A DNA stretch of 64,000 nt from Bacteroidia bacterium (GTDB taxonomy: Bacteria; Bacteroidota; Bacteroidia; M30B66), in assembly GCA_965279035.1 (NCBI GenBank), contig OZ257142.1, positions 3,712,001 to 3,776,000 of the forward strand, given 5' to 3'. Positions 1 through 64,000 of this stretch are shown here, in pieces. A program made the position numbers and the translations under genes. Below the pieces are notes generated by a model, which saw only the letters and a list, made by a program, of their open reading frames with translations, was not told the DNA's origin and ran no database searches. Within the stretch, counting starts at the first letter, position 1, and each line of letters begins with the position of its first letter.

Positions 1-936
1 AGCACAAGTTCACTCGGGACATTTATATTTACTTTCACACCAGATCAAGATCAGTGTGGAACAATAGAAACACTTCAAGTTGTTGTTACAACTCCTTTTG
101 GTGCAACTTTTTCATTTCCTACAACTTTTTGTGAGAATGATCCTTCTTTTATACTTCCTTTAATTTCTGACAATGGATTATCCGGAACTTGGGCAACTAG
201 TTCCATTAATACATCACTAATTGGTGTTACTCCTTATAAATTTATTCCCAATCCAAGTAGTTGTGGATTTGCTGTTATAGTTGATGTAACCGTAAATCCA
301 ATTTCAACTCCAACATTTTCATTTAACACAAGCATTTGTACAGGATCAAGTCCCGATGCACTTCCTTTAGTTTCTGATGAAGGAATACCGGGAACATGGT
401 TACCAGCAACTATTAACAATACAACAAGCGGCAATTATACTTTTACTCCTGATGTCGGTCAATGTGCTGCACCTGTTGATGTTTTTGTTACTGTTGGTTC
501 CGCTATTTTACCAACATTTAATGCTATCCCAGCATTCTGTTCGGGAACAATAGCACCAACTCTTCCAGCTATTTCTACCAATGGAATCACAGGAACTTGG
601 ATTCCTTCAACAATTAGTAATACTTCATCTGGCACTTATACTTTCACACCCGATGCAGGTCAGTGTGCAACAGGTGCAAGTTTAAGTGTGAGTGTTACAG
701 CATTAACAACGCCTATATTTTCAGCCATTCCAGCATTTTGTTCAGGTGCAACAGCACCATTGCTTCCAGCTACTTCTACCAATGGAATAACAGGAACTTG
801 GTTACCAGCAACGATTAATAATACAACTAGTGGGACATACACATTTACTCCGAATTCGGGACAATGTGCCTCAACAACAACCTTAACAAGCACATTAAAC
901 CCATTGCCAACAACTACACCTATTTACCACGATTAA
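1..936 (+). CDS. 5'-truncated Ig-like repeat surface protein (~67-aa Cys-pair repeats) ending in PTTTPIYHD; no T9SS CTD
   Basis: Frame 1 is open from base 1 (STSSLGTFIFTFTPDQDQCG...) to TAA at 934-936. Repeats follow PTF-x6-C...LP...NGITGTW...YTFTP-x2-GQCA. The ORF track shows only 688-936. Confidence 0.85.
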   Translation, partial: STSSLGTFIFTFTPDQDQCGTIETLQVVVTTPFGATFSFPTTFCENDPSFILPLISDNGLSGTWATSSINTSLIGVTPYKFIPNPSSCGFAVIVDVTVNPISTPTFSFNTSICTGSSPDALPLVSDEGIPGTWLPATINNTTSGNYTFTPDVGQCAAPVDVFVTVGSAILPTFNAIPAFCSGTIAPTLPAISTNGITGTWIPSTISNTSSGTYTFTPDAGQCATGASLSVSVTALTTPIFSAIPAFCSGATAPLLPATSTNGITGTWLPATINNTTSGTYTFTPNSGQCASTTTLTSTLNPLPTTTPIYHD

Positions 937-946
937 CAACCAAACT

Positions 947-3310
947 ATGAGAAAAATTCGACTCTTGTTGCTAATGATCTTCGGGCTTCTTGCCGGGCAG
1001 AAGATGATAGCACAAACCGATGCAACAGACCCTCAGGTCATATGTATCGGAGAAACCCGTCCCTATCGGGTTGACTATCTCGAAAATGCTGGAGCAGGAA
1101 CAACAGGTTCAACCTATACCTGGGCAGTTCTAACACCTGGCTTTTTGGGAACCATTGCAACCAACCAAGGTCCGGGAGCAAGCAGCAATGCTATCTCCAT
1201 AAACTGGGGCGCAACACCCGCGGGATTGTATGTCTTGCAAGTGATTGAGACCAATGGTGGTTGTCCGGGTACTCCCATGACATTGAATATTCAACTCACA
1301 CCTTTAATTACTCCAACATTCAATGCCATTGGACCATTGTGTCAGAATTCAGTGGCTCCAACATTGCCAACTAGTTCGACCAATATTCCTGCAATTACAG
1401 GAACATGGGATGCGGCTATAAATACTTCCAGTGTTGGAACTGTAGTTTATACATTTACCCCAGATCCTGGACAATGTGCTACTACCACTACATTATCTGT
1501 TACGATAACTAATCAGATTACACCAACATTTACTCAGATTGGACCATTGTGTCAGAATTCAGTAGCACCAGTATTACCAACCAGTTCGACCAATATTCCA
1601 GCCATCACTGGAACTTGGGATGCTGCAATTAGCACAGCATCGGCAGGTACTACGGTATATACTTTCACGCCAGCGAGTGGACAATGTGCAGGAACAGCCA
1701 CTATGAGTATTGATGTTAACCCGCAGGTAACACCAACATTTACTCAAATTGGGCCACTGTGTCAGAATTCGGTAGCTCCAGTATTACCAACTAGTTCGAA
1801 TAATATTCCGGCGATAACAGGAACTTGGAATGCTGCGATAAGCACAACTTCTGCAGGAACGGTTGTTTACACATTCACACCAACCGCAGGACAATGTGCT
1901 ACTACTACCACAATGAGTGTTACTGTTGATCCTCAAGTAACACCAACGTTTACTCAGCTTGGACCACTTTGCCAAAATTCAGTTGCACCTGTATTGCCAA
2001 CAAGTTCGACCAATATTCCAGCAATAACGGGAACTTGGGATGCCGTATTAAGTACTGCTTCGGCAGGAACAGTTGTGTATACTTTCACTCCAACAGCTGG
2101 ACAATGTGCCACTACACAAACAATGAGTGTAGTCGTAAACCCTCAAATAACTCCAACATTTACTCAGCTTGGACCATTGTGTCAGAATTCAGTAGCGCCA
2201 GTATTACCAACTAGTTCAACCAATATTCCAGCAATAACGGGTACATGGGATGCCGTATTAAGTACTGCATCAGCTGGAACAGTTGTCTATACATTCACTC
2301 CAACTGCTGGACAATGTGCAATAACTGCTACCATGAGTGTAACAGTTGACCCTTTGATAACACCGACTTTTGCTGCTATTGGACCATTGTGTCAGAATTC
2401 GGTTGCTCCAACATTGCCAACAAGTTCGACCAATGTTCCAGCAATTACTGGTACTTGGAATGCTGTATTAAGCACAGCATCGGCAGGTACTGTTGTTTAT
2501 ACGTTCACACCAGATCCTGGACAATGTGCAACAACTGCAACCTTGAGTGTAGACGTAAATCCTACACCTACAATTACCATCGTAGGCGGACCAACCTGTT
2601 CGGTAGATTTACTCACTTGGTCGGTTGATGTAACTGTATCGGCTGGAACATTGACTAGCACTGCAGGTACAGTAGTAAATACATTAGGAAATGCTTGGAC
2701 AATCAGTGGAATTCCAGCTGCAACAAACATTACATTAAGTTCAACTGCTTTAGGCTGTCCAGGAACCTTGGCTATTACTGCTCCGAATTGCAACTGTCCA
2801 ACCGTTGCTCAACCAGTAGGAACAGGAGCCGCATATTGTATTGGATCTTTACCAGTGCCAGCCATTACAGCAACAGTATTGGCTGGACAAACACTTAATT
2901 GGTATGATGCAGCTACTGGAGGAACACTTGTGGGAACTGGTTCTCCTTTCAACCCAAGCGGTCCAGGAACCTATTATGCTGAAGCAGTTGATAATTCTAC
3001 ATTGTGTGTGAGTCAGCGAACACCTGTTACGTTAACCGAAAATGCATTGCCTATTGTATCAGCATTCGGTGGAGCTACACTTTGTCAAGGAAGTTCAACA
3101 ACACTTTCGGCAACGGGAGCTGTAAGCTATACATGGAACCCAACTACTGGATTATCACCAATAACTGGAACACCTGTAACTGCAACTCCTCCAGTAGGAA
3201 CAACCGTTTATACTGTTACTGGAACTGATGGAAATAACTGTCAAAACACAGATACAGTTACTGTAATTGTAACTCCAACACCAACAACTTCACCTATTTA
3301 TCACGACTAA
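947..3310 (+). CDS. Secreted Ig/PKD-like repeat protein: signal peptide, N-terminal PKD-like domain, six 70-aa repeats, further Ig-like domains, C-terminal PTTSPIYHD; no T9SS CTD
   Basis: 787 aa; signal peptide followed by Gln (..MIA/QTD); six PTFxxxGPLCQNSVAPxLPTSS repeats; LNWYDAATGG Ig-like motif. Confidence 0.85.
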   Translation: MRKIRLLLLMIFGLLAGQKMIAQTDATDPQVICIGETRPYRVDYLENAGAGTTGSTYTWAVLTPGFLGTIATNQGPGASSNAISINWGATPAGLYVLQVIETNGGCPGTPMTLNIQLTPLITPTFNAIGPLCQNSVAPTLPTSSTNIPAITGTWDAAINTSSVGTVVYTFTPDPGQCATTTTLSVTITNQITPTFTQIGPLCQNSVAPVLPTSSTNIPAITGTWDAAISTASAGTTVYTFTPASGQCAGTATMSIDVNPQVTPTFTQIGPLCQNSVAPVLPTSSNNIPAITGTWNAAISTTSAGTVVYTFTPTAGQCATTTTMSVTVDPQVTPTFTQLGPLCQNSVAPVLPTSSTNIPAITGTWDAVLSTASAGTVVYTFTPTAGQCATTQTMSVVVNPQITPTFTQLGPLCQNSVAPVLPTSSTNIPAITGTWDAVLSTASAGTVVYTFTPTAGQCAITATMSVTVDPLITPTFAAIGPLCQNSVAPTLPTSSTNVPAITGTWNAVLSTASAGTVVYTFTPDPGQCATTATLSVDVNPTPTITIVGGPTCSVDLLTWSVDVTVSAGTLTSTAGTVVNTLGNAWTISGIPAATNITLSSTALGCPGTLAITAPNCNCPTVAQPVGTGAAYCIGSLPVPAITATVLAGQTLNWYDAATGGTLVGTGSPFNPSGPGTYYAEAVDNSTLCVSQRTPVTLTENALPIVSAFGGATLCQGSSTTLSATGAVSYTWNPTTGLSPITGTPVTATPPVGTTVYTVTGTDGNNCQNTDTVTVIVTPTPTTSPIYHD
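1304..2563 (+). repeat. Intragenic tandem repeat, 6 x 210 bp
   Basis: GGACCATTGTGTCAGAATTC-like anchor recurs at 1331, 1541, 1751, 1961, 2171 and 2381. Confidence 0.9.
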
Positions 3311-3327
3311 GCAGTGAATCTGTAGGA

Positions 3328-6129
3328 ATGAAACGTATTCTAACATATCTACTTCTGCTTACTGCAGGAATATTGAGCCTGACTCCTTCATGGGGTCAGG
3401 CCGATACCCTGTGCGTATCCAATCCGGTAGGCACTTATTATGTGCAAGGCTGGGCAGGAAGTACATTCAGTTGGAATACACAAGGCGATGGAGTGATACA
3501 AAGCGGTCAAGGAAATGATACTGTTGTAGTACAATGGAATACACTTTCGGGGACGTTTCAACTTGAAGTAATTGAAACCAGTTTGGAAGGCTGTGTTGGT
3601 CCTCCTCGATTGATGGATATTGTTATTCTCCCTTCATCGACAAGTACCGTAAATGCAGCAATATGTTCAAGTTCTACCTATACTCTACCTGATGGGTCGA
3701 CGGTTTCAAGCACGGGAACTTATCCTGTTACATTAACAGCAAATAATGGTTGTGATTCAATCATTACAACCCATTTAACAGTTCAATCGGTATTAACAAC
3801 TTCGGTGAATGCTTCCATTTGTTTGGGGGATGATTATGTCCTTCCAGATGGAACACATGTTAATACGAATGGCTCCTACCCAGTTACATTGAATAGTTCT
3901 GGTGGTTGCGATTCTATCATTACTACATTTTTGAGTGTAAATCAACCGATAAACACTGCCTTAAATGCAAGCACATGCTTTGGAACTGCCTATACTTTAC
4001 CAGATGGATCTCAAGTGAATTCTGCCGGAGTTTATCCAGTAACTATTCAAGGAAGTACCGGTTGTGACTCAACCATTACTACAACACTATCTATTCATCC
4101 AACGGAACAAACTGTTTTAGATATCAATATTTGTTCGGGGACATCGTATTTATTACCCGACGGACAAATCGTATCAACAACAGGCTCATATAATACAGTT
4201 TTGCAAACCACATTGGGATGCGATTCATTGGTTATAGTTAACCTCAACGTTGCTCCAACTCCAACTGTAAGTATAAGTTCTTCGGCAGGAAATTCCATCT
4301 GTCAAGGATCGTCTATCACCTTAACAGCCAGTGGAGCAAATTCATATACTTGGCTTCCAACTACAGGATTATCAGCTTCGAATGTTGCTGTTGTTGATGC
4401 AGCGCCTGATACAACTACAACCTACACCGTTGTTGGAACTTTAGGAAATTGCTCTTCGGTTGCATCGTTTATGCTAACAGTCAATGCAAGTCCAATTGTA
4501 GCGATAACACCCAATAACCCAACAATTTGCTTAGGAGATTCAGTTAGTTTAACTGCTTCTGGAGCCAATACCTATCAATGGTCTCCAGCAACTTGGTTGA
4601 GTTCTAGCACTGTGGCTTCTGTTATGGCTAGCCCTCCAGTTGGATCAACTCAATTCACAGTTATCGGTTCAAACGGAAATTGTTCTTCAACGCAAACGGT
4701 TACTGTCCTTGTTACTTCTAGCATTCAATTAAGCCTTGTTGCCCAATATCCGGTAATTTGTACTGGCTCTTCTACCTTAATAATAGCCAGTGGAGCGGCA
4801 TCGTATTCTTGGCAAAATGATCCAAGCCTTTCGACACTTTCTGGTGATAGTGTTTATGCTTCACCCGGAATACAAACAAGCTATTTTGTAACTGGCGTAT
4901 TGGGCAATTGTACTGCGATCGATTCAATCTCGATTGATGTTCAAGCTTATCCTGTTATCTCTTTAACTTCAACACCCGATTCCACTTGCGCGGGAACTCC
5001 TATTCTTCTCAGTGCACTAGGTGCTGAATCATATTCTTGGTCTCCATCGAATGGTTTATCACAAACGTTTGGAGATACTGTTATTGCTACTGTATTTGAC
5101 GATTTTACATATTATGTAAATGGAACAACAGGAAACTGCACTACGCTAGATTCCGTTTTAGTAAACATTATCCCATCTCCTCACCTTATTTTACAACCTG
5201 AATCCACTGTACTTTGTGCTGGTGATACTGTTCAACTTTCGGCAAGCGGAGCAGATGCTTATTCTTGGAATCCATCAGATAGTATTGCTTGTCCAACCTG
5301 TCCAACTATTCTGGTTTCACCTTCCTCAACCACCAATTACGAAATTATTGGTACACGAACAGGATGTGCCGATACGAGTTCCGTTTTAGTGCAAGTAATT
5401 GAACGTCCAATTCCTCTCATCACGGGTGATACTGCTATGTGTGCAAATGGTGAGATTACCTTAGAAGCATCAGGAGGTTCAAGCTATTTGTGGAGTACAG
5501 GAGATTCGATTAGTACAATAACGGTTCATCCAGAAATAACTACCGTGTATTCGGTTTTAGTAAACGAAGGTCTTTGTCCCGATTCTGCCGAACACCTCAT
5601 TGTAGTTTTTCCTGCACCTGATGTTCATGCAAGTGAAGACACTACAATACGACAAGGTGGTTCTGCGAATTTAGCTGCTGTAGGTGGCTATCAATATTAT
5701 TGGTCGCCTTCGCTATTTTTAAGTTGCGACAATTGCCCAAATCCAATTGCAAGTCCTGAAGCAACTACAACCTATTGTGTTACCGGTACAAATTTTTATG
5801 GTTGTGAAGCTTCCGATTGTGTGGAAGTGAAAGTGGAAATTATTTGTGACGATTTCTTTATTCCGAATGTGTTTTCACCAACCAAAGGAGGTGATCCTGA
5901 AAATGATTGTTTCCGATTGTATGGAACAAATTGTATTACAGAATTGAAGTTTCGGATTTTTAATCGATGGGGTGAATTAGTATTTGAAACGAACGATAAA
6001 TCCGATTGTTGGGATGGAACCTTTAAAGGTCAAGATCAAAATTCAGGTGTATTTGTATATTACCTTGAAGCCAAGTTGATTAATGATGAAAAAATTGAGA
6101 AGCAGGGTAACATCACCTTGCTCCGTTAA
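3328..6129 (+). CDS. Adhesin-like protein with T9SS type B (gliding-motility-associated, CHU_C) sorting domain
   Basis: Signal peptide; four YxLPDG...GCDS repeats; about seven ASG(A/G)xxYxW Ig-like domains; C-terminus FIPNVFSP...IFNRWGELVF...WDGTFKG...GVFVYY...GNITLLR. Confidence 0.9.
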   Translation: MKRILTYLLLLTAGILSLTPSWGQADTLCVSNPVGTYYVQGWAGSTFSWNTQGDGVIQSGQGNDTVVVQWNTLSGTFQLEVIETSLEGCVGPPRLMDIVILPSSTSTVNAAICSSSTYTLPDGSTVSSTGTYPVTLTANNGCDSIITTHLTVQSVLTTSVNASICLGDDYVLPDGTHVNTNGSYPVTLNSSGGCDSIITTFLSVNQPINTALNASTCFGTAYTLPDGSQVNSAGVYPVTIQGSTGCDSTITTTLSIHPTEQTVLDINICSGTSYLLPDGQIVSTTGSYNTVLQTTLGCDSLVIVNLNVAPTPTVSISSSAGNSICQGSSITLTASGANSYTWLPTTGLSASNVAVVDAAPDTTTTYTVVGTLGNCSSVASFMLTVNASPIVAITPNNPTICLGDSVSLTASGANTYQWSPATWLSSSTVASVMASPPVGSTQFTVIGSNGNCSSTQTVTVLVTSSIQLSLVAQYPVICTGSSTLIIASGAASYSWQNDPSLSTLSGDSVYASPGIQTSYFVTGVLGNCTAIDSISIDVQAYPVISLTSTPDSTCAGTPILLSALGAESYSWSPSNGLSQTFGDTVIATVFDDFTYYVNGTTGNCTTLDSVLVNIIPSPHLILQPESTVLCAGDTVQLSASGADAYSWNPSDSIACPTCPTILVSPSSTTNYEIIGTRTGCADTSSVLVQVIERPIPLITGDTAMCANGEITLEASGGSSYLWSTGDSISTITVHPEITTVYSVLVNEGLCPDSAEHLIVVFPAPDVHASEDTTIRQGGSANLAAVGGYQYYWSPSLFLSCDNCPNPIASPEATTTYCVTGTNFYGCEASDCVEVKVEIICDDFFIPNVFSPTKGGDPENDCFRLYGTNCITELKFRIFNRWGELVFETNDKSDCWDGTFKGQDQNSGVFVYYLEAKLINDEKIEKQGNITLLR

Positions 6130-6140
6130 AATCTGATCGT

Positions 6141-7187
6141 ATGAAGAAACTCTTTTCTACATTATGGATTATCGGATTGATTGGAATCTCCAAACTTTCG
6201 GGGCAGGATATTCACTTTTCTCAATTCACCATGGCGCCTTTAACACAAAACCCGGCTATGGCTGGAGCTTTAAATAATGCCGAAGCGTATTTGAATTATA
6301 AAAGTCAATGGAAAGCTGTAACAAATCCCTATAAAACCTATGCTGTTTCAGCAATGGCTCGTTTGGGTAAACCTAGAAAAGACAAAAGCTTTTGGGCTGT
6401 TGGTTTAAACTTTTTTAATGATCAAAGTGGAGATGGTAAATTAACTCAAACAACCGGAACGTTCACTCTTGCTTATCAAATTCATTTAACACGCTATCAC
6501 AAGCTAGGATTGGGTTTGCAAGCTGGTTTTGGACAAGTTAAAATCAATACGGGAGATTTCCAGTGGGGAAGTCAATATGTTTCGGGAAATGGATTTGATC
6601 CTTCCATGGCAACAGGTGAAAATATTCAAAATCCAACGTTCGGATATTTCGATTTTGGAAGTGGTCTTGTATGGTCGTTCAATAATACGGCAGGTTTAGT
6701 GAAGACAAGTAACAATGTGTTTAATAAAGGATGTTTTGGAATATCTGTTTATCACATCAATCAACCGAACTTTTCTTTCATCAATACAGGTGATAAACTC
6801 CACATGAAATACGTTGCTCACGGACAATATCTATTTAGTGTAAATGGTTCCAAAGTGGCGATAAATCCGGGATTCATGTTTTATAGCCAAGGAACAGCAA
6901 AGGAACTTTTCTTTGGATCCATGGTGCGATACAACATACTTCCTGAATCAAAATACTCTGGTTTTTACAAAGGTGCAGGAGCCTATTTAGGAGCTTATAT
7001 GCGTGCTGGTGATGCGATAGTTATTTCTACAATGCTGGAGCTTTCGCAGTTTGCTGTTGGCTTTAGCTACGATATTAATACATCTTCACTTCGCCCTGCC
7101 AGCAATGGACGTGGAGGATTTGAAATTTCCGTTCGCATGACCGGTCAAGGTCCTTTTGCGAATAAAGTTCGAAGCTTTAGAAGATAA
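6141..7187 (+). CDS. PorP/SprF family T9SS outer-membrane beta-barrel
   Basis: QDIHFSQF...NPAMAG...YKSQW and GFSYDINTSSL...GGFEIS motifs; sits directly after a type B CTD gene, the typical arrangement. Confidence 0.9.
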   Translation: MKKLFSTLWIIGLIGISKLSGQDIHFSQFTMAPLTQNPAMAGALNNAEAYLNYKSQWKAVTNPYKTYAVSAMARLGKPRKDKSFWAVGLNFFNDQSGDGKLTQTTGTFTLAYQIHLTRYHKLGLGLQAGFGQVKINTGDFQWGSQYVSGNGFDPSMATGENIQNPTFGYFDFGSGLVWSFNNTAGLVKTSNNVFNKGCFGISVYHINQPNFSFINTGDKLHMKYVAHGQYLFSVNGSKVAINPGFMFYSQGTAKELFFGSMVRYNILPESKYSGFYKGAGAYLGAYMRAGDAIVISTMLELSQFAVGFSYDINTSSLRPASNGRGGFEISVRMTGQGPFANKVRSFRR

Positions 7188-7225
7188 AAAAACGGACAAG
7201 CTGATTAACAACATTGTCCGTTTTT
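7186..7225. terminator. Bidirectional intrinsic terminator between porP-like gene and tRNA
   Basis: AAAAACGGACAA...TTGTCCGTTTTT inverted repeat between convergent genes. Confidence 0.65.
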
Positions 7226-7226
7226 G

Positions 7227-7299
7227 TGGGCCTGGCAGGAATCGAACCTGCGACCCGCGGATTATGAGTCCGATGCTCTAACCCCTGAGCTACAAGCCC
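7227..7299 (-). tRNA. tRNA with CAT anticodon, most likely tRNA-Ile2 (lysidine); CCA not encoded
   Basis: Reverse complement GGGCTTGTAGCTCAGGGGTTAGAGCATCGGACTCATAATCCGCGGGTCGCAGGTTCGATTCCTGCCAGGCCCA. G1-C72 pair and no GGG/CCC anticodon stem argue against initiator; overall sequence resembles Ile2. Confidence 0.9.
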
Positions 7300-7419
7300 G
7301 TTTTCAGGGAGGGCAAATATAGACTGTCAGCGCTTAATTCCAAAATCAAAGCTCTCAATAATTAAATTAATTCAAAGCCTCTGTTTTAGCCTGTTTGAAG
7401 CAAAAATGCAATTATCAAA

Positions 7420-8526
7420 TCATGGATGAAATGATTCTAAAACAGGTAATTCTTTATTACTGAAATCAAATACCGCCTGATTCTCCCAAGTAGATCCATT
7501 CGTAGCTTGCGGTCCTTGTGTCGAAACCAATTCGCCTCCCCAATACAAAAACCCAATTCCTCGGTTTGTATTTTCTATGATTTGACGAATTCGTAAAACA
7601 AATTGTTTTTGCCCTTCCGTACTAGCTGGAAAATCAGGTAAAATCAATTGATCTTCGCCTCCAACAACATTGTTTGTCCAATCGTTCCAAGTAAGCGTAA
7701 ATGGATAAGCCGTTTCGGCAACTACAATGTCTTTGTGATGTTCTTGAACGAGTGTATTTAACGTTGATTGCAAAGCATCGAGATCTTTTCCATGCCAAAT
7801 GGGATAATAAGAAAGTCCGATAATATCATAATCGACCGAATCGACTTGATTAAAAAACCATTCTGCATTCGTTAATCCAGCAAAATGAATTACAATGCGT
7901 GTTTGGTTTGAATGATCCCGAACGGCATGTGAGCAAGTTGATAATAATTCAATGAATTGATTTTGATGTGAAGAAATATCGCCGACAGGAAGCATCATTC
8001 CGGGATTTATTTCATTCCCTAGTTGAATAAAATCGGGTTGAATTTCTTCGATGATTTTAGAAGTATATTGATATACACTGTCCTTCAAATTTGAATATGA
8101 TAAACTTGACCAAACAGCTGGAATTTGTTGATGTGCAGGATCTGCCCAGGTATCGGAATAATGAACAGTCAACCACACTTTCATTCCTTTTTGATGCACC
8201 TGTTCGGAAAACAATTTCACTTCATTAAAACCAGAATGAACTGTTGAAGGATCTTTCCAAAGTCGAATGCGGATGGTATTTACGCCACGATCTTTTAGAA
8301 TCGAAAGCATATCCTTTTCCAATCCAAGAGATGAAAAAAAGACCGTATTTCCTGCCTCAATTTCGGGTAAAGAGGATATATCAATTCCTCGAATGAAGGT
8401 ATCCGGCTTTTCAATGACAATTGGATTTGAATTCTTGGATGAAATAGCTAGTTGATCTTTCGAACAAGAACCAAACAGGATGAATAAAAAATAAATAATC
8501 AGAAATCCCCTCGATTTTATCATCAA
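7420..8526 (-). CDS. GH53 endo-beta-1,4-galactanase, lipoprotein
   Basis: GIDISS, GVNTIRIRLW, HYSDTWADP, QLGNEIN, GLSYYP, AETAYP and WENQAVFDF motifs; lipobox FGSC. Confidence 0.9.
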   Translation of the reverse strand: MMIKSRGFLIIYFLFILFGSCSKDQLAISSKNSNPIVIEKPDTFIRGIDISSLPEIEAGNTVFFSSLGLEKDMLSILKDRGVNTIRIRLWKDPSTVHSGFNEVKLFSEQVHQKGMKVWLTVHYSDTWADPAHQQIPAVWSSLSYSNLKDSVYQYTSKIIEEIQPDFIQLGNEINPGMMLPVGDISSHQNQFIELLSTCSHAVRDHSNQTRIVIHFAGLTNAEWFFNQVDSVDYDIIGLSYYPIWHGKDLDALQSTLNTLVQEHHKDIVVAETAYPFTLTWNDWTNNVVGGEDQLILPDFPASTEGQKQFVLRIRQIIENTNRGIGFLYWGGELVSTQGPQATNGSTWENQAVFDFSNKELPVLESFHP

Positions 8527-8644
8527 CGCAAGTAACTAGAAAACAGAATTATGAATTCAAAGCTAGGACAATCAAACGGGATTGCAGTATTTAGAAACAA
8601 ATCCAATTAATTCTAGTTCACATCCTTCTAATAAATATTGCTTT

Positions 8645-8652
8645 TACATTTG
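8645..8652 (+). promoter_or_regulatory. Bacteroidota -7 promoter element (TACATTTG), 4 nt before ATG
   Basis: Matches TAnnTTTG; supports a start at 8657 with a near-leaderless transcript. Confidence 0.6.
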
Positions 8653-8656
8653 CACC

Positions 8657-9289
8657 ATGATTTTCGAAGGACAACATATCGACGCCATTATTTTCGACTT
8701 AGGAGGTGTAATTCTCAATATTGATTATCAACTCCCTATTAAAGCATTCCAAAAACTGGGAATTGACGATTTTGCCAATCATTTTTCTCAAGCAAAACAA
8801 AGTGGATTGCTCGATGAATATGAAACTGGATCAATTAGCTCAGAAGATTTTATTTCTGAACTTCGTCGCTACGTTAAGCCCGAAACAACCGATATTCAAA
8901 TCATCTCTGCTTGGAATTCCATCTTACTCGATTTGCCCGAAGATCGATTATTCATCCTCGAAAAAGCAGCCGAAAATCATCGCACATTTTTGCTTTCAAA
9001 CACAAACGATATTCACATCCAAGAATTTAATTCTTATTTACTCGAGGAGCATAATCTGCCTTCGTTAGAACCCTTCTTCGAACAACTCTATCTTTCATAC
9101 GAAGTAGGATTGCGTAAACCCGATCTGCGCATTTTCGAATATGTGTTGCAAGACGCTGGATTGAACCCTTCTTCTACCCTATTCATCGACGATTCCATAC
9201 AACACATTCAAGCTGCTAAAGAACTTGGAATCATCACACATCATTTAACTGGACAAACACTTATTGAATTACTCGAGGACAAACTTTGA
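8657..9289 (+). CDS. HAD-family phosphatase (YihX-like)
   Basis: IIFDLGGV, LLSNTN, LRKPD, FIDD motifs; start moved to ATG 8657. Confidence 0.9.
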   Translation: MIFEGQHIDAIIFDLGGVILNIDYQLPIKAFQKLGIDDFANHFSQAKQSGLLDEYETGSISSEDFISELRRYVKPETTDIQIISAWNSILLDLPEDRLFILEKAAENHRTFLLSNTNDIHIQEFNSYLLEEHNLPSLEPFFEQLYLSYEVGLRKPDLRIFEYVLQDAGLNPSSTLFIDDSIQHIQAAKELGIITHHLTGQTLIELLEDKL

Positions 9290-9299
9290 GAAAATCTTT

Positions 9300-9887
9300 A
9301 TGGAATTAAAAAACGGCATCGCTACATTCTACGCTTCAACTCGACAAGATTGGCGAAACTGGTTGGAGCAACATGTCGAAAACGAAAATTCTGTGTGGCT
9401 CATCATCCATAAAAAAGCAAGTCCACATCCGAGTATTTATTATCCCGAAGCTGTTGATGAAGCACTATGTTTTGGCTGGATCGATAGCAAAGCCAATACA
9501 CGTGATGAATTCACCTATTTTCAATTTTTCTCCAAACGAAAACCAAAAAGCAATAGGAGCAAAGTCAATAAAATCAAAGTTGCTCAGTTAATCGAACAGG
9601 GATTGATGCGTCCTTCGGGTTTGAAAATGATTGAGCTAGCTAAATCAACTGGTACATGGGATGCTTTAAATGAAGTGGAAGAAATTCGGGTGCCGGATGA
9701 AATGCAGAAATTATTCGACCAACAACCTGTTGCCTTTCATCATTGGAATTTATTTTCCCGTTCAACCAAACGAGCCATTTTAGAATGGATACTCAATGCC
9801 AAACGTCCCGAAACACGAAGCAAACGAATTGCAGAAACGGTTTCATTGGCAGCTGAGAATAAAAAAGCCAACCAATACAAGCCTTAA
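9300..9887 (+). CDS. YdeI/OmpD-associated family protein
   Basis: WRNWLE, AVDEALCFGWIDS, AKRPETRSKRI motifs. Confidence 0.85.
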   Translation: MELKNGIATFYASTRQDWRNWLEQHVENENSVWLIIHKKASPHPSIYYPEAVDEALCFGWIDSKANTRDEFTYFQFFSKRKPKSNRSKVNKIKVAQLIEQGLMRPSGLKMIELAKSTGTWDALNEVEEIRVPDEMQKLFDQQPVAFHHWNLFSRSTKRAILEWILNAKRPETRSKRIAETVSLAAENKKANQYKP

Positions 9888-9948
9888 GAATCTTCTTAAA
9901 CTTATTCAGAGGGATAGAGGAAAAACGCTTTCTAAGTGTTCATTTTTC

Positions 9949-9956
9949 TATCTTTG
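9949..9956 (+). promoter_or_regulatory. -7 promoter element (TATCTTTG) upstream of ettA
   Basis: TAnnTTTG match 18 nt before ATG 9975. Confidence 0.6.
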
Positions 9957-9974
9957 CGCTCCTTTTTACATACT

Positions 9975-11660
9975 ATGTCAGACGATAAAAAAGTCATCTT
10001 TTCGATGGTGAAGGTTAGCAAGACCTTTCCTCCTCAAAAACAAGTTCTGAAAGACATTTACCTCAGTTTTTTCTATGGTGCCAAAATCGGTATCATCGGT
10101 TTAAATGGATCAGGTAAATCAACACTCTTAAAAATTATTGCTGGCGTTGAAAAATCCTTCCAAGGGGATGTGGTTTTTTCGCCCGGATATCGTGTTGGTT
10201 ATTTGGAGCAAGATCCTCAATTAGACGATAGTAAAACGGTAATCGAAATAGTACGTGAAGGTGTTCAACCCATCATGGATATTTTGGCCGAATACAACGA
10301 GGTGAACGAAAAAATGGGCCTCGAAGAATATTACATGGATGGCGATAAGATTGACAAGCTACTTGCCCGTCAAGGTGTGTTGCAGGATGAAATTGATTCC
10401 AAAAATGCCTGGGAAATTGATTCAACCTTGGAGCGCGCCATGGATGCATTACGTTGTCCAGATTCTGACCGAATAATCGGAACACTATCGGGTGGAGAAC
10501 GTCGTCGAGTAGCATTGTGCCGTCTCTTACTTCAACAACCCGAAATTCTCTTACTCGATGAGCCTACCAACCACTTGGATGCTGAATCGATTGATTGGTT
10601 AGAGCAACATTTACAAAACTATGCAGGTACTGTTATCGCCATTACCCACGATCGATATTTCTTAGATAATGTTGCAGGATGGATTCTTGAATTAGATCGT
10701 GGTGAAGGAATTCCTTGGAAAGGAAATTATTCTAGCTGGCTAGAACAAAAAGGAAAACGTCTTCAACAGGAAGAAAAAACCGAATCAAAACGTCAGAAAA
10801 CCTTGGCTCGTGAGCTTGAATGGGTTCGTCAAGGTGCAAAAGGTCGTCAAACGAAACAAAAAGCGCGTCTTCAAGCATACGACAAGTTAATGAGTGAAGA
10901 TGTACGAGAGAAAGAAGAAAAACTCGAAATCTTTATCCCGAACGGACCACGTTTAGGAAATGAAGTGATTGAAGCGCAAGATGTGTCGAAAGCGTTTGGA
11001 GATAAATTGCTTTATGAGCATTTGAATTTCCGACTTCCACCAGCTGGAATTGTTGGAATTATTGGTCCTAACGGTGCGGGAAAAACGACCATTTTCAAAA
11101 TGATTATGGGACAAGAAAAAGCCGATGTGGGAGAATTTAAAATTGGTCCAACAGTAAAGATTAGTTACGTAGATCAAACGCACGAATCACTTGATCCGAA
11201 CAAATCGGTTTGGGAAGTGATTACAGGTGGAAACGAAACCATGGAAATTGGCGGTCGCTCTATGAATTCACGTGCTTATGTAAGCCGTTTCAATTTTAAC
11301 GGAGCTGATCAAGGGAAGAAAGTGGGTGTGCTATCAGGTGGTGAACGTAACCGTTTGCATTTGGCTATGGCATTAAAAGCAGAGGGTAATGTGCTCTTGC
11401 TCGATGAGCCAACAAATGACATCGACGTAAATACTTTACGTGCATTAGAAGAAGGTTTAGAGAACTTTGCAGGATGTGCTGTAATTATTAGTCACGACCG
11501 TTGGTTCTTAGATCGTGTATGTACGCATATATTAGCTTTCGAAGGCGATTCTCAGGTGTATGTATTTGAAGGAGGATATTCGGAATACGAAGAGAATAAA
11601 AAGAAGCGGCTCGGTGATCATGAACCCAAACGTATCCGGTATAAGAAACTGGTAAACTAA
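9975..11660 (+). CDS. ettA: Energy-dependent translational throttle ABC-F ATPase
   Basis: Two ABC cassettes (GLNGSGKST, GPNGAGKTT), LSFFYGAKIG, ELEWVRQGAKGRQTKQKARL linker. Confidence 0.95.
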   Translation: MSDDKKVIFSMVKVSKTFPPQKQVLKDIYLSFFYGAKIGIIGLNGSGKSTLLKIIAGVEKSFQGDVVFSPGYRVGYLEQDPQLDDSKTVIEIVREGVQPIMDILAEYNEVNEKMGLEEYYMDGDKIDKLLARQGVLQDEIDSKNAWEIDSTLERAMDALRCPDSDRIIGTLSGGERRRVALCRLLLQQPEILLLDEPTNHLDAESIDWLEQHLQNYAGTVIAITHDRYFLDNVAGWILELDRGEGIPWKGNYSSWLEQKGKRLQQEEKTESKRQKTLARELEWVRQGAKGRQTKQKARLQAYDKLMSEDVREKEEKLEIFIPNGPRLGNEVIEAQDVSKAFGDKLLYEHLNFRLPPAGIVGIIGPNGAGKTTIFKMIMGQEKADVGEFKIGPTVKISYVDQTHESLDPNKSVWEVITGGNETMEIGGRSMNSRAYVSRFNFNGADQGKKVGVLSGGERNRLHLAMALKAEGNVLLLDEPTNDIDVNTLRALEEGLENFAGCAVIISHDRWFLDRVCTHILAFEGDSQVYVFEGGYSEYEENKKKRLGDHEPKRIRYKKLVN

Positions 11661-11665
11661 AACTC

Positions 11666-11699
11666 AAAAGCACATCAACAACATGGTGTGCTTTTTTTT
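11666..11699 (+). terminator. Intrinsic terminator after ettA
   Basis: AAAGCACATCA...TGGTGTGCTTTTTTTT. Confidence 0.7.
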
Positions 11700-11706
11700 A
11701 GTGATG

Positions 11707-11737
11707 TTTGTTTTTACGTATGAAATAAATATTTTTG
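11707..11737 (+). promoter_or_regulatory. Promoter of TA operon (TTTG-N19-TATTTTTG) with a TACGTA palindrome in the spacer
   Basis: Canonical Bacteroidota -33/-7 spacing; palindrome at 11715-11720 is a candidate autorepression operator (inference). Confidence 0.5.
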
Positions 11738-11755
11738 TGGTATAAATAAATGGTC

Positions 11756-12022
11756 ATGGATTCTAAAATAACGCTCAGCTTCAATACCAGTGTTATTGAT
11801 AAAGCAAAAGCATATGCCGAAGAACAAGGTATTAGCCTCAGCAGGCTTACCGAAATCCTTTTGCGTAGGCTCACTAGTGGAGGTTATAAAAACATCGAAG
11901 ATTTCCCTGTTTCTGATTGGGTTCATTTAATTTCCGAAGGAGAAACCGAATACATACGCAAACCTAAAAGCAATAAAGCACTTCGCGCAGAGCACCATAC
12001 TGCAAAAAAGAAAAAGGCATGA
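11756..12022 (+). CDS. DUF6364-like ribbon-helix-helix antitoxin
   Basis: MDSKITLSF...VIDKAKAYA...SLSRL pattern; 4-bp ATGA overlap with the PIN gene. Confidence 0.75.
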   Translation: MDSKITLSFNTSVIDKAKAYAEEQGISLSRLTEILLRRLTSGGYKNIEDFPVSDWVHLISEGETEYIRKPKSNKALRAEHHTAKKKKA

Positions 12023-12435
12023 AGGTGTTTGTGGATGCGAATGTTATCATCAATGTTCTTAATCGAGAATATCCTCAATTTGAATTCTCCTCGCGCTTTT
12101 TGAGTTTAGCGGATGACAAATGCTTTACGCTCTATACTTCTACTTTGTCTTTGGGAATCTGTTGGTTTTATGCAGAGAAAAAATCAGGACGCGCTTTAGC
12201 CAATAAGAAAATCGCCCAATTGCTTCAAAATATTCGAATAAGTGAATGTGGCGAATCGGAAGTTCTAAAAGCAATGGCAGATAAAAAGGCCGACGATTTT
12301 GAAGATGCGCTTCAAGTATATTCTGCCATCAAAAGTGGATGCACTCATATTGTCACTAATAATTTAAATGACTTTCATTTTTCTTCTCTTAAAATATCCA
12401 AACCGAAGGATTTTTTAATTCAAGAAGTGAGTTAA
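12019..12435 (+). CDS. PIN-domain (VapC-like) toxin
   Basis: KVFVDANV, DFEDALQ, IVTNNLNDF acidic motifs. Confidence 0.85.
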   Translation: MKVFVDANVIINVLNREYPQFEFSSRFLSLADDKCFTLYTSTLSLGICWFYAEKKSGRALANKKIAQLLQNIRISECGESEVLKAMADKKADDFEDALQVYSAIKSGCTHIVTNNLNDFHFSSLKISKPKDFLIQEVS

Positions 12436-12671
12436 TAAAATCATTACATAATAATTATTCTAACATTTAAATTTGATTTTAGTATATATCAAAACCCTAT
12501 ATAGTAGTACACATCAAGCCTATTAAAACTAATAATTCAAGCAATATTTAGGAATTAATTAAATAATAAATAACTAAATATTTATCAACTATTTCTGAAT
12601 TCATTATTTATTCCTGCTTGTTCGAACATTACAGGTTGTATATGGTTTCTATTCCTAACGATTTTTAAATT

Positions 12672-13142
12672 ATGCTTAATCGCTTTTTACGTCTATTACT
12701 CTGCATTTCGATTCCATTAATTGTTGGAGGAATTTCAGGATACTTTACCATCGAAGGAGTTAAAACCTGGTATTTAACACTTAACAAACCTGTATTCACT
12801 CCTCCCAATTGGCTATTTGGTCCCGTGTGGACTACCTTATATGCCCTCATGGGATATGCATATTTCAGAATTTTAGAAAAGGCAAAAAGTCCTGTTCGAT
12901 TGCGTGCAATGCGCATTTATTTCATCCAACTCTTCCTAAATTTTTGTTGGAGTATTTTATTTTTTAGTGCTCATCAAATTGGAATTGCCCTTTTAGATAT
13001 TCTACTTCTTTGGATATGCATTCTTATCATGATATTCCGTTTTCAGCGTGTAGATAAATTCGCAGGATATTCTCAGATTCCCTATATACTTTGGGTTAGC
13101 TTTGCAACAGCTTTAACAGCGAGCATTTGGTGGTTGAATTAA
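12672..13142 (+). CDS. tspO: TspO/MBR tryptophan-rich sensory protein
   Basis: WYLTLNKPVFTPPNWLFGPVWTTLY, QLFLNFCWSILFF, PYILWVSFATAL. Confidence 0.9.
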   Translation: MLNRFLRLLLCISIPLIVGGISGYFTIEGVKTWYLTLNKPVFTPPNWLFGPVWTTLYALMGYAYFRILEKAKSPVRLRAMRIYFIQLFLNFCWSILFFSAHQIGIALLDILLLWICILIMIFRFQRVDKFAGYSQIPYILWVSFATALTASIWWLN

Positions 13143-13152
13143 ATATTATTCA

Positions 13153-13608
13153 ATGTTAGTAGGATTGAAAAAAGAAATAATCAAAGAGTGTATATCCATA
13201 TTAAGTATCCGGATTAATGAATTAATTCTAACCGAAAAATCAGCCCAAGAATCAGCTGCTGGTGATACCAAAAGTAGTATGGGCGATAAACACGAAACCT
13301 CACGCGAACTTTTGCAGCAAGAACGAGAAATGGTTGGCCGAAGAATGGCTGAAGCAATTCGCCAAAAAGAAGAAATAGAACGCATTTTACCTGATCATAT
13401 TTTGAATCAAATCCAAACTGGCGCATTGGTAGAAACCTCCATTGGAATATTCTTCTTTTCAACAGCATTGGGATTTATCACTATTCAGGAAAAGAAAATT
13501 GCCGTTCTATCTATAGCATCTCCCATTGGACAAGCTTTAAAAGACAAACGAATTGGTGATATCGTTTCTTTTCAAAACAAAGACATCCGGATAGTAAACA
13601 TAGCATAA
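13153..13608 (+). CDS. GreA/GreB-like protein (Bacteroidota family)
   Basis: Coiled coil with TKSSMGDKHETSR tip; C-terminal SIASPIGQALKDKRIGD resembles the GreA C-domain. Confidence 0.6.
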   Translation: MLVGLKKEIIKECISILSIRINELILTEKSAQESAAGDTKSSMGDKHETSRELLQQEREMVGRRMAEAIRQKEEIERILPDHILNQIQTGALVETSIGIFFFSTALGFITIQEKKIAVLSIASPIGQALKDKRIGDIVSFQNKDIRIVNIA

Positions 13609-13645
13609 TGCTCTAGTTTTTACACGTTTCCTGAGCAAACTCTTG

Positions 13646-13928
13646 GCATCCTCGGACTTCAGTCCGAGTGTCAGTCCGCGGAGACTTCTACTCCTCTTGA
13701 AAAGCAGCCTCACATCCTCGGACTTAAGTCCGAGGTTACTTGAGGTATACCTTTCATATTCATCGTAACTAAGGCACCCTCGGACTTCAGTCCGAAGATG
13801 CTAGAGGCATAACTTTCATTTTTGTATTAGCATTCGATTCCTCGGACTGAAGTCCGAGGTTACTTGAGGTATACCTTTCATATTCATCGTAACTAAGGCA
13901 CCCTCGGACTTCAGTCCGAGGATGCTAG
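13646..13928. repeat. REP/BIME-like array A: 5 palindromic cores CTCGGACT-NN-AGTCCGAG, ~62-bp period
   Basis: Cores start at 13651, 13717, 13779, 13841 and 13903; the linkers after cores 2 and 4 are identical. Confidence 0.85.
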
Positions 13929-13945
13929 ATTATTTTCAACCTCTT

Positions 13946-13976
13946 TGTAAGGTTTGAGTTTTAGACTCGACCAATA
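13946..13976 (+). promoter_or_regulatory. Possible ECF-sigma-type promoter (TGTAAGG...TCGACCAATA)
   Basis: Resembles a GTAA(C/G)-spacer-CGAC ECF layout just upstream of ATG 13991; pattern match only. Confidence 0.3.
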
Positions 13977-13990
13977 CCAAAAACCAACTC

Positions 13991-14965
13991 ATGAAATCAT
14001 TTTTATTTACAATCGGATTTTCCATGTTCGCACATTTGATAGATGCTCAGGTTCCTAAAAAAGTAATTGTAGAACATTTCACCAATAGTCGATGCAGTAT
14101 TTGTGCAAACAGAAATCCCGGATTTTTCAATAACCTTATTCAGCATCCCGATGTCTTACACATTTCGATGTTTCCAAGTTCGCCTTATCCGAATTGCGCA
14201 TTTAGTCTACAAAACCCTACCGAAAATGATGGACGAACAAACTATTACAACGTATATGGCTCAACACCTGTTTTTGTCATTCAAGGTCAAGTAATTAGTC
14301 AGTCAGCTAATTATGCTTCAGCAAGTTTATTTACTCCTTTTATTGGTCAAAGTAGTCCAGTCTCGATACACGTTAATCAATTGCAAAACACCGATTCATT
14401 AATTACAGTAATTTCCATTAAAACAGAAGCTATTCATACTTTAGGAAATCTTAGTTTGTTTGCTGCTATCACCGAAGACACCGTATTTTATGCTTCGCCA
14501 AACGGAGAAACAGAACATTACAATGTACATCGAAAATCTCTTTTTGGAAATTCAGGCTTGACAATCACAATTCCCAATTCAGTAGGAGATTCTGTAGTAT
14601 TTAGAAAAGCAGTTTCAACCAATTTAATTTGGAATCAAGCACGATTAAAGAGTCTTGTTATTTTACAAGAATCGGATACAAAATCAGTAGTGCAAGCTGC
14701 CGAATCATATGGTAATGGAGAAATCCCAACAGGATTAATGAATCAATCGAATATGGATTTTCAGGTGTTCCCCAATCCCACAGAAACAATTTTAACCATT
14801 CGGATTAAAGAGGAAAATGTGCAGCATTATTTTTTATTTAATTCACTTGGACAAATTCAAAAAAGCGGATCATTAAATAAAGAAATGCAATTAAATTTTA
14901 GCAATCTACCACATGGAATTTATTTTCTTAAAATTGGAACTTCGACAAAAAAAATCATCCATTAA
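13991..14965 (+). CDS. Omp28-related thioredoxin-fold (CxxC) protein with T9SS type A CTD
   Basis: KVIVEHFTNSRCSICA, YYNVYGSTP, TEDTV...NGE...HYNVHR; C-terminal VFPNP...GIYFLK...KKII. Confidence 0.8.
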   Translation: MKSFLFTIGFSMFAHLIDAQVPKKVIVEHFTNSRCSICANRNPGFFNNLIQHPDVLHISMFPSSPYPNCAFSLQNPTENDGRTNYYNVYGSTPVFVIQGQVISQSANYASASLFTPFIGQSSPVSIHVNQLQNTDSLITVISIKTEAIHTLGNLSLFAAITEDTVFYASPNGETEHYNVHRKSLFGNSGLTITIPNSVGDSVVFRKAVSTNLIWNQARLKSLVILQESDTKSVVQAAESYGNGEIPTGLMNQSNMDFQVFPNPTETILTIRIKEENVQHYFLFNSLGQIQKSGSLNKEMQLNFSNLPHGIYFLKIGTSTKKIIH

Positions 14966-15009
14966 CGTCTGACAAAGGTACGGGGAAAATGAAAATTTTT
15001 ATGATACCA

Positions 15010-15223
15010 CTAGCATCCACGGACTTCAGTCCGTGTTTGCTAGAGTTATACTTATCATCTTAATCTTACCTCTGGCACCATAGGACTGAAGTCCGAGTTT
15101 GCGAGCGTTATACCTTTCATATTTATCTTAACTAAGGCATCCTCGGACTGAAGTCCGAGTTTGCTTGAGTTAAACTTGTCATTTTTGAGTTTCCCTCTGG
15201 CATCCTCGGACTTCAGTCCGAGG
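15010..15223. repeat. REP/BIME-like array B: 4 palindromic cores, 62-63-bp period, same family as array A
   Basis: Cores start at 15018, 15080, 15142 and 15205; linkers are homologous to those of array A. Confidence 0.85.
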
Positions 15224-15264
15224 TCAAATCCCCAATGCGTTTTTAAAGTACCCAAATAGTTTAA

Positions 15265-15387
15265 CGTGTAAGCGATAGCAGCGAAAAGCCCGCATCGTAT
15301 GCCGTAGCCTTTGGCGAAGGCATAAAGAGAGGACTTGCAGCGTATAGCGCGGTTTGAAACGGAGTTTACGGAGTTTCAAATACACCC
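15265..15387 (-). repeat. Dispersed composite hairpin repeat (MITE/REP-like), copy 1
   Basis: Reverse complement GGGTGT-hairpin-CGCGCTATACGCTGCAAGTCCTC-hairpin-TGCGGGCTTTTCGCTGCTATC matches the copies at 17562 and 40247. Confidence 0.7.
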
Positions 15388-15424
15388 AAAAAAAATGCCC
15401 CGCCGGAAAACCGACGAGGCATTT
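15388..15424 (-). terminator. Intrinsic terminator after 15449-17338 gene
   Basis: Minus strand ATGCCTCGTCGG-TTTT-CCGGCGGGGCAT followed by a T run. Confidence 0.7.
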
Positions 15425-15448
15425 TGAACAATCCTATTTCTTTTCTTT

Positions 15449-17338
15449 TTAGAATTTTATTGTACGAATTACTTCGTTTGTGTTAGTCGAACGAACACTA
15501 ATTAAGTACGTTCCTTTTGCTAATGTTGAAGCTGGTAGCATGTGGCGAATGTTGCTGCTGCTTGATACTTCTACATTTTCGCGGCTCATTACTTGTCCAA
15601 GTGTGTTGATTACTGATACTTCGAATGTTTCGCTTGTATTGCTTGTGCTCAAGTTAACACTGAGTGTTTCGTTGAATGGATTTGGATACACACTAATTTC
15701 ATCTACTTCGTTTGCAGTTGTTGTATTATCCTGTGTTTGAACATGAGCGATACGTGCTGCTGAAGTTGAAGAACATCCTGGTTGAGCTACAACAATTCCG
15801 TCAACATCAAAACCATCGGCTGTTCCAGGGAAATGTGCATTGCTCATAGCTGATGCGTCCGTGATGCGAACGTATTGGAACATTTCGGTACCTGATCCAT
15901 CGATGTCGATTGATTGATCTAGGCAGAAAGATTCAGAAAGCATGTACCACGTTGAGTTATCAAGCGATACTTCGATACGAGCAGTTTCTGGATAATTATC
16001 GCAAGTTGGGTTTCCGAAAGAAGTTTCAACAAGCATTAAGTCAGCACCTGGCTTGTTAAATACTACGTAACCAAGTTTCAAGCTTACTTTTCCGCCAAAT
16101 CCAAGGCTTACAAAATTTACTACATCGCTGTATTGTGGAGCTCCTACTGCATTGTCTTTATTGCTACGCGCTGCTGGAATTACACCACTGTTTTTCATAG
16201 TACCTGGGAAATAATCGTAAGCTTCTATTGCATATTCATTGCTTACTGCTGATGCAACTGGATTCGCTTCTTCGCCATTTAAACATACGATTCCGTCTAG
16301 GTCATAACCATCTGCTAAACCACCGTAAGGGAAATCGATGCGAGAGATGTCGATTAGTTTAACATATTGTGCCCAAGCTAATCCTTGCAAGTCGAAGTAC
16401 GTGTTTTGACAGCCTTCTCCTAAGAAAACCCAGTCACAGTTGTTTTGAGATGCAAAAGCGCGGATTTTTTCTGGGTAGCGATTACAGTTTTGAGCATTAT
16501 TTCCGAATGTAGTTTCAACTACATAAATATCATCTCCATCACCGTTGTGAATTGGATTTGCAAACTTCAAGGTAATTTCTCCGCCAAATCCAAGTGATAC
16601 AAAGTTGTATGATGAAGATGGTGTAGCAACATCGCTATTTTCTGGAGAACCTAATGCATTAATCAAGTTCTGACGAGAAGCTTCAATTGGAGTTAATAAA
16701 TCGTTCGTTGTTCCTGGTATATAGCTCATCACTTCAACTGCATTACATCCAGCAGGCGATGGTTGCTCAACTACTGTGGTGTCGCCACCTGTATTAGTTT
16801 GATCATCATCATCTCCATCGTCGTTCCCATCATCATTTCCGTCATCTTCTCCATCATCGTTTCCGTTATTCCCATCATCATTTCCATCATCTTCTCCATC
16901 GTCGTTTCCGTTATTCCCATCATCATTCCCATCATCGTCGCCATCGTCGTTTCCGTTATTCCCATCATCATTTCCATCATCTTCACCATCTTCGTTTCCG
17001 TTATTCCCATCATCATTTCCATCATCTTCTCCATCGTCGTTGTTATCATCATCCCCATTTTCATTACCCGTTGTACAAGCACCTATATAATCACCATGAT
17101 TTAAATGTGCTTGAAGTGCATTGACACTAACAGTTATCGTGTGAGAACCACCATTTCCAGTTTGGTGACAAATGGTAATGTGTTGATTGTTGCCATTTCC
17201 TTGATTTTTTACAGAACCCTGAACTGTAGTATTTTTATTTACTCCAGCAGATTGATTTTGGATTTGTTCTGTTTGTGCATTCAGTCCGCCTATAGTCAGA
17301 ATCAGAATTGCTAAGAGTTGAGAAATACGTGTCATCAT
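15449..17338 (-). CDS. T9SS type A cargo: His/Cys mini-domain, Asp/Asn/Gly tandem repeat, duplicated FVSLGFGG domain
   Basis: Signal peptide; ICHQTG...AHLNHGDYIGAC; (DDGNDDGNNGNDDGE)n; two NAxGxP...FVSLGFGG...YPE...DG(Y/F)D(L/V)DGI domains; VYPNPF...GTYLISV CTD. Confidence 0.8.
   Translation of the reverse strand: MMTRISQLLAILILTIGGLNAQTEQIQNQSAGVNKNTTVQGSVKNQGNGNNQHITICHQTGNGGSHTITVSVNALQAHLNHGDYIGACTTGNENGDDDNNDDGEDDGNDDGNNGNEDGEDDGNDDGNNGNDDGDDDGNDDGNNGNDDGEDDGNDDGNNGNDDGEDDGNDDGNDDGDDDDQTNTGGDTTVVEQPSPAGCNAVEVMSYIPGTTNDLLTPIEASRQNLINALGSPENSDVATPSSSYNFVSLGFGGEITLKFANPIHNGDGDDIYVVETTFGNNAQNCNRYPEKIRAFASQNNCDWVFLGEGCQNTYFDLQGLAWAQYVKLIDISRIDFPYGGLADGYDLDGIVCLNGEEANPVASAVSNEYAIEAYDYFPGTMKNSGVIPAARSNKDNAVGAPQYSDVVNFVSLGFGGKVSLKLGYVVFNKPGADLMLVETSFGNPTCDNYPETARIEVSLDNSTWYMLSESFCLDQSIDIDGSGTEMFQYVRITDASAMSNAHFPGTADGFDVDGIVVAQPGCSSTSAARIAHVQTQDNTTTANEVDEISVYPNPFNETLSVNLSTSNTSETFEVSVINTLGQVMSRENVEVSSSSNIRHMLPASTLAKGTYLISVRSTNTNEVIRTIKF
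16802..17062 (-). repeat. Low-complexity 45-bp tandem repeat (about 4 units plus degenerate ends) encoding D/N/G/E
   Basis: GTTTCCGTTATTCCCATCATCATT recurs every 45 bp on the plus strand. Confidence 0.85.
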
Positions 17339-17561
17339 AAGGATAAGGTTAGGTTGTTTGCTATCCTTTACCGAATTCCGACAAAAAGTGTTTCATTCTT
17401 ACAAATAAAAAATACAAGCTTCCGAGCGAAATAAGTTTTATCTATTTGATTATATGGTATTTAAATAAATATCAAAATTCAACTTTATCCTCATAACGAG
17501 GTAATTCTTACACATGTAATACTAGAAATTAGCTCTCTATTCGATAATAAATGAATGGATT

Positions 17562-17656
17562 GGGCGGTCGGGCAGGCTATCCGCTATAGTCCTCATCGTA
17601 TGCCATAGCCTCTGGCGAAGGCATACACTGCGGGCTGTCGCTTCTATCCTTACCGC
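17562..17656 (+). repeat. Dispersed composite hairpin repeat, copy 2
   Basis: GGGCGG...GGCTATCCGCTATAGTCCTC-GTATGCCATAGCCTCTGGCGAAGGCATAC-CTGCGGGCTGTCGCTTCTATCCTTACCGC. Confidence 0.7.
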
Positions 17657-17707
17657 TCGATTAAACTATCTAAAGCACGTTTAATTGTAATCTACTCGCC
17701 TATTGAA

Positions 17708-18469
17708 TCATTTCACTTTCTCCACTCCGATCATCACCCCAAAATCTCCATCCAAGGAGTTTTGCTTCTTTTCCGGACAATACATTCGAGATACAAAACC
17801 ATCTAAATACAAGGCATTACGGCATCCTTCGTTTTTAAAAAACAATGCAAAATCGTATAAATTAATTTCCTCTTTCGAAATAGCAAACAACACATTTCCA
17901 TTCGATAATAGTCCAACACCATTCCGAATATTTATATGGCTTGAACCTATTTTAAATTCAGGGTGAATTTTTCCATCAATCACCAACATAGGACCCGATT
18001 GTGTGGCAAATCGAATATTTGCATCTTGCTTAAAATCCTCCGTCCGACAAACAAGTGCATTTCGATTTTTCAATACATAAAAAACACCATTGGGCTTTAA
18101 ATAAAAATTTCCATTTCCCGATTTAGTATTCAACGATTGAATTGTTTTATATTCTTCAATATACAATCCCAAGGGAGACTGATCTTCGGTGTACATGCCA
18201 CCATTCATGGCAAATTGCAAGATTTTACCATTTAATTCCACCTTGCTTTTTAATTGCTGAATTGATTTTATTTTATTGCCTGCTGCATCTTTCCAATAAA
18301 ATCTCAAGTCTTGTTTTTGGGTATTTATTTCGAGAGAAATTATTCTAGAATCAGCATAATCTTTCACTATTGATGGAAAATCAAAACTTACCAAAAAGCT
18401 AACTAGAACAACTATCCAAACGAGTACGATAATATTCTTGAACTGATTAAATAAAAGATGCTGTTTCAT
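17708..18469 (-). CDS. Phosphodiester glycosidase family (YigE/DUF2233-like) protein
   Basis: FAMNGGMY, PLGLYIE, GNFYLKPNGVF, ATQSGPMLV, IRNGVG, ALYLDG. Confidence 0.85.
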   Translation of the reverse strand: MKQHLLFNQFKNIIVLVWIVVLVSFLVSFDFPSIVKDYADSRIISLEINTQKQDLRFYWKDAAGNKIKSIQQLKSKVELNGKILQFAMNGGMYTEDQSPLGLYIEEYKTIQSLNTKSGNGNFYLKPNGVFYVLKNRNALVCRTEDFKQDANIRFATQSGPMLVIDGKIHPEFKIGSSHINIRNGVGLLSNGNVLFAISKEEINLYDFALFFKNEGCRNALYLDGFVSRMYCPEKKQNSLDGDFGVMIGVEKVK

Positions 18470-18481
18470 TTTTCCATTCAG

Positions 18482-18868
18482 CTATTTAGTTTTCCCAACT
18501 CTCCAAGGTGGATTCATTCTATTTTCTCCAGCCGTGTAAAATATCAATTGATTACCATCTAAATCTTTTAAACGAGCTTCACGCCAAAGCCAAGGTTTAT
18601 CAATTGGCAATTCATCAAATCTAATTCCCTGAGTAATTAATTTAGCAACATATTCATCGAGATTTTTTAATTCAAAATACACCCAAATTCCATCTCCTTG
18701 AGGCAAGCTTTCAACGCGATGAAGCGATAGTGTAGAGCCTTTATCTGGACAAACAAATCGTGCATATTCAGGAATCGATTGAACAATTAATTCAAGTCCC
18801 AATGTTGAATAAAATGCAATAGATAGCTCTACATTCAAAACGGGAAGAGTTACCTGATTCAAATTCAT
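18482..18868 (-). CDS. VOC/glyoxalase family protein
   Basis: LNQVTLPV...SIAFY...PWLWREARLKDLDGN. Confidence 0.85.
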   Translation of the reverse strand: MNLNQVTLPVLNVELSIAFYSTLGLELIVQSIPEYARFVCPDKGSTLSLHRVESLPQGDGIWVYFELKNLDEYVAKLITQGIRFDELPIDKPWLWREARLKDLDGNQLIFYTAGENRMNPPWRVGKTK

Positions 18869-18871
18869 CTC

Positions 18872-21217
18872 TTAATTGTCTTTATTACGAATACACGATT
18901 TATCTCCGGGATTTAAATACGTACAAAAATATCCGCATTCCTCAATTACATCCTGATAATATTGAGTATCCGAAAAACTCGATTTCATTAAATTAAAATA
19001 AATGCCCGCTTTAAAATCTCCTTGTACATTCTCTTCATTGCCATTCACCAAATTATACTCGCCTTCTAACCATAAATTGTGTTCACACTTTGCAGCCATC
19101 CATGCACATTTAGCTTTAAATTCTTTATTCGGACTCCAATTCATCGCTTTTAAATACCAACGTTGTGCTTCTGCACAATCATAATAAGAAGACTTCTTGC
19201 GAGGTTCGTTATCGTACGATTCCAAATGATAGGTATCAATATAATCCCAATTTACTACCGTTGAAGAAACCGTACGTGCATTGCCATACCATGTCATATT
19301 ATACAATCCATTGGCATATAAAAACGCATTATTCGCTTTTTCTTGTGCATCTTTCGGACTAACTGTCTTATTACGTAATTCAAGCATCTTGATAGAAAAG
19401 CTTCTCTTGGTGTATTTTACTTTCTGAAACTTTTGATGATCACAATCGTGACAATCTTGAATGCTCATATTAAATGGATTTCCCAATAATTCATCATTAC
19501 CGCTAGTTGAATGTTTTTCAAAATAAGCATTCGCTAATTCAAAATTGTATTTATACATCTGCCCAACTGCTTGCACTTCATATAACTGCTGAATTTGAAC
19601 AGGATAAGAACCCAATAAAAAGTCCTGCAATGGTGTTTTATCGGGACGTTTCATAAAATCAATCATCAATTGTACTTGTGCTGAATCATTCAAAAAATCG
19701 AAATAATGATTCTCACTTAATTCCGACATCAGAGGATTGTTCATGCGCGTATAAATTCGAGACATTCCATTTCGGATAAAACGTTCCGTTGCTTCTGTTC
19801 TCAATGGATATCCATTCGATTGATAACCCGATATTTCTTTTAATTGTTGCAATAATTTTTCTTCATCAGCCGAAGTCATTTGATTAATCGATTCAACAGT
19901 TCGCAATGCTTTAATGATGTATAGTTGACGAGCTATAATTCCTTCTGCGCCTTTATCCGCAATGGCTATCCATTCGTCACAAGCGGCTGGTTTATTCGCA
20001 AGCCAATTTAAATATGCAGCTGATGTTGCCCACACATCCTTACGAACTGGAAAATTGCGTGCTGTGTTTTCGACAAATTCCAACAATTCGGTTGTGGCCT
20101 TAGTGGAATCAATACTTTTCCATGAATTAAATGCATCCGAAGAAGTTGTTTCTTCTCCTGTATAATCCGAATACATATAATCGTACTCGCTCATTTCAGG
20201 AACGTTTTTCAATAAACGTACTTCCGCTAAATTCACCGAACGAACCAATAAAAGATCTAATAAATTGGATGTTGGATCAATAGCAATAATTTCCCGCATT
20301 CCCTTTAATGGATCAGCATACACGCCGAATAAATGCCATAGCAAACATTTCTCTCTTGTCGTTTTTGCCATGGCCAACAAGGCATTCCAATCGGCTTCTT
20401 CCAAAGGATGAAAACTGGTAAATGCATCTATGCGATGTGGTTCATATTCATCATAAATGCGAGCATAAATAAAATTAGATTCTGCATAACGATGAAGCTT
20501 ATATAAGCAAGCTGCTTTATATCCCAACGTGCGATAAAACATACTTCCATCCACTGGTTCCATCTTTACATGCTCCTCATAAAAACGAACGCCATCAGCA
20601 TAATTCCCCAATAAATAATTCACACGCATTACTTGAAATGCATAGCGATTTTTAATTCTTTTATCTTTTTCCCCTTTCCAGCCTTTAATTAATTCGGGTA
20701 AAAGTGTTTTTTGTCTAAACGTATCTAATGGCGCTGCATTCCAAGAATAATATTCGTAAGTAAATGCATGCTCCACTTCTTTTGCTTTGCGCAAATAGCT
20801 CAAACCTGGAGCGTATTTCTTTGTATTAATTAGTTTAGAATAATTGGTAATTCCAGGATTCATTTTCCCATTCGTCATTTGAATCAAAGAATCAAGATGA
20901 ACAATGGGGCTTTTATGCACTAGATATTGAACCGATTCAAGAGAAATTAAATGATCAAAATACTGTTCCCATTCAGCAGCATTATTAGGCTCATTACTGA
21001 GATTTCGATCACCATCGTTGTATCCATAATAATTCTCATATGTGAGAAAAAAAGGTTCAAATTGAGAACTACTTATTATCTCAGGTGAAAAAAGCGACAT
21101 CTCAATAATGTCAATCGGATCACCACCTCCACATCCCATCATGGGTTGAGGAATGATAGGAATTAATAAAAAACTAATCGAAAACAGAATAGATATCTTC
21201 GAAAGATTGATTGCCAT
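18872..21217 (-). CDS. Large exported helical (TPR-like) protein of unknown function
   Basis: 781 aa; hydrophobic N-terminus then CGGGD; RYAFQVMR, DCHDCDH, AAKCE and ECGYF motifs; overlaps the upstream lipoprotein gene by 44 bp. Confidence 0.7.
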   Translation of the reverse strand: MAINLSKISILFSISFLLIPIIPQPMMGCGGGDPIDIIEMSLFSPEIISSSQFEPFFLTYENYYGYNDGDRNLSNEPNNAAEWEQYFDHLISLESVQYLVHKSPIVHLDSLIQMTNGKMNPGITNYSKLINTKKYAPGLSYLRKAKEVEHAFTYEYYSWNAAPLDTFRQKTLLPELIKGWKGEKDKRIKNRYAFQVMRVNYLLGNYADGVRFYEEHVKMEPVDGSMFYRTLGYKAACLYKLHRYAESNFIYARIYDEYEPHRIDAFTSFHPLEEADWNALLAMAKTTREKCLLWHLFGVYADPLKGMREIIAIDPTSNLLDLLLVRSVNLAEVRLLKNVPEMSEYDYMYSDYTGEETTSSDAFNSWKSIDSTKATTELLEFVENTARNFPVRKDVWATSAAYLNWLANKPAACDEWIAIADKGAEGIIARQLYIIKALRTVESINQMTSADEEKLLQQLKEISGYQSNGYPLRTEATERFIRNGMSRIYTRMNNPLMSELSENHYFDFLNDSAQVQLMIDFMKRPDKTPLQDFLLGSYPVQIQQLYEVQAVGQMYKYNFELANAYFEKHSTSGNDELLGNPFNMSIQDCHDCDHQKFQKVKYTKRSFSIKMLELRNKTVSPKDAQEKANNAFLYANGLYNMTWYGNARTVSSTVVNWDYIDTYHLESYDNEPRKKSSYYDCAEAQRWYLKAMNWSPNKEFKAKCAWMAAKCEHNLWLEGEYNLVNGNEENVQGDFKAGIYFNLMKSSFSDTQYYQDVIEECGYFCTYLNPGDKSCIRNKDN

Positions 21218-22199
21218 AACGTGCAGTATTTGCAGAATCTAAATGAAAAAACACGACGTGAAATGTACTGCTTTTCATGTATGGATTCACCTGCTCTGCT
21301 GCTCTTTTACAGATTTCGGGATTTATTTCTTCTACCCGCAATTCATCTCCTTCTTGAAAATAATCTCCCCTGAAAAAACAGCCTTGCATTGGTAAAAATA
21401 AACCAGCTGCTTGTTCTCGAAAAAGACCGCTTTTGCGAACATCGACTAAGGTTAAATTATTTAATATTGAAATCATATCACCCGGCTTCTTATGAACTCC
21501 CCACGTAAATATGGGCAATGCCACATCTAAAGGCAAAGGGTAATCTTCCACATATGTTACATAGCGAACAGCAATATCTGGATCGTAAATCGAATTACGC
21601 ATACCCGGTTCTTTCAAACTTCCCATGTTATAATACATGAGCATCCCTCGATCTACGGGAGGAATTCCTGTTTTTTGAGGATATTTTATTTGATGCAATC
21701 GAATCGTACAACTGATCTGCTTCGACGTTCCTGCCTGCTTTCTTAATTCGTTGATAAAAGCAAAAAACACCTCTTTATTCGCATCCGTCCAATCACAATC
21801 TAATTGTATTTCTTTCCAATGAATTCTTCGTAACGAAAGTGTTTGGGAAATCAACAGAAATACATTCTTTGCTAATGCTGGAATTTCTTTCGCCGGAATC
21901 TTATTGATCGATTCATTCGTGATATATACTACCGGAACAACTTCTAAAAAGGCGGGTACTGAATTTTGAAAACTCAACTTCCCAATGGGAACTGCTTGTT
22001 TTTTCGTTTCATCCCAACCAACATCAAACATCCGTAAATACAATCGATCATTCTTCAATTCTGATAATAAAGCGCTGTCTTCATTTGTAAATCGAAATTC
22101 TGTTTTCCAATAATAAAATGCCCGATGTACTTCCCTATCCGATGAACAGGCTTGCACAATCAACAAAAAAATCAGAAGAAATCGAATCATCCATTTCAT
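21174..22199 (-). CDS. Lipoprotein with GH18-like TIM-barrel signature
   Basis: Lipobox VQAC; AFYYWKT, LYLRMFDV, EIQLDCDW, MLMYYNMG, YPLPLDVALP. Confidence 0.65.
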   Translation of the reverse strand: MKWMIRFLLIFLLIVQACSSDREVHRAFYYWKTEFRFTNEDSALLSELKNDRLYLRMFDVGWDETKKQAVPIGKLSFQNSVPAFLEVVPVVYITNESINKIPAKEIPALAKNVFLLISQTLSLRRIHWKEIQLDCDWTDANKEVFFAFINELRKQAGTSKQISCTIRLHQIKYPQKTGIPPVDRGMLMYYNMGSLKEPGMRNSIYDPDIAVRYVTYVEDYPLPLDVALPIFTWGVHKKPGDMISILNNLTLVDVRKSGLFREQAAGLFLPMQGCFFRGDYFQEGDELRVEEINPEICKRAAEQVNPYMKSSTFHVVFFHLDSANTARYGNQSFEDIYSVFD

Positions 22200-22329
22200 T
22201 CAGCGAAAGATAAAATGCTCTGCACAAATTTCTCCGACAAAATTGACACGCTTCATGCATCCGATTTTTTAAAAACCTTTTCCTCCCTTGCCTGTTTCCT
22301 TCGTACTTTTATCGCCCGAAACCTGAACT

Positions 22330-22920
22330 ATGTCATTTGTCCCAACAACCGTGTACGCCGAATCAACGCCCAATCCCAATACCATGAAATTCGTGGCAAA
22401 CCGGCTTATCGTTGAACCGAATCGTATTGCTGAATACTTAAATGCGGAAGGTTGCGAAGGTGCACCTCTTGCTCAAGAATTATTTAAAGGTGGCTATGTG
22501 AAATCGCTATTCTTCAGCAACAATTTTGTTTCAATCACCAAAACAGATGCGCAAGATTGGTCGAGATTAACCAGTGCTGTTCGAGAGTTTTTGACCGATT
22601 ATTTTACCAAAGGACTTCCCGTTATTGAAAAATATCCCGAACAAACGAATCCTGTTCAAGAGACACAAACAGTTCAACCTATTGAAGGAAGTACCGAAGA
22701 AGCAATCATTGGGATTTTAGAAGAGTATATTCGTCCAGCCGTTGAACAAGACGGTGGAGCCATTACATTTCGCTCATACAACGATGGCGTTGTTACAGTT
22801 GCACTTCAAGGATCTTGCTCTGGTTGTCCTTCTTCTAAAGTAACACTCAAATCGGGTATTGAGAACTTACTGGTTCGTATGGTTCCGGGTGTTAAAGAGG
22901 TAGTTGCAGAAGAAATTTAA
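22330..22920 (+). CDS. NifU/Nfu Fe-S carrier (Nfu_N plus NifU C-domain)
   Basis: ESTPNPNTMKF; IRPAVEQDGG...GSCSGCPSS...LKSGIE. Confidence 0.92.
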   Translation: MSFVPTTVYAESTPNPNTMKFVANRLIVEPNRIAEYLNAEGCEGAPLAQELFKGGYVKSLFFSNNFVSITKTDAQDWSRLTSAVREFLTDYFTKGLPVIEKYPEQTNPVQETQTVQPIEGSTEEAIIGILEEYIRPAVEQDGGAITFRSYNDGVVTVALQGSCSGCPSSKVTLKSGIENLLVRMVPGVKEVVAEEI

Positions 22921-22965
22921 TTCCGATTTATTTTTTTACTCGGTGAGATTGTTTAGTTTCACCCT

Positions 22966-24654
22966 ATGAAAAACGGCTACACTTTTCTTAAGGGTTTGAT
23001 ATTGGCACTCGCCATTTCCCCTGTTTCTGCTCAAACATCCGCAATTCAAGTTGACACCACACTGAATTGGCAACAATGGATTCCAACTATTTTAGGAGGA
23101 AATTGTGTTCAAGTGAGTAATGTCACTTTTACGAATCAACCTGGCTCTGCTTCTCGATTTACTTCAGGAAGTGGAATAGGCTTAAGTCAAGGAATCGTTT
23201 TAAGTTCGGGTGCTTTAGGAGGCGACGTAAGTAACGACCCAACTTTTTTCTTAGGAAGCACTTTCCCTTTAGGTACGAGCGATCCTCTTCTTGAACAATA
23301 TGCTTTACAAGATTTAGGATACACAGGAAATACAACTTCTTTCGATGCTACTCGTCTTGAGTTCGACTTTACGCCACCAGCAAACCAAACAGTTACCATT
23401 CGTTTCGTATTTGCTTCCGAAGAATATCCCGAATTTGCTCCTCCTGTCAGCAATTTTTACAATGATATTTTTGGCTTTTTTGTCCGCCAAATCGACAGTA
23501 CCAATTATACAAACATTGCGATGGTGCCGGGAACAACACTTCCTGTAACAATCGGAAATATTAATGCCGTTACCAATTCTGAATTTTATTTAGAAACCGA
23601 TTCATTAACAAGTTTTGCTTTTGATGGATACACTACACCAATGACCGCTACCTTCAATTGCATTGGTGGCGTAACATATCATATGATTATTGCCATTAGC
23701 GATATTGGAGATAGCTATTTTGATTCGGCTGTTTTCCTTGAACAACAAAGTAATAGTAGTCAAGATGTAAACGGAATGGCAAGTACGCTTATCGGTCCAA
23801 TGGAACATGGAGATGCCGAACTGTTTGGATTCTCAATCAACCCAGGTGCTTTTCCAAGAATCGATAGTACAAGTATCGGAACGGGTGGAAATTTCAGTTT
23901 TCATAATGTAGAAGACGGACTTTACCTCATTCATATATTACCTGATACAAGCATTTATACCTTATCAGTGCCAACCTATTTCGGTGGAGCCTATTTGTGG
24001 GAAGATGCACAACCAGTTGCCATTGCTTGTGATGCTTATGCAACTAGCGCTTCTAGTTTAGTTATCAATACTGGTCCTGGAGGAATAAGTGGAACTATTG
24101 GAGGAAGTTCTGAAGGTTTCCGTCTACGCTCCGAAGACTTAATTCCGGTTCCAAACGTAAGTGTATTCTTACAAGATTCAGCAAGTACCGAACTTCGTGG
24201 ATATGCTCGTTCCGATGCCAATGGAATCTATCATTTCAACAATTTGGCATACGGTACTTATTATGTATTGCCTGATGTTGCTGGTGTTCCTTTGCTAGAT
24301 TACCGCAAAGTGGTGATTAGTCCTTCTAACCAACAAGTCGATTTGATCAGTTTCCAATTGACAATGGCTGGTGTATTAGATGTGATTGAAGATCCTACAG
24401 GAATTGAAGAAACTACTGTATCTGGATTTAGTATTTATCCTAATCCTGGTCATTCACTTGTTACTATAAACCAAACAAAAGATCAAGAAGCTGTTTTGAT
24501 TGTACGCGATTTAAGCGGTCGTGAGCAAATTCGTCAGTTAATTACTACTCGCCAAACAAGCATTGATTTGAGTTTACTCAGCGCAGGTGCCTATTTGATC
24601 GAATATCGTAATGCAAACAATCAAAGCGAATACGCTCGTTGGATTAAGGAATAA
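22966..24654 (+). CDS. Choice-of-anchor L domain protein with T9SS type A CTD
   Basis: GIVLSSG, DATRLEFDF, FVFASEEYPEF, NDIFGFF, FDGYT, DSYFDSAVF; C-terminal IYPNP...GAYLI. Confidence 0.85.
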   Translation: MKNGYTFLKGLILALAISPVSAQTSAIQVDTTLNWQQWIPTILGGNCVQVSNVTFTNQPGSASRFTSGSGIGLSQGIVLSSGALGGDVSNDPTFFLGSTFPLGTSDPLLEQYALQDLGYTGNTTSFDATRLEFDFTPPANQTVTIRFVFASEEYPEFAPPVSNFYNDIFGFFVRQIDSTNYTNIAMVPGTTLPVTIGNINAVTNSEFYLETDSLTSFAFDGYTTPMTATFNCIGGVTYHMIIAISDIGDSYFDSAVFLEQQSNSSQDVNGMASTLIGPMEHGDAELFGFSINPGAFPRIDSTSIGTGGNFSFHNVEDGLYLIHILPDTSIYTLSVPTYFGGAYLWEDAQPVAIACDAYATSASSLVINTGPGGISGTIGGSSEGFRLRSEDLIPVPNVSVFLQDSASTELRGYARSDANGIYHFNNLAYGTYYVLPDVAGVPLLDYRKVVISPSNQQVDLISFQLTMAGVLDVIEDPTGIEETTVSGFSIYPNPGHSLVTINQTKDQEAVLIVRDLSGREQIRQLITTRQTSIDLSLLSAGAYLIEYRNANNQSEYARWIKE

Positions 24655-24717
24655 AGTCGAATTCAATCTTGATAAATGAATATTTCACATTCCACTTCTT
24701 TGGATGTAAATTTCTAT

Positions 24718-24725
24718 TATCTTTG
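24718..24725 (+). promoter_or_regulatory. -7 promoter element (TATCTTTG) of yceD-rpmF operon
   Basis: TAnnTTTG match 23 nt before the TTG start. Confidence 0.55.
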
Positions 24726-24748
24726 CCCTCCCTTAAAAAAGCCCTGAT

Positions 24749-25294
24749 TTGGATTATTTACGTCAATTCAACGTCCAGTTCTCCGGTTTAAGCGAGGATG
24801 TCCATGAGTTTCATTATGAAATAAAGGACGAGTTCTTTAAGGAATTTGATAATGCTGTTGTGGATGGTGGCGACATTCAAGTTGATCTGGAATTAGATAA
24901 ACAGACCAATTTGATGACGCTGAATTTCCGTTTCGCGGGTATTGTACAGGTAATGTGCGATCGATGTGCGGCGGTAAATCCCTATCCGGTGGAAGGCAAA
25001 TCCCGCTTGATATTAAAGCTGGGAGAAGGTGACACACATGATGATGAATTGGTAATTCTGCCTCGAGGCGAATACGAGTACAACATTGCACAGCATTTAT
25101 ACGAAGAAATCTGTCTTTCACTTCCCTTGCGCGTTGTACCTTGTGAAGTGACTGGCGATACGAGTATGTGTGATCAGTCGGTTATTAATCGATTGGAAAA
25201 CTTGCTCGTTGATGAAATCCCTGAAGAAGGAGAGGAAGAAGCGATTGATCCCCGTTGGGAGAAATTGAGAAACCTCAACAAAGAGACTGAGTAA
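24749..25294 (+). CDS. yceD: DUF177/YceD 23S rRNA accumulation protein
   Basis: CDRC motif and DPRWEKL end; immediately upstream of rpmF. Confidence 0.9.
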   Translation: MDYLRQFNVQFSGLSEDVHEFHYEIKDEFFKEFDNAVVDGGDIQVDLELDKQTNLMTLNFRFAGIVQVMCDRCAAVNPYPVEGKSRLILKLGEGDTHDDELVILPRGEYEYNIAQHLYEEICLSLPLRVVPCEVTGDTSMCDQSVINRLENLLVDEIPEEGEEEAIDPRWEKLRNLNKETE

Positions 25295-25324
25295 GCATTT
25301 TTTTGAACGATTATATAAGAACCC

Positions 25325-25516
25325 ATGGCACACCCGAAACGGAAAATTTCGAAGACCCGCCGAGATAAACGCAGAACACACTACAAGGCTGAATTGCCTA
25401 CATTGTCGAAGTGTTCTACAACCGGAACGATTCACCTCTTTCACCGCGCCTACTTTGTAGACGGAGCCCTTTATTACAAAGGGAAACTAGTGGTTGAGGC
25501 TAAAACCAACGCCTGA
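25325..25516 (+). CDS. rpmF: 50S ribosomal protein L32
   Basis: [21 protein letters not shown]. Confidence 0.97.
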
Positions 25517-25554
25517 TATTCCTGAGGTCTAACGGCTGAACGGGGAAGATATCC

Positions 25555-26499
25555 ATGCGCATCGGCCTCGATATCATGGGAGGGGATTTTGCCCCTCAGG
25601 CTACCATTGGCGGAGCTGCGCTGGCGGTTGATGCTCTTAATGCATCCTGCCGGCTTGTTCTCATTGGGGATGAGCCTTCAATTCGTACATCCCTACTTCA
25701 AGCTGGAGTTGATTCCAATCGTTTCGATTTTGTTCAAGCAACTGAAGTAATCGAAATGGGCGAAAATCCAACACGGGCTTTTACTCAAAAACCATTATCT
25801 ACCATCAGCACTGGATTCCGACTTTTAAAAGATGGAGAATTAGATGCTTTTGTTAGTGCAGGAAATACAGGTGCGATGTTAGTCGGATCTGTCCTTAGTG
25901 TGAAACCCATTGATGGAATTCAACGCCCATGTATCATGTCTCTCATGCCCAAAGAACATGGTGGATTTGGCATTTTGCTAGACGTTGGGTCAAACGCCGA
26001 TTGTAAACCCGAAACGCTCTATCAATTTGCACTCATGGGTTCGATGTATGCAGCTAATGTGCTCGGTATTTCCAATCCTAAAATTGGACTTATCAATATT
26101 GGTGAAGAACCCGAAAAAGGGAACGAACTTTCGAAAGCTGCATTTCAACTTATGAATACTACTTCCGATTTTAATTTCATCGGAAATATCGAAGGGCGCG
26201 ACTTGTTTAACGACAAAGCAGATGTCATGGTATGTGATGGCTTTACTGGAAATGTCGTTTTGAAATTGGCAGAATCCTTTCACAGCCTTTTCGCTAAACG
26301 TGGATTTTCTGATCCTTACCTCGATCGATTCAATTATGAAAACTATGGTGGCACTCCAGTTTTAGGAATCAATGCTACCGTAATCGTTGGTCATGGAATT
26401 TCCAATGCTCCAACAATAAAAAATATGATTCTTCTAGCGCAAGAGGTTGTCAGCGCTGGACTTACAGATAAAATCAAAGCAGTTTTACAACATGACTAA
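25555..26499 (+). CDS. plsX: Phosphate acyltransferase
   Basis: [44 protein letters not shown]. Confidence 0.95.
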
Positions 26500-27487
26500 A
26501 CTTCGCGCAGCCATTACCGGCGTCCAAGGATATGTACCTGAGTACATCCTTACCAACAAAGAATTGGAGAAAATGGTGGACACAACGGATGAATGGATTT
26601 TAACGCGAACTGGAATTTCTGAGCGCCACATCTTAAAAGGTGAAGGTTTAGGTGTTTCTGATATGGCTGTTGAAGCTGTAAAAGGATTGCTTGCTAAAAC
26701 CAATACCAAAGCAGAAGACATCGAAGTGGTGATTTTCTGTACCGTTACTCCTGACATGGTTTTCCCTGCAACTGCTAATATTCTTTCCGATAAAGTAGGA
26801 ATGAAAAACGCCTGGGGCTTTGATTTGGGTGCAGCTTGTAGCGGATTTCTTTATGGTTTAACTACCGGAGCCCGACTCATTGAATCGGGCGCTCACAAAA
26901 AGGTATTGGTTGTTGGTGGTGATAAAATGTCGGCCATTGTTGATTATACCGATCGTGCAACCTGTGTTATATTTGGTGATGGTTGTGGTGCCGTTTTATT
27001 AGAACCGAGTGTGGATGAAAACGGAGTGATGGATTCAATATTAAAATCCGACGGTTCGGGACGTGAGTATTTGCATCAAAAAGCGGGTGGTTCTGTTAAA
27101 CCTGCTTCACATGCTACCATTGATGCAAAAGAACATTTTGTATATCAAGAAGGGAAATCAGTTTTCAAATTTGCTGTTACGAATATGGCAGATGTTTCGG
27201 CTGAAATCATGGATCGTAATAATCTAACTGCCGACGATGTTGCTTGGTTAGTTCCTCATCAAGCCAACAAACGTATTATTGATGCAACAGCAAATCGTAT
27301 GGGAGTTGGAAGTGAGAAAGTGATGATTAACATCGAAAAATACGGAAATACAACCAGTGGAACCATTCCGCTTTGCCTTTGGGAATGGGAGAAAAAACTA
27401 AAAAAAGGAGACAACATTATCCTTGCTGCTTTTGGTGGTGGTTTCACCTGGGGAGCAGTTTGGATAAAATGGGCGTATAACTCCTGA
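26492..27487 (+). CDS. fabH: Beta-ketoacyl-ACP synthase III
   Basis: [23 protein letters not shown]. Confidence 0.95.
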
Positions 27488-27546
27488 GTTTGTCGCTTAC
27501 ATAATTTTATATATTTACCGCCTCATCACCCAAATACCGAATCTCT

Positions 27547-28035
27547 ATGGACATCCGGGAAATCCAGGATCTTATAAAATTTGTCGCCAAATCGGGCGTA
27601 AGTGAAGTATCACTTGAAACCGACGATTTCAAACTAACTGTTAAAACAGAATCTGCCAAGTCGGGCAAAGAAACAATCGTATATCAGGTTCCTGCCGAAG
27701 TGAGCGCTCCTGTGGCAGTAGCTCCTGCTCCTGTTTCAGCGGCTCCAGCGCCAGCTCCTGCTGCTGCAGCCCCTAAAGTGGAAGTGCCTTCCAATACGAT
27801 TACGATCAAATCTCCAATGATTGGTACTTTTTACCGTTCAGCTGGACCTGACAAAGCAGTCTTTGTAAATGTTGGTGACGAAATCGCCGAAGGCAAAGTA
27901 ATTTGCATCATAGAAGCTATGAAATTGTTCAATGAAATTGAATCAGATGTAAAAGGACGTATTGTTAAGGTATTGGTGGATGACGCCTCTCCTGTTGAAT
28001 ACGACCAACCTCTGTTCCTTGTTGAACCAGCATGA
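27547..28035 (+). CDS. accB: Acetyl-CoA carboxylase biotin carboxyl carrier protein
   Basis: Ala/Pro linker, SPMIGTFY, EAMKL. Confidence 0.97.
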   Translation: MDIREIQDLIKFVAKSGVSEVSLETDDFKLTVKTESAKSGKETIVYQVPAEVSAPVAVAPAPVSAAPAPAPAAAAPKVEVPSNTITIKSPMIGTFYRSAGPDKAVFVNVGDEIAEGKVICIIEAMKLFNEIESDVKGRIVKVLVDDASPVEYDQPLFLVEPA

Positions 28036-28067
28036 ACCACCGTTTAGACGGTTAAAACCTAGGTAAC

Positions 28068-29408
28068 GTGTTCAAAAAAATCCTGATCGCCAACCGCGGC
28101 GAGATCGCATTGCGCATCATCCGCACGGCCCACGAAATGGGAATTAAAACCGTAGCGGTATATTCAACGGCAGATAAAGAAAGTTTGCATGTTCGTTTTG
28201 CCGACGAAGCTGTTTGCATTGGCCCACCGCCAAGTAAAGATTCCTACCTCAACATTGCCAATATCATTTCGGCAGCAGAAATAACCAATGCAGATGCAAT
28301 TCATCCTGGTTATGGTTTCCTTTCTGAAAATGCTAAATTTTCGAAAATCTGCCAGGATCATAACATCAAATTCATTGGTGCTACTCCTGAGCAAATTGAA
28401 AAAATGGGTGATAAATCCATGGCTAAAACAACCATGCGTGAAGCGGGAGTTCCTACCGTTCCCGGTTCTGAAGGCTTGTTGGAAAGTTTAGAGGACGCAA
28501 AAAAAACTGCCAAAAAAATCAAATATCCAGTCATCATCAAAGCAACTGCTGGTGGTGGTGGTAAAGGAATGCGCATCGTTTGGAAAGAAGATGAGCTCGA
28601 AAATGCATGGGACTCTGCCCGTCAGGAAGCTGCTGCTGCTTTTGGAAACGATGGCATGTACATGGAAAAATACATCGAGGAACCTCGTCACATCGAAATT
28701 CAAATTATTGGAGATCAATATGGACGTGTGAGTCATCTAAGCGAACGCGATTGTTCTATTCAACGACGTCACCAAAAATTGATGGAAGAAACTCCATCTC
28801 CTTTTATGACGCAGGAATTACGAGATGAAATGGGCGATGCTGCCGTTCGTGCTGCCAAAGCAGTAAACTACGAAGGCGTTGGTACGATTGAGTTTCTTGT
28901 TGATAAGCACCGTAACTTCTATTTCATGGAGATGAATACCCGAATTCAGGTTGAACATCCCATTACCGAAGAAGTAATTGATTATGACTTGATTCGTGAG
29001 CAAATCAAAGTGGCTGCTGGAGTTCCTATCTCAGGGAAAAATTATTACCCACAAATGCATGCTATTGAAGTTCGAATCAATGCGGAAGATCCAAACAATA
29101 ACTTCCGTCCTTCACCCGGTTTGATTACTACATTTCATGCACCGGGCGGACATGGAGTTCGTCTCGATACACATGCGTATGCTGGTTATACCATTCCTCC
29201 GAATTACGATTCAATGATTGCAAAACTCATTACCATTGCTCAAACACGCGAAGAAGCCATTGCTAAAATGCGTAGAGCATTGCACGAATTTGTGATTGAT
29301 GGTGTAAAAACAACAATTCCTTTTCATAAAAAGTTGATGGATAATGCCGATTTTATAGCAGGGAATTATACCACCAAATTCCTTGAAGACTTTGACTTTA
29401 AAGATTAA
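28068..29408 (+). CDS. accC: Acetyl-CoA carboxylase biotin carboxylase
   Basis: [40 protein letters not shown]. Confidence 0.97.
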
Positions 29409-29419
29409 TTGAAATCAAG

Positions 29420-29446
29420 AACCAGAGTTAATCCTCTGGTTTTTTT
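29420..29446 (+). terminator. Intrinsic terminator after accC
   Basis: AACCAGAG-TTAATC-CTCTGGTT followed by a T run. Confidence 0.7.
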
Positions 29447-29458
29447 ATGCTTGTTTCT

Positions 29459-30295
29459 ATGAAAAAAATCCTTCTCCTTCTCAGCTTGATTATTTCGGGA
29501 AGTATTCATTCACAATCGAAATTATTCCAACCCGGATGGCAACTTAGCTTTGGAGCAGGTGTAGGCTTGCAACGATTAGATGCTAATTTCGATTCATTAT
29601 CCCGTTTTTTTAATGGTGATGCAACACTCCAAATTCCTGCTCAGCCAGCCATTCGCTTATATAATAAACCAATGTTTGGGGTTGAACTCAACTACATTCA
29701 TAACCTACAAAATACTATCACTTGGAAAGCCGGATTAACTGGCAGCATACAACAGATAGCATATAGTTATGGAAATACATATAAAGATTCAAGTTCTATA
29801 AAATTGAGTTCTGCAGGAATACAAGCACAAGCAATCAAAGCCTTTCATCCAACTGAGGGTAGTATTTTGATGATTGGTATTGGAGCATCCATTCAGGGAG
29901 TTTTTCTTCAAAACACTCAGATTATCAACCGCATAGATACATTAGTTAGTTTCCAGAATTATTTGAATGTTTCTGCAACTTCAAACTTAGATATGAACTT
30001 AACAAGCAAACTCTTAATTCAAGGAATTGCTAGTTTGGAATGGATTAATAAATTAAATGATCATTGGAGTTTATCGGCATCAATTCAAGGAAGATTGCCC
30101 TTAACTGATAATTTCAATTTCACGGGAACTACAATTGCAAACGGAAAATTGGATTTGTTTGGAAATTCAATCGCAATTCCTATTTCCACAACAACCGCAA
30201 CAACATCTTCGTCACGAATGCCTTATTGCCAATTCAATATTGGAATTATTCGCACACTTAATATGAAACATGTAGTTGTTTCGAATCTTCCCTAA
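29459..30295 (+). CDS. Hypothetical exported protein, possible outer-membrane beta-barrel
   Basis: Signal peptide MKKILLLL...HS/Q; alternating hydrophobic strands; no family motif recognised. Confidence 0.55.
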   Translation: MKKILLLLSLIISGSIHSQSKLFQPGWQLSFGAGVGLQRLDANFDSLSRFFNGDATLQIPAQPAIRLYNKPMFGVELNYIHNLQNTITWKAGLTGSIQQIAYSYGNTYKDSSSIKLSSAGIQAQAIKAFHPTEGSILMIGIGASIQGVFLQNTQIINRIDTLVSFQNYLNVSATSNLDMNLTSKLLIQGIASLEWINKLNDHWSLSASIQGRLPLTDNFNFTGTTIANGKLDLFGNSIAIPISTTTATTSSSRMPYCQFNIGIIRTLNMKHVVVSNLP

Positions 30296-30303
30296 AACAA
30301 ATT

Positions 30304-31443
30304 TCACATCTCTTTAAAGAGCCATACATAGGCTTCTGGAAATTCGACTCTCCAAAAGCTTTCGGTATGCTTTCCTTCTGGTTTTATAATAAGTTGTATT
30401 GATTTTTCTGATAGCCCATTCTTAATCAATGATTTTCGAAATTCAATCATATCGGAAATCATTTTTTTACTTTCCTGTTCGCCAGCAACCCAATACATTT
30501 TTATAAGATACTGTATTGGAATTTCATTGATCCACTTTAGAAATTCTTTCTTTGAAATCCAAAGTGAAGGAGAGAAAATGGCCGATTTTCCAAAGACTTC
30601 GGGATGTTTTAATTGTGCATAGAGTGAAATGAATCCTCCCAAAGAGCTTCCAGCAATTCCTGTAAATTTAGGTTTTGATAATGTTCTGAAATGTTCATCA
30701 ACATAGGGCTTTAGTGTATAAACTAAGAAATCTACATAGGCTTCACCTTCGGGATGATGTCCATTTACTTTATGACCCCAAGGAGTATATTCACTCATTC
30801 GCTCAGAACTATTCTCAATTCCAATGATGATGGCATTTTGAATTCCTTTTTCATAAAAATTGCGCATGCTTTCATCAATTCCCCATTCCCCCTTGAACGC
30901 AGTTCGATCATCAAATAAATTCTGCCCATCCTGCATATATATGACTGGATAACGTTTCTCATCCGAACTTTTATAATCGGGTGGCAAACAAATCCAAATT
31001 TTACGTTTCCTTCCTAATTGAGGAATATAGAATGAATCGGCCAAAATCTGAACTTCGGGTAAAGCAGTAGATTGCAGTTTTACATCTGTTTGATTTTCCC
31101 AGTTCTGAATTGAAATATCAATGGTATCATGTGGATGAACATTGGATATTCTATTCGGTATCGATTGACCTTTTTCATCAACTTCTACGTTTGACCAAGT
31201 TCCTTGAGTGAATTTATATTCGATCGAACCTTTGCAATGTATCGTGAGATAATAGTTCCCATTCGAACTCTGCTTGAATTTATAGTCGGATAAACCAGGA
31301 TTCCACTGATTGAAATTACCAGCAATGAAAATGCTATCACCCGAATTTGTTGAATTAGGAAGGGAAGTAATCCGAAATGTAACTTGAGCGAAATCCTGAA
31401 GAAACAGGAAGCAGAAAAAAGAAAATAAAAGGATTTTTCTCAC
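30304..31443 (-). CDS. Alpha/beta-hydrolase (putative esterase) with N-terminal CBM20-like domain
   Basis: IAGNFNQWNP...YKFT; YPVIYMQDGQNLFD; GSSLGG; GKHTESFW. Confidence 0.85.
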   Translation of the reverse strand: MRKILLFSFFCFLFLQDFAQVTFRITSLPNSTNSGDSIFIAGNFNQWNPGLSDYKFKQSSNGNYYLTIHCKGSIEYKFTQGTWSNVEVDEKGQSIPNRISNVHPHDTIDISIQNWENQTDVKLQSTALPEVQILADSFYIPQLGRKRKIWICLPPDYKSSDEKRYPVIYMQDGQNLFDDRTAFKGEWGIDESMRNFYEKGIQNAIIIGIENSSERMSEYTPWGHKVNGHHPEGEAYVDFLVYTLKPYVDEHFRTLSKPKFTGIAGSSLGGFISLYAQLKHPEVFGKSAIFSPSLWISKKEFLKWINEIPIQYLIKMYWVAGEQESKKMISDMIEFRKSLIKNGLSEKSIQLIIKPEGKHTESFWRVEFPEAYVWLFKEM

Positions 31444-31446
31444 CTT

Positions 31447-32238
31447 TTAAGCTTGAATTGTAAATTGATCTGCATCCAACAAAGCAGGAAAACTCAACCT
31501 AAAATCATCTAAATCGGGTTTTGAAATGTTAATCGTTTCGCATCGATCTCCAAAACGTTCGGTTTGACTTAATCGTTCACCTTTAAAATCAACCAAAACA
31601 GAATCACCCGAATAGCTCACATCATTTCCATCGGTGCCAATCCGATTCACGCCAACGACGTATGCCTGATTTTCTATTGCTCTAGCTACAAGTAACGATT
31701 TCCAAGCATGTGCTCTTCGTTCTGGCCAGTTTGCAACATAAATAAGGACATCATAATCGTAAGTAGCATTCAACATACGGTTTCGCGACCAAACAGGGAA
31801 ACGTAAATCATAACAGATTAATGGACAAATCTTCCATCCTTTTAATTGGAAAATCGTTCGTGAAGTACCGGCTGTATAATGTTCCTGTTCATTTGCCATT
31901 CGAAACAAATGCCGCTTGTCGTACACCTCGTATTTACCATCCGGATTCATCCAGATTAAACGATTATAAAATGCACCAGCATCTTTCATCATCATGCTAC
32001 CTACAATCACAGCATTCTTTTTGGCAGCCATGCTTTGCATCCATTGCATTGCTTCACCGCCCATTTCTTCGGCTTGTTGAGGAGCATTCATGCTAAATCC
32101 CGTTGTAAACATTTCGGGAAGAACGATGAGATCGGGATGACCAATAATCAGTTCTAATCTCTTTTCAAGCCAGTCGAGATTTTGGTTACGATCCTGCCAA
32201 AACAATCGCGTTTGAACCATGCTGATTGCTAAATTCAT
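31447..32238 (-). CDS. Omega-amidase (nitrilase family, YafV-like)
   Basis: LPEMF, YDKRHLF, ICYDLRFP catalytic triad; paired with a YbdL-like aminotransferase. Confidence 0.9.
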   Translation of the reverse strand: MNLAISMVQTRLFWQDRNQNLDWLEKRLELIIGHPDLIVLPEMFTTGFSMNAPQQAEEMGGEAMQWMQSMAAKKNAVIVGSMMMKDAGAFYNRLIWMNPDGKYEVYDKRHLFRMANEQEHYTAGTSRTIFQLKGWKICPLICYDLRFPVWSRNRMLNATYDYDVLIYVANWPERRAHAWKSLLVARAIENQAYVVGVNRIGTDGNDVSYSGDSVLVDFKGERLSQTERFGDRCETINISKPDLDDFRLSFPALLDADQFTIQA

Positions 32239-32241
32239 AGA

Positions 32242-33399
32242 CTAAATTTTTAACAATTTTTCAGCAGCTTTTTCCAACTCATCCTGCTCTTTTGCAAAAC
32301 AAAACCGTAGCAATTTATTGTCGATTACTTTGTGATAAAACACAGAAACCGGAATGGATGCAACACCATGTTCTATGGTTAATCGACGAGCAAAATCAAC
32401 ATCTTTTTCCTGAGAGATTGCGCTATAATTTAAAAGTTGAAAATAGGTTCCGGCTGATGGCATAAAACTGAATCGTGAACCTTCAAATAGACGTAGAAAG
32501 AAATCGCGTTTTTCCTGATAAAATGCAGGTAAATGAAGATATCGTTCTTTCTCCTTTAAGAACTCTGCATAAGCATACTGAATGGGAGTATTGACCGAAA
32601 ACACTAAGTATTGATGCACTTTCCGAAATTCAACCATCAAATTAGCAGGTGCTAAACAATAGCCCAGTTTCCAACCGGTTGTATGATAGGTTTTTCCAAA
32701 GGAGGAAACAATCACTGAACGCTGAGCCAGCTTTGGAAAACGAGCGACACTTTGATGTTCAAATCCATCAAATAAAATATGCTCATACACTTCATCACTC
32801 AAAATTATGATGTCGGTATTCTGAGTGAGTTTCTCTAAACGTTGAATGTCGGCTGCATTGAGAAAACTCCCGGTAGGATTATGCGGTGTATTGATAATGA
32901 TCATCCGAGTTCGGGGATTGATCAGCTTTTGAAATTCATTCCAATTGATCTTGAACGTTTGAGGATCCAACTGAAAGAAAACAGCTTTTCCACCAGCCAT
33001 TTCAATGGCAGGAAGATAACTATCATATGCAGGTTCAATGATAATGACTTCTTCTCCTTCTCTAACCAATGCATTAATTGCCGTGTACAATGCCTGAGTT
33101 GCTCCTGCTGTAATGGTAATCTCTGTTTCCGGATCATACACCATACTATACATTTCTTCAGTCTTGATCGCAATGGCTTCGCGCAATTCGGGAATTCCCG
33201 GCATAGGAGCGTATTGATTTTGGGCTCTTCTTAAGTGCTTTTCAACTAACGAAATTAAATCGGGCGAACAATCAAATCCTGGAAATCCTTGTGAAAGGTT
33301 AATTGCATTGTGTTCGCGTGCAAGCTTGGTCATTACGGCAAAAATGGACGTTTGTACCGCAGGTAATTTTGAATGTATAGTAGAGGAATACTTAGGCAT
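32242..33399 (-). CDS. Methionine aminotransferase (YbdL-like, PLP class I)
   Basis: AINLSQGFP, NTPHNPTG, DEVYEH, SFGKTYHTTGWKLGY. Confidence 0.9.
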   Translation of the reverse strand: MPKYSSTIHSKLPAVQTSIFAVMTKLAREHNAINLSQGFPGFDCSPDLISLVEKHLRRAQNQYAPMPGIPELREAIAIKTEEMYSMVYDPETEITITAGATQALYTAINALVREGEEVIIIEPAYDSYLPAIEMAGGKAVFFQLDPQTFKINWNEFQKLINPRTRMIIINTPHNPTGSFLNAADIQRLEKLTQNTDIIILSDEVYEHILFDGFEHQSVARFPKLAQRSVIVSSFGKTYHTTGWKLGYCLAPANLMVEFRKVHQYLVFSVNTPIQYAYAEFLKEKERYLHLPAFYQEKRDFFLRLFEGSRFSFMPSAGTYFQLLNYSAISQEKDVDFARRLTIEHGVASIPVSVFYHKVIDNKLLRFCFAKEQDELEKAAEKLLKI

Positions 33400-33545
33400 G
33401 AAGAGATATCTGGAAAAACAAAAATAGCGAAGCTTCATCTAGAACGAAGTAGCGAAAGCTTGTTAAATCCTATTAATTTTAAACACGAGTTCTATGTATG
33501 TGGCTTTTAACTGTACTTTTATCGGATAAATCAAACCTTTTATAC

Positions 33546-34064
33546 ATGACGATTGACGATAAAATGGTTGTTTCGGTAAACTACCGTCTTACTGTAAGCA
33601 GCGATGGATCTTCACAAGAAGACCTCGTAGAAGAAACCAATTCAGAACAACCGTTCGTATTTCTTTTTGGGTCAGGTGGACTACTTGAAGAATTCGAAAA
33701 CAACCTGCGCGGATTAAAAAACGGCGATTCATTTGATTTTGTTATCAAATCAGAAAACGGTTACGGTGTAAATAACGATGAGAATATAGTGCAGATTCCA
33801 ATGGCTGCTTTTGTTGGTGAAGGCGAAGAGCTCGACCGCGAAATGGTTAGTCCAGGAAATTTTCTTCCGATGGTTGATGACCGTGGAAATCAAATGCAAG
33901 GATTGGTCTTAGCAGTTAACGAAGATCATATTGTGATGGATTTCAATCATCCTTTGGCAGGTAAAGACTTGCATTTTATAGGAAGTGTAAATGAGATCCG
34001 TAGCGCTACTGTCGAAGAACTTGCTCATGGCCATGTTCATGGAGAAGGTGGTCATCATCATTAA
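33546..34064 (+). CDS. slyD: FKBP-type PPIase SlyD
   Basis: DFNHPLAGKDLHF; His-rich tail HGHVHGEGGHHH. Confidence 0.92.
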   Translation: MTIDDKMVVSVNYRLTVSSDGSSQEDLVEETNSEQPFVFLFGSGGLLEEFENNLRGLKNGDSFDFVIKSENGYGVNNDENIVQIPMAAFVGEGEELDREMVSPGNFLPMVDDRGNQMQGLVLAVNEDHIVMDFNHPLAGKDLHFIGSVNEIRSATVEELAHGHVHGEGGHHH

Positions 34065-34082
34065 TTCATTAGAATAAAAATC

Positions 34083-34116
34083 AAAAAGCCCGGTTCATGA
34101 AGATGTTCCGGGCTTT
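34083..34116. terminator. Terminator between convergent slyD and marR genes
   Basis: AAAGCCCGG...CCGGGCTTT. Confidence 0.6.
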
Positions 34117-34168
34117 ATATTTTAGGACTTATCAGTCAAGTTTAAATCAAGGTTCGATGTGTTTGGGA

Positions 34169-34636
34169 TCAGCGAATTTTAATGCTTGATTCTCTGCCTT
34201 TATCTAATAAATGATTGAGCATAACAGCCTCTTCAATCGTTAAGGAATTCACTCCGAAAAAAAACTCGTCTTCTATTAAGTCAATTTTAGCTAGCAAATC
34301 CAATCCTTCTTTTGAAATTTTCACATCAACTGCACGTCTATCAATTGAACTTACTGAGCGTTCAACTAGATTTTTCGACCTTAATTTTTCCACAATTCGG
34401 GAAGCATTCGAGGCTTTATCAATCATTCGATTAATTAAATCATTTACAGTTGTTGCTTTGGGATGCTGACCGCGAAGGATGCGCAAAACATTGAATTGAG
34501 GTGTTGTCAACCCAAATTTCTTTAACACTTGTAAATGATGATGATTAATACAGCTTACTGTATACATCAAATTAATCGATGCTTTTTGATATTCCGTTTT
34601 AAACTTCGACTGGTGTACTTCATTTTCGATTCCCAT
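34169..34636 (-). CDS. MarR family transcriptional regulator
   Basis: LTTPQFNVLRILRG...SRIVEKL...DRR. Confidence 0.9.
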   Translation of the reverse strand: MGIENEVHQSKFKTEYQKASINLMYTVSCINHHHLQVLKKFGLTTPQFNVLRILRGQHPKATTVNDLINRMIDKASNASRIVEKLRSKNLVERSVSSIDRRAVDVKISKEGLDLLAKIDLIEDEFFFGVNSLTIEEAVMLNHLLDKGRESSIKIR

Positions 34637-34718
34637 AAAAACAAATTTATGTAATCACATTAAATGTACCTACATCAGTGAGATTTTTTATATCAATTCA
34701 AGTATTATCAAATGAATA

Positions 34719-36113
34719 TCAGTTCTTTATAAATGATTTAGTTGATAAACCATCTTGTCCTGCGATACGGATTAGATAATATCCTGCTTCCAAGTTCTGA
34801 ATATTTATTGGATTTAAATCCGAACCAGTCAAGCTGCCATTCAATAAACATTTACCCGAAATATCATAAATAGAATAAGTGTTTGCATTTTTAAAATTGC
34901 TTCTTAACATCACCTCAGTATTGGCCGGATTAGGATACAAGCTAATTTCTGAACTGCTTACATCAGACATTCCTGATATATCTACAAAATTCAAAAATTC
35001 ACGTCTATAATTATTCTGTAATGACAAGTTGTTATTGTTCCAGTTTTGAGCTTCAATTGTTATCAAACGAGATTCACCATCATAGGAATTCGTATAAGAA
35101 AAGAAATCTGATATGGTCCACGTAGAACCATCAAATGTTTCGTATTTGTCGATTATTATATTTTCAAAAGCATCGTATTCTATTGTTGTTCGATTACCAT
35201 CAGTCCAACTTTCACCATCCGAAGTTTCTACTAAAACAAACGAATTAAGACCATCCATTGTAGTTGTTTGTCTCTCCGAATTAATCCAATTAGGATCAAT
35301 GAAATTCTGAAGTATGTAATTGGCTGGTTCAATTTCAATTAAAATAAGTCCTTCGCCAGTCCAAACGATATCAATTGCCCGTTGATTTAAAACCCAAGAA
35401 CTTCCATTCCATGAATACAAATAAATAGTATCAGGTAAAACAGCAGATGAAGAATAAGCACAGTTAAACTTCAAATAATTTTCTAATACGCCAGGAGTAA
35501 CATTGGCCAAACGAAGTACAATTTCATCTAACTTGTTCTCAGGTGTATATGTTAAATTATAATCTGAGTAAGCAACCCAAGAACTATTCGTATAATCATA
35601 CGTCTCATAAGTTGCTGAATTGAGATTAGCACCTGTGTATAAATCAACTCGTCGTTGCCCATCATTCAACACCCAATTGCTTCCATCCCAAGAATATCCT
35701 TCATAACCTGTTTCTACTCCATTTGCTGAGTAAAGCGTTACTTGTTTTGAAACAAAATCATAATTACTTCCATTCCAATTTTCATACACAGTTGTTTCTA
35801 TATCTCCTGCAGCATTGTATGTATAACTAATACGCTGATCCGTTTGAGATATTGATTCATAATTCTCCAAACTTTGAGTTAATTTGGAATTATCATAACT
35901 ATAATCATTCGTATTGATCAGAGTCCAAGTTGATCCTTTTGAATCCCATTCGGAATAACGCTCTTGTCCTGGTCGCCAATCGGGAACTGATCGATCATGT
36001 GTTTTACGTATCGTGTTTTTAACAGCTAAAGGACTAACTTCCCGATTTTGGGATTGCGAATACAGCGTCAATGATGAAACTGAAATAAGAGCGATTAGTA
36101 GAGAATTTTTCAT
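34719..36113 (-). CDS. T9SS type A cargo with W-x-G-x-x-W beta-repeats (DUF3836-like)
   Basis: Signal peptide; repeated W(D/N)GSxW and YxYD motifs; LYPNPAN...GYYLIRI...KSFIKN CTD. Confidence 0.8.
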   Translation of the reverse strand: MKNSLLIALISVSSLTLYSQSQNREVSPLAVKNTIRKTHDRSVPDWRPGQERYSEWDSKGSTWTLINTNDYSYDNSKLTQSLENYESISQTDQRISYTYNAAGDIETTVYENWNGSNYDFVSKQVTLYSANGVETGYEGYSWDGSNWVLNDGQRRVDLYTGANLNSATYETYDYTNSSWVAYSDYNLTYTPENKLDEIVLRLANVTPGVLENYLKFNCAYSSSAVLPDTIYLYSWNGSSWVLNQRAIDIVWTGEGLILIEIEPANYILQNFIDPNWINSERQTTTMDGLNSFVLVETSDGESWTDGNRTTIEYDAFENIIIDKYETFDGSTWTISDFFSYTNSYDGESRLITIEAQNWNNNNLSLQNNYRREFLNFVDISGMSDVSSSEISLYPNPANTEVMLRSNFKNANTYSIYDISGKCLLNGSLTGSDLNPINIQNLEAGYYLIRIAGQDGLSTKSFIKN

Positions 36114-36191
36114 AAGAATGGGTTTATGAAACAAATCTAATAAGCTAATTGGAAGTATTTCTATTTATAGGTAATAAACTCTAACATAACG

Positions 36192-37172
36192 CTATTTCAC
36201 ATTATTACTCCCAGCCACTTCGGCTTGATACCCAATACTATTCAACCATTCTGTATAGGAATCGGTAAAACCATGGTTGACAATAATCCGACTCGCTCCA
36301 CTTTCTTTCACTGCAATATTCAGTGATGGCCAATCAGCATGGTCCGAAAGTACAAATCCACGGTCGGCAGTTCCCATTCGTTTGGCTCCTCCAATGCCCA
36401 TCCAACCCGAAGCAACACCTAAAGAATATGGTTCTAATTGTTGCATCATGGGAGAATCGGACGAAATAAATGGTGTCATGACCAGTGCATTCCGAAATTC
36501 ACTCGAAGCTTGTCCTTGCTTTAAAACGCGCGTTTGTGGTAATTTAAATCCACTTGCACGAAGAACTTCATTGGTATTTTCGATTGCTTCATGAGCGTAA
36601 ACAGGACCAATCGACTGATCCAAATGAAACAACAAGCGCTGCGATTTCCCTAAGGAATATCCGTGCATTAAACTACAAATTCCTTGAGCTGCATTATTTT
36701 TCCACCAAGCATGTATTTCATCAAACACCTGAGCCTGCGATTTCCAACGATAAACAGGCAATCCAAAGGTTGATTCAGTAATAAAAACATCGCACTTGAC
36801 CGATTCAAATGCAGGAGAAAATCCATCATCCTCCAATTTATAGTCACCAGAATACACCCAAACTTCTCCTTTATATTCCACCCGAATTTGTGCGGAGCCA
36901 ATGGTATGTCCTGCCGGATGAAAGGAAAATTTCACTCCATTTATCATAATAGGTTCACCATATCCAATCGTTTCCAAGGGAAGATTTTTCCCCAAACGCA
37001 ATCGTAAAACTTCCGCCGAATCATGATGTGCCAAATACCCCAAAGAACCACCTCGTGCATGATCGCTATGCGCATGACTAATCAATGCTTTCTCAACCTT
37101 CCGCATTGGATCGAGGTAAACACCAGCTGGCGGACAATAAATCCCTTTCTCGTTAAACTGCAATAAATCCAT
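36192..37172 (-). CDS. Ligase-associated DNA damage response exonuclease (metallo-beta-lactamase fold)
   Basis: GIYCPPAGVYLDP, SHAHSDH, PAGHTIGS, ESTFGLP, YSLGKSQR, LSDHADW. Confidence 0.9.
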   Translation of the reverse strand: MDLLQFNEKGIYCPPAGVYLDPMRKVEKALISHAHSDHARGGSLGYLAHHDSAEVLRLRLGKNLPLETIGYGEPIMINGVKFSFHPAGHTIGSAQIRVEYKGEVWVYSGDYKLEDDGFSPAFESVKCDVFITESTFGLPVYRWKSQAQVFDEIHAWWKNNAAQGICSLMHGYSLGKSQRLLFHLDQSIGPVYAHEAIENTNEVLRASGFKLPQTRVLKQGQASSEFRNALVMTPFISSDSPMMQQLEPYSLGVASGWMGIGGAKRMGTADRGFVLSDHADWPSLNIAVKESGASRIIVNHGFTDSYTEWLNSIGYQAEVAGSNNVK

Positions 37173-37219
37173 TCCGACGTAACATTACAAAAAACACGCG
37201 TCGATATTGATTCGAAATG

Positions 37220-37227
37220 TATTTTTG
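37220..37227 (+). promoter_or_regulatory. -7 promoter element (TATTTTTG), 4 nt before mce ATG
   Basis: TAnnTTTG match; near-leaderless. Confidence 0.55.
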
Positions 37228-37231
37228 AGCT

Positions 37232-37633
37232 ATGAATAAAATCGAACATCTCGGCATTGCCGTTCGCGAACTTTCCAAAGCGCAAGAACTCTTCAACCTT
37301 CTTTTAGGAAAGGAATCCTATAAAGTTGAAAGCGTAGAACGCGAAAAAGTCAATACGTTATTTTACCAATTGGGTGAAAGTAAAATCGAACTGCTCGAAA
37401 GCACTGATCCCGATGGAACCATTGCAAAATTCATCGAAAAACGTGGCGAAGGTTTTCATCATGTTGCTTTTTCTGTCGATAATCTTCGAGAAGAAATGAC
37501 ACGACTTAAAAATGCAGGTTTTGAACTTTTAAATGATGAACCTAAAACAGGAGCCGACAATAAGATCATTTGCTTTCTTCACCCAAGATCAACAGGTGGA
37601 CTTTTAGTAGAACTTTGTCAGGACCTAGCCTAA
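37232..37633 (+). CDS. mce: Methylmalonyl-CoA epimerase
   Basis: IEHLGIAV, KIELLE, GEGFHHVAF, FLHPRSTGGLLVELCQ. Confidence 0.92.
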   Translation: MNKIEHLGIAVRELSKAQELFNLLLGKESYKVESVEREKVNTLFYQLGESKIELLESTDPDGTIAKFIEKRGEGFHHVAFSVDNLREEMTRLKNAGFELLNDEPKTGADNKIICFLHPRSTGGLLVELCQDLA

Positions 37634-37716
37634 AATATCCCACAACATAATACCTAAGAGGTAAGATTAATTCAGGGAATTCTTCTAATTTTCCGACCTC
37701 ACCTGACCAATGCATC

Positions 37717-39006
37717 ATGAAATATCAAGCAATCGATTCTGCACTGTATATTGAAAACCGACGTCGCTTTACTGCGAAGATGAAACCGAATAGCATCGCC
37801 GTTTTTGTATCGAACGATGAAATGCCACGTAGTGCAGATGCAACTTATTTCTGGAGACAAAATCCCGATTTGTTTTATTTATCTGGCATCGATCAGGAAC
37901 AAACCATCCTCATTCTCTTTCCCGATTGCCCCAATCCTAAAATGCGGGAAGTTTTATTCTTACGTAAAACCAACGAACATATTGCCGTTTGGGAAGGACA
38001 TAAATACACCAAAGAAGAAGGCAAAGCAGCATCGGGTATCGAAAATATCCTTTGGACAGAAAGTTTCGAATCGACCTTTCATGTCTTGATGACCTATGCC
38101 AATACAATATACTTAAATCAGAACGATCACGATCGGGCAAGTACCCTTGTTCCTTATAACGAATTACGTTTTGCACAAGAAGTTCAATCTAAATATCCGC
38201 TTCATCACATCGAACGGAGTTCACCCATTATGCATGCACTTCGAGCTATCAAATCACCTCTCGAAGTGGCTTCCATGCAAACTGCCTGTAACATCACCGA
38301 GAAAGCCTTACGTCGTGTTTTAGGCTTTGTAAAACCAGGTGTTTGGGAACATGAAATCGAAGCAGAAATTATTCATGAATTCATCCGCAACCGCGCAACA
38401 GGTCATGCTTACAACCCGATTATTGCTTCAGGACCATCGGCCTGTGTTTTACATTATGTAGAAAATAACCGTCAATGCAAAGCGGGCGATGTAATTCTTC
38501 TCGATTTTGGTTCTGAATACGGCAATTACAACTCTGACCTTTCGCGCAGCATACCTGTAAGTGGACGATTTACGACTCGTCAACGTGCAGTGTACGATGC
38601 CGTTTTACGCGTAATGAAATTTGCAACCAAACTTCTTCGTCCCGGAACTCAGTATGAAGAATATGTTTCGCAAGTTGGACTCGCTATGGAAGAGGAATTA
38701 ATTCAACTTGGTTTGTTGAATGCTGCTGAAGTGAAAAATCAAAACCCCGATTCTCCTTTATACAAGAAATACTTCATGCATGGCGTTTCACATTACCTCG
38801 GACTCGATGTGCATGATGTGGGTTATCGCTATGCGCAATTTCAAGCAGGAATGGTGTTCACCTGCGAACCCGGTATTTATATTCCTGAAGAAGGTTTAGG
38901 TATTCGTCTCGAAAACAACATCCTTCTTACCGATGGTGGAAACATCGACCTCATGGCAAACATTCCACTCGAAGCTGAAGAAATTGAAGATTTGATGAAT
39001 CATTGA
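37717..39006 (+). CDS. pepP: Xaa-Pro aminopeptidase (M24B)
   Basis: LHY, LDFG...SDLSR, HGVSHYLGLDVHD, TCEPGIY, GIRLEN. Confidence 0.9.
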   Translation: MKYQAIDSALYIENRRRFTAKMKPNSIAVFVSNDEMPRSADATYFWRQNPDLFYLSGIDQEQTILILFPDCPNPKMREVLFLRKTNEHIAVWEGHKYTKEEGKAASGIENILWTESFESTFHVLMTYANTIYLNQNDHDRASTLVPYNELRFAQEVQSKYPLHHIERSSPIMHALRAIKSPLEVASMQTACNITEKALRRVLGFVKPGVWEHEIEAEIIHEFIRNRATGHAYNPIIASGPSACVLHYVENNRQCKAGDVILLDFGSEYGNYNSDLSRSIPVSGRFTTRQRAVYDAVLRVMKFATKLLRPGTQYEEYVSQVGLAMEEELIQLGLLNAAEVKNQNPDSPLYKKYFMHGVSHYLGLDVHDVGYRYAQFQAGMVFTCEPGIYIPEEGLGIRLENNILLTDGGNIDLMANIPLEAEEIEDLMNH

Positions 39007-40212
39007 TCAATATTCTTGATCCCCTTTTAGGTAATTCGGATAACGGATTGAATGTACTTTTTTCACTTCCTCCATAAGTAATTTACGGAAGGGTTCAATA
39101 TTCTCTTTTTCAGTTGCTGAAATAAAAATGGCTGGTGCATTATTCTTTGCCATCCAGCTTCGCTTCCAATCTTCCAATGAGAAATTCTCTCTCAAAATCG
39201 GCGAAAGATCATCTTCATCTTTCTTCACATACGAAAACGCATCAATCTTATTAAACACCATAATGATGGGCTTATCCATGCTTTTGATATCAGTCAAGGT
39301 TTCATTCACAGCTGCGATATGATCTTCAAAACTAGCATGCGAAATATCCACCACATGAATCAAAATATCGGCTTCTCGCACCTCGTCGAGCGTAGATTTG
39401 AACGATTCAATTAATTGTGTAGGTAGCTTCCGAATAAATCCAACTGTATCGGAAAGTAAAAACGGAATGTTCTCCAAAACTACTTTCCTCACTGTAGTAT
39501 CTAAGGTTGCAAACAGTTTATTCTCTGCAAACACGTCCGATTTACTCAACATGTTCATGATCGTACTCTTGCCTACATTGGTATAACCAACCAAAGCAAC
39601 ACGTACCAACTCGCCCCTACTCTTGCGCTGCGTAGCCATCTGCTTGTCGATATCCCGCAAACGCTCTTTCAACTTGGCAATCTTATCTTGAATAATCCTA
39701 CGGTCGGTCTCAATCTGACTTTCTCCTGGACCACGCATCCCAATTCCTCCTTTTTGACGTTCCAAGTGCGTCCACATACGCGTCAATCGTGGTAGCAAAT
39801 ATTGATATTGAGCAAGCTCTACTTGAGTTTTAGCGTGTGATGTCCGTGCTCGTCCAGCAAAAATATCAAGAATCAGATTATTCCGATCCATCACTTTGAT
39901 CTTCGCTTCTCGTTCAATATTTCGAAGCTGCGAAGGCGATAATTCATCATCGAAAATGATCAAATCAATCTCGTTGGCTTCAACATATTCCAATATCTGC
40001 TGCAGTTTACCACTTCCCAAAAACGTCTTGCTATCAGGACGATCCATCTTTTGTGTGAACCGTTTCACAGGAATCGCCCCAGCTGTTTCTGTTAAAAATT
40101 CAAGCTCATCTAAATATTCATCTAGCAGCTCTTCACTTTGATTTCGCGTAACTAAACCAACAAGCACTGCTCGTTCAGGTTTTTTATTGGGATTATAGGG
40201 AGTTTTCGACAC
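39007..40212 (-). CDS. hflX: Ribosome-splitting GTPase HflX
   Basis: GPGESQIETDRR, GYTNVGKST, DTVGF, NKID. GTG start at 40212 chosen because TACCTTTG lies at 40226-40219. Confidence 0.95.
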   Translation of the reverse strand: MSKTPYNPNKKPERAVLVGLVTRNQSEELLDEYLDELEFLTETAGAIPVKRFTQKMDRPDSKTFLGSGKLQQILEYVEANEIDLIIFDDELSPSQLRNIEREAKIKVMDRNNLILDIFAGRARTSHAKTQVELAQYQYLLPRLTRMWTHLERQKGGIGMRGPGESQIETDRRIIQDKIAKLKERLRDIDKQMATQRKSRGELVRVALVGYTNVGKSTIMNMLSKSDVFAENKLFATLDTTVRKVVLENIPFLLSDTVGFIRKLPTQLIESFKSTLDEVREADILIHVVDISHASFEDHIAAVNETLTDIKSMDKPIIMVFNKIDAFSYVKKDEDDLSPILRENFSLEDWKRSWMAKNNAPAIFISATEKENIEPFRKLLMEEVKKVHSIRYPNYLKGDQEY

Positions 40213-40246
40213 AGGCAGCAAAGGTAACAAAATAGCGGGTTTCATT

Positions 40247-40352
40247 GGGCGTGCCCACTATGTGGTCGTGTCTTCGCCTCATAGTCCTATCGTGAGCCAT
40301 AGCCTTGGCGAAGGCTCACGATGCGGGCTAGTTCCGGCTCAACCACTCACGC
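40247..40352 (+). repeat. Dispersed composite hairpin repeat, copy 3
   Basis: GGGCGTGCCCAC...ATAGTCCT-ATCGTGAGCCATAGCCTTGGCGAAGGCTCACGAT-GCGGGCT...CTCACGC. Confidence 0.7.
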
Positions 40353-40775
40353 AAGCTTTTGGGTACTATAGTCCATGGTATCCAAATCGAAAATCCAAGA
40401 CTCAATGCCGCATCACACTCTAGTTCAACTAAATAAACCCTCAAACTTACCAACAGGCTGGTTAATAACTAGCCGTTATTAAACGTTTATCATCGGGTAG
40501 CTATGCCAGATTTTCTTTTTCTTTCAGCCGGTGGGTGGCTCGTGGTCGGCCTCCCGCGAGCGTGAGGACTTTTTGAGTATTGACAGCCTCTTGCGAAGAT
40601 TTTATTTTTTAGATTCTTTCAAATTCGATCAAAAATTCCTTATTCCCTTATTCCTTAATTTTGAAATTCTTTACCAATAATGTGTAAAGCCTTGGTTTAG
40701 AACATACTTTAATTTTATCTAAGCAAAACAAGCAATCTCCTTTCCCGTTAATTTAGCCATCTACCCTTCCTGATT

Positions 40776-41381
40776 ATGGCTGTTCCTCAAATGCTTCCAC
40801 TTTTTCCTTTGGGTGTTGTTGTGCTCCCTGGCGAAGAATTTTACTTACATATTTTCGAACCTCGTTACAAACAACTCATCGAAGAAGCACGCGATAAAGA
40901 AATTCGCTTCGGAATTCCATTTGTAAAAAACGGACAAATGAAAGAATTCGGTACGGTTGTTAAATTGAAAACCATCTTTTCTGTTTATCCCGATGGTGAA
41001 ATGGATATTTCTGTTTTAGGAGAATCGATCTTCGAAGTTCAAGAACTCATCTCACCTTATCCCGAAAAACTTTATAATGGAGGAATTTGTTGGGTAACTC
41101 CTATCGAACAAGCCGAAAAAAAAGACCTGCTTCGCGTTCGTCCACTTTTACTCGAATACCTTCAATTAAAAAAAGGTGAACCTGTAAAACTTAATCCCGA
41201 TCGACCAATTACAAGTTTCGATGCGGCCATTTTACTAAATCTTCCACCTGAACAAAAATACCTTCTTATTCAACTTCCATCTGAAAAAGAACGTATCATT
41301 TGGCTTCTGAATGAACTCAAAATCCTGCTTCAATCCAGAAAAATGGAAATCCAGTTGCAACAAAATTATTTATTCAACTGA
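40776..41381 (+). CDS. LON peptidase substrate-binding domain protein
   Basis: LPLFPLGVVVLPGE...LHIFEPRYKQL. Confidence 0.88.
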   Translation: MAVPQMLPLFPLGVVVLPGEEFYLHIFEPRYKQLIEEARDKEIRFGIPFVKNGQMKEFGTVVKLKTIFSVYPDGEMDISVLGESIFEVQELISPYPEKLYNGGICWVTPIEQAEKKDLLRVRPLLLEYLQLKKGEPVKLNPDRPITSFDAAILLNLPPEQKYLLIQLPSEKERIIWLLNELKILLQSRKMEIQLQQNYLFN

Positions 41382-41464
41382 TTTTTTCTAAAAACCTGCT
41401 TGTGTTTGTCCGAAAGATTTTCTTTCTTTGCGCCCCTCAAATAAATATCAAAACCGAATAGGTT

Positions 41465-41698
41465 ATGTCAAAAGTTTGTCAGTTGACCGGAAAGCACGCG
41501 ATGTCAGGAAATAATGTTTCCTTCTCTAACCGTAAAACTAAACGCCGTTTCAACCCGAATCTGGTTACTAAAAAATTCTTCATCCCAGAAGAGAATGCTT
41601 GGATTACTATCCGTCTTTCTACATCTGCCTTAAAAACAATCGATAAAATTGGTATTTCTGCTGCTTTAAAACGCATGGAAACCAAAGGAGAATTATAA
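41465..41698 (+). CDS. rpmB: 50S ribosomal protein L28
   Basis: MSKVCQLTGK...GNNVSFSNRKTKRRFNPNL. Confidence 0.97.
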   Translation: MSKVCQLTGKHAMSGNNVSFSNRKTKRRFNPNLVTKKFFIPEENAWITIRLSTSALKTIDKIGISAALKRMETKGEL

Positions 41699-41723
41699 TA
41701 TTCAACCCTTTTTTGTTCTCTTT

Positions 41724-41757
41724 AAAACGCCACCTCAACAGGGTGGCGTTTTCTTTT
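41724..41757 (+). terminator. Intrinsic terminator after rpmB
   Basis: AAAACGCCACC...GGTGGCGTTTT. Confidence 0.75.
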
Positions 41758-41807
41758 CCATTTCCCGTAATCCTTTATTAAATCCGCATTGCGCTTTATA
41801 TTGCGAA

Positions 41808-43352
41808 ATGTTTCGACAATTTTTATATCTCCTCATTTTCGGCTCCAGTAGTTTATTTGCACAAGCCGATCTTCAATTTGTTCACCTCAGTATTGTTCCA
41901 GATTTTGAAAAACAAAGCATTCGTGGAACCGTCAATCAAACTTGGCTTATTCATCCAAGTGATACAATCATCGAATTAGAACTTTTTCCAGAATTCGACA
42001 TTCAAACACTTAAACTAAATAACAAGTCTGCATCTTATATTAGAAAAGAAAACGCCATCATCATTCCATTAAAAGAACATTCCTCTAGTATTCAAATTTC
42101 AATTCAATATTCAGGAATTCCTCATCAAGCTGTAAAACCTCCTTGGGATGGTGGTTTTATATGGAAGAAGGATGCAAATAAACAACATTGGTTAACAGTT
42201 GCTTGTCAAGATGAAGGCGCACAACTTTGGTGGCCAGCACCAGCTAACTATAGCGACGAACCCGAATCAGCACTAATAACTTGCACCTATCCCGACAATT
42301 TGTTTTTCAAATCCAATGGAAAACTTTTTCAAGACAGGAAACACTTAAATAATACTAGAACAACGACTTGGAAAGTAAGCAGCCCAATAAACACCTATAA
42401 CATCACTTTAAACATTGGCAACTATGCACAATTATCCGATACACTGCTCCAAGCAAATGGTAAAATCCTACAACTCAATTATTATCCACTTGCATATAAC
42501 AAAGACAAAGCTTTAAAACAGTTTACACAAGTAAAGCCTATGCTTCGTTGTTTTGAATCGTATTTTGGGCCCTATCCATTTTTCAACGATGGGTATTCAA
42601 TTGTTGAAACTCCTTATGCTGGTATGGAACACCAAAGTGCTATCGCTTATGGAAACGGGTATGTTGATGGATACAATGGGAAAGATTATTCTGCTATTGA
42701 TGTTTGGTTCGACTTCATAGTAATACATGAAACGGGACACGAATGGTGGGGAAATTCTGTAACTGCTGCATCAAAAAAGGATTTTTGGTTACAAGAGGCT
42801 TTTTGCACTTATGCCGAATACGTATATGTGAAATGTCGTTTTGGAAACGAAACAGCCGAGCGTTACATCAATGCTAAAAAGCGCCTCGTTTCAAACAAAT
42901 CTCCAATTATGGGTGAAGAAGAAAGTGGAGTTGATATGTATACCAAAGGTGCATTGATGATTCATACCATGCAGCAATTTGCTTCTTCAGAGGAGGAATG
43001 GTGGAAAATAATGAAAGAATTTGCTTTAGAATTTCGTTGGAAATCCATCACTTCTGATCAGCTGAAAAATTGGTTCTCTATGAAAATTCCAGGTTTAGAA
43101 CCTATATTTTTTGATCAGTATTTAACTTTAGCAAATCCTCCAATATTGGAATATAAAATCAATGGAGATTCAACTATAAACTTTCGCATTAGCAATGCAC
43201 TTCAGAGCTTTAAAATTCCCATACAATGGCAAAACAAAAAAGGTGAATCATATCTAACTTGGGCTGGTGGTGATTCCCAAACGTTGAAAATTAATGGCTC
43301 TCCAATGCTTCCAAATGAAAATGCAGCTTATTTCATCCTAAAAACCAGATAA
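41808..43352 (+). CDS. M1 family zinc aminopeptidase
   Basis: AGMEH, HETGHEWWGN...WLQEAF, MYTKG. Confidence 0.9.
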   Translation: MFRQFLYLLIFGSSSLFAQADLQFVHLSIVPDFEKQSIRGTVNQTWLIHPSDTIIELELFPEFDIQTLKLNNKSASYIRKENAIIIPLKEHSSSIQISIQYSGIPHQAVKPPWDGGFIWKKDANKQHWLTVACQDEGAQLWWPAPANYSDEPESALITCTYPDNLFFKSNGKLFQDRKHLNNTRTTTWKVSSPINTYNITLNIGNYAQLSDTLLQANGKILQLNYYPLAYNKDKALKQFTQVKPMLRCFESYFGPYPFFNDGYSIVETPYAGMEHQSAIAYGNGYVDGYNGKDYSAIDVWFDFIVIHETGHEWWGNSVTAASKKDFWLQEAFCTYAEYVYVKCRFGNETAERYINAKKRLVSNKSPIMGEEESGVDMYTKGALMIHTMQQFASSEEEWWKIMKEFALEFRWKSITSDQLKNWFSMKIPGLEPIFFDQYLTLANPPILEYKINGDSTINFRISNALQSFKIPIQWQNKKGESYLTWAGGDSQTLKINGSPMLPNENAAYFILKTR

Positions 43353-43428
43353 TCAAGTCCTGCGATTCTAATGAAATTCAGATTTAGAGAATATTTTTTC
43401 CTATTTTTACCGAAGCAAAAAACCATCA

Positions 43429-45612
43429 TTGATGTTAAAAATCAAAAAACACTTTTTCTTCCCAGTTTTTCTCTTACTGGCTTCCTTTTCGTTTACTAAT
43501 GCTCAAATAACCTTTACAGTTCAACCTGCAACAAATTTGGTTCAGGATGTACTTGTCGGAGCTGGGGTTCAAGTGAGCAATATTACCTCTGGTGGTGACA
43601 CTGCCCAAATTGGTCGATTTACAGGTGGAAATCTTGTAAATCTTGGTGTTAACAACGGAGTAGTAATGACTACTGGAAATCTAATTACTCAATCCGATGC
43701 AACTGACATTTCGTTTATTGGTCAAGCTGCTAATAACGGAACAATTAGTTCAGCTAGTGATAATACAACTGATCTAACTGATGATGCAGATTTAAATGCT
43801 ATTATCAGTAGTTATGGTGCTACAGCAATTACCAATAATTTAGCTGTTCTAGAATTCGACTTTATCCCTTCTGGAGATTCTGTTGCTTTTAATTATGTAT
43901 TTGCTTCTGAAGAATACAATGGATTTGTATGTTCTCAGTATTTCGATGTTTTTGGATTTTTCATTTCTGGTCCAGGCTTTAATGGTCCATTTTCCAATAA
44001 TGCAGAAAACATTGCCATTGTTCCAGGAAGTTCCCCTGTTTTGCCTGTGAGTATGAATACAATAAACAGTGGAGTTAGTGATGGTGGTGACTTTTGTCCT
44101 CCAAATGGATTAAACAATTCCCAGTTTTTTGTTGATAATAGTGCTTCAACGAACTTTGGTCCTTATGGGTTTACCACCATTTTAACTGCTCAAGCAACAG
44201 TTCAATGTGGACAAACATATCACATCAAACTCATCTTAGCCAATGGCTTTGACACTGCTTTTGATTCTTGGGTGTTCCTTCAAGCAGAAAGTTTCAGCTC
44301 AAGCGTACCTAATTTCACAGCAACAAACTTATTACCCGATAGCTCAGTAATTGAAGGTTGTCTATCTGGTAATTTAGTATTCACTCGTAATATTACTGAT
44401 GAAGAATTATCAATTCCAATGAATTATTCTGGAACTGCTACTTTTGGTGATGATTACACTGGACTTCCTGATACTATTACATTCCCTGTTGGAGTTGATT
44501 CCTTGTTTTTCACACTCGTTCCAGTAAATGATGGAATTACCGAAGGTACTGAAATCGTAATTTTCACGTTCAATGTACCCAACGAATGTGGCGACACTGT
44601 TACCGTCTCAGATTATCTTAAGATTAAAGACCCGTACGAACTATCAATTACAACACCCGATCCTGTTTTAGATTGTCCAGATCCAAACTATACAGTAGGC
44701 GTTCAAGTCTCTGGTGGATATCAACCTTATAGTTATTCTTGGGACTATAATAATTTGATCACACCAACGATCAATATTCCAATTTCAAAAACTGACACCT
44801 TCATTGTTCAGATTCACGACGTTTTGAATTGTATTTTGAATCAATATACCGATACAGTTATTGTTACTTTAAATTACGATTCACTTCAAACTGCATCACA
44901 GTCAAGAACTATTTGTAAAGGACAAACTACTCTCCTTAGTCCTTTAGCTCAATTTGGACTAGCTCCTTTTACTTACGAATGGGTAAACATTACCAATACA
45001 GATACTACAACTGTATACCCTTCAGATACAACAGCATATGTTTACATTGTTACGGATGCATGTAATATTTCTTCTCAGGATACTTTCTTTGTAAATGTTC
45101 CTGATTATGATGACTTAATTGTAACTGTTACCGATACAACAATTTGTAAAAGAGGAACAGCCGAACTCTATTGTTCAGTTACAGGTGGAGATGGGAATTA
45201 CACCTATTATTGGTCAGGTCCGCCAGTCATTGTTCCGATTACAGATTCAACAAGTTCTGCTTCACCCGAAGCATCAGTCATTTATTGGATTGATGTATAT
45301 GATGGTTGTAATACTGTTTCAAGCGATACCATGCATGTTGATGTTCAAAGTTGTGAACTACAAGTTGGAAATGCATTCTCACCAAATTCCGATGGGAAAA
45401 ATGACTTCTTTGAAATTAATAATATCCTGTTCTATCCAAACAATACAGTATTCCTTTATAATCGTTGGGGCAAGAAAGTTTTAGAACAATCAAGCTATAA
45501 AAACAATTGGGCAGGCGATGATAGTGTAACTTCTGGCACTTACTATTACGTTGTTGATCCAGGAGATGGTACCGAATTGCTTAAAGGTTATGTAACTATT
45601 TTCAAGAACTAA
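43429..45612 (+). CDS. Choice-of-anchor L plus Calx-beta-like protein with T9SS type B CTD
   Basis: LEFDFIP, YVFASEEY, DVFGFFISGPG, FDSWVFL; GTATFGDDY; NAFSPNSDGKND...YNRWG...GTYYY...KGYVTIFKN. Confidence 0.88.
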   Translation: MMLKIKKHFFFPVFLLLASFSFTNAQITFTVQPATNLVQDVLVGAGVQVSNITSGGDTAQIGRFTGGNLVNLGVNNGVVMTTGNLITQSDATDISFIGQAANNGTISSASDNTTDLTDDADLNAIISSYGATAITNNLAVLEFDFIPSGDSVAFNYVFASEEYNGFVCSQYFDVFGFFISGPGFNGPFSNNAENIAIVPGSSPVLPVSMNTINSGVSDGGDFCPPNGLNNSQFFVDNSASTNFGPYGFTTILTAQATVQCGQTYHIKLILANGFDTAFDSWVFLQAESFSSSVPNFTATNLLPDSSVIEGCLSGNLVFTRNITDEELSIPMNYSGTATFGDDYTGLPDTITFPVGVDSLFFTLVPVNDGITEGTEIVIFTFNVPNECGDTVTVSDYLKIKDPYELSITTPDPVLDCPDPNYTVGVQVSGGYQPYSYSWDYNNLITPTINIPISKTDTFIVQIHDVLNCILNQYTDTVIVTLNYDSLQTASQSRTICKGQTTLLSPLAQFGLAPFTYEWVNITNTDTTTVYPSDTTAYVYIVTDACNISSQDTFFVNVPDYDDLIVTVTDTTICKRGTAELYCSVTGGDGNYTYYWSGPPVIVPITDSTSSASPEASVIYWIDVYDGCNTVSSDTMHVDVQSCELQVGNAFSPNSDGKNDFFEINNILFYPNNTVFLYNRWGKKVLEQSSYKNNWAGDDSVTSGTYYYVVDPGDGTELLKGYVTIFKN

Positions 45613-45668
45613 TTCAACTTTTCAGAATTTGCAGGCGCCCACCGTGGCGCCTGTTCTGTTTTAATAAA

Positions 45669-47492
45669 ATGCGTAAATCCCTTTTCTTTCTCCTTACAAT
45701 TTTCCCTGCTCTTATGTTTGCTCAGGATTCACATAGTTGCGCTCGTCCACAAGAGGTTACTTTAAGTCATTTGTCCTTAAAACTTAAATTGAATTTTGAG
45801 AAAAATATAGCAACTGGAATTGCTCAACTTACCCTTTCTAGAAAGCCCGGTTTTAATGAGATTTGGATCGATACGCGTCAATTAAATATTGAAGGAGTAA
45901 TAGATGAAAATGGGAATAAATTAAATTTTGAACTTCAACCTGAAAAGCCTTGGCTTGGAAAAGCGTTGAAAATTCAATTGAATGATAATACGAAATCGGT
46001 TGTTATTGCCTATTCTACAACTCCTGAATCGGCTGCACTGCAATGGTTAAAACCAGAGCAAACAGAAGGAAAAAAATATCCGTTTTTATTTACTCAAGGA
46101 CAAGCTATCTTAAGCAGAACTTGGATTCCTATTCAAGATAGTCCTGGAATTCGTTTTACTTGGGATGCAGAAATTACAGTTCCGAAAGAATTAATGGCGG
46201 TTATGAGTGGTAATAATCCTCAAGAAAAAAGTGAGGATGGTGTCTATAAATTTCGAATGACTCAGCCAGTTCCGGCATACCTCGTTGCCCTAGCTGTTGG
46301 TGATTTGCAATTCTCTTCATTAAGTAATCGAACAGGAGTTTATGCAGAACCAACCATGCTCAGCAGAGCTACTTCCGAATTGGAAGATTTAGAAAAAATG
46401 GTGGTTGCTGCCGAATCGCTTTATGGTCCTTACCAATGGGGAAGATATGATGTGATTGTTCTTCCTCCATCATTCCCTTTTGGTGGAATGGAAAACCCAA
46501 GGCTTACATTTGCAACTCCTACCATCATCGCTGGTGATCGTTCATTAACTTCACTCATAGCGCATGAATTAGCACATAGCTGGTCAGGTAATCTCGTCAC
46601 CAATGCAACATGGGATGATTTCTGGTTAAATGAAGGCTTCACCGTTTATTTCGAACGAAGAATTATGGAGTCCTTATATGGAAAGGATTATTCAGATATG
46701 TTGGCTGTTTTGGGTTATCAAGATCTCCAAGAAACACTCGAGGAATTAGGTCCTCAATCAGTGGATACCAAACTCAAATTGTCATTAGAAGGTCGCGATG
46801 CGGATGATGGGATGAATGATATAGCCTATGAAAAAGGCTGTTTATTTTTAGTTTCTATCGAAAAGAAAGTTGGACGCCCTGCTTTTGATGCTTTCCTAAA
46901 AGGATATTTTAAAGAATTTGCTTTCAAGTCGATTACGACCGAAGAATTCATCAAATACCTAAATCGACAACTAAAAACTCCCGAGGGCATACAGTTCAAT
47001 GAGCAAGATTGGATTTATAAACCAGGAATTCCGGCAGGTGTTGAAGCTCCCGTTTCTACTAGATTCCAACAAGTGGATGCAATTTTAGCTTCGTTTGTTT
47101 CAGGAAAATCTCCTGCTGTTGGATTGTATGTTACTGGCTGGACAACACATGAATGGCTTCAGTTTTTGCGTCATTTACCTGCAACTTTAACTCAAGAACA
47201 AATGAATGATCTTGACGCTAATTTTGGATTTACACGATCTGGAAACTCAGAAATCCAATTTGCTTGGTTCATGGCCGTTATTCCTAATTCATATCTACCT
47301 GCAGATAAAGCGCTAGAAGCATTTTTACTTCGCGTTGGAAGACGCAAATTCGTGTTACCACTCTATACGGCAATGCTTAAACAAGATCGTCTAGCTGAAA
47401 AAGCAAGAGAAATATACAAAGAAGCAAAAAAAGGATATCATGCGGTTACTGTTCAGACCTTAGATGAACTCTTTGAAAAAAAGAAAAAATAA
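45669..47492 (+). CDS. M1 aminopeptidase, leukotriene A4 hydrolase-like
   Basis: PPSFPFGGMENP, HELAHSW...WLNEGF, AYEKG, VGRRKF. Confidence 0.92.
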   Translation: MRKSLFFLLTIFPALMFAQDSHSCARPQEVTLSHLSLKLKLNFEKNIATGIAQLTLSRKPGFNEIWIDTRQLNIEGVIDENGNKLNFELQPEKPWLGKALKIQLNDNTKSVVIAYSTTPESAALQWLKPEQTEGKKYPFLFTQGQAILSRTWIPIQDSPGIRFTWDAEITVPKELMAVMSGNNPQEKSEDGVYKFRMTQPVPAYLVALAVGDLQFSSLSNRTGVYAEPTMLSRATSELEDLEKMVVAAESLYGPYQWGRYDVIVLPPSFPFGGMENPRLTFATPTIIAGDRSLTSLIAHELAHSWSGNLVTNATWDDFWLNEGFTVYFERRIMESLYGKDYSDMLAVLGYQDLQETLEELGPQSVDTKLKLSLEGRDADDGMNDIAYEKGCLFLVSIEKKVGRPAFDAFLKGYFKEFAFKSITTEEFIKYLNRQLKTPEGIQFNEQDWIYKPGIPAGVEAPVSTRFQQVDAILASFVSGKSPAVGLYVTGWTTHEWLQFLRHLPATLTQEQMNDLDANFGFTRSGNSEIQFAWFMAVIPNSYLPADKALEAFLLRVGRRKFVLPLYTAMLKQDRLAEKAREIYKEAKKGYHAVTVQTLDELFEKKKK

Positions 47493-47532
47493 AACATTCC
47501 AATCCCATAGATTTGCAAAACAGACAAGAATT

Positions 47533-48048
47533 ATGAGCTTAGAAACAACTTCGTTTAAAGGAAGACCCGTAGAATTACTTGATGAACTTCCTGGAATCAA
47601 TCAAGATGCATTCGATTTCACTTTTGTTAAAACCGATTTAACAGAAAGCAGTCTATATGATTATGAAGACAAAGTGAAGGTATTAATCGCCGTTCCAAGT
47701 TTAGATTTGGGTGTTTGCCAAAGAGAAACTCGTCAATTTAATGAGCGCTTATCAGCTAAAAAAGGTGTTGTAGGTATCGTCGTTTCAAAAGATCTTCCTT
47801 TTGCAATGAAACGTTTTTGCGAAACAGAAGGCTTAGAAAATATCGTTAGCGCATCCGATTATCGTTACCTTGATTTTACACGTGAATACTGTACAGAGAT
47901 GGTAGATGGTCCTTTGAAAGGCCTTAGCGCACGTGCAGTTTTTGTAGTGGATGGCAATAACAAAATCCGTTATGTTGAATTAACTCCTGATATTACTGTC
48001 GAACCCAATTACGATAAAGTTTTAGAGGCTGTTGATCAATTACTTTAA
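47533..48048 (+). CDS. tpx: Thiol peroxidase (Tpx-type peroxiredoxin) with an atypical active site
   Basis: VPSLDLGVC, SKDLPFAMKRFC, ARAVFV, EPNYD; promoter TAGATTTG at 47508-47515. Confidence 0.88.
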   Translation: MSLETTSFKGRPVELLDELPGINQDAFDFTFVKTDLTESSLYDYEDKVKVLIAVPSLDLGVCQRETRQFNERLSAKKGVVGIVVSKDLPFAMKRFCETEGLENIVSASDYRYLDFTREYCTEMVDGPLKGLSARAVFVVDGNNKIRYVELTPDITVEPNYDKVLEAVDQLL

Positions 48049-48066
48049 TCTCATTTTCTTTAAAAT

Positions 48067-48093
48067 AAAAAAGGCGCTCAAAGCGCCTTTTTT
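48067..48093. terminator. Bidirectional terminator
   Basis: AAAAAAGGCGCT-CAA-AGCGCCTTTTTT between convergent genes. Confidence 0.8.
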
Positions 48094-48112
48094 CATGGAA
48101 TTATTTTTAAAA

Positions 48113-49039
48113 TCACCCAACAAGTGAGATATCAAATTGAACTAAGTCAATGAATTGTTGAACGCGTTCATCCACTTCGTTGGCACTCAAGTTCTGAATC
48201 CTTTCTGTTCCAAATTTCTCTACACTGAACGAAGCCATAGCGGAACCAAAAATTACTGCTCGTTTTAAGTTATCGAAAGAAATATCTTTTGTTTCAGCAA
48301 TGTAACCTATAAATCCTCCAGCAAAGCTATCGCCCGCACCTGTAGGGTCAAATACTTCTTCGAGTGGAAGTGCTGGAGCGAAAAATACCTGATCATGATT
48401 AAATAATAATGCGCCATGCTCCCCTTTCTTAATAATCAAGTATTTAGGGCCAATCGCCATGATCTTCTTTGCAGCTTTTACTAATGAATATTCCCCTGAT
48501 AATTGACGAGCTTCTTCATCATTAATCGTAAGTACATCTACATTTTTAAGCAAAGACAACAAATCATTAAGTGCTATATCCATCCAAAAATTCATGGTAT
48601 CAAGCACTACCAGTTTAGGGCGGGTTTTAAGTCGATCAAGAACCGTTTGTTGAACTGATGGAGCTAAATTTCCTAACATTAGAAATTCGCAATCTTGATA
48701 CTCTTCTGGGATCACAGGATCAAATGTTGCCAAAACATTTAACTGAGTATCCAAGGTATCACGACTATTCATATCGTTATGATATCGACCACTCCAAAAG
48801 AAAGTTTTCTCGCCTTCCTTTATTTGAAGTCCACTTGTCTTCACTCCACGTTTTTGCAACATTTCAATGGCAGCATGGGGAAAATCGTCTCCAACTACCG
48901 ACACTAAATTGATGTTGTTTTTAAAATAGGAAGCTGCCAGACTTATAAAAGTTGCAGCTCCACCTACAATTTTATCGGTTTTACCGAAAGGTGTTTCAAT
49001 GGCATCAAAGGCCACTGTTCCAATGACTAAAAGACTCAT
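48113..49039 (-). CDS. PfkB family carbohydrate/nucleoside kinase
   Basis: GGAA near the N-terminus, INDEE, KKGEHG, DPTGAGDSFAGG. Confidence 0.9.
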   Translation of the reverse strand: MSLLVIGTVAFDAIETPFGKTDKIVGGAATFISLAASYFKNNINLVSVVGDDFPHAAIEMLQKRGVKTSGLQIKEGEKTFFWSGRYHNDMNSRDTLDTQLNVLATFDPVIPEEYQDCEFLMLGNLAPSVQQTVLDRLKTRPKLVVLDTMNFWMDIALNDLLSLLKNVDVLTINDEEARQLSGEYSLVKAAKKIMAIGPKYLIIKKGEHGALLFNHDQVFFAPALPLEEVFDPTGAGDSFAGGFIGYIAETKDISFDNLKRAVIFGSAMASFSVEKFGTERIQNLSANEVDERVQQFIDLVQFDISLVG

Positions 49040-49048
49040 GTTCAGTTT

Positions 49049-50245
49049 TTATTTTTTATTAGGATAAACACGCAATGCCTCTTGAAGGATAATCACTGCA
49101 CGTTGTAAATCACTCACTTTTAATACATATCCAATGCGAACTTCATCTTTCCCCGCTCCAGGACTTGAATAAAAACCTGTTGCAGGAGCTAACATGATCG
49201 TTTCATTTTCAAATTGAAAATCTTCCAATAACCACTGACAAAAATGGTCAGAATCGTGAATTGGTAGACGAGCCATAGCATAAAAAGCACCCGTTGGTTT
49301 TGGACAAAAAACTCCGGGGATTTTATTGAGTCCTTCAATTAATACATTGCGTCTAGCAACATATTCATGAACTACATCTTCGAAATACGAATTAGGTGTT
49401 TCTAAAGCTGCTTCGGAAGCAATTTGTCCAAATGTAGGGGGACTTAATCGTGCTTGAGCAAACTTCAAAGCTGTTTGCATTACCTCTTTATTTCGGGTAA
49501 CCAAAGCTCCAATGCGAGCACCACACATGCTATATCGTTTTGAAACCGAATCAATCAAGATTACATTTTGATCAATACCTGGCAACTGCATTGCAGAAAA
49601 AAAAGTAGAGCCATCATAACAAAACTCACGATAAACTTCATCAGCAAAGAGATACAAATCGTACTTCAAAATAATATCACGTAGTTTCTCTAAATCTTCA
49701 CGTGAATATATCATTCCCGTTGGATTTCCTGGATTTGAAATGATAATCGCCTTCGTTCTTGGTGAAATCAAGGCTTCAAATTCTTCAATTGGAGGAAGTT
49801 GAAAACCAGTATCAATACTCGTTTTTACTGGAATTACTTTAGCTCCAGCTGTACAAGCAAAACTGAGGTAATTTGCGTAAAATGGTTCAGGAATAATAAC
49901 TTCATCACCTGGATCCATGCAGGTCATCATGGCCATTAATAATGCTTCAGAGCCTCCCGTTGTTATGAGAATTTGCTCGTGATTCACATCGATGTGATTT
50001 TTTTGATAATAGTCCGCAAGCTTTCTACGGTATGATTCAAATCCTGCGCTATGGCTGTACTCTATAACTTTAAGTTCAGTATTCCGAATTGCATTAAGCG
50101 CAACCTCAGGTGTTTCAATATCGGGTTGACCAATATTCAAATGGTAAATCTTAACACCTCTTTTTTTTGCAGCTTCTGCAAATGGAACGAGTTTCCGAAT
50201 GGGAGAGGAAGGCATTGCCTGTCCTTTAGCTGATATACTTGGCAT
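49049..50245 (-). CDS. PLP-dependent class I aminotransferase (aspartate aminotransferase-like)
   Basis: LNIGQPD, NPGNPTG, DEVYREF, SVSKRYSMCGARIG. Confidence 0.9.
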   Translation of the reverse strand: MPSISAKGQAMPSSPIRKLVPFAEAAKKRGVKIYHLNIGQPDIETPEVALNAIRNTELKVIEYSHSAGFESYRRKLADYYQKNHIDVNHEQILITTGGSEALLMAMMTCMDPGDEVIIPEPFYANYLSFACTAGAKVIPVKTSIDTGFQLPPIEEFEALISPRTKAIIISNPGNPTGMIYSREDLEKLRDIILKYDLYLFADEVYREFCYDGSTFFSAMQLPGIDQNVILIDSVSKRYSMCGARIGALVTRNKEVMQTALKFAQARLSPPTFGQIASEAALETPNSYFEDVVHEYVARRNVLIEGLNKIPGVFCPKPTGAFYAMARLPIHDSDHFCQWLLEDFQFENETIMLAPATGFYSSPGAGKDEVRIGYVLKVSDLQRAVIILQEALRVYPNKK

Positions 50246-50250
50246 AAAAC

Positions 50251-50276
50251 AAAAAACCCCGACACTAAGTCGGGGT
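50251..50276 (-). terminator. Intrinsic terminator after DUF1573 pair
   Basis: Minus strand ACCCCGAC-TTAGT-GTCGGGGTTTTTT. Confidence 0.6.
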
Positions 50277-50306
50277 GCAAATATGAAAATTTTTAGGGAT
50301 CAAACT

Positions 50307-50783
50307 TTATTTTTCAAGAGGAGCCATTCCACTTTTCTTTTCTGGCATTCCTGCATCAGCTGGCGGCTGTTCAACATTCCCCTTAATGTAAATCATTTTG
50401 GTTCCTGTTTTATCCTTAGCCATGTTCTGAATGGTAAGCGTTACGTTTTTGTTGATAGCGCCTGCACGTTTCGTATCGTAACTTACTTTTACAACTCCTG
50501 TTTTACCTGGTCCAATTGGTTCTTTTGGCCAATCAGGAACTGTACAACCACAGCTACCACGTGCATTAGAAATTACAAAAGGTTCTTTACCAGTATTTTT
50601 AAATTTGAATTCACATGTTCCATCAGCACCATTTTTAATGGTCCCGTAATCATGCGTTTCTTTTTCAAATTCAATAGCAGGAGTCCAGTTTTGTTCTGTA
50701 GAAGCTGGCTGCTGTGGCGCCTGGGCATGTAGAGCAACGAAGCCCATTGCCAGAAACGCCATCGATAACAGGGATCGTTTCAT
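50307..50783 (-). CDS. DUF1573 domain exported protein
   Basis: HDYGTI, FKFKNTGKEP, SCGCTVP...PIGPG. Confidence 0.88.
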   Translation of the reverse strand: MKRSLLSMAFLAMGFVALHAQAPQQPASTEQNWTPAIEFEKETHDYGTIKNGADGTCEFKFKNTGKEPFVISNARGSCGCTVPDWPKEPIGPGKTGVVKVSYDTKRAGAINKNVTLTIQNMAKDKTGTKMIYIKGNVEQPPADAGMPEKKSGMAPLEK

Positions 50784-50893
50784 TTTGGTGTAATTAGAGA
50801 TTATTGATTAGACAAATTTAGTTTTTTCTTTTACGTTTTCTATAATGATCCATCAATTCCTAAACTGAATGAATGAATCATGAAGAACTCACT

Positions 50894-51328
50894 TTATTTT
50901 GCTGGCTCTGTTCCTGCCGATTTTGGTGTAACAGTACCTTTAATCGTGATTTTTGAGGAACCAGTTTTTTCTTTATTGACACCGCTCACAAATGTAACTG
51001 TAACTTCTTTAGAAAAACTTCCTGGACGACCTTCTGAATTAAATCCTACTTTGATTTTTCCTGTTTTTCCAGGTGCGATAGGTGTTTTGTCGAATTCTGG
51101 AGTTGTACATCCACATCCAGCTGTGGCATTTGTAACTACGATAGGTTCTTTTCCAGTATTCTTAAATTCGAATTCTGTATTCACTTTGGGACCTTCTGGT
51201 ATTTTACCGAAATCGTGCTCTACATTGGTGAATTTTGCTGTTGGTGTCCAATTTAAATCGGTAGTTGCTGGTTGAGCTGCTAAGGTCAGACTGCCCGAGA
51301 AGAGCAGCATTGCGAAGATTTTTTTCAT
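50894..51328 (-). CDS. DUF1573 domain exported protein (paralog)
   Basis: HDFGKI, FEFKNTGKEP, GCGCTTP...PIAPG. Confidence 0.88.
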   Translation of the reverse strand: MKKIFAMLLFSGSLTLAAQPATTDLNWTPTAKFTNVEHDFGKIPEGPKVNTEFEFKNTGKEPIVVTNATAGCGCTTPEFDKTPIAPGKTGKIKVGFNSEGRPGSFSKEVTVTFVSGVNKEKTGSSKITIKGTVTPKSAGTEPAK

Positions 51329-51555
51329 AAATAGTCGTTTGAATTTCGCGGCGCCCCCAGCAATTACCAAGCCAAAAATCGATAGGCAAATAGGGGTTCC
51401 AATTGGATTTTAATAGATTTATTAAAACTAGAATATGACCTATTGATAATTGCTTTCATCCAAAGTATTACTGAATACAATTTTATAAGTAGAACCATCA
51501 ATTGGCTGTTTCCTACTTAGCTAAATCGTCTATTTTTGCCTTCCCAAGAAGAATT

Positions 51556-54192
51556 ATGGAAATTCCTACAAAATACACCCCTACAAGCACCGAAGACAAA
51601 TGGTATAAACGCTGGATGGATAGCGGATGCTTCCGTTCTGTTCCAGATGAACGTGAAGCTTTTACGATCGTCATTCCTCCACCAAACGTAACGGGTGTGC
51701 TTCATATGGGACACATGCTGAACAATACCATTCAAGATGTATTGATTCGACGTGCTCGTATGCAAGGAAAAAATGCTTGCTGGGTGCCTGGAACTGATCA
51801 TGCATCCATTGCTACTGAAGCAAAAGTGGTTAGTAAACTCCGTGCTGAAGGAATTGAGAAAAACAACCTTAGTCGCGAAGAATTTCTCAGCCATGCTTGG
51901 GAATGGAAAGAAAAACATGGAGGAATTATCCTCGAACAACTTAAGAAACTTGGGGCTTCTTGCGATTGGGAACGCACCAAGTTCACCATGGATCCGCCAT
52001 TAAGCGAAGCCGTTTTAGACGTATTCATTGATCTACATAAAAAAGGTCTTGTGTACCGTGGAGTTCGTATGATCAATTGGGATCCTTCTGCTCAAACTGC
52101 TCTTTCCGATGAAGAAGTAATCTATAAAGAAACTCCTTCGAAACTCTATTATGTTACATACTATACCGAAGACAAATCCGATTCGGTAACCATTGCTACT
52201 ACTCGACCGGAAACGATTTTGGGTGATACCGCCGTATGTGTGCATCCGGATGATGTGCGTTTTCGACATCTCGTTGGAAAAAAAATCATGGTACCACTTA
52301 TTCAACGCGCCATTCCAGTAATTGCCGATGAATATGTTGATCGCGAATTTGGAACAGGTGCGCTAAAAGTTACTCCTGCGCATGATGTAAATGACTACAT
52401 GCTTGGTATCAAGTACTCACTTCCTGTGATTGATGTAATTGCAAGCAATGGAACGATGAGTCAAGCCGCTACCTTATATATTGGGGAAGATCGTTTTGCT
52501 GTTCGTAAGCAAATTGTGATCGATTTAGAAGCAGCTGGTCATCTTTTGAAAACCGAAGAAATTATCAATAAAGTTGGTCATTCGGAAAGAACAGATGCGG
52601 TTATTGAACCACGCTTATCCTTACAGTGGTTTGTAAAAATGGGGGAAATGGCTCGTCCTGCTTTGGATGCTGTGAACTCAGGTGCTGTAAAATTATATCC
52701 TGCAAAATTTGTCAATACCTACCGCCATTGGATGGAAAACGTAAAAGACTGGTGTATTTCTCGTCAACTTTGGTGGGGACAACGTATACCAGCTTGGTAT
52801 GATGGACAAGGCGATTTTGTTGTTGCTAAAACTGAAGCTGAAGCTATTGCAGCCTATGCTGAAAAAGGGAAGACTTATACTACTGGCCAAATCCAACAAG
52901 ACGAAGATGTACTTGATACGTGGTTCTCAAGCTGGTTGTGGCCTATCTCGGTTTTTGATGCAGAATTTGTAAATAAAGCAAAGTCGGAGTGGAATGCCGA
53001 TTTGAAGTACTACTACCCTACTCATGATTTAGTAACAGCTCCGGAGATTTTGTTTTTCTGGGTTGCACGGATGATCATGGCAGGAATGGAATACACTGGC
53101 GAAGTTCCTTTTAGTAATGTGTATTTGACTGGTATTGTTCGCGACAAATTGGGACGTAAAATGTCGAAATCATTGGGGAATTCTCCTGATCCTATCGATT
53201 TGATTCATACATATGGAGCCGATGGCGTACGTATGGGAATGTTGCTCACATCACCAGCGGGGAATGATTTACCATTTGATGAAAGTTTGTGTGAACAAGG
53301 TCGAAATTTCAACAATAAGATTTGGAACGCCTTCCGTTTAGTAAATCAATGGGAAGTGGCTGATATAGAGCAACCTGAATCGGCAAAGCAGGCGATTGCA
53401 TGGATGAATGAACGTTTGAAAGAAGAAGTCGCCAATGTAGAGGAGCTCTTTTCAAAATATCGCATTTCAGAAGCCTTGATGAGTTTGTACAAATTGACCT
53501 GGGACGATTTCTGTGCTTGGTACTTGGAAGCTGTTAAACCGGCTTACCAACAACCTATCGATACGGCAACACTTGAATCGACCAAACGATTTTTTGAAGA
53601 TATTTTACGCTTGTTGCATCCATTTACGCCATTTGTAACCGAAGAGATTTGGCATTTCTTGGCAGAACGTGAAGAAGGTTCGTATTTGATGATGGATCGT
53701 CAGCCAGCTATTACACCTTATGATTCAAAACTAATTCAACAGTTTGAGCAAACCCGAAATACCATTGCGGCAGTGCGTAATTTTAGAAATGAAAAAGGAA
53801 TTTCACCCAAGGAAGCATTACAATTAAGTTGTAGCACACGAACAGCTTCAGCAGCTCTTCCTTTCATGGCCGTTCTTACTAAGTTGGCGAATATTTCGGA
53901 AGTGGATTATGTGACTGAAAAGCCAAGTGGTTCGTTTCAATTGATGGTAGGAACCGATGAGTTTTTCTTACCAGCTAACGAAAGCATGGATTTGGAAGCG
54001 GAACGAGAAAAGCTGGAAAAAGAACTGGTTTACACACGTGGATTCTTGGAATCGGTATTGAAGAAATTGCAGAATGAGCGATTTATGGCCAATGCCAAAG
54101 CGGAAGTGGTAGAAAGTGAACGGAAAAAAGAAGCAGATGCTATCCAGAAAATTAAAGCATTGGAAGAACAATTGAGCTCTTTGGTAAATTAA
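51556..54192 (+). CDS. valS: Valine--tRNA ligase
   Basis: [39 protein letters not shown]-terminal coiled coil; TATTTTTG at 51531-51538. Confidence 0.97.
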
Positions 54193-54286
54193 ATTCGATT
54201 AGAAAATTGAAAGCATCCGAATTACTTTGATGTAAAACGGGTGCTTTATTATTTCAACACATTTGCAAGAACTCTGTTTTAATAGC

Positions 54287-55117
54287 ATGAAAATAGGTTT
54301 TTCTCCTTGTCCGAACGATACCTTTATTTTTGATGCCTTCATCAATAAGAACATACAGCCTGAGCTTCATTTAGAACCTTATTTAGCAGATGTTGATGAG
54401 TTAAATCGAAATGCAATTGCAGGAAAATTAGAGATTAGCAAGATTTCTTTTGGCGTTTTAACGGCAGTTTCGGAACAGTATCAAGTGTTAGATGCGGGAA
54501 GTGCTTTGGGATTTGGATGCGGTCCATTGCTTATATCACGTGAACCAATCTTAGCTGAAGCGGAAAAAATCAATCCCTTAAAAATTGCTATTCCTGGGAA
54601 AAGTACAACAGCGAATCTTCTTTTAAGTATGGCATTTCCAGCTGCACTAAACAAGGAAGTGTATGTTTTTTCGGATATTGAAGAGGCTGTTTTGAGTGGT
54701 AAAGTAGATGCGGGTTTGATTATACACGAAAACCGATTTACCTATCAGAAAAAAGGCTTGCACAAAGTGATTGATTTGGGAGCGTATTGGGAAGAGCAAA
54801 CCGGTTTACCTATTCCTTTGGGATGTATCGCAGTTAAACGTAATCTGCCAGAAGAATTAAAAAAGAAGATTGGATTGGCCATTCGTAAAAGTGTGGAAAT
54901 GGCCTTTGCAAATCCAGAAGGAACGATGAAGTATGTAGCTGCACATGCGCAAGAAATGGAAACAGATATAATGAAACAGCACATTGCACTATACGTGAAT
55001 GAGTTTAGCGTTTCGTTGGGAGAGAAAGGCAGAGCAGCGATTGAACGCTTAATGCTAGAAGGAAAAAAGGCTGGATTAATTCCGGAAATTAGGCAATCTC
55101 TTTTTGTTGATCCATAA
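54287..55117 (+). CDS. mqnD: 1,4-dihydroxy-6-naphthoate synthase (futalosine pathway)
   Basis: GFSPCPNDTFIF, GSALGFGCGPL, IIHENRFTY, PIPLG, HIALYVN. Confidence 0.92.
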   Translation: MKIGFSPCPNDTFIFDAFINKNIQPELHLEPYLADVDELNRNAIAGKLEISKISFGVLTAVSEQYQVLDAGSALGFGCGPLLISREPILAEAEKINPLKIAIPGKSTTANLLLSMAFPAALNKEVYVFSDIEEAVLSGKVDAGLIIHENRFTYQKKGLHKVIDLGAYWEEQTGLPIPLGCIAVKRNLPEELKKKIGLAIRKSVEMAFANPEGTMKYVAAHAQEMETDIMKQHIALYVNEFSVSLGEKGRAAIERLMLEGKKAGLIPEIRQSLFVDP

Positions 55118-55436
55118 AAGCAAATGGAGGCAATAGAATTTCGACGACCGCTCGTGTTGCAATAGCTCCAAAAAGATGAGGAAAGAAGCCCGATCCATCG
55201 TCGGCAGCTTCATAAATAAGTGGAACATTGATTAAGGTAGTATCGATTTTAAGGATACAGACTTTATTGATGTTTTTGGAGAAGAACCGTTTGAGAGTGG
55301 CAGGGAGTTGTTCATAACGTGAACAATGAATATATCCTTCGTTATCGAGAGAACTTGATTCGTATTCGGGAAGTTCGGATTGAGAATTCCAATCGGAAGT
55401 ATTTGCAATGTGGTAAATAAAACGCGGTGCTGCCAT
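55089..55436 (-). CDS. DUF952 domain protein
   Basis: IYHI...W...SLDNEGYIHCS...FPHLFG. Confidence 0.85.
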   Translation of the reverse strand: MAAPRFIYHIANTSDWNSQSELPEYESSSLDNEGYIHCSRYEQLPATLKRFFSKNINKVCILKIDTTLINVPLIYEAADDGSGFFPHLFGAIATRAVVEILLPPFAFMDQQKEIA

Positions 55437-55592
55437 GTTGATTTGCATTGCAAAATTAATGAAAGCAGCGAGTTTATTCATAGAATCTCAATTTAAATAT
55501 GAACTGAATTTTAGAAATTCCAGGTTTGTTTTTCTCATTATTCGAGTGATTTTTTTTAAGACTTACTAGATGATTTATATGAGTGGAATATT

Positions 55593-55728
55593 GCAAAAGC
55601 GATTGGAAGGGAAGCGCCAAAGGCGATTGTGCAAAGCACCGGAGCGTATGCGTAGCCCTGAAAAGCGCGGTGCCAGCATGTACTAAAAAATCGCATTGAG
55701 CAAAAGAATTCTATGCTGGCATTTGCCC
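55593..55728 (-). repeat. Divergent member of the dispersed composite hairpin repeat family
   Basis: Plus strand AGCGATTGGAAGGGAAG...AAAAGCGCGG-TGCCAGCAT...ATGCTGGCA-TTTGCCC parallels copy 1 (AGCGATAGCAGCGAAAAG...TAGCGCGG-hairpin-CACCC). Confidence 0.45.
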
Positions 55729-55822
55729 AAGTAAAAGAGTTTATCTGTAAGTTTCGAACTCAATACGTAAGAACCCAAAATTGGAGCGTTCGTAGAAGGC
55801 GCTAAACTTTAATCTGCTACCC

Positions 55823-57007
55823 ATGAGTAAATTCCTTACGCGAATTTTTGTAGTCGAAGACAATGAGTTCTTCAGCCAGTTGATCAAGCAAAAGCTGGAA
55901 ATGAATGATCAAAATGAGGTAACGCTTTTCCATAATGGAGAAGATTTTAGAAGTAACCTGCATTTAAATCCTGATATCGTTGTTCTGGATTATAATTTAC
56001 CGAATACAACAGGAATTGATTTATTGAAAGAAATCAAGAATTTTAATGAGGAGATAAAAACGATTTTGCTTTCGGGACAAGAGAAAGTGGATATCGTGAT
56101 TGAGGCATTTGAAAATGGTGCCGAAGAATATATTAAAAAGGACGATAATGCACTTCAAATGCTCGATTTGAAGGTTCAGAAGCATAGCGGAAGTGTGAAT
56201 TTGAGAAAAGAAGTTGATACACTTCGTGAACAGATTATTGATCGAAATCGCTATGACCGCATTATTGGAGAAAGTCAAGCCATATTAAAAGTGCTTCGTT
56301 TGATTCAAAAGGTGGAGAAAACTAATATGCTTGCCTTGATTACTGGCGAAAGTGGAACCGGAAAAGAATTGGTTGCATCGGCGATTCACTATAATTCGGC
56401 AAGAAAAAATCGTCCATTTGTAGCTGTGAATGTGGCTGCGATTCCGGAAGATTTGATGGAAAGTGAATTATTCGGACATGAGCGCGGCGCCTTTACAGGA
56501 GCGGATAGCAAGCGTATTGGTAAATTTGAAGAAGCCAATGAAGGCACTATTTTCCTCGATGAAATTGGGGAAATGGATATACACATGCAGACTAAATTAT
56601 TGCGTGTATTGCAAGAAAGTAAAATCACTCGATTGGGTTCGAATAAAGAAATTCCTTTGAATGTTCGTGTGATTGCTGCAACAAATAAAAATCTCGCACA
56701 ACGCGTGAAAGACGGGAAAATGCGTGAGGATTTGTACTATCGTTTACAAGGATTTTTGATTCATTTACCACCGCTCAGAGAACGCGATAATGATATTTTA
56801 TTGTTGGCGAAAAGCATGCTTCGAATTTTTTGTGATGCGAATCGAATGCCTGTGAAAAGTTTTTCTTCGGATGCCTTAAAAGCGATGATGAAGCATCCTT
56901 GGAGCGGGAATGTCCGCGAGTTAAAAGCATTTATAGAACGAGCAGTATTGATTTCTGATAATGATATTATTGAAGAAGAAGATTTGATTTTTTCGCAGGA
57001 TATTTAA
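55823..57007 (+). CDS. Sigma54-dependent response regulator (REC + AAA+) lacking a C-terminal HTH
   Basis: VVEDN, VLDYNLP, GESGTGKE, ESELFGHERGAFTGA, FLDEIG, WSGNVREL; ends EEEDLIFSQDI*. Confidence 0.9.
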   Translation: MSKFLTRIFVVEDNEFFSQLIKQKLEMNDQNEVTLFHNGEDFRSNLHLNPDIVVLDYNLPNTTGIDLLKEIKNFNEEIKTILLSGQEKVDIVIEAFENGAEEYIKKDDNALQMLDLKVQKHSGSVNLRKEVDTLREQIIDRNRYDRIIGESQAILKVLRLIQKVEKTNMLALITGESGTGKELVASAIHYNSARKNRPFVAVNVAAIPEDLMESELFGHERGAFTGADSKRIGKFEEANEGTIFLDEIGEMDIHMQTKLLRVLQESKITRLGSNKEIPLNVRVIAATNKNLAQRVKDGKMREDLYYRLQGFLIHLPPLRERDNDILLLAKSMLRIFCDANRMPVKSFSSDALKAMMKHPWSGNVRELKAFIERAVLISDNDIIEEEDLIFSQDI

Positions 57008-57029
57008 TACGTTTTTTTTAAAATCTCAG

Positions 57030-57063
57030 TCCCTAGTAAATTAATTTTTACTGGGGATTTTTT
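57030..57063 (+). terminator. Intrinsic terminator
   Basis: TCCCTAGTAAA-TTAATT-TTTACTGGGGA followed by a T run. Confidence 0.65.
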
Positions 57064-57194
57064 ATTTCTAGAGATCGCCAAAAAAATAGAATTAAATACA
57101 ATGAATGCCAATTTTAAATATCTGATTTTCAAAAAGATAATCTCCTGAAAATTGAATTATTCCATTACATTTATTAGATATTAAATCGATAAAA

Positions 57195-57617
57195 ATGAAA
57201 AATCAATTGGATAATAAAACGATTGGAATTTGGATGGATCATCATGAGGCAAAATTGATGTTGCCCAATGATTCACATTTAAGTAAGGAAGAGATTCTTT
57301 CGGATCATGATAGCAGAATTCGAATTGATGGTGAGTCGGGCGATGGGATGAAGTTGGGATCGAATCGTTCGACCAATAATGAATATTCGAAACATCAAAT
57401 TGAGCAACATGATATTCACGCTTTTTTCAAAAAGATAGCCGATCGTGTTGAAGCCTTTGATCGCATTTACATTTTTGGACCAACTACTGCTGCCAGTGAG
57501 TTTCAACATTTTTTAGAAGGAGAAAAACGATTTTCGAATACACTTATTTCAACAAGTAAAGAAGATTATTTGACTGATGTTGAAATTCGAGAAAAGGTGA
57601 ATTCAAAAGTCTGGTAA
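57195..57617 (+). CDS. Small eRF1/pelota middle-domain-like (host-attachment-type) protein
   Basis: IGIWMDH...FFKKIAD...IYIFGP...A...F pattern. Confidence 0.55.
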   Translation: MKNQLDNKTIGIWMDHHEAKLMLPNDSHLSKEEILSDHDSRIRIDGESGDGMKLGSNRSTNNEYSKHQIEQHDIHAFFKKIADRVEAFDRIYIFGPTTAASEFQHFLEGEKRFSNTLISTSKEDYLTDVEIREKVNSKVW

Positions 57618-57653
57618 GTATTTTAGGAATTCACAAGATGAATTTTTTCGAAT

Positions 57654-57696
57654 AAAAAACCCCTGATCTTTCGGAGGAGGGCCTTGGATCAGGGGT
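57654..57696 (-). terminator. Terminator of the minus-strand tkt/ECF operon
   Basis: ACCCCTGATC...GATCAGGGGT with an A run on the plus strand. Confidence 0.6.
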
Positions 57697-57714
57697 AAAC
57701 GTGATGGTTTGGAT

Positions 57715-58176
57715 TTACATTTCATCCTCTGGTGGAGGCGGGCCTTTGTGACCTGATTGTTTCATTCGTTTGAGAAGCGTCAATTTAAAATCGTGTTCTG
57801 CTTTATAGAGAAGTGCTATTTTTCGAGCTGGAATAACTTTCTTTAATTCTGCTTGGTATTTCCGGTGGAGATCAGTGATTTTCTGTTGATTTAAAATATC
57901 GTCTTCCAGTGCTTTTTCAACTTCTTTATCATTCATGCTCATCAGGTTTTCGTTTGTTGAGCGTCGAAGCTTGTTCATGTCTTTTTTTACTCGATCAAGC
58001 TCATCGGTAAATTGATTATAAACGGGCCAAAATTTCTGTGCTTCATCGGGTGTTAGAGCTAATTTTTGTGTGATAAAAGCGATACGTTGTGCTTTTATTT
58101 TTTCTCGTATGTTGTCTTTTTGTGCAAGTGCCGGAACACTTAGCAATAAGAGTAAAAGGAAAAGTGGAGATTTCAT
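57715..58176 (-). CDS. Periplasmic Spy/CpxP-like helical protein (ECF accessory)
   Basis: Signal peptide; RIAFITQKLALTPDEAQKFWPVYN. Confidence 0.75.
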   Translation of the reverse strand: MKSPLFLLLLLLSVPALAQKDNIREKIKAQRIAFITQKLALTPDEAQKFWPVYNQFTDELDRVKKDMNKLRRSTNENLMSMNDKEVEKALEDDILNQQKITDLHRKYQAELKKVIPARKIALLYKAEHDFKLTLLKRMKQSGHKGPPPPEDEM

Positions 58177-58193
58177 GTGATGGTATTTTAAAT

Positions 58194-58652
58194 TCATTCG
58201 GTGATATAAGAATCATCCATATCGTGATCCCTTAAGTATGATCTTATTGAATCATTTTCTGATGAATTCAGTTGCGATGTGTCGTTAGAAATTGCCATGT
58301 CGGTGCTTTCTAGTATGTCGTCTAATTCTAATTCATCGATAAATCCTTCTTGGTAAACGTAAGTTGAAATTTCATCATCGGTAAGTGGATCGGCTGGTCC
58401 ATTTAACAATCGGTATCCAAAAACACCAGCGATAACAAGCATTACAGCGGCTGCTAAAAGTGGAGCAGGTTTTAATAGGGATGGAAATGGGAACCGTTTT
58501 ATTTTGTTCTCTTCTTTGATCCGTTCTTCGAGCTTTGCTGGAAAACGGTCGAAGTATCCCTCGGGAACCCTAAATGGATTGCCTTTGGGCAGTCCTTCAG
58601 GAAAATAATCCGGTGTTTCTTCGTTGTTCATTTGCGCTTCTGATTGGTTCAA
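58194..58652 (-). CDS. Putative membrane anti-sigma factor
   Basis: NPFRVPEGYFD motif, single TM helix, directly downstream of an ECF sigma. Confidence 0.7.
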   Translation of the reverse strand: MNQSEAQMNNEETPDYFPEGLPKGNPFRVPEGYFDRFPAKLEERIKEENKIKRFPFPSLLKPAPLLAAAVMLVIAGVFGYRLLNGPADPLTDDEISTYVYQEGFIDELELDDILESTDMAISNDTSQLNSSENDSIRSYLRDHDMDDSYITE

Positions 58653-58663
58653 TATCGTTTGGT

Positions 58664-59212
58664 TTAATCTTGCTTCATAAATTCTTCAATCTTCTTTACA
58701 GCATGGTGAAATGAGGCTTTTAAAGCGCCGACAGAAGTGCCCAAAATCTCTGACATTTCTTCGTATTTCATTTCTTCAAAATATTTGAGATTGAAAACAA
58801 GACGTTGTTTATCGGGTAAAGTCAAGATGGCTTGTTGCAATTTCATTTGAATGCGTTCGCCACTGAAATAGGTGTCTGTCTCTAAATTCTGAGAAAGTTG
58901 ATATTCTACATCTACCATTGGTACCATGAACCGTTTCTTTTTATTGTTTAGAAACGTGATGCATTCGTTGGTGGCAATCTTATATAGCCAAGTATATATT
59001 TTTGAGTCCTCGCGAAAATTATCGAGTGCTCTAAATGCTTTGATGAACACGTTTTGAAGTAAATCATCGGCATCGTCGTGGTCGAGCACCATTTTGCGAA
59101 TATGCCAGTATAAGCGTTGTTGATATTGGCGCACGAGCAGGTTGAACGCATGATTTCGCGTTGCTGCTTTCGCAAATAAATCCAATAATTCCCGGTCGCT
59201 TAATTCTTCCAT
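58664..59212 (-). CDS. ECF RNA polymerase sigma factor
   Basis: DADDLLQNVFIK, TWLYKIATN, LPDKQRLVF...YEEMSEILGTSVGALKAS. Confidence 0.93.
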   Translation of the reverse strand: MEELSDRELLDLFAKAATRNHAFNLLVRQYQQRLYWHIRKMVLDHDDADDLLQNVFIKAFRALDNFREDSKIYTWLYKIATNECITFLNNKKKRFMVPMVDVEYQLSQNLETDTYFSGERIQMKLQQAILTLPDKQRLVFNLKYFEEMKYEEMSEILGTSVGALKASFHHAVKKIEEFMKQD

Positions 59213-59242
59213 AGGATAAGACTCCGGTCGAGCTTCGAATGC

Positions 59243-60202
59243 TTATCGACGACGAATGGCAGATTCTGCGGCTTCGATGATGTTTACAGTATCTAAACCG
59301 TATTTCACCATCAATTCTTCAGGGGTTCCACTTTCGCCGAAGCTATCGTTTACAGCTACCATTTCCAACGGTCTTGGTAAAGTGCGGGAAAGTAGTTGTG
59401 CTATACTATCCCCCAATCCTCCATTTCGTTGATGTTCTTCGGCCGAAACTGCGCATCCGGTCTTGCTGACCGACGCAATGACTGCCTCTTCATCGAGTGG
59501 TTTAATTGTATGAATATTTATTACTTCTGCATCGATTCCTTTCTCCCACAAAGCTTCTGCAGCTTTTAATGCTTTCCAAACCAAATGACCTGTTGCAAAA
59601 ATGCTTACGTCTTTCCCTTCTTTCAGAATCAGTGCTTTTCCAATTTCAAACTTCTGATCTGCAGGTGTGAAGTTAGGCACTTTGGGACGCCCAAAACGTA
59701 GATAAACTGGACCTTCATAATCGGCAATGGCAATGGTTGCAGCTTTGGTTTGGTTGTAATCGCAGGGATTTATCACCACCATGTGAGGCAACATTTTCAT
59801 CAAGCCAAGATCCTCGAGAATTTGATGTGTTGCGCCATCTTCACCCAAAGTTAAACCGGCATGCGAGGCACATATCTTTACATTTTTCCCTGAATAGGCA
59901 ACACTTTGACGAATCTGATCATACACGCGTCCAGTTGAAAAATTTGCAAATGTTCCAGTAAATGGAATCTTTCCTCCAATGGTTAATCCGGCTGCCATTC
60001 CAATCATATTGGCTTCTGCAATTCCTGCTTGGAAGAATCGCTCAGGAAATTCTTTAACGAAGGCATCCATCTTTAACGAACCAATTAAATCGGCACAGAG
60101 TGCTACAACATTTGGGTTACTTCGTCCAAGTTCTAAAAGTCCTGCTCCAAATCCAGAACGTGTATCATTTTGATCGGTGAAAGTAAAAGGTTCCATAAGC
60201 AT
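59243..60202 (-). CDS. Transketolase C-terminal subunit
   Basis: GIAEANM, GEDGATHQ, GPVYLR, TIKPLD, EEH, FGESG. Confidence 0.93.
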   Translation of the reverse strand: MLMEPFTFTDQNDTRSGFGAGLLELGRSNPNVVALCADLIGSLKMDAFVKEFPERFFQAGIAEANMIGMAAGLTIGGKIPFTGTFANFSTGRVYDQIRQSVAYSGKNVKICASHAGLTLGEDGATHQILEDLGLMKMLPHMVVINPCDYNQTKAATIAIADYEGPVYLRFGRPKVPNFTPADQKFEIGKALILKEGKDVSIFATGHLVWKALKAAEALWEKGIDAEVINIHTIKPLDEEAVIASVSKTGCAVSAEEHQRNGGLGDSIAQLLSRTLPRPLEMVAVNDSFGESGTPEELMVKYGLDTVNIIEAAESAIRRR

Positions 60203-61722
60203 TATTTTAAAACAACCTGTTGAGAGGTTCCTGGTTGAACGATGAAGTTTTTTTCAATAGTGAATAATGTTTCTCTCACCCCTTTTCCGCGAAACACTGC
60301 CTTGTATTTTCCGGGTTGCAATCGAATGACTTCTTGCTGAGAATTTTCACTCAAGTTGCACACCCAAACCATTTGTCCTTTTTCTTCCATTAAAATGCTT
60401 GCAACACCTTGCAATGGAAGTTGAAAATTGACAGTTCCTGGCTCATCTATTTTTACTGTTGTTGTGTGACTTTGAGCAATATCGACAGCTTTCAAATTCG
60501 TACGTGGAAGCGTGAGTATTTCGAGATCATATTTCCCAACAATCAACTTGCGTGTGTCTTTGAACGACATAACATCCAAAGTATTCATATCTCCCGCTTT
60601 ACGAATGATACACTGCAAATCGCGGTAAGTCATGCCTTCGCCTGCTTTGAGATTTAGAAATCCTTGGGGAGCATCAATGGGAATGATGGTGTGTTTTCCA
60701 GCAATAAGCTGTACATCTTTTTTCTCTACAGGAGGCAATGTATGCACGACAATGCGATAGGTATTTAAACCATCAATTCGTAATGTATCGGGTACGCCTC
60801 GGTTGTTCATTGTGTGAACAAAATTGTAACGTACTAGATTGGTCTTTTGATCGTAAAAAGTCATTGCCACATCGGTTTCGGTAGGCTTGCCGCTTTTATC
60901 CAATAAACTCACCTGGCAGGTAGTTGTGTTCATTACTTGGGTAATGATGATATTCAAAACTTGCTTGAATGAGCTTTCGCTGGAAGCATCGTAAAAATTC
61001 CCAATACAATTGAACGAATTGGTGATTTCAGGATCCATTTTCCCAACGCCTACAATGAAAGGACGAAGCACGATTCCTTTGCTTTGAAGTGCAGCCGAAA
61101 TTGCACAAGGATCGCCTCCACATTCTTCTTTTCCATCGGTAATGAGCAATACGATGTTGCGAGCTTTGGTATCTGGAAAATCTTTTGCGCAAGCCTCGAG
61201 TGAAAGGGCAATGGGTGTAGTGCCACTCGGTGTTAATTTGTTGAGTTTATTCTTAATCAAGTAACCGTTATCACGAGCAAATGGCACCTCGAGTTTGGTA
61301 TCGTCGCAATCTTGTGGTGGATATTTTTTTTGATGTCCGTAGCAACGAAGTGCTAGTTGAACATTCGGTTGGCGACCCAGACTATCGACCATCGAGCTCA
61401 CCAACTTCTTAGCGATGTTGTATTTTGAATCGCTTTCCCAAATACCAAACATGCTATTGGAGCAATCGAAAATGAGCAAAATGCGTGTGAGCAGCGGAGG
61501 AGCGGGCGCTGTTATAACTGGTTTTGCAGTAGTTCGTGTTTGTGCTGGAGAAAGAAAAGGGATTAGTATTAGAAGGAAGCCAAGGCTTAGGGATAGAAAT
61601 GGAAAGCGTTCTCCCTTTTTTGGGGAGAACAGCTTGGAATGAATAGCCCGATCCGCAGGGGAAGCCCCAAGAAATCCTGGAGTTTCCTTTACTGAATTAA
61701 GATGAAGGGCTTTTTTTAACAT
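60202..61722 (-). CDS. Exported VWA-domain protein (true start uncertain)
   Basis: MIDAS DCSNS, GTTPIA, LITDGKEECGGDPC; hydrophobic segment near the N-terminus. Confidence 0.8.
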   Translation of the reverse strand: MLKKALHLNSVKETPGFLGASPADRAIHSKLFSPKKGERFPFLSLSLGFLLILIPFLSPAQTRTTAKPVITAPAPPLLTRILLIFDCSNSMFGIWESDSKYNIAKKLVSSMVDSLGRQPNVQLALRCYGHQKKYPPQDCDDTKLEVPFARDNGYLIKNKLNKLTPSGTTPIALSLEACAKDFPDTKARNIVLLITDGKEECGGDPCAISAALQSKGIVLRPFIVGVGKMDPEITNSFNCIGNFYDASSESSFKQVLNIIITQVMNTTTCQVSLLDKSGKPTETDVAMTFYDQKTNLVRYNFVHTMNNRGVPDTLRIDGLNTYRIVVHTLPPVEKKDVQLIAGKHTIIPIDAPQGFLNLKAGEGMTYRDLQCIIRKAGDMNTLDVMSFKDTRKLIVGKYDLEILTLPRTNLKAVDIAQSHTTTVKIDEPGTVNFQLPLQGVASILMEEKGQMVWVCNLSENSQQEVIRLQPGKYKAVFRGKGVRETLFTIEKNFIVQPGTSQQVVLK

Positions 61723-61751
61723 GAGTATCTGAAACGATTTACTAGGCTGGC

Positions 61752-62597
61752 TTAATAATCACCGAGGGTTTCCTCTAGTTGTCCGAGTGCCAGTGCCAAT
61801 TGTTCATCGTTAGGTGCTACACCATGCCATTTATGTGTCCCCATCATGAAATCAACGCCTGACCCCATCTCAGTTTTCATAAGAATAACGACAGGTTTGT
61901 CTTTTCCAGTATGTGCTTTCGCATCATCGAGTCCACGAACAACGTCTGCCATATCATTTCCGTTCATCGAAAGAACAGTCCAGCCAAACGCTTCCCATTT
62001 TCCACGAAGATCACCAAGAGAAAGAACTTTCTCCGTAGGACCATCGATTTGTTGTCCATTCACATCTACCGTAGCAATGAGATTATCTACCTTATTTGCT
62101 GCTGCATACATGGCTGCTTCCCAAATCTGACCTTCTTGCAATTCGCCATCACCATGTAAGGTATAAACCAATTGCTTGTCCTGATTGAGTTTCTTTGCTA
62201 AAGCAGCTCCAATTCCCATGGACAAACCTTGACCAAGAGAACCAGATGCAGCACGAATTCCTTCTAAGCCTTCTTCGGTTGCTGGATGTCCTTGTAAACG
62301 GGAGTTAAGCTTTCGGAACGTTTTTAGTTCGGAAACAGGAAAATATCCGCTACGTGAGAGTACGCTATACCAAAGGGGTGAAATATGTCCGTTGGATAAG
62401 AAAAAAAGGTCTTCTCCAATACCATCCATAGAAAATGGTGAAGGCTGATGTTTCATCGTGTGGAAATACAGCGCCACCAGATAATCGGTGCAGCCAAGAG
62501 AACCGCCCGGGTGACCAGAATTAACAGCATGTACTTGACGGAGAATGTCGCGTCGTACCTGAGAAGCAGTACGTTGAAGTTCGGAGATGGAAGCCAT
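61752..62597 (-). CDS. Transketolase N-terminal (TPP-binding) subunit
   Basis: SGHPGGSL, LSNGH, LQGHP, GSLGQG, GDGELQEGQIWE, WHG. Confidence 0.93.
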   Translation of the reverse strand: MASISELQRTASQVRRDILRQVHAVNSGHPGGSLGCTDYLVALYFHTMKHQPSPFSMDGIGEDLFFLSNGHISPLWYSVLSRSGYFPVSELKTFRKLNSRLQGHPATEEGLEGIRAASGSLGQGLSMGIGAALAKKLNQDKQLVYTLHGDGELQEGQIWEAAMYAAANKVDNLIATVDVNGQQIDGPTEKVLSLGDLRGKWEAFGWTVLSMNGNDMADVVRGLDDAKAHTGKDKPVVILMKTEMGSGVDFMMGTHKWHGVAPNDEQLALALGQLEETLGDY

Positions 62598-62804
62598 GGG
62601 ACGAAAGTACATCGGCAAATGGGCTGAGGCAAGAAGATGCAGGGAGGATTTTAAAGGAGTTTTGAACGAAAAGGTGAATAAGTTTTTTGAGGTAAAAACT
62701 TGCAAATACCGAAAACTACGTAGCACGTTTCCGAAATCCTACGGATAAACGAATAGGTACATCCGGCGCACCTTTGCTGTATTAACGGACAACCTAACAA
62801 ACCT

Positions 62805-63965
62805 ATGAAAACACCACTACTTTTTTCGATTGCTTTCATGACAGGATTAAGCTTAAATGCCCAATCATGGAGCCTAACTTCAGCACCACAAACCGAGACG
62901 TACACTACCGGTGCAGCATCTGCAGCTGGAACCAGTTTATATGTTGGTTCTTTTAATGGAATTGTGCGTTCTATCGACAATGGACTCACTTGGGAAGTAA
63001 TCACCGTTCCCGGTTTTGTGCAAGATGTTGATGCTGCCAACAGTGATAAACTCGTTTGTATTGCAACGAATGCTGCTTATGTATCAACTGATAAAGGAGC
63101 AACATGGACCAATTCGGGTGTGAATGGAAGTAAAGCTGTTGTTTTAGATGAGCAACATGTGCTGGTAACTGACGAAATCTCAACTCAGTTTTACAGCAAC
63201 GATTTCCTAAGTACATCGGCGGCAAGTGCCACAGCACCACGAATTGTATCGGGTGTACTTAATGGAAGTATGGCAATTCTAGGTTCGTACGGATCGAGCA
63301 TTTACACGAGCAATGACTATGGTGCAACGTTCGCGACTACTGGATATTCAGGCTTTGGTGCAACAACCGTAACTGCAATCGCGAAAGGACAAGGAAACAC
63401 CTATTTTTCGATTAATAGCGGCGGTTTGCATAAAAGTACCGATGGCGGAATGACTTGGGCGCAAGTAACGACAGGATTGTTCGGTCAGCACCGTGATTTA
63501 ATTTCTGATGCTAATGGAAATCTCTACTTAATGCTTTCGAATAAAGTGTACCGTTCGATTGATAATGGTCAAAGTTTCCAAGATGTTTCGGTTGGATTAC
63601 CTGTTGATGGAAACTACTGCAACGATTTAATGATTACTGGAGATGGTAGTATTTTCGCGGTACTTAGCTTATTTGGAACACCAGCTCAAACTGGGATTTA
63701 CAAATTCACTCCTGAAACTGGAGTTGGAATTCAAGAGGTAAAACAGGCTACGTTTCAAGTTTATCCTAACCCAGCTAGCAATCAAGTAAACGTTCAATTG
63801 AACAAGGAAGCTAAAACAGCTCAATTGTTTGATGCTACTGGACGAGTAGCTAGAACATTTGTAATTCAAAATCTAACACAACAGTTCGATTTAACAGGAC
63901 TTGAAGCGGGAATGTATGTGCTTTCAGTTGCTGGACATCGTTCACAAATGCTCAGTATTCATTGA
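62805..63965 (+). CDS. BNR/Asp-box beta-propeller protein with T9SS type A CTD
   Basis: SxDxGxT(W/F) repeats (SIDNGLTW, STDKGATW, SNDYGATF, STDGGMTW, SIDNGQSF); VYPNPAS...GMYVL CTD. Confidence 0.85.
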   Translation: MKTPLLFSIAFMTGLSLNAQSWSLTSAPQTETYTTGAASAAGTSLYVGSFNGIVRSIDNGLTWEVITVPGFVQDVDAANSDKLVCIATNAAYVSTDKGATWTNSGVNGSKAVVLDEQHVLVTDEISTQFYSNDFLSTSAASATAPRIVSGVLNGSMAILGSYGSSIYTSNDYGATFATTGYSGFGATTVTAIAKGQGNTYFSINSGGLHKSTDGGMTWAQVTTGLFGQHRDLISDANGNLYLMLSNKVYRSIDNGQSFQDVSVGLPVDGNYCNDLMITGDGSIFAVLSLFGTPAQTGIYKFTPETGVGIQEVKQATFQVYPNPASNQVNVQLNKEAKTAQLFDATGRVARTFVIQNLTQQFDLTGLEAGMYVLSVAGHRSQMLSIH

Positions 63966-64000
63966 TTTTCGATGTGTTTCGACGAGGATGGTTGTGAACA

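What the first reader, a model, noticed from the sequence alone, without database searches (positions are those of the whole stretch)
1..7187. Candidate undescribed T9SS-anchored filament built by head-to-tail strand complementation
Seen: a tight operon with gaps of 10, 17 and 11 bp. It encodes protein A (..PTTTPIYHD*), protein B (..PTTSPIYHD*), protein C (type B CTD) and a PorP/SprF barrel. A and B are Ig-repeat proteins with no T9SS CTD. B and C begin with a homologous PKD-like domain. Internal domain junctions read V-x-P-x-P-x-V-S-I...C (e.g. LNVAPTPTVSISSSAGNSICQG in C). The A/B tails look like the first half of that junction (VTPTPTTSPIYHD), and the mature N-termini of B and C look like the second half (QTDATDPQVIC, QADTLC). 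Established: type B CTD cargo depends on a cognate PorP/SprF protein, and donor-strand complementation builds chaperone-usher and type V pili. Inference: each tail is a donor strand completing the N-terminal domain of the next subunit. C would be the secreted base, B (acceptor plus donor) a self-polymerising shaft, and A a further or tip subunit, perhaps exported piggyback. I know of no description of this, but cannot verify novelty.
Basis: partly seen in the sequence, partly recalled or inferred. Interest (0 to 1): 0.85.

Follow-up and report, generated by a model that had tools for sequence, protein, structure and literature searches.

The report
Split-domain T9SS surface adhesin operon
A conserved four-gene operon in some Flavobacteriales seems to build one long surface fibre from three separate proteins, each joined to the next by lending it the missing first strand of a small domain, so that two proteins without an export signal could ride out on the third.

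Summary
The window holds A (1-936, 5' cut, ends TTPIYHD), B (947-3310, ends TSPIYHD), C (3328-6129, type B CTD) and D (6141-7187, PorP/SprF), with gaps of 10, 17 and 11 nt.

The tail is conserved: 43 of 119 listed database relatives of B end in I-[FY]-H-[DN], and none of these has a CTD. In 29 loci, all 47 genes that start with the B/C N-terminal PKD-like domain lie directly behind a tail-bearing gene.

The N-domain is homologous to internal tandem PKD-like repeats of giant proteins. In 713 such internal junctions, the stretch before the conserved Cys reads V-T-V-N-P-x-P-T-[PS]-x-I-[TS]-G. The tail matches this stretch in register and stops where the mature N-domain begins. The gene boundary therefore lies inside a domain, after its first strand.

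A complex prediction (C N-domain with B's last domain plus tail) scored 0.70 against a best control of 0.16. The tail lies antiparallel to strand 35-42 and Ile784 is buried.

Best reading, from computation only: a modular A-B-C adhesin joined by trans strand complementation, exported through C's CTD and held by D. B polymerisation and piggyback export were not tested. I found no description in eight literature searches.

The parts
1..936 (+). A, 3' part only (311 aa in the window): CTD-less donor-only subunit. The near-identical relative in L131/L132 is 2394 aa with a signal peptide and an N-terminal CUB-like head.
901..933 (+). Tail of A: P-L-P-T-T-T-P-I-Y-H-D, followed by stop 934-936
947..3310 (+). 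B (787 aa): signal peptide, acceptor N-domain, Ig-like repeats, donor tail; no CTD
1013..1303 (+). B N-terminal PKD-like domain (aa 23-119), starting at the predicted mature Gln23
1328..2559 (+). 5.8 tandem copies of a 210-bp (70-aa) repeat inside B
3032..3307 (+). B last Ig-like domain plus tail (aa 696-787); this was the partner chain of the complex prediction
3275..3307 (+). Tail of B: P-T-P-T-T-S-P-I-Y-H-D (aa 777-787). Residues 776-787 form the predicted interface.
3328..6129 (+). C (933 aa): signal peptide, acceptor N-domain, Ig-like repeats, type B CTD
3397..3636 (+). C N-terminal PKD-like domain (aa 24-103). The mature end Q-A-D-T-L-C lies only 5 residues before the conserved Cys29.
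5860..6126 (+). Type B T9SS C-terminal domain of C (aa 845-933)
6141..7187 (+). D (348 aa): PorP/SprF-family outer-membrane protein

Best explanation
The operon encodes a modular surface adhesin made of three Sec-exported polypeptides that join end to end without covalent bonds. The join is a split PKD-like domain. The last 7-10 residues of the distal subunit (..P-x-P-x-T-[ST]-P-I-[FY]-H-[DN]-COOH) supply the first beta-strand. That strand is missing from the N-terminal domain of the next subunit, whose N-terminus is created by signal-peptidase cleavage (Q-A-D-T-L-C in C; Q-T-D-A-T-D-P-Q-V-I-C in B). The chain is colinear with the gene order. A is the tip, with adhesin-like heads and a donor only. 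B is the connector or stalk, with acceptor and donor. C is the base, with an acceptor and a type B CTD. C is exported by the T9SS and held at the surface by its cognate PorP/SprF protein D. A and B have no CTD and most likely leave the cell attached to C, as a train of folded Ig-like beads. Shown here: the gene order, the conservation, the homology of the tail to strand A, and a predicted interface that passes controls. Inferred: binding in the cell, the order of assembly, the route of export, the stoichiometry and the adhesin function.
For: (1) Conservation. 43 of 119 listed relatives of B end in I[FY]H[DN] and none carries PF13585 or PF18962. I784 and H786 are invariant, and P777, F/Y785 and D787 are at least 90% conserved, in 43 sequences of 38-86% identity.

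(2) Synteny. In 29 loci (the window, 3 from genomes, 16 from metagenomes, 9 from genomes; several are near-duplicates), all 47 genes with the N-domain are directly preceded on the same strand by a tail gene. 43 of 47 were found by the nearest ORF of at least 100 aa. The other four are masked by short out-of-frame ORFs and are resolved. L162's partial upstream ORF is seen. The stop lies 63-94 nt before the mature Gln codon in 43 pairs. In all 11 loci where C's end is in view, C ends in CHU_C and a PorP gene follows.

(3) The N-domain occurs once per protein, right after the signal peptide, only in B- and C-type proteins and never in A-type proteins.

(4) Homology. phmmer with the C N-domain finds 1229 proteins, mostly internal tandem repeats. 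In 713 unique internal junctions from 140 proteins, the residues before the conserved Cys are V-T-V-N-P-x-P-T-[PS]-x-I(74%)-[TS]-G(86%)-x-x-x-V-C. The tail aligns with Ile at -7 and ends at -4; mature C starts at -5. A PSSM built from those junctions scores 61 tails at a mean of 9.7 bits, against 10.2 for the internal junctions and -10.6 for 261 other C-termini. PKD_6 aligns from its position 13 to residue 4 of mature C.

(5) Complex prediction. C 24-108 with B 696-787 scored 0.70, 0.70 and 0.71, with a best of 3 controls of 0.16. The mark was reached by 116 of 157 solved complexes and 2 of 215 mismatched pairs (these counts hold only roughly, because my own alignments were used). The runs agree in at least 96% of contacts and the partner's pLDDT is at least 90. 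The interface is B 713-714 and 776-787 with C 24, 26, 35-42, 45, 79, 81-85, 87-92 and 94-96. The register is antiparallel (37 with 786 through 41 with 782), and I784 touches 37-39, 79, 81 and 94-96.

(6) 11 of 26 interface residues are at least 90% conserved across B and C N-domains, against 7 of 59 others (Fisher p=0.0026).

(7) No solved homologue of the N-domain exists (best E 0.12 and 0.33), so the pass is unlikely to come from memory of a like complex.

(8) In the full-length B model, residues 784-786 are a strand.

(9) A-type proteins have signal peptides and CUB, GBD-like, P-domain or CBM heads.

(10) The SprA translocon is present in 3 of 3 related genomes searched. The T9SS carries folded and very large cargo (PMC9251779, passages read). 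Type B cargo binds PorP-like proteins (PMC9143113 and PMC12618676, passages read).
Against: All the evidence is computational, with no expression, localisation or binding data.

Donors outnumber acceptors. L135, L140, L144 and L166 have two A-type tail genes. One genome has an orphan tail protein that lies away from any CHU_C or PorP gene. A strict 1:1:1 chain therefore cannot be the whole story.

B's N-domain keeps a polar segment (Q-T-D-A-T-D-P) at the place of strand A, and A tail with B N-domain was not folded.

The conserved [FY]-H-[DN] end has no counterpart in internal junctions and is not explained by simple strand mimicry.

Tail D/N does not covary cleanly with residue 25 of C.

Conserved interface residues are partly core strand residues that would be conserved in any case.

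The tail set used for the PSSM test was chosen with a pattern that fixes a hydrophobic residue at -7, which inflates the core score.

No T9SS hitchhiking has been described.
Confidence: 0.62

Rival explanations
1. It is a true polymeric filament. The B tail also binds the B N-domain, so B forms a homopolymeric shaft of variable length, capped by A-type tips and terminated or anchored by C. This would parallel tip, shaft and anchor in pili.
For: B carries both an acceptor and a donor. A and B tails are nearly identical, and the predicted binding residues are conserved between B and C N-domains, so cross-binding is plausible. Extra donors (two A genes, orphans) fit a fibre with many ends or alternative caps. 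In the B monomer model the tail is a strand.
Against: B is large (481-857 aa) and varies in repeat number, unlike typical pilins. B and C N-domains are only about 30% identical, and B has a conserved insertion (E-N-x-G-A-G-T) and a longer N-terminal segment. This suggests two distinct sockets. Gene order is colinear with a single A-B-C chain in every locus.
Confidence: 0.2
2. The tail is a short sorting or recognition tag read by another partner rather than by the N-domain. Candidates are the PorP/SprF protein D, a T9SS component, or a periplasmic PDZ-type protease or chaperone that binds free C-termini.
For: The invariant [FY]-H-[DN]-COOH end has no counterpart in internal junctions. An orphan tail protein is encoded away from any acceptor. 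Donors outnumber acceptors.
Against: The tail is homologous, in register, to strand A of the very domain family that starts the next gene. 47 of 47 N-domain genes follow a tail gene. The complex prediction passes its controls. The tail is rare: in 301 genomes of the order, none of the 30 pattern matches fetched as loci was the end of a long ORF, and the real ones were confined to genomes with the operon. This argues against a general secretion signal.
Confidence: 0.1
3. The tail is a relic of gene fission or a cis-acting cap. It folds back on its own last domain or has no assembly role, and A and B act independently of C, for example in the periplasm.
For: Fission of a giant repeat protein would leave exactly such a junction remnant. 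The isolated last-domain model gave no information either way.
Against: The remnant is invariant over 38-86% identity while neighbouring residues vary. It acquired a conserved H-[DN] end. The partner genes acquired signal peptides and kept tight spacing. A relic would decay. Huge Ig-repeat proteins with adhesin heads are not expected to work in the periplasm.
Confidence: 0.06

Closest known systems
Type V pili of Bacteroidia (FimA/Mfa1)
   Same: Found in the same phylum. C-terminal donor strands of one subunit fill a groove opened at the N-terminus of the neighbouring subunit. There are tip, shaft and anchor subunits, encoded in one cluster (PMC8512630, passages read).
   Different: Type V pilins are lipoproteins whose groove is opened by Arg-gingipain removal of a proregion, and they have the fimbrillin fold. 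Here the subunits have ordinary signal peptides without a lipobox Cys, the acceptor is a small PKD-like domain exposed by signal-peptidase cleavage, the bodies are Ig-repeat strings, and the base is a T9SS type B CTD cargo with a PorP/SprF partner.
Chaperone-usher pili (donor-strand complementation and exchange)
   Same: An incomplete Ig-like fold is completed in trans by a strand from the next subunit.
   Different: In chaperone-usher pili the missing strand is the C-terminal G strand, and it is given by an N-terminal extension (recalled, not from a call). Here the missing strand is the N-terminal A strand, given by a C-terminal tail. There is no chaperone or usher gene in or beside the operon.
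SprB-SprF and the sprC-sprD-sprB-sprF operon of Flavobacterium johnsoniae; PG1035-PorP-PorE of Porphyromonas gingivalis
   Same: A type B CTD adhesin is encoded next to its PorP/SprF partner, to which it stays bound at the surface (PMC9143113 and PMC12618676, passages read). Accessory genes lie upstream of the adhesin gene (title of Rhodes 2011 seen in reference lists; that paper is not held). One relative here (L162) is a 5097-aa protein with a SprB repeat, the acceptor N-domain, CHU_C and PorP.
   Different: No tail or split-domain link between SprC or SprD and SprB is described in what I could read, and I could not inspect their sequences. Here the upstream proteins carry a specific tail matched to the adhesin's N-terminal domain.
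Mfa5, a T9SS cargo built into Mfa1 fimbriae
   Same: A precedent for a CTD-bearing T9SS cargo becoming part of a multi-subunit surface fibre (PMC8512630, passages read).
   Different: Mfa5 is the accessory tip of a type V pilus. Here the CTD protein is the base, and the CTD-less proteins are the added parts.
GhpA grappling hook of Aureispira (PDB 9flp)
   Same: It is the closest solved sequence relative of B's last Ig-like domain (E 9.5e-4) and is a giant Ig-repeat surface protein of Bacteroidota.
   Different: It is a single giant polypeptide, and the match gives no hint of a split domain. Only the entry title was seen.

Membership tests
T9SS type B CTD cargo (protein C) | C-terminal CHU_C / TIGR04131 domain above the curated cut-off | tested here: met
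   PF13585 59.9 bits (cut-off 27); TIGR04131 43.4 bits (cut-off 35)
T9SS type B CTD cargo (protein C) | N-terminal Sec signal peptide and an adjacent cognate PorP/SprF gene | tested here: met
   The signal peptide is read from the sequence. D follows 11 nt downstream. The same holds in 11 of 11 loci where C's end is in view.
T9SS type B CTD cargo (protein C) | Secretion depends on the T9SS and the PorP-like partner | not testable with these tools
   Needs genetics. SprA is present in 3 of 3 related genomes.
PorP/SprF family (protein D) | Match to TIGR03519 / PF11751 above the cut-off over the full length | tested here: met
   193.8 bits (cut-off 90.55), residues 1-332; PF11751 146.5 bits
T9SS cargo (proteins A and B) | A type A or type B C-terminal sorting domain | tested here: not met
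   No CTD family hit for A or B in Pfam or NCBIfam, nor for full-length A relatives. The 43 tail-bearing homologues carry no PF13585 or PF18962.
Type V pilus | Fimbrillin-fold subunits made as lipoproteins, with a protease-removed N-terminal proregion | tested here: not met
   No fimbrillin family hit. The signal peptides end in A-Q or G-Q with no lipobox Cys.
Type V pilus | A C-terminal donor strand fills a groove at the N-terminal side of the neighbouring subunit | tested here: inconclusive
   Predicted for B tail with C N-domain (0.70 against a best control of 0.16). This is a model, not a structure.
Chaperone-usher pilus | Periplasmic chaperone and outer-membrane usher genes in the cluster | tested here: not met
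   The four operon genes and six neighbours have no such families.
PKD-like domain (Pfam PKD_5 / PKD_6) for the N-domain | Match above the gathering score | tested here: not met
   18.5 and 21.2 bits (cut-off 25). Homology to internal PKD-like tandem repeats is nevertheless clear by phmmer (362 proteins at E<=1e-10).

The most novel reading that the evidence does not exclude
A plug-and-socket system. A PKD-like domain split at its first strand lets interchangeable CTD-less adhesin heads, including ones encoded elsewhere in the genome, click onto a stalk whose base alone carries the T9SS signal. The whole non-covalent train then passes the SprA translocon together. This would be the first hitchhiking route through the T9SS, and a third, independently evolved class of surface fibre assembled by strand complementation, after chaperone-usher and type V pili.
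Probability: 0.35. Interest if true: 0.85.

Novelty: new variant of a known kind. Interest (0 to 1): 0.72.

Why it matters
T9SS export is thought to require a CTD on every cargo. Here two large proteins without a CTD appear to be tied by a tiny, sequence-defined tail to a CTD-bearing partner. If true, this has four consequences:

- It shows how Bacteroidota can put CTD-less proteins on their surface.
- It explains a class of unexplained 'hypothetical' Ig-repeat genes that lie upstream of type B CTD/PorP pairs.
- It gives a minimal 7-10 residue tag and an 80-residue socket that could be used for surface display.
- It adds a new evolutionary route to multi-subunit fibres, by fission of a giant adhesin inside a domain.

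The claim can be tested directly with peptides and small domains.

Tried and rejected
- **Whole genome of the window:** not held. Genome-wide counts were made only in relatives.
- **Order-wide scan for the tail codons in 301 genomes:** matches were about as frequent as the reversed-pattern control (controls not tallied exactly). Of the 30 matches given as loci, none was the end of an ORF of 100 aa or more, and 9 were ends of 40-79 aa ORFs. Of the other 25 matches, 6 lie in G001-G003, and I inspected only those. The scan is useless as a census but shows that the tail is not a widespread signal.
- **My first N-domain HMM:** it was cut from a gappy alignment and hit generic Ig repeats. It was replaced by two specific HMMs.
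- **AlphaFold model of B's last domain plus tail alone (7-row alignment):** mean pLDDT 48.7 with the tail unstructured. The model is too poor to say whether the tail needs a partner.
- **Full-length B model:** the tail is a strand, but no coordinates were available, so I could not see what it pairs with.
- **Covariation between the last tail residue (D or N) and residue 25 of C:** Ala25 occurs only with HD, but Thr25 occurs with both. Not clean, and confounded by descent.
- **Scan of 777 ORFs in 77 generic Bacteroidota Ig-protein loci for other junction-like C-termini:** only the known tail proteins and spurious antisense ORFs scored. No second split family was seen in this sample.
- **Sequencing runs:** no RNA holder listed.
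- **Search for C N-domain relatives of similar length:** only 4 hits. The exhaustive search was needed.
- **Rhodes 2011 (sprCDBF):** not held.
- **Promoter and terminator scan 6000-7600:** nothing above the shuffled expectation.

Full report
**1. What is in the window**

Four ORFs lie on the + strand with gaps of 10, 17 and 11 nt:

| Gene | Coordinates | Notes |
|---|---|---|
| A | 1-936 | cut by the window start |
| B | 947-3310 | 787 aa |
| C | 3328-6129 | 933 aa |
| D | 6141-7187 | 348 aa |

- A ends ..NPLPTTTPIYHD and B ends ..TPTPTTSPIYHD. The two tails differ at synonymous sites, so selection acts on the peptide.
- C has a type B T9SS sorting domain and D is a PorP/SprF protein, both above curated cut-offs.
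- A and B have Ig-like domains (Ig_7, K319L-like PKD) but no CTD.
- B, C and D start with plain signal peptides.
- B also holds 5.8 tandem copies of a 70-aa unit.
- The next gene is a convergent GH53 galactanase, and the further neighbours are unrelated.
- No whole genome is held for the window.

**2. The tail is a conserved family feature**

- A search with B's C-terminal 228 residues listed 119 database proteins. 43 of them end in I-[FY]-H-[DN], and none of those carries CHU_C or Por_Secre_tail.
- In an alignment of 43 B homologues (38-86% identity to B), C33, Y40, V42, D43, E101 and C106 of the N-domain are invariant, as are P779, T781, I784 and H786 of the tail. F/Y785 and D787 are at least 90% conserved.

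**3. The operon is conserved**

- Genome contigs gave three Flavobacteriales MAG loci. Metagenome contigs gave 16 relevant loci and one unrelated. A family-level genome search found the B-type N-domain in 13 of 201 genomes, and nine more regions were fetched.
- With two specific HMMs, the N-domain is found once per protein, directly behind the signal peptide, and only in B- and C-type proteins.
- In 29 loci (several are near-duplicates), all 47 N-domain genes are directly preceded by a tail gene.
  - 43 of 47 were found by the nearest upstream ORF of at least 100 aa.
  - In the other four a short out-of-frame ORF ends closer, and the long upstream gene does carry the tail.
  - L162's partial upstream ORF is seen.
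- Tail variants include TTLIFHN, TSPVFHD, TSPLYHD, TGGIFHD, TGLIFHE, TTKVFHE and TSGISHN.
- In all 11 loci where C's end is in view, C ends in CHU_C and a PorP gene follows.
- Full-length A proteins (870-3127 aa) have signal peptides and CUB, galactose-binding-like, P-domain or CBM heads, with no N-domain.
- Some operons have two A-type genes (L135, L140, L144, L166). One genome has an orphan tail protein elsewhere.
- One relative (L162) pairs a tail gene with a 5097-aa SprB-repeat protein that has the N-domain, CHU_C and PorP.
- The tail is not a general signal. In 301 genomes of the order, the codon pattern was about as frequent as its control, and none of the 30 matches fetched as loci was the end of a long ORF.

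**4. The gene boundary lies inside a domain**

- The N-domain gives sub-threshold matches to PKD_5 and PKD_6. For C, the match starts at profile position 13, at residue 4 of the mature protein.
- An exhaustive phmmer search with C's N-domain found 1229 proteins. Most hold many internal tandem copies at 30-40% identity. The few hits at 50-66% identity are single N-terminal copies.
- In 713 unique internal junctions from 140 of these proteins, the residues before the conserved Cys (position 0) read: V(-17) T V N P(-13) x P(-11) T(-10) P/S(-9) x I(-7, 74%) T/S G(-5, 86%) x D/T S/T V(-1) C.
- The tail ..V-T-V-N-P-x-P-x-T-S-P-I-[FY]-H-D fits this in register, with its invariant Ile at -7, and ends at -4. 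Mature C (Q-A-D-T-L-C) begins at -5.
- A PSSM built from the internal junctions gives these mean scores:

| Set | n | Mean score (bits) |
|---|---|---|
| Non-redundant tails | 61 | 9.7 |
| Internal junctions themselves | 713 | 10.2 |
| Other C-termini | 261 | -10.6 (maximum 6.3) |

- The four-residue core alone also separates the sets. That test is partly circular, because the tail set was chosen by a pattern that fixes position -7.
- A profile comparison of the B N-domain with B's last Ig domain places B's polar Q-T-D-A-T segment where that domain has its first strand (probability 54%).
- The tail is therefore the first strand of a PKD-like domain whose remainder is encoded, behind a signal peptide, by the next gene.

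**5. Structure predictions**

- Complex prediction: C 24-108 (28-row alignment) with B 696-787 (42 rows) scored 0.70, 0.70 and 0.71, with a best of three controls of 0.16.
  - The mark was reached by 116 of 157 solved complexes and 2 of 215 mismatched pairs. These counts hold only roughly, because my own alignments were used.
  - The runs agree in at least 96% of contacts, and the partner's pLDDT is at least 90.
- The interface is B 713-714 and 776-787 with C 24, 26, 35-42, 45, 79, 81-85, 87-92 and 94-96.
  - The best pairs run antiparallel (C37 with B786, down to C41 with B782).
  - I784 touches C37-39, 79, 81 and 94-96. This is an edge strand beside strand 35-42 with its Ile in the core, as expected for strand A of an Ig-like fold.
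- 11 of 26 interface residues are at least 90% conserved across B and C N-domains, against 7 of 59 others (p=0.0026). Part of this reflects core strands that would be conserved anyway.
- No solved structure resembles the N-domain by sequence. The last domain weakly matches GhpA of Aureispira.
- The full-length B model (mean pLDDT 81.4, pTM 0.38) has residues 784-786 as a strand, but I could not see its partner.
- The isolated last domain folded too poorly to serve as a control.

**6. Mechanism**

The best-supported reading is a modular adhesin. A is the tip, B the connector and C the base, joined by trans completion of a split PKD-like domain. The chain is colinear with the gene order and resembles one giant adhesin cut into pieces.

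- C's CTD targets the T9SS, and D holds C at the surface. This is established for type B cargo and PorP-like proteins (PMC9143113 and PMC12618676, passages read).
- The T9SS moves folded and very large proteins (PMC9251779, passages read), and SprA is present in 3 of 3 related genomes.
- Inferred, not shown: A and B join C in the periplasm and are exported as a train. Also unresolved: whether B polymerises, and what the conserved [FY]-H-[DN] end does.
- Extra A-type genes and the orphan suggest interchangeable heads.

**7. Comparison with known systems, and novelty**

- It works most like type V pili, where C-terminal donor strands fill an N-terminal groove (PMC8512630, passages read). It is not a member of that family: there is no lipoprotein signal, no protease-opened proregion and no fimbrillin fold.
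- It is not a chaperone-usher system.
- It shares the cargo/PorP pairing, and upstream accessory genes, with sprC-sprD-sprB-sprF.
- Eight full-text searches found no description of a tail or split-domain link, or of T9SS hitchhiking:
  - type B CTD/PorP/T9SS
  - type IX + strand complementation
  - SprB/C/D/F
  - T9SS + strand augmentation
  - co-secretion terms
  - T9SS + piggyback
  - T9SS + donor strand
  - CTD-less terms
- The library lacks most subscription journals, and no supplements were read.
- I rate it a new variant of a known kind (fibre assembly by strand complementation) in a new setting (the T9SS).

Noticed in passing
window 1328-2559: 5.8 tandem copies of a 210-bp unit (77% matches) encode the 70-aa 'TPTF..GPLCQNSVAP..ITGTW..YTFTP..GQCA' repeats of B. 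Repeat number differs among homologues (B-type proteins range from 481 to 857 aa).
   Followed up: partly
window 7420-8526 (-): A GH53 endo-galactanase gene is convergent with the operon. A 368-aa gene on the opposite strand lies at the same place after D in the near relatives L130-L132 (identity not checked). A functional link to the adhesin, such as plant or algal galactan binding, was not examined.
   Followed up: no
window 13958-14965 (+) and 15449-17392 (-): Two proteins with type A T9SS sorting domains (Por_Secre_tail, 1.2e-11 and 1.2e-10).
   Followed up: no
L095 10328-11809 (genome G002): An orphan 493-aa secreted protein ends in ..ENPPIITPIFHD. It is not next to any N-domain, CHU_C or PorP gene and may be an alternative head for the stalk encoded elsewhere in that genome.
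   Followed up: partly
L162 460-15753: A 5097-aa protein with the acceptor N-domain, a SprB repeat and CHU_C, preceded by a tail gene and followed by PorP. This hints that SprB-like gliding adhesins in some lineages may take add-on subunits.
   Followed up: partly
L159 6046-9418 (-): The C homologue is broken into at least four ORFs inside its near-identical repeats. This is probably assembly or sequencing error in a repeat array rather than decay.
   Followed up: no
L163 1-921, L142 1-840, L166 1285-2253: Tail variants ..TSGISHN, ..TGLIFHE and ..TTKVFHE. The aromatic residue and the last residue are not absolutely fixed, while His is kept in every copy seen.
   Followed up: partly
L141, L142, L144: In one lineage the gap between the tail gene and the B-type gene is about 336-356 nt, instead of 10-14 nt.
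   Followed up: no
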